15,554 bases of DNA from Actinomycetota bacterium (GCA_043747685.1 JAYTOR010000124.1:1-15554), one strand, 5' to 3'; shown: positions 1 through 15,554, numbered from the stretch's first letter. Made by a program: numbers and translations. The notes: generated by a model from the sequence alone, not told the origin.

Positions 1-31
1 CGCAGTGTGGCGGTGACAAACCGCGGCAGTG

Positions 32-2092
32 CTACAGCGGTTGCTTGGAGATCTCGGCGAGGAACTCGTCGTTCGTGCGGAACGTCTTGAGCCGGTCGAT
101 CAGCAGTTCAAGACCGGGGGCGGCGTTGCCGTCTGCGGCGAGCCCCGACAGCACCCGGCGCAGGCGCCAGACCATCTGCAACTGGCGACGATCGAAGAGC
201 AACTCTTCATGACGGGTGCTCGACGCATCGACGTCGATCGCCGGGTAGACGCGGCGCTCTGCGAGTTTGCGGTCGAGGCGCAACTCCATGTTGCCCGTTC
301 CCTTGAACTCCTCGAAGATCGCGTCGTCCATCCGGCTGTTCGTCTCGACAAGAGCGGTGGCGAGAATGGTCAACGAACCGCCCTCCTCGACGTTGCGGGC
401 AGCACCGAAGAACTTCTTCGGCGGATACAACGCTCCGGCATCGATACCACCCGACATCACCCTGCCGGTCGCCGGAGCCGCCAGGTTGTAGGCACGGGCG
501 AGGCGGGTAATGCCGTCGAGGATGATGACGACGTCCTCCCCGGCCTCGACGAGCCGCTTGGCCTTCTCGATCGCCAGTTCGGCGACGTGCGTGTGTTCTT
601 CGCTCGGACGGTCGAAGGTACTGGAGATGACCTCACCCTTGACGGTGCGGCGCATGTCGGTGACTTCTTCCGGACGCTCGTCGATCAGCAGGACGATCAG
701 CTTGACTTCCGGGTTGTTGCGTTCGATCGCCGTGGCGATCGTCTTCATGATCGTCGTCTTGCCGGCCTTCGGAGGCGAGACGATGATGCCGCGCTGGCCC
801 TTGCCGATGGGGCTGATGAGGTCGATGATGCGCGCCGTCATGTCGGAAGGATCGTTCGGGTTCGACAGCAGCAGCCGCTTGTCTGGGAACAGCGGCGTGA
901 GGTCTTCGAAGCGGCGGCGGTTGCGCGCCTGTTCGGGATCCTGGCCGTTGACGGTATGGATCTCCAGCAGGGCGGCGTTCTTCTCGTTACGTCCGGCCGC
1001 ACGCATCGTGCCGGTGACGAAGTCACCCTTGCGCAGGCCGTACTGGCGGGTCTGCTTGACGTTGACGTAGGCGTCGTCCTTGGTGGCCAGGTAGCCGTTG
1101 ACGCGCAGAAAGCCGTAGCCCTCGTCGCGGAGATCGAGATAGCCGCTGACCTCGATCGGCTCGGACGCGGCGGTGTCGGTGCGATCGGCACCCTGACGGT
1201 CGTAGCGGTCCTGACGTTCCGGCCGATCTGCTCGATCGGGTCGGTCTGGTCTGTCTGATCGGTCACGAGGCTCCGGCCGGTCCTGACGCTCGGCACGCTC
1301 TGGCCGATCAGCACGCTGTTCCTGGCGGTCGACGACGACGCGATCCTGGCGATCAGCGGGTTGTGGCGACTGCTCGACTTCTCCGTCACGGTTACGTCCG
1401 CGGCGACGGCGACGACGGCGACGGGTTTCGCCTTCACCCTCCCCGCTCTGGGCATCTCCACCGTCTGCGACATCGGCATCGCCGGGCGAGTCCGACGTAG
1501 CGAGCTCTCCGTTCTTCACGGCGATGGCCGGACCCTCGTCGCCGAGCAACTCGATTTCCCACTCTGCAAGCGGTTCGCCGTCAGGGCCGAGGATGATGGC
1601 AGGCTGCTCTGGTCGCTGTGGGGCCGGCGGGGTCGACCGCACCGCCCCTCTTGGAGCGCTACTGACGATCGGGGACGATGGAGGAGCAGCGGATTCCGTC
1701 GCTTTGGTGCCAGCAGACACGGTCTTGACCTGCGGTTCAGGCCGAGACGCTGACACGACCGAGGCATCGGACGCGTTGACGTCGAAAAGGCGTGTCTCAC
1801 CATTGACGTGTGGTTCTGCGTGCTCCGGCGTTGCAGCCGCCTCGCCGACGGCGTCGGCGAGGATCGCCGCAGCGATTGCCTGTGAAGCCGTGGGGGTGCC
1901 GTTCGACCGCACGGGGCCGGAAAGTGCAGACGAGCCGGGACCGGTGACACCGGTGGACTCGAGGATCTTGACGATGAGGTCGGCCTTCTTTGCCCGAGAG
2001 GTCGACTTGACCCCGAGCGCCTGCGCAATGGCGACCAACTGCTCCCGATCCTTGTTCTCAAGAACCGAGCGTTCCAGCATGTCCGCGCTCAC
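32..2092 (-). CDS. rho: Transcription termination factor Rho, actinobacterial long form with a ~260-aa hydrophilic insertion between the N-terminal helix bundle and the cold-shock-like RNA-binding domain
   Basis: 686-aa ORF with a GTG start. Rho_N-like N-terminus ('[11 protein letters not shown]'). Cold-shock/OB RNA-binding segment ('[27 protein letters not shown]'). RecA-type ATPase with P-loop '[16 protein letters not shown]', Walker B '[11 protein letters not shown]' and a C-terminal 'MVWRLRRVL' region, all hallmark Rho motifs. Residues ~223-306 are an Arg/Asp/Glu/Pro-rich low-complexity insert typical of Micrococcus/Mycobacterium Rho. Confidence 0.93.
1175..1426 (-). repeat. Low-complexity coding repeat inside rho encoding the Arg/Asp-rich insertion ([13 protein letters not shown]...[39 protein letters not shown])
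   Basis: Translation of rho aa ~223-306 shows an 8xArg run followed by degenerate tandem 'DR(P/S/A)(E/D)R' units. The DNA shows reiterated 'cggtc/ggtct/gatcg' short repeats at ~1190-1320. Coordinates were mapped from aa positions. Confidence 0.7.
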
Positions 2093-2295
2093 ATGTACCT
2101 GCTTTCACCGGCAACAATCCGGTTGAGAGAGTGTGTGTCTGCCATCGGGAGGCGCTTCGATACCGAACACGACAACTTCGGCACCGCCAGCGAGCCCCAC
2201 GCCAGCTTGGGAATACATGACGGAGCAACGATTGCCCGTTCGTCGTCCCGGTTGTTCGAACGAGGACGAGATCGAGGTTGGTGACCACCGCAATG

Positions 2296-2314
2296 GTTCG
2301 GACAGAATCCGAAC
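2296..2314 (-). terminator. Candidate stem-loop (gttcgga-cagaa-tccgaac) downstream of thrC within the rho leader. It has an alternative overlapping pairing with 'ccggaacc' at ~2317-2324 and no U-tract.
   Basis: A 7-bp inverted repeat with a 5-nt loop was read directly from the sequence. It lies 40-60 nt downstream of the thrC stop. Function (thrC terminator versus rho leader structure) is inferred only. Confidence 0.2.
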
Positions 2315-2356
2315 GTCCGGAACCCTAGCAATTCGACAATCGTCTTGCAACTGCAC

Positions 2357-3751
2357 CTATCGACGAACTGCCACCCTGCTGACACTGGCGACGAAGGCCT
2401 GGACTGCACCGAGATCGTTGGCCAGTAGCGACGTACGCTCGTGACGTTCGAACAGGTCTGCGAGATGCGGGGGCAGCGGAGGACGGATGCCAGTCGCCCG
2501 TTGCACCGCATCGGGGAACTTGGCGGGATGCGCCGTCGCCAAGGTGACGATCGGCACACCAGGATCGCCTTTCGAACGGGCAGCAGCGATACCGACCGCG
2601 GTATGCGGCTCGGTGAGCATTCCGGTCCGGCGGTAGACGTCGGCGATCGTCGCCAGCGTCTGGGAATCGTCGAAGCGCGCCGCCTTGAAGACGGGCGCGA
2701 TCCACTCGTCGAACAGATCGTTTTCGACGTCGAGGCGGCCGACCGCTCGGAAACGGTTCAACTGTTCCGCCGTCATGCCACCGTCGCGCCCGTTCATCTC
2801 GAACAGCAGGCGTTCGAAGTTCGAGGACACGGCGATGTCCATCGACGGCGACAACGTCGGCGTGACTCCGTCGTTGACCATCGCCCTGGTTTCGACGAAG
2901 CGCGTGAGAATGTCGTTCGTGTTCGATCCGATGACGAGCGATTCGATCGGCGCACCGGACCGGCGGGCGATCCACCCGGCGAGGACATTCCCGAAGTTCC
3001 CGGTCGGGACACTGAACGAGACCGGCTGATTGCCGAGCGAGCGCGCGGCCCAGACGTAGTAGACGACTTGAGCGACGATGCGCGCCCAGTTGATCGAGTT
3101 GACCGCCGACAGTTGGTACTGCAGCCGAAATGCCTGATCGGCGAACATCGCCTTGACGAGATCCTGGCAGTCGTCGAACGTGCCGTCGACGGCGATCGCA
3201 TGAACGTTGGGGGAATCGACGGTCGTCATCTGCCGGCGCTGGACGTCGCTGGTACGGCCATTCGGGTAGAGGATGACGATGTCGACATTGTCGCAGTGCT
3301 TCACTGCGTCGATCGCCGCAGAACCGGTGTCGCCGGACGTCGCACCGACGATCGTGACCCGCTGGCCACGTTCGGCGAGCACGTAGTCGAACAGTCTGCC
3401 GACGAGTTGCAGGGCGACGTCCTTGAACGCAAGCGTCGGCCCGTGGAACAGTTCGAGCACCCATTCGTTCGGGCCGATCTGCACGAGCGGAGTGACGGCA
3501 GGATGGCCGAAGGTGGCGTAGGCCTCGCGGCACATCATCTCGAACGCTTCCTTCGGCACGTCATCGCCGACATACGGCAGCATCACGGCGGCGGCCACGG
3601 CCGCATAGTCGTCGGCAGGACCGAACGTCGCCAACTGCGGCCACGACGTCGGGACGTAGAGCCCACCATCGTCTGCGAGGCCGGTGAGCAATACATCGGC
3701 GAAGCCGAGTTCAGGTGCCAGGCCACGGGTCGAGACATAACGCATGCTCAC
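2357..3751 (-). CDS. thrC: Threonine synthase (long, actinobacterial/plant-type ThrC)
   Basis: 464 aa. N-terminus 'MRYVSTRG'. PLP-lysine motif 'GPTLAFKDVALQ'. Gly-rich PLP phosphate loop 'VPTGNFGNVLAG'. The GTG start overlaps the hom stop (GTGA). Position after hom matches the conserved lysA-hom-thrC order. Confidence 0.9.
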   Translation of the reverse strand: MSMRYVSTRGLAPELGFADVLLTGLADDGGLYVPTSWPQLATFGPADDYAAVAAAVMLPYVGDDVPKEAFEMMCREAYATFGHPAVTPLVQIGPNEWVLELFHGPTLAFKDVALQLVGRLFDYVLAERGQRVTIVGATSGDTGSAAIDAVKHCDNVDIVILYPNGRTSDVQRRQMTTVDSPNVHAIAVDGTFDDCQDLVKAMFADQAFRLQYQLSAVNSINWARIVAQVVYYVWAARSLGNQPVSFSVPTGNFGNVLAGWIARRSGAPIESLVIGSNTNDILTRFVETRAMVNDGVTPTLSPSMDIAVSSNFERLLFEMNGRDGGMTAEQLNRFRAVGRLDVENDLFDEWIAPVFKAARFDDSQTLATIADVYRRTGMLTEPHTAVGIAAARSKGDPGVPIVTLATAHPAKFPDAVQRATGIRPPLPPHLADLFERHERTSLLANDLGAVQAFVASVSRVAVRR

Positions 3752-5094
3752 GCGCCGATCACCCGAAGTAGGCCGCCGATGCGCTTGACGATGGCCAGAT
3801 CACCGAGGTTGCGGACCGTCGCTTGAACGTCGGCCTCACGGGCGGCATGGGTGATGAACACGAGCCTGGCATCGTCGCCGATGCCTTCCTGCTCCATCGC
3901 CCGGATGCTGACGCCGTTGTCGGAGAAGACGCCCGTGACCGCGTGCAACACGCCGGGACGATCGACGACGTCGAGGCTGAGCAGGTATTCGGCGCTCGTC
4001 TCGTCAATCGGGCGCAGCGGTGTGCGGGTGAAGGTTCCGAGTGACGCATGGGTCCCCGCACGAAGGTTGATGGCGGCGTCGATGACATCACCGAGCACGG
4101 CGCTCGCCGTCGGCATCCCGCCGGCACCACGTCCGTAGAACATTAGCGAGCCGACGGCATCACCTTCGATGAACACTGCGTTGTAGCTGTCGCGGACACT
4201 GGCGAGGGGATGGTGCTTCGGCACCATCGCCGGGTGAACCCGAACGGCGATCTCGCCGCTGCCGGGATCCCGATCGCAGATCGCCAACAGCTTGACGACG
4301 TAGCCGAGGCGGTCGGCGACGGCGATGTCCTCGGCGGTGATGCGGCTTATGCCCTCGTGATACACGTCGCCGGCGACGACTCGTGCCCCGAAGGCGATGC
4401 TGGCGAGAATCGCCGCTTTGGCACCGGCGTCGAATCCTTCGACGTCCGCCGTCGGGTCACGTTCTGCGTACCCCAGGCGTTGCGCCTCGGCGAGGGCGAC
4501 GGAGTAATCCATACCCTCCTCGCTCATCTTCGTGAGGATGAAGTTCGTCGTCCCGTTGACGATCCCGAGCACCCTGCGGATCGGTTCGCCGCGCAGGCTC
4601 TCACGGAGCGGCCTGATCAGCGGGATGCCGCCGGCCACGGCCGCTTCGAACAGCAGATCGACGCCGGCGGTATCGGCGGCGGCGAACAGCTCGGCGCCGA
4701 CGTTGGCAAGGAGTTCCTTGTTGGCGGTCACGACCGGCTTGCCGGACTTCAACGATTCGAGGATCAGCTCGCGGGCGGGTTCGATGCCACCGATCAGCTC
4801 GACGACGAGGTCGACGTCGGGATTGGCGACCACGCCGTGGGCGTCTCGCGTCAGCACGCCGGCAGGCAGCGTGTATTCGCGCTGACGGGACAGGTTGCGG
4901 ACCGCAACGCTGACGACCTGCAGACGCACCCCGGTCCGCTGGGCGATCACGTCAGCCCGCTCGGCGACGAGTCCGGCAAAAGCCGACCCTACGTTTCCAC
5001 AACCGAGCACGCCAATGCGTACCGTTGCTTCTGATGTACCTACCGGATCACTCACAGCGAGCCAGAGTACCGAACCGTTCGGCACCGGCCACAC
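3748..5094 (-). CDS. hom: Homoserine dehydrogenase with C-terminal ACT regulatory domain
   Basis: 448 aa. N-terminal NAD(P)-binding Rossmann motif 'RIGVLGCGNVGSAFAGLV'. Central catalytic domain ('GGIPLIRPLRESL', 'NGTTNFILTKM'). C-terminal ACT-like segment ('LDVVDRPGVLHAVTGVFSDNGVSIRAMEQ'). GTG start at 5094 was verified in the sequence. Stop overlaps the thrC start. Confidence 0.9.
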   Translation of the reverse strand: MWPVPNGSVLWLAVSDPVGTSEATVRIGVLGCGNVGSAFAGLVAERADVIAQRTGVRLQVVSVAVRNLSRQREYTLPAGVLTRDAHGVVANPDVDLVVELIGGIEPARELILESLKSGKPVVTANKELLANVGAELFAAADTAGVDLLFEAAVAGGIPLIRPLRESLRGEPIRRVLGIVNGTTNFILTKMSEEGMDYSVALAEAQRLGYAERDPTADVEGFDAGAKAAILASIAFGARVVAGDVYHEGISRITAEDIAVADRLGYVVKLLAICDRDPGSGEIAVRVHPAMVPKHHPLASVRDSYNAVFIEGDAVGSLMFYGRGAGGMPTASAVLGDVIDAAINLRAGTHASLGTFTRTPLRPIDETSAEYLLSLDVVDRPGVLHAVTGVFSDNGVSIRAMEQEGIGDDARLVFITHAAREADVQATVRNLGDLAIVKRIGGLLRVIGA

Positions 5095-5272
5095 GTATTC
5101 CGACCACGTCTATCCCGTCGCACCGCCCGACAAAGGCTCTTGACAATGGCGACAGAAGTGCCATCAATAGACATAGAGATTCGATGAACGAACCCTCAAG
5201 TACACACAAACAGTCATCCCTGCGGCTTTTCACAGCCGGGAGCCAGTCGGCTGGCGACCTGGCGGCCCGGCG
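5095..5272. promoter_or_regulatory. Divergent intergenic/promoter region between hom (minus) and the nfeD-like gene (plus). Contains a consensus TTGACA at ~5140-5145 (plus strand) with a weak -10-like 'ATCAAT' 17 bp downstream.
   Basis: A 178-bp non-coding spacer that is noticeably more AT-rich than its surroundings ('aatagacatagagattcgatgaacgaaccctcaagtacacacaaacag'). The perfect -35 hexamer was read directly. The -10 assignment is weak. Confidence 0.3.
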
Positions 5273-6157
5273 ATGATGCACCTGCTGAGCGCCTTTCCGA
5301 CCTCCGTCTTCTCGGGTCTACTGATCTTCTGTCTGTCCTGGTGGGTCATCACGCTGGTGTTCTCCGGCCTCGGTGGCCACGGACACGCCGGCCACGCTGG
5401 CCATGCCGGCCACAGCGGTGGGAATGATTTCAGCGGCCACGGTGCCGGCGGGCACGTCTCCGGCGGCGGCCACGGTGCGGTGAGCAGCGGCGGAGCGGCA
5501 GGACACGCAGCACCGGGACATGCCGGATCCGGACACGTCGCAGGTGGCCACGCCGCGCCGACGCATACCGCTCCAGGCGACGGTCACCAAGTCGCCGGCG
5601 AACACGCTGCTCATCACGCCGCAGCCCACGGCGAGCACGGCCGTCACGGCCACTCCGACAACGGCTCGACCCACGGCGCCCACAGCTTCAGCCAGACACT
5701 CGGCTTCGACGTTGTTCCCCTCCCATTGATCCTCACCCTCTTCGCCTTCGGCGGGTGGGCGACATCGATCCTCATGCAGACGATCCTCGGGACATCGGCG
5801 ACGGCGAACGTCGCAGCGGGTACTGCCGTGTTGATCGTCGTGGTCGCCTCCGCCGCCGGGCTCGGTGTCATCAAGGTCGCCGCCAAGCCGCTCGGCTCCG
5901 TCTTCGAGGTCACCCTTGCTGCGGAACGCCTCGAGGGTGTCGGTTCGGTCTGCAAGATCCGCACGATGACCGTCACCGAGACGTTCGGGGACGCCATCGT
6001 CATCACCGGCACGACAAAGGGATCGATCGTCAGGGTGCGTGCCACCGCAGGCCGGTTCGCCCGGGGAGACCTGGCGCTGATGATCGACTATGACGAACCG
6101 GCCAACTCGTTCGTCATCGACGAACTCGACGAGGAACTCCGCCCGGCAGGCGCATAG
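5273..6157 (+). CDS. NfeD/YqiJ-like membrane protein (short NfeD form) with C-terminal OB-fold domain and a ~105-aa His/Gly-rich inter-helix loop
   Basis: 294 aa. N-terminal hydrophobic helix ('VFSGLLIFCLSWWVITLVFSGL'). Two further predicted TM helices ('VVPLPLILTLFAFGGWATSILMQTIL', 'AAGTAVLIVVVASAAGLGVIKVAA'). The C-terminal ~90 aa ('KPLGSVFEVTLAAERLEGVGSVCKIRTMTVTETFGDAIVITGTTKGSIVRVRATAGRFARGDLALMIDYDEP') resembles the NfeD beta-barrel/OB domain. It lies immediately upstream of an SPFH/flotillin gene, as in yqiJ-yqiK and yuaF-floT. Confidence 0.75.
   Translation: MMHLLSAFPTSVFSGLLIFCLSWWVITLVFSGLGGHGHAGHAGHAGHSGGNDFSGHGAGGHVSGGGHGAVSSGGAAGHAAPGHAGSGHVAGGHAAPTHTAPGDGHQVAGEHAAHHAAAHGEHGRHGHSDNGSTHGAHSFSQTLGFDVVPLPLILTLFAFGGWATSILMQTILGTSATANVAAGTAVLIVVVASAAGLGVIKVAAKPLGSVFEVTLAAERLEGVGSVCKIRTMTVTETFGDAIVITGTTKGSIVRVRATAGRFARGDLALMIDYDEPANSFVIDELDEELRPAGA
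5372..5693 (+). repeat. His/Gly/Ala-rich low-complexity coding region (degenerate GHAGH repeats; ~23 His in ~105 residues) within the nfeD-like gene
   Basis: Translation 'GGHGHAGHAGHAGHSGG...GHVSGGGHG...GHAAPGHAGSGHVAGGHAAPTHT...GEHAAHHAAAHGEHGRHGHSDNGSTHGAHS'. The DNA shows reiterated 'ggccac/ggacac-gcc' units. Confidence 0.8.
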
Positions 6158-6291
6158 CCCAGTCATCCAGCACGCATCCTGCCCTCGTACCTGCGTGCTC
6201 ACGCTGCTCGCACAACCACTCCCCTGCTCACGCACACCATTTCCCAATACACACCTGTTCACTGCACCTGTACAAGGTCACAACCGTTCCA

Positions 6292-6298
6292 GAAGGAG
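6292..6298 (+). promoter_or_regulatory. Shine-Dalgarno sequence (GAAGGAG) for the flotillin gene
   Basis: 'agaaggagcgacatctcatcATG'. A strong SD lies ~12 nt upstream of the ATG at 6311. Confidence 0.6.
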
Positions 6299-6310
6299 CG
6301 ACATCTCATC

Positions 6311-8392
6311 ATGAGTTTCCCCGCAGCAATCAGCGCAGCAATCAGCGCACCGGCCGTTGTCGGGCTGGTGATCGTCGCAGGCGCCCTCATCCTCGTGCTC
6401 GTCACGATGTGGATCACGCGGCTCTACAAGAAAGTGCATCAGGGCGAAGCACTGATCATCTCCCGCAAGCAGACGATCGACGTGACCTTCACCGGCGGCG
6501 TCGTCTGGCCGGTCGTCAACCGTGGTGAGTTCATGGACATCGGCGTCAAGGTCATCGAGATCGACAAGGTCGGCAAGGAGGGCCTGATCTGTCGTGACAA
6601 CATCCGTGCCGACATCCGCGTCAGCTTCTATGTCCGGGTCAACCCGACGGCCGAGGACGTCCGCAAGGTCGCCCAGCTCGTCGGCTGCGACAACGCTTCG
6701 AGCCCGGAGAAGCTGGACGAACTGTTCTCAGCCAAGTTCGCCGAGTCGTTGAAGACGGCCGGTAAGCAGATGGATTTCGTGCAGCTCTACGAACAGCGCG
6801 AGCAGTTCCGCACGAACGTCATCGCCGTCATCGGCGAGGACCTCAACGGGTACATGCTCGACGACGTCGCGATCGAATATCTCGAGCAGACGTCGATGGC
6901 AGAACTCGACCCGACGAACGTGTTGGACGCAGAGGGCATCAAGAAGATCACCGATATCACGACACGTGAAAATGTGCAGGCGAACATCTTCCGCCGCGAG
7001 GCAGAGAAGCAGATCAAGGCCAAGGACGTCGAGACACAGCAGGCGATCTTCGAGATGGAACGCCAGGAGAAGGCCGCAGAGTTCAGGGCCCAGCGCGAAA
7101 TGGCGACGACGAAGGCACGTGAGGAATCGTTGACCGCGCAGGTCGAGGCCGAGGAACGGATGAAGGCGGAGGGTGCCCGCCTGAAGACCGACGAGCAGGT
7201 CGGTATCCAGCAGCAGAACACCCAGCGCGAGATCGAAGTCGCCGGAAAGGCCCGTGAGCGCGTGCTCGCCGCCGAAACGGTGAAGATCGACAAAGCCCGC
7301 CAGTTGGAGACCGTCGCCACGCAGATCGAGACACTGTCGGCCAGTAAGGATCTAGAACAGGAGAAGGCTCGCGTCGCCGAACTCGCCAAGGCGCGTATCG
7401 CTGTCGAGAAGACGGTCGCAGAGCAGGAAGAAGCGATCAAGACGCTGCGCCAGGTCGAGGGTGCCAATCGTGACAAGCAGTCGATGGTCATTGCCGCAGG
7501 CGGCCAGGCAGAAGCGATCCTCATCAAGACGATCAAGGAGGCAGAGGCCAGGGCGCAGGCCGCGGAGTCACTCGGCAAGGAGCGCATCACCCTGGCGCAG
7601 GCGACGCAGGGCGCAGCCGAACTCGAAGCGACGGCCAAGATCCGACTCGCCGACGGCATCCGTGCCGAAGCCGCAGCGGAGGGCCTCGCGGCGGTCGAAG
7701 TGCAGAAGGCCAACGCCGGTGCGATCGAACAGACAGGCCTCGCCAACGTCCGCGTCACCCAGGCGCAGGCCGACGCCGACCTCAAGAAGGGCCAGGCTGC
7801 CGCCGAGGTTGCACGCCTGACCGGCGAGGCCGACGGAGCCGCCATCGAGGCTCGCCTCAAGGGCGAAGCCGCCGGTATCACCGACAAGGCTGCGGCAATG
7901 AAGGAACTCGAAGGCGTCGGCAAGGAATACGACCTCGCGGTGCGCAACATCGACGCCGACGTCGCCGTCCGCACTGCCTCGATCAATGCCAACAAGGAAG
8001 CACAGATCGCCCAGGCGACAGCGATGGGGAACGCCCTGCAGACCGCCGACATCAACATCGTCGGCGGCACCGACATGTTCGTCGACCGCATCATGGGGGC
8101 CGCGGCGATGGGCAAGTCGCTGGAGAGCTTCGCTGACTCCTCGAAGACGACACGTCAGATCGCCAAGCCGTACCTCAACGGCGACAAGGACCTCGTCGAG
8201 ACGCTCGCCGGAGCACTCGGCGGCCTCGGCACCGGCGGCCTCGCCAACCTCTCGCTCGCCCATTTCCTGCGGGTGCTGTCCGATCGTGTCGGCGGCGACG
8301 AGGGTGCCTCGATCGGCGAACTCGTCGGCTCGTTGAAGGAACGCGGCCTCGAAGGCGTCACCCTCGGCGCACTCGCCACGCCGGACAAATAA
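6311..8392 (+). CDS. Flotillin-family SPFH (band-7) protein, YqiK/FloT-like, with an extended Ala/Glu/Gln-rich coiled-coil region
   Basis: 693 aa. N-terminal membrane anchor ('AVVGLVIVAGALILVLVTMWITRLYKK'). SPFH core ('GEALIISRKQTIDVTFTGGVVWPVVNRGEFMDIGVKVIEIDKVGKEGLICRDNIRADIRVSFYVRV'). Long EA-repeat/coiled-coil flotillin domain over ~aa 215-560 ('REAEKQIKAKDVETQQAIFEMERQEKAAEFRAQREMATTKAREESLTAQVEAEERMKAEGARLK...'). Conserved operon partner of NfeD. Confidence 0.85.
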   Translation: MSFPAAISAAISAPAVVGLVIVAGALILVLVTMWITRLYKKVHQGEALIISRKQTIDVTFTGGVVWPVVNRGEFMDIGVKVIEIDKVGKEGLICRDNIRADIRVSFYVRVNPTAEDVRKVAQLVGCDNASSPEKLDELFSAKFAESLKTAGKQMDFVQLYEQREQFRTNVIAVIGEDLNGYMLDDVAIEYLEQTSMAELDPTNVLDAEGIKKITDITTRENVQANIFRREAEKQIKAKDVETQQAIFEMERQEKAAEFRAQREMATTKAREESLTAQVEAEERMKAEGARLKTDEQVGIQQQNTQREIEVAGKARERVLAAETVKIDKARQLETVATQIETLSASKDLEQEKARVAELAKARIAVEKTVAEQEEAIKTLRQVEGANRDKQSMVIAAGGQAEAILIKTIKEAEARAQAAESLGKERITLAQATQGAAELEATAKIRLADGIRAEAAAEGLAAVEVQKANAGAIEQTGLANVRVTQAQADADLKKGQAAAEVARLTGEADGAAIEARLKGEAAGITDKAAAMKELEGVGKEYDLAVRNIDADVAVRTASINANKEAQIAQATAMGNALQTADINIVGGTDMFVDRIMGAAAMGKSLESFADSSKTTRQIAKPYLNGDKDLVETLAGALGGLGTGGLANLSLAHFLRVLSDRVGGDEGASIGELVGSLKERGLEGVTLGALATPDK

Positions 8393-8543
8393 AGCTCCCG
8401 CGGCTCGACCGAACGTCGCCCCCGATCGATGCGTGACGTCGTGCATACCGAGCCGATCCGACGATGTGTGGAACGGCGAGACGTCCGGGTACGAACGGCG
8501 CCCGGATACCCGATGACGTTTGAATTGAAAGATGTGAGTTGCC

Positions 8544-11500
8544 TTGACTGACACAGCGAACGAGCAGCCAGCTCCCCAACCGCCGGACGGCGCTGGCAAC
8601 AGCGCTGCCGACGGTCAGGCCGCAGCGCCGATTGCTGCCAGCGAATCCGGTCCGGGCGACCACGCAACGTCGGGCGGCGCAACGTCGGGCGGCGCACTGC
8701 CGAGTGCCGAATCGGCTGCCCAACCATCGATGTCCTCATCGACCTACGACCTGTTGCGTGAGCGACTGCGCGGCGTCGCCGAACGACTTCGTGACGCTGC
8801 TGATGCGCTCAACAGCGAGCGTGCGGAGGTCTTCGCATCGGTGCCGATGGCGCTCGCCGAACAGGATCGCCTGCGCACCGAGCAGCCGAGTACACCGGCC
8901 GATGCAGTCAGCGTCGAGGGACTGCTCGTGTTCGGTTACAACGTCGGTGCGTCGCTCGGCAAGACCCGCACGGTCGACGATGCCTTCGAGTTGTTCGAGA
9001 TGGACAAGGCGGCGGCGAACGACTGGACGTTCACCCCACTGAGCAAAGACGCTCCGAAATGGTTCCTGCGAGATCCTGGCTTCCAGCGCGACGCCGGCGA
9101 ACTGTTCACCTACTACGCCGACACCCGCCTCGACTCGCTCACGCTGCACGAGTCACGGTTACTGATGGTCTTCCGGTTCGGTCCGGCACCCGACGACGTC
9201 CGAGTGCTGCGCTGGCAGTTGGAGGGAGAAGACCTGCGCTACATCGACGCCTATGGTGACCACGATGTCGTCCAGACTGCGGCGTACGACTTCACTTGGA
9301 CGACGGCCGGGCGGGAGCAACTCGTCGATGGGCGTTGGCCGCACCTGATCATCGGCGGCAGCCTGTACATCGGATTCGACAAGCGCGAGATCCAGTTCCG
9401 CATCGACGACGTCGTCGAGGGTGGGCGCACGATTTTCCAGGAGCCAGTCAACGAAACAGGTCAGGTGATCGGCGAGACCGCTGTCTCGTATGCGCTGATG
9501 GACGAGATCGTGCTCGTCCGCCTGCAGCCCTACCGTGAACAGCAGGAACGCTTCTACATCTTCAACCGTCTCACACGGGCGGTGCAGCGCGCCGACGCGA
9601 TCGGCAGGAACTGCCATCTGCTGCCGGAGGGTCAGGGTGTCGTCTTCCCCGGCGGCTACCACCTGCAGAACGGTGAGACGAAGGTCTTCAGTACCGACGC
9701 GACGGGTTTCGGGTTCCAGGCCGTGCACCGCTCCCCCAACGGCGAGGACATCCTCTACGTCTACCGGCGGGCGTCAGGAGAATTCCTGTTGTGCGCATAC
9801 AACGTGGTGACGCGCACGATGGACACGCCGATCAGTTCGCACGGCTACGCGCTGTTCGACGACGGCGTCATCGTCTGCCTTCGTGGTGCTCCAGAGCCGC
9901 AGCGTATACACACGATCAACGTCTACACCAGCCCGTTCTGCACGCCCGACAACTACACGCCGTCTGTCCCGTCCGATTCGTTCTTCGGGCGCACTGGCAA
10001 CCCGGAACTCGTGCGGGTACTCGGTGAGACGATCTCGCTCGCTCGCGACGCCGCCGACCCGCAGTTCAACCAAGCGATCTTCGAGGCGCTCGTCGCCAGG
10101 TCGACGACGCTGCTCGACGGCTACGGCTGGCTCAATCAGCCGGAGGCTCACGGTGTCGGCGCGCTCCTCGGCGAGCTGCGCAAGACGTCGGGCTCGGTGC
10201 TCGACGAGTTCGCCTCGGTCGTCTCGGCGAAGAAGGAGGCTGCCGATCGGTTGTCGGATGCAACACGAGTCGTCAACGACCTCGCAGCCGATTCCGAGTT
10301 GCCGATCCGTGACGCACCGGCGTTCATCGACAAGCTCGCAGCCGCCCGCCAGGCGCTCGGCGTGCTGTCGTCGCTGTCGGAGGTCCGCCAGATGGACCAC
10401 GTGGCGCTCGAAGCCCTGAAGGCCCTGGCGCAGGCTGTCTACGACAAGTTGGCGACGCGGGCGATCGAGTTCCTCGACACCGACCACTCGCTCGACTCGA
10501 TCACCAAGTCCTACGACGACGCCGAACGCGAAGGCGCTGTTGCGGTGACGGCCTCGCTCGTCAACGAGCAGATGAAGTTGGTCGACGAGGCAGGCGATCG
10601 CGTCGTGTTGCTCACCGATGTCGTCGGCGGACTGGAGGTCGAGGACCCGACGCGCAAGACGTCGGTGCTCGGCCGTCTCGCCGACGCCCTCGCCAGGCGC
10701 AACGCCGTGCGCGCAACGCTGGACCTGCGGGCGATCTCACTGCGCTCGGCAGAGGCAGAGGCAGGCTTCGCAGCGGCGATGGCTGTGCTATCGCAGCGCG
10801 CGACCGCTTCGATCGCCGCAGCCGCCGACGCAGCTGCGTGCGATTCGGCGCTCGCTTCGCTGTCCGCCGAACTGGAGAATGCCGACCTCCGCTATGGCGA
10901 CGTTCCCGCATTCGCCGATGCGATCGACACCCGCCGGTCCGAACTGAGTACCGCCTTCAACCAGCGCCGCGATGCCCTTGCCGCCGAGCGGACACACAAG
11001 ATCGATCGACTGGCGCAGTCCGCACAGCGCATCCTCGTGACGGTCACGACACGCGCCTCGGCACTGGCGGGCCGGGCGGAGATCGACGCCTTCTTCGCTA
11101 CCGACAGCCTCGTGACCAAGGTCCGTGCGACCGCTGCGGAACTGCGAAACCTCGGAGAAGCCGGACGTTCCAGCGAACTGGAAGTGGCCCTGTCCGGCGC
11201 GCGCGATCAGGCTCGCCGTACCGCCAATGACCGTGCCGACCTGTTCGAAGCGGGGACGGTCCGCATCGGTAAGTGGAAGTTCGGTATCAACACGGAACCG
11301 TTCGAGTTGCGCCTCGACTCGAACGTCACCGACCCGGCACACCCGATGTTCGAACTCCGTCTCACCGGAACCGAACTGCGGATGCCGATCCGGGAGGGCG
11401 CCCTTGCCCAATTCGCCGACCTCGCCGGTCAGAATTATCCGAGCGAGACCACGACGATCCCACGTGCCGCATACCTCGCGTTCTCGGCGCTGACCCAGGA

Positions 11501-13475
11501 CATCCCGACCTCCGGCATCTCGGCATATGCGACGTCGCGGATCGAGGACGGCTTCGAGCCCGGTGTCCACGACGCCGACGCGGTGCGCATCGTCGAAGCA
11601 TTGCAGCCGTGGTGGACCGTTCCGGCGGTGAGAGTTTCCGGCATCGACCGCGCTGTCGCCGGTGTATGGCTCCGCTCGCTCGATCTTCGCCAACACGACG
11701 AACTCGCCAAGGAACTGATCGCCCTCGAAGCGTTGGGAATCGGCAAGTCGCGTAAGGCATTCATCAAGCGCGTCGGGCCGCAACTCGATTCGATCGCCTC
11801 GGAGGCGGGACTCAAGCATCGTTTCGATGCACGAGTCGCCTGCGACTGGCTGATCAACCGCTCACAGGAGGCGGCCGTCCGCCCGGACGCTGCGAAGGCT
11901 GCTGAACACCTGGAATCGTGGGGCTCCGAACACGGCCTCGACCTGCGCCACGCAACATTCGGTCAGCTCGTCCGCTGGGCCCAGGACCTGGACCCAGCGT
12001 CGCCGATCTCCGTCGCCGCCGAGGCCGTCTGGAAAATCCTCGACCCGAACGTCGCAATCGCCACCGGGGTGCCGACCACGGTCACCGTCACTGGTCTGCG
12101 CAGCCAACATCCGGCGATCGTCAATGGTTCACTGACGCTCGATCCGAGCGATTCGTTGACGAACTTCATGACGTACCGCCGCGACGGCGTCGATCGCTTC
12201 CGGCAGTTCAGCGAGAGCCGCCGCATTCTGCTCACCAACGAACAGCAGCGCCTGGAACTCGACACGCTGCATCCGACAGTGATCACCTCCTTCGTCCGCA
12301 ACCGCCTGATCGACGAGGTCTACCTGCCACTCGTCGGCGACAACGTCGCCCGCCAGCTGGGCCTCAACGGCGCGGCCCAGGGCCTGCTGCTGCTGATCTC
12401 ACCACCCGGCTATGGCAAGACGACGCTGATCGAATACGTGGCCTCGCTACTGGGGTTTGCGCTGGTCAAGATCAACGGACCTGCACTCGGCGACGAGGTC
12501 ACCTCACTCGACCCTGCGGCTGCGCCGAACCTCGCCGCCGCCGAGGAACTGGCGAAGTTGAACCGCGCATTTGCGATGGCCAACAACGTCATCTGCTATC
12601 TCGACGACGTGCAGCACACCTCGCCAGAACTGCTGCAGAAGTTCATCCCGCTGTGCGACGCGACGCGCCGGATCGAGGGCGTACTCGAAGGTGAGGCGAA
12701 GACGTTCTCCCTGGCTGGCAAGCGTTTCGTGATGGTCATGGCTGCCAACCCGTACACCTCGTCCGGTTCCTCGTTCCGGATTCCAGACATGTTGGCGAAC
12801 CGTGCCGACGTCCACAATCTCGGCGATGTCGCCCTGTCTGCAGCTGCCGCTTTCGCCCAGAGCTTCGTCGAGAACGGCTGCGGTGTGAACGAGGTCGTGG
12901 CCCCCGTGCTGTCTCGGGGTAAGCAGGACCTCGACGTGCTGTTGCGTGCTGCCGCCGGCCAACCGCTGCGTAGTGACGACCTCATCCATCCGTACGGTGC
13001 GACGGAGTTGACGCAGATCACCAAGACTCTCAGCCATCTGCTGCGTGTCCGCGATCAACTGCTCAAGGTCAACGCCGCCTACATCGCCTCGGCAACCGTC
13101 GACGATCATCTGCGTGGCGAACCGTCGTTTCTACTGCAGGGTTCGTACCGCAACATGGCGAGAATAGCCCAACGCATCGTCCCGGCGATGACCCCGGCGG
13201 AAGTCGACCTCGCCGTCGGAGAGCACTATCGGGCGGAGTCACAGACGCTCGCCGCGGCCGCCGGCTGGAACCTCGCCAAGCTCGGCGAGGTATTGGGCAC
13301 TGCCTCGCCGGAGGCTCTCGCAGGGTTGAACCAGATGCGCAAGCGGTGGAAGGAATCGAACGTCGCCGGCGACCCCTTGGCGGTGATGGCGGCAGCATTG
13401 CGCGACATCGCCGGAGCGGTCAACGCCCACAACAACGGAACCCCGCTCCCCCCGCCACCGACCCCTGTGTTCTGA
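8544..13475 (+). CDS. Giant (1643-aa) soluble protein with a C-terminal MoxR/AAA_5-type AAA+ ATPase core, an N-terminal low-complexity tail plus coiled coil, and a large beta-rich domain and helical middle region, neither assignable to a known family from sequence alone
   Basis: Uninterrupted ORF with a TTG start (first start after an in-frame TGA). No predicted TM helices. Walker A 'LLLLISPPGYGKTTL' (nt ~12396-12425, Lys ~aa 1292). Walker B 'NVICYLDDVQHTSPELLQKF' (DD at nt ~12603-12608). Sensor-1 'VMVMAANPY' (nt ~12738-12752). Arg-finger region 'RIPDMLANRADV'. The motif pattern hhhhDD-x-ELL / AxNP / LxxR matches MoxR-type (helix-2-insert clade) AAA+ rather than classic AAA. Lies 151 bp downstream of flotillin on the same strand. 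Confidence 0.7.
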   Translation: MTDTANEQPAPQPPDGAGNSAADGQAAAPIAASESGPGDHATSGGATSGGALPSAESAAQPSMSSSTYDLLRERLRGVAERLRDAADALNSERAEVFASVPMALAEQDRLRTEQPSTPADAVSVEGLLVFGYNVGASLGKTRTVDDAFELFEMDKAAANDWTFTPLSKDAPKWFLRDPGFQRDAGELFTYYADTRLDSLTLHESRLLMVFRFGPAPDDVRVLRWQLEGEDLRYIDAYGDHDVVQTAAYDFTWTTAGREQLVDGRWPHLIIGGSLYIGFDKREIQFRIDDVVEGGRTIFQEPVNETGQVIGETAVSYALMDEIVLVRLQPYREQQERFYIFNRLTRAVQRADAIGRNCHLLPEGQGVVFPGGYHLQNGETKVFSTDATGFGFQAVHRSPNGEDILYVYRRASGEFLLCAYNVVTRTMDTPISSHGYALFDDGVIVCLRGAPEPQRIHTINVYTSPFCTPDNYTPSVPSDSFFGRTGNPELVRVLGETISLARDAADPQFNQAIFEALVARSTTLLDGYGWLNQPEAHGVGALLGELRKTSGSVLDEFASVVSAKKEAADRLSDATRVVNDLAADSELPIRDAPAFIDKLAAARQALGVLSSLSEVRQMDHVALEALKALAQAVYDKLATRAIEFLDTDHSLDSITKSYDDAEREGAVAVTASLVNEQMKLVDEAGDRVVLLTDVVGGLEVEDPTRKTSVLGRLADALARRNAVRATLDLRAISLRSAEAEAGFAAAMAVLSQRATASIAAAADAAACDSALASLSAELENADLRYGDVPAFADAIDTRRSELSTAFNQRRDALAAERTHKIDRLAQSAQRILVTVTTRASALAGRAEIDAFFATDSLVTKVRATAAELRNLGEAGRSSELEVALSGARDQARRTANDRADLFEAGTVRIGKWKFGINTEPFELRLDSNVTDPAHPMFELRLTGTELRMPIREGALAQFADLAGQNYPSETTTIPRAAYLAFSALTQDIPTSGISAYATSRIEDGFEPGVHDADAVRIVEALQPWWTVPAVRVSGIDRAVAGVWLRSLDLRQHDELAKELIALEALGIGKSRKAFIKRVGPQLDSIASEAGLKHRFDARVACDWLINRSQEAAVRPDAAKAAEHLESWGSEHGLDLRHATFGQLVRWAQDLDPASPISVAAEAVWKILDPNVAIATGVPTTVTVTGLRSQHPAIVNGSLTLDPSDSLTNFMTYRRDGVDRFRQFSESRRILLTNEQQRLELDTLHPTVITSFVRNRLIDEVYLPLVGDNVARQLGLNGAAQGLLLLISPPGYGKTTLIEYVASLLGFALVKINGPALGDEVTSLDPAAAPNLAAAEELAKLNRAFAMANNVICYLDDVQHTSPELLQKFIPLCDATRRIEGVLEGEAKTFSLAGKRFVMVMAANPYTSSGSSFRIPDMLANRADVHNLGDVALSAAAAFAQSFVENGCGVNEVVAPVLSRGKQDLDVLLRAAAGQPLRSDDLIHPYGATELTQITKTLSHLLRVRDQLLKVNAAYIASATVDDHLRGEPSFLLQGSYRNMARIAQRIVPAMTPAEVDLAVGEHYRAESQTLAAAAGWNLAKLGEVLGTASPEALAGLNQMRKRWKESNVAGDPLAVMAAALRDIAGAVNAHNNGTPLPPPPTPVF
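12350..12985 (+). other. AAA+ ATPase core (Walker A, Walker B, sensor-1, Arg finger) of the giant protein
   Basis: Motifs listed above were located by in-frame mapping to the 8544 start. Domain boundaries are approximate. Confidence 0.65.
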
Positions 13476-13505
13476 CCACCAGAAGTTGTCATATCGAGAT
13501 GGTGA

Positions 13506-13526
13506 ATATCGCAGCGGATGCGATAT
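13506..13526. terminator. Perfect 8-bp inverted repeat 'atatcgca-gcgga-tgcgatat' in the 89-bp convergent spacer between the giant ATPase gene and the PemK-like gene. Candidate bidirectional terminator or protein-binding palindrome.
   Basis: Read directly from the sequence. The stem is AT-rich and has no flanking T/A tract, so intrinsic-terminator strength is doubtful. Confidence 0.25.
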
Positions 13527-13564
13527 CCGCCACCTCGACCCGAAGCGCGCTTACATCGCCTGTT

Positions 13565-14152
13565 TCAGGCCAGGCGGATACCGTGGAATTTCCGCAAGGC
13601 AGTGACCACATCATCGAAGCGGTGTCGCTCGAGGATTGAGCCTTCGCGACGCACGGCACCGGGATGGACGGTCAGGATGCGTTCGAGCTTGGCATAGCTC
13701 GCGCGTCCACTCGAGTCCCACGAGCCGACGCCGACCGGGACCTCGTCCCGGCGTTCGGGATGCGGCTTGGTCGTCAATTGAACGGCGGCGAGGTCCGAAC
13801 CTGCTCGGCCGATGATCACCACCGGGCGGTCTTTGCCCTGCGTCGGATCGTCCTCGAATTGCACCCAGGTCCACACGACCTCACCGGGGTCAGGATCACC
13901 GTCGAGCATCGGCGAGTAGACGATCGTGACGTCAGCGAGTTCGGTGTCCGGCTCGACCCGATGGCCGGCCCGCACGCCAGCTGCTGGCGGCACGACTCGA
14001 CGCCCGCCGGTTCGAGGGACTGGTCGAGGTACGGGTCCGGGACGGACGTCGCCGATCCTCGGCCGGCTGGCGGATACGGCGGGTGATCGGCGAGGCGGCT
14101 GCGTGTCGGCACCCTTCCTGAAGCGGTCGAAGAACTGTCCTAAGCGGCTCAT
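13565..14152 (-). CDS. PemK/MazF/Kid-fold (type II toxin-like) protein with a ~90-aa Pro/Arg-rich N-terminal extension. Its start codon overlaps the lysA stop (ATGA).
   Basis: The C-terminal ~110 aa align by eye with MazF/Kid. 'GEVVWTWVQFEDDPTQGKDRPVVIIG' matches MazF 'GDLIWVDFDPTKGSEQAGHRPAVVLS' and Kid 'GEIWLVSLDPTAGHEQQGTRPVLIVT'. 'AVQLTTKPH' matches 'CVPCTTQ' and 'VVPVTSG'. 'YAKLERILTVHPGAVRREGSILERHRFDDVVTALRKF' matches Kid 'RGGKRLERVPETIMNEVLGRLSTIL'. The long N-terminal extension could be an artefact of start choice, since an internal Met at 'SPMLDGDPDPGEVVW' would give a canonical ~113-aa toxin. Confidence 0.5.
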   Translation of the reverse strand: MSRLGQFFDRFRKGADTQPPRRSPAVSASRPRIGDVRPGPVPRPVPRTGGRRVVPPAAGVRAGHRVEPDTELADVTIVYSPMLDGDPDPGEVVWTWVQFEDDPTQGKDRPVVIIGRAGSDLAAVQLTTKPHPERRDEVPVGVGSWDSSGRASYAKLERILTVHPGAVRREGSILERHRFDDVVTALRKFHGIRLA

Positions 14153-15426
14153 CAGTCGACGTCACACCGGATCAAGTCGTCGTATGTCTCACGGCGCATC
14201 ACCAGTCGCGATTCTCCATCCCGAACGAAGGCCACTGCCGGCCTGGTCAACTTGTTGTAGTTCGACGACAGCGCAAGCCCATAGGCTCCGGTCACCGGGG
14301 TGGCGAGGAGGTCTCCGACGGCCAACTGTTCCGGGACCGCTGCATCGAAGATCAGGACGTCACCGCTCTCGCAATGCTTACCGACGAGACGCGCATGACG
14401 GGAGCGGTCGGCGAGCGGGTGCGATGGCATGAACGCCTCGTATCCACTGCCGTACAGCACGGGACGGGGATTGTCGCTCATACCGCCATCGACGGCGATG
14501 TAGGTGCGGATGCCGGGGATGTCCTTGATCGTTCCGACGGTGTAGACGGTGATCGCGGCTGACGCGACGATCGCCCTACCGGGTTCGACGGAGATACGGG
14601 CATCGACGCCGAGACCGGAGCAGGCGTCGTGCAACACCTTGGCCCACGAGGTGATCGTCGGGGCTTCTTCGCCGGCGACATACGCGACCCCGAGGCCTCC
14701 GCCGAGCGTCAGTTCCGGCAGTCCGAGCGGATTGAAGAACCCGGCCATCACTTCGGCGGCACGACCGAAGTTCTCAGCGACGAAGACGTTCGATCCGATG
14801 TGGCAGTGCAGCCCGGTCAGGGTGACTGCTGACGATGCGCGCGCTCGTTCCACGGCGCGCAGTGCGTCGCCGTTGGCGAGGTTGAATCCGAACTTCGAAT
14901 CATCCTGACCGGTGGCGATGAAATCGTGAGTATGAGCATGGACACCGGGGGTGATTCGCAGATGGACGTCGACGGGCGGCAGGCCTTCACGGTGCAACAT
15001 GTCGAGGCGGTCAAGTTCGTCGAAGCTGTCGACGTTGACCTGACCGATGCCTGAGGTAATCGCATAACGCAGCTCGTCGAGGCTCTTGTTGTTGCCGTGC
15101 AGAACGCACTGTTCCGGCGACACACCGGCTGCCATCGCCACATACAGTTCGCCACCGGAGGCGACGTCGAGTCGCATGCCCTCCTCGACGGCGAGACGGG
15201 CCATTGCCTTACACAAAAAAGCTTTGGTGGCGTATACGACGTTGCCCACGCCGAATGCCTCGACCGCCTCACGGCAGCGATTGCGTAGGTGCGCCTCGTC
15301 GTAGATGAACAGCGGTGTGCCGTATTGCGCGACGAGGACAGAAACCAGCACACCACCGATCGAGAGTGAACCATCTGGTTCACACGTCGCAGTGTCAGGC
15401 AGCAGCGATTGCGGGATCGGATTCAT
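14152..15426 (-). CDS. lysA: Diaminopimelate decarboxylase
   Basis: 424 aa. 'YGTPLFIYDEAHLRNR' N-terminus. PLP-lysine motif 'VVYATKAF'. 'LTLGGGLGVAY', 'SVEPGRAIVA' and 'GKHCESGDVL' are characteristic DapDC/fold-III decarboxylase motifs. Position is immediately downstream of argS, as in actinobacterial argS-lysA operons. Confidence 0.92.
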   Translation of the reverse strand: MNPIPQSLLPDTATCEPDGSLSIGGVLVSVLVAQYGTPLFIYDEAHLRNRCREAVEAFGVGNVVYATKAFLCKAMARLAVEEGMRLDVASGGELYVAMAAGVSPEQCVLHGNNKSLDELRYAITSGIGQVNVDSFDELDRLDMLHREGLPPVDVHLRITPGVHAHTHDFIATGQDDSKFGFNLANGDALRAVERARASSAVTLTGLHCHIGSNVFVAENFGRAAEVMAGFFNPLGLPELTLGGGLGVAYVAGEEAPTITSWAKVLHDACSGLGVDARISVEPGRAIVASAAITVYTVGTIKDIPGIRTYIAVDGGMSDNPRPVLYGSGYEAFMPSHPLADRSRHARLVGKHCESGDVLIFDAAVPEQLAVGDLLATPVTGAYGLALSSNYNKLTRPAVAFVRDGESRLVMRRETYDDLIRCDVD

Positions 15427-15430
15427 CGAC

Positions 15431-15554
15431 TACATGCGCTCCGGCACGTCGATCCCCAACAGGGCGAGTCCCTGAGCCAGGACCGACGCGGCGATACTGC
15501 ACAGCGCGAGACGACTCTGCACGAGCTCTGGCGTCGATGCCTTGAGCACCGGAC
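15431..15554 (-). CDS. argS: Arginyl-tRNA synthetase, 3' end only (partial; continues beyond the window)
   Basis: The minus-strand frame translates to '...ALCSIAASVLAQGLALLGIDVPERM*'. This matches the conserved ArgS C-terminal DALR-domain ending '...LLGIxxPERM'. The TAG stop lies 4 nt before the lysA ATG. Confidence 0.6.

Follow-up and report, generated by a model that had tools for sequence, protein, structure and literature searches.

Results

The window under study is a stretch of 15,554 nucleotides from an uncultured actinobacterium. Three consecutive genes lie on its plus strand: a gene for a YqiJ/YuaF-type, NfeD-like membrane protein (5273-6157; 294 aa, ATG start), a flotillin gene (6311-8392; 693 aa, ATG) and the gene for a giant ATPase (8544-13475; 1643 aa, TTG), which belongs to the Pfam DUF3686 family and carries the database name ‘DNA repair ATPase’. 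The spacers between them (6158-6310 and 8393-8543) measure 153 bp and 151 bp, respectively. Coordinates and spacer lengths match the initial annotation exactly, and so does the orientation opposite to the neighbours: rho (32-2092), thrC (2357-3751), hom (3748-5094), a PemK-like toxin gene (13565-14152) and lysA (14152-15426) are all located on the minus strand. The module sits wedged into the lysA-hom housekeeping cluster. No tRNA gene, integrase gene or flanking repeats were found around it in this conserved neighbourhood.

The divergent intergenic region between hom and the module (5095-5272) is the only sizeable non-coding stretch 5´ of the three genes and presumably holds their promoter. 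It contains a perfect TTGACA (5140-5145); a consensus scan detected no full sigma-70 site within it. In the 153-bp spacer a Shine-Dalgarno sequence, AAGGAG (6293-6298, plus strand), is placed 12 nt 5´ of the flotillin ATG. No terminator-like site was called by consensus scan in either internal spacer, and in RNA folding the 153-bp spacer behaved like its shuffles (z -1.09) and the 151-bp spacer showed no significant structure (z -0.01). A hairpin was found solely after the last gene. Here, the 89-nt convergent gap 3´ of the ATPase stop codon folds with -28.3 kcal/mol (z -2.46; 4 of 200 shuffles equally good) and harbors a stem-loop (13494-13538), a candidate bidirectional terminator, which the consensus scan did not call because it lacks a T-run. 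This arrangement is in agreement with the single operon that the short spacers had suggested.

In the 294-aa product of the first gene, a His/Gly/Ala-rich loop (aa 33-140) is predicted between TM1 and TM2, and TM3 is followed by a C-terminal OB-like domain; hydrophobic windows merge into TM regions at approximately aa 3-35, 142-168 and 171-207. The protein alone has no Pfam match. When 30 orthologues were combined into a profile, however, hhalign matched it to E. coli YqiJ across TM2-TM3-OB (probability 95.9%, E 6e-9), and six of the 30 match Pfam YqiJ_N. The NfeD model (PF01957) was matched neither by the protein nor by any of the 30 orthologues at E values up to 1. Judged by sequence comparison, the protein is therefore related to the YqiJ branch only and not to the NfeD Pfam model. 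Its loop contains 23 histidines in 108 residues; most orthologues possess an acidic loop instead. An orthologue of this gene precedes the flotillin gene in most related loci.

The second gene encodes a predicted flotillin of the YqiK/FloT type, composed of an N-terminal TM/hairpin, an SPFH/Band-7 domain, a long Ala/Glu-rich coiled coil and a C-terminal region. Band_7/SPFH is matched at aa 41-245 (E 1.3e-11), the lone hydrophobic segment comprises aa 1-39, and identity to E. coli YqiK amounts to 30% over 477 aa (E 4e-42).

Close homologues support TTG at 8544 as the start of the third gene, all of them beginning with M/V/L-T-D, followed by a variable low-complexity tail and a conserved core. 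The 1643-aa protein matches DUF3686 (E 4e-128), DUF7902 (aa 650-729) and, with one AAA module, both AAA and AAA_5. It has no hydrophobic or TM segment, which indicates a soluble protein, and no match to a peptidase family. An AlphaFold2 model spanning aa 63-1200 (mean pLDDT 86.2) predicts an all-beta propeller at aa ~103-462 (8850-9929), with WD40 UTP18, the clathrin terminal domain, IFT-A and YncE propellers among its Foldseek matches. The propeller and helical-repeat front end resembles the architecture of the clathrin and IFT-A membrane coats. The propeller is followed by a long helical/coiled-coil region at aa ~480-900 (9981-11243), which includes DUF7902 and has model helices of up to ~58 residues, and by a small beta plus helical domain at aa ~905-1166 (11256-12041). 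The latter matches no Pfam family and no PDB sequence; its motif G1003, G1007, H1009-D1010-x-D1012 occupies invariant alignment columns. The single AAA+ module (aa ~1254-1545; 12303-13178) contains Walker A SPPGYGKTT (12399-12425) and Walker B VICYLDD (12588-12608), the latter with DD instead of the usual DE, a point that counts against the remodelling role favored below. Its best structural matches are CbbQ and NorQ, with RuvB also among the Foldseek matches. Sequence comparisons reach the Walker A region only, and the ATPase profile aligns to E. coli RavA with a probability of just 11%, so the assignment to the MoxR/AAA_5 clade is made by predicted fold. The labels YqiJ-like, SPFH/flotillin and, in this sense, MoxR-like AAA+ given in the initial annotation can thus be retained.

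Searches with the N-terminal domain (E up to 1e-3) recovered 507 family representatives at 50% identity. In most of the matches listed this domain sits at the N-terminus; full-length members measure ~1500-2000 aa, and the domain architecture is identical in every member examined. For gene order we inspected 80 loci, which are the best-scoring of at least 584 matches in one-genome-per-species GTDB contigs and are phylogenetically non-independent. They cover at least 8 phyla and derive from Actinomycetota, Myxococcota, Planctomycetota, Pseudomonadota, Bacteroidota, Verrucomicrobiota, Acidobacteriota, Lentisphaerota and one Clostridia MAG. Upstream DNA was usable in 75 loci, and in 74 of these the gene immediately before the ATPase gene, on the same strand, codes for a flotillin orthologue (E 1e-58 to 1e-275); in one locus (L074) a different membrane protein is encoded upstream. 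Between the flotillin stop codon and the first residue of the ATPase that aligns there is a median of 131 nt, and in 54 of 73 loci this stretch measures no more than 200 nt. The trio is a very widely conserved bacterial operon with an order beyond chance, and the earlier proposal that its genes form one unit has clearly withstood the comparison with other genomes. Selfish-looking insertions separate the module genes in some loci.

Of the 80 loci, 18 carry PspA/IM30 genes just upstream of the module, 15 of them along with DUF2170. Downstream neighbours seen in single loci are PLD (L040), rhomboid (L036) and TelA (L034). These recurrent PspA and membrane-enzyme neighbours fit the ‘membrane-remodelling or stress system’ that had been one suggestion for the module. 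On plasmid pQBR103, PspA-rhomboid-DUF2491-DUF350-DUF1190-GspS-like genes are joined to SPFH and the giant ATPase. A PemK/MazF toxin gene adjoins the module here and in the relatives L083 and L003. VWA/MIDAS domains are absent from the nine window proteins scanned and from the recurrent neighbours.

Discussion

A giant AAA+ partner had been regarded as undescribed in flotillin operons. This does not hold, because Ravi et al. (mSystems 2024, PMC11237479; bioRxiv 2020) already reported the order YqiJ/YuaF, Band-7 plus coiled-coil plus flotillin, and beta-propeller plus coiled-coil plus AAA-ATPase. They found it within PspA/CesT-Tir operons as well as in a widespread ‘abbreviated’ form of just three genes. 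The same authors tied the trio to the phage-shock membrane-stress system, an interpretation that matches ours (PMC11237479). The three gene types of this operon class are present here: a multi-TM YqiJ/YuaF-type protein with OB domain comes first, a Band-7/flotillin protein second and a propeller, coiled-coil and AAA+ protein third, encoded co-directionally. Since no PspA_IM30 or DUF2170 match was obtained among the nine window proteins, the module belongs to the abbreviated form, and any link to PspA would need a PspA gene elsewhere in the genome, none being present in the 15.5-kb window. Compared to the full form it lacks the CesT/Tir(DUF2170)-PspA dyad and the PLD gene, its YqiJ-like protein carries an unusual ~108-residue His/Gly-rich loop, and its source is an uncultured actinobacterium. 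The locus is accordingly a confirmatory example of a known operon class.

The first two genes are homologous to E. coli yqiJK and B. subtilis yuaF(nfeD2)-floT, compared to which the flotillin is ~140 aa longer, mainly in the coiled coil and the C-terminal part. Unlike the present module, the yqiJK operon contains no ATPase gene, and the B. subtilis operon is not known to have one either.

We consider it probable that the module acts as a flotillin-anchored, ATP-driven remodeller in envelope stress and membrane maintenance. Homology to YqiJK and YuaF-FloT suggests that the first two proteins, 3-TM/OB and flotillin, form an SPFH scaffold at the cytoplasmic face of the membrane. The soluble ATPase may dock on this scaffold via its N-terminal propeller and coiled coil; we infer such recruitment from the almost obligate gene linkage together with the absence of a TM segment. 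The MoxR-like AAA+ module, presumably as a ring, would then use ATP to drive assembly, disassembly or remodelling of the flotillin scaffold or of its clients; PspA polymers, whether their gene lies within the operon or outside it, may be among these clients. Envelope stress, membrane repair or microdomain turnover are suggested as the setting. Several points weigh against this model: the window has no PspA gene, no VWA partner accompanies the ATPase as is normal for the MoxR type, the AAA+ clade is assigned by predicted fold, Walker B reads DD, a different membrane protein is encoded upstream in L074, and the 80 loci surveyed are phylogenetically non-independent.

In the inner-membrane supercomplex HflK/C-FtsH, an SPFH scaffold and an AAA+ enzyme are functionally coupled, and the pairing seen here is alike. 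The module could hence serve quality control in the manner of HflK/C-FtsH, with flotillin and the YqiJ-like protein corralling membrane proteins that the ATPase unfolds or extracts for a separately encoded protease. Some NfeD-type proteins that partner SPFH proteins are proteases, and rhomboid intramembrane protease genes adjoin the module in L036 and on pQBR103. FtsH, however, is a membrane-anchored classic-clade AAA protease, whereas the ATPase here has neither a TM segment nor a protease domain; what is known of MoxR-like ATPases concerns the maturation of complexes more than the threading of substrates into proteases, and the protease neighbours are sporadic and unconserved. We regard this reading as unlikely. 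Less likely still is a maturation chaperone of the MoxR style, which would load a membrane complex with a metal or cofactor, or activate it, with flotillin as the assembly platform only. The closest structural matches, CbbQ and NorQ, do activate Rubisco and NO reductase, and the acidic loop of most YqiJ-like orthologues, or the His-rich loop here, could bind metal. MoxR-type ATPases such as CbbQ, NorQ and RavA usually work with a VWA partner, though, and no VWA/MIDAS partner gene or conserved enzyme-complex neighbour accompanies the present one, which also differs from them in ~1250 extra N-terminal residues (propeller, coiled coil and helical domain). Instead of a metalloenzyme, it is scaffold proteins and PspA that are conserved as partners.

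The flotillin-anchored defence machine suggested in the initial annotation, taken as an anti-phage or abortive-infection system at flotillin microdomains, is very unlikely. The size and several domains of the NTPase, the small operon, the PemK/MazF neighbour here and in two relatives and the insertions between module genes elsewhere would suit such a system. Yet the sole match in PADLOC-DB 2.0 was the IetA P-loop (E 0.0087, no domain past threshold), i.e. a match at Walker A level, none of 50,697 phage records matched, and the 13 matching plasmid records (of 72,556) are mostly megaplasmids, chromids or mislabelled chromosomes. No defence genes recur among the neighbours of related loci, the setting here is conserved housekeeping DNA free of tRNA, integrase and flanking repeats, and the constant ATPase architecture is unlike that of typical fast-diversifying defence genes. 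That the protein acts in DNA repair and stands beside membrane genes by chance is the least credible reading of all: the Pfam entry for DUF3686 reads ‘ATPase involved in DNA repair’, the NCBI family name says the same and RuvB appears among the structural matches, but gene context gives the name no support.

Flotillin-anchored remodelling also finds a parallel in ESCRT-III/Vps4. PspA is a polymer of the ESCRT-III superfamily, and its co-encoding with the giant ATPase in 18 of the 80 loci suggests that the ATPase is an ATP-driven polymer remodeller. According to a 2025 review, a Vps4-like regulator is seemingly absent in bacteria (PMC7619361). The more specific claim that the ATPase, recruited by an SPFH cage, is the disassembly or remodelling motor for bacterial flotillin and/or PspA polymers, and as such a functional analogue of Vps4/NSF, is speculative and has a rather small chance of being right. 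Through the module, an enzyme that consumes energy is linked to two poorly understood membrane organisers, the flotillin microdomains and PspA. The giant ATPase is an obvious candidate for the turnover of flotillin and PspA assemblies in bacteria.

With at least 584 matches in GTDB, the module is widespread over many phyla and occurs in P. aeruginosa, Proteus, Xenorhabdus and Streptomyces. The P. aeruginosa ‘biofilm-associated cluster’ bacABCDEF (PA3732-PA3727 / PA14_16140-16200; PMC10948618) appears to be a six-gene long form of the trio operon: its order of DUF2170, PspA, a 23-kDa TM protein, a 76-kDa protein and an ‘ATPase’ is that of the Pseudomonas loci L036 and L040. From this gene order, the gene numbering and published sizes we infer that PA3728 is the orthologue of the 1643-aa ATPase. 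In strain PA14, RT-PCR across the junction of bacD and bacE, the putative counterparts of the flotillin and ATPase genes, shows that the two are co-transcribed, and all Bac proteins go up together in the proteome of a bacA mutant (PMC10948618). Phenotypes in biofilm formation, rhamnolipid production, swarming and virulence are known for bacA and bacB only. Sigma-54 dependence has been proposed for the bac promoter, and PA3731, a homologue of PspA, builds up on osmotic shock.

Organization of the three genes and their flanks

Three co-directional ORFs on the plus strand were confirmed at exactly the coordinates of the initial annotation: the YqiJ-like membrane protein gene ORF1 (5273-6157, 294 aa), the flotillin gene ORF2 (6311-8392, 693 aa) and the giant ATPase gene ORF3 (8544-13475, 1643 aa, TTG start). 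The spacers measure 153 bp (ORF1/ORF2) and 151 bp (ORF2/ORF3). An AAGGAG motif lies 12 nt 5' of the flotillin ATG. The TTG start of ORF3 is credible, since every close homologue opens with M/V/L-T-D, and a low-complexity tail that varies in length then leads to the conserved core. Neither internal spacer contains a terminator-like site or significant RNA structure, and the only strong hairpin (13494-13538, z -2.5) is located 3' of the last gene. A sigma-70 consensus scan of the window returned no promoter. The single call of a terminator consensus scan, on the minus strand inside the ATPase gene, was judged implausible.

The flanking genes are all on the minus strand, with rho, thrC and hom to the left and a PemK/MazF-like toxin gene and lysA to the right. 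In the near-identical contig ENA ERZ27280971 the module (ORF1 to ORF3) sits within the wider order rpmE-rho-thrC-hom, module, PemK-lysA-argS, and an 85%-identical relative carries it in the same position. A tRNA scan and repeat search detected no tRNA, integrase or flanking repeats as marks of a recent island; short repeats occur at chance level only. The GC content of the window is unremarkable, and Rfam gave no match over its whole length.

The 264-bp gap between thrC and rho (2093-2356) lacks thrB and thus differs from the lysA-hom-thrC-thrB-rho order of Mycobacterium. Three unrelated lineages have hom and/or thrC a few kb or less from the module: the actinobacterial group of the window, Pseudomonas, and a verrucomicrobium with thrC immediately 3' of the ATPase gene (window 2357-5094; comparison loci L036 1-2549, L040 2-2487, L075 12528-13892, L003 2-610). 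This proximity may be coincidence, yet it is commoner than we would expect. The PemK/MazF-like gene (13565-14152, minus strand) lies directly after lysA. It is called as 136 aa (13565-13975) in the near-identical contig, but its reading frame stays open to 14152, and no obvious antitoxin ORF was seen upstream of it in the window. A PemK gene also adjoins the module in loci L083 and L003.

ORF1 and ORF2

ORF2 encodes a flotillin (Band_7, E 1.3e-11) with one N-terminal hydrophobic segment and 30% identity to E. coli YqiK over 477 residues (E 4e-42). ORF1 alone matched no Pfam family. In 30 aligned orthologues, TM1 and a charged loop precede TM2 and TM3, and a conserved domain forms the C-terminal part; the profile of this alignment matches E. 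coli YqiJ (95.9% probability, E 6e-9), and Pfam YqiJ_N is matched by six of the 30 orthologues. ORF1 is therefore of the YqiJ/YuaF type. The Pfam NfeD model did not match ORF1. Between TM1 and TM2 (aa 33-140, window 5369-5692) the 108 residues include 23 His, 32 Gly and 21 Ala, with GHAGHAGHAGH-type repeats, at a place where the orthologues have short acidic DxDxD loops. The expanded loop is possibly a metal-binding variant.

Synteny and a described operon class

An alignment of 12 diverse ATPase homologues was searched against GTDB (one genome per species) and gave at least 584 confirmed matches. The best 80 of these loci were kept with 10-kb flanks, and their six-frame ORFs were compared with the three window proteins. 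The 80 loci come from Actinomycetota, Myxococcota, Planctomycetota, Bacteroidota, Verrucomicrobiota, Lentisphaerota, Acidobacteriota, Gamma-, Beta- and Zetaproteobacteria and one Clostridia MAG; Deinococcus was found among plasmid matches. A flotillin orthologue (E 1e-58 to 1e-275) is located directly upstream of the ATPase gene on the same strand in 74/80 loci, with a median of 131 nt from its stop to the first aligned ATPase residue. In five of the other six loci the sequence ends less than 120 nt upstream of the ATPase gene, and in the sixth (L074), where 1.4 kb is available, another membrane protein takes the flotillin position. Most loci also have a YqiJ-like gene ahead of the flotillin gene. 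The linkage that the initial annotation had put at stake is thus clearly present elsewhere, and together with the lack of terminator-like sites in the internal spacers it strongly supports the proposed three-gene operon. The linkage is also one-sided: the ATPase gene nearly always adjoins a flotillin gene, whereas E. coli yqiJK has no adjoining ATPase gene. This suggests an accessory role for the ATPase, dependent on the scaffold.

The view that no described flotillin operon has a giant AAA+ partner is wrong in the light of earlier work. Ravi et al. (mSystems 2024, PMC11237479; preprint 2020) described an operon class of four elements: CesT/Tir-PspA, a 3-TM YqiJ/YuaF protein, a Band-7/coiled-coil/flotillin protein and a beta-propeller/coiled-coil/AAA-ATPase. 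They found abbreviated operons with the last three elements only to be widely distributed, and the gene order listed for Dokdonia in their Table S3 is the same. The window module is a new actinobacterial member of this computationally described class. A probable second case is the P. aeruginosa bac cluster, with PA3732 (DUF2170), PA3731 (PspA-like), PA3730 (a 23-kDa TM protein) and PA3729 (76 kDa) (PMC2587700), later widened to bacABCDEF on the strength of RT-PCR over all its junctions and of the joint rise of all products when bacA is mutated (PMC10948618). The listed name of PA3728 is "ATPase". Since the gene arrangement in Pseudomonas loci L036 and L040 fits the numbering from PA3736 to PA3727, we infer that PA3728 is the orthologue of ORF3.

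All-vs-all clustering of neighbouring ORFs yielded no conserved fourth gene common to all lineages. Lineage-specific extensions do occur. In 15 proteobacterial loci the YqiJ-like gene is directly preceded by a DUF2170 (YjfI, CesT/Tir-like) and PspA/IM30 pair, and in three Bacteroidota loci by PspA without DUF2170. L036 and L040 share the order hom-thrC-two genes-DUF2170-PspA-YqiJ-flotillin-ATPase, followed by a rhomboid protease gene (L036) or a PLD-type hydrolase gene (L040); another proteobacterial locus (L034) has TelA downstream. On the 425-kb P. fluorescens SBW25 megaplasmid pQBR103 (NC_009444.1, 85464-104323) a composite operon with yjf-type PspA/polyamine genes lines up PspA, rhomboid, DUF2491, DUF350, DUF1190, glutathionylspermidine-synthase-like and hypothetical protein genes, with SPFH and ATPase last. 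In 11 Streptomyces loci (L024-L060, at about 5.3-7.5 kb; e.g. L024 6052-7347, minus strand) the position just 5' of the module is taken by a PucR-type regulator gene (GGDEF_2 + HTH_30), divergent in ten, which is a candidate lineage-specific regulator.

The giant ATPase

ORF3 contains DUF3686 (E 4e-128), DUF7902 and one AAA module, and has no hydrophobic segment. No paper was found under the name "DUF3686". AlphaFold2 models built from a 44-sequence alignment reached pLDDT 86.2 (aa 63-1200) and 86.5 (aa 1150-1643). In these confident models a helix at the N terminus leads into a beta-propeller (about aa 103-462), and a stretch of about 420 residues folded as long helices comes next. A small beta domain and a helical domain that carries an invariant GVHDxD-like motif then precede the one AAA+ module, and further helices form the C terminus. 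In Foldseek the N-terminal part matches WD40 and clathrin-terminal-domain propellers. Sequence comparisons aimed at the clade of the AAA+ module (phmmer and profile searches of PDB; hhalign with RavA) matched at the Walker A region only, and NCBIfam gave P-loop matches only, all below threshold. Walker A K1292, Walker B D1354-D1355, N1402, R1420 and R1536 are invariant in distant homologues, so the enzyme is probably active despite DD in place of the usual Walker B ending DE. In the helical domain preceding the AAA+ module, G1003, G1007 and H1009-D1010-x-D1012 (aa 1003-1012, window 11550-11579) are invariant across phyla; no Pfam family or PDB sequence matched this region.

Proposed mechanism and alternatives

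A membrane-stress role, one of the alternatives named in the initial annotation, is favoured here. The module combines a membrane-anchored YqiJ-type protein and flotillin with a soluble propeller/coiled-coil/AAA+ enzyme near-obligately linked to flotillin, and is recurrently joined to genes for PspA and membrane-active enzymes. YqiJ and flotillin would form an SPFH scaffold at the inner face of the membrane, on which the ATPase would dock by its N-terminal half. During envelope stress the enzyme could then spend ATP on the assembly, disassembly or remodelling of the scaffold or of its clients, with PspA polymers as prime candidate clients. A 2025 review (PMC7619361) notes that bacteria have no known Vps4-like regulator of PspA.

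A quality-control device resembling HflKC-FtsH is an unlikely though not negligible alternative, and a MoxR-style chaperone for cofactor or complex maturation is somewhat less probable still. Defence, also proposed initially, is improbable: PADLOC found nothing significant in the three module proteins and the PemK-like ORF, a tblastn search of a phage collection with the propeller domain gave no match, and among 72,556 plasmid records only 13 carry the ATPase gene, these being for the most part megaplasmids, chromids or mislabelled chromosomes. Least probable is a genuine DNA-repair enzyme. The database name "DNA repair ATPase" finds no support in the gene context, and the domain search turned up neither a nuclease nor a DNA-binding domain. 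Nothing in the PADLOC, phage, plasmid or domain evidence points to defence or DNA, and both readings have essentially no support.

Insertions between the flotillin and ATPase genes

In several loci small unrelated genes are placed exactly between the flotillin and ATPase genes (L069 7961-9873, L075 6718-7248, L063 9314-9943, L070 9500-9943, L056 9474-9926, L079 4918-5466). By eye they include two tandem Rpn/PD-(D/E)XK-like genes as well as REP-type transposase-like, DUF559-like endonuclease and zinc-ribbon genes. They are heterogeneous among loci and do not belong to the system. From their sequences they look like selfish or accessory elements, which the flotillin/ATPase spacer seems to tolerate or attract.
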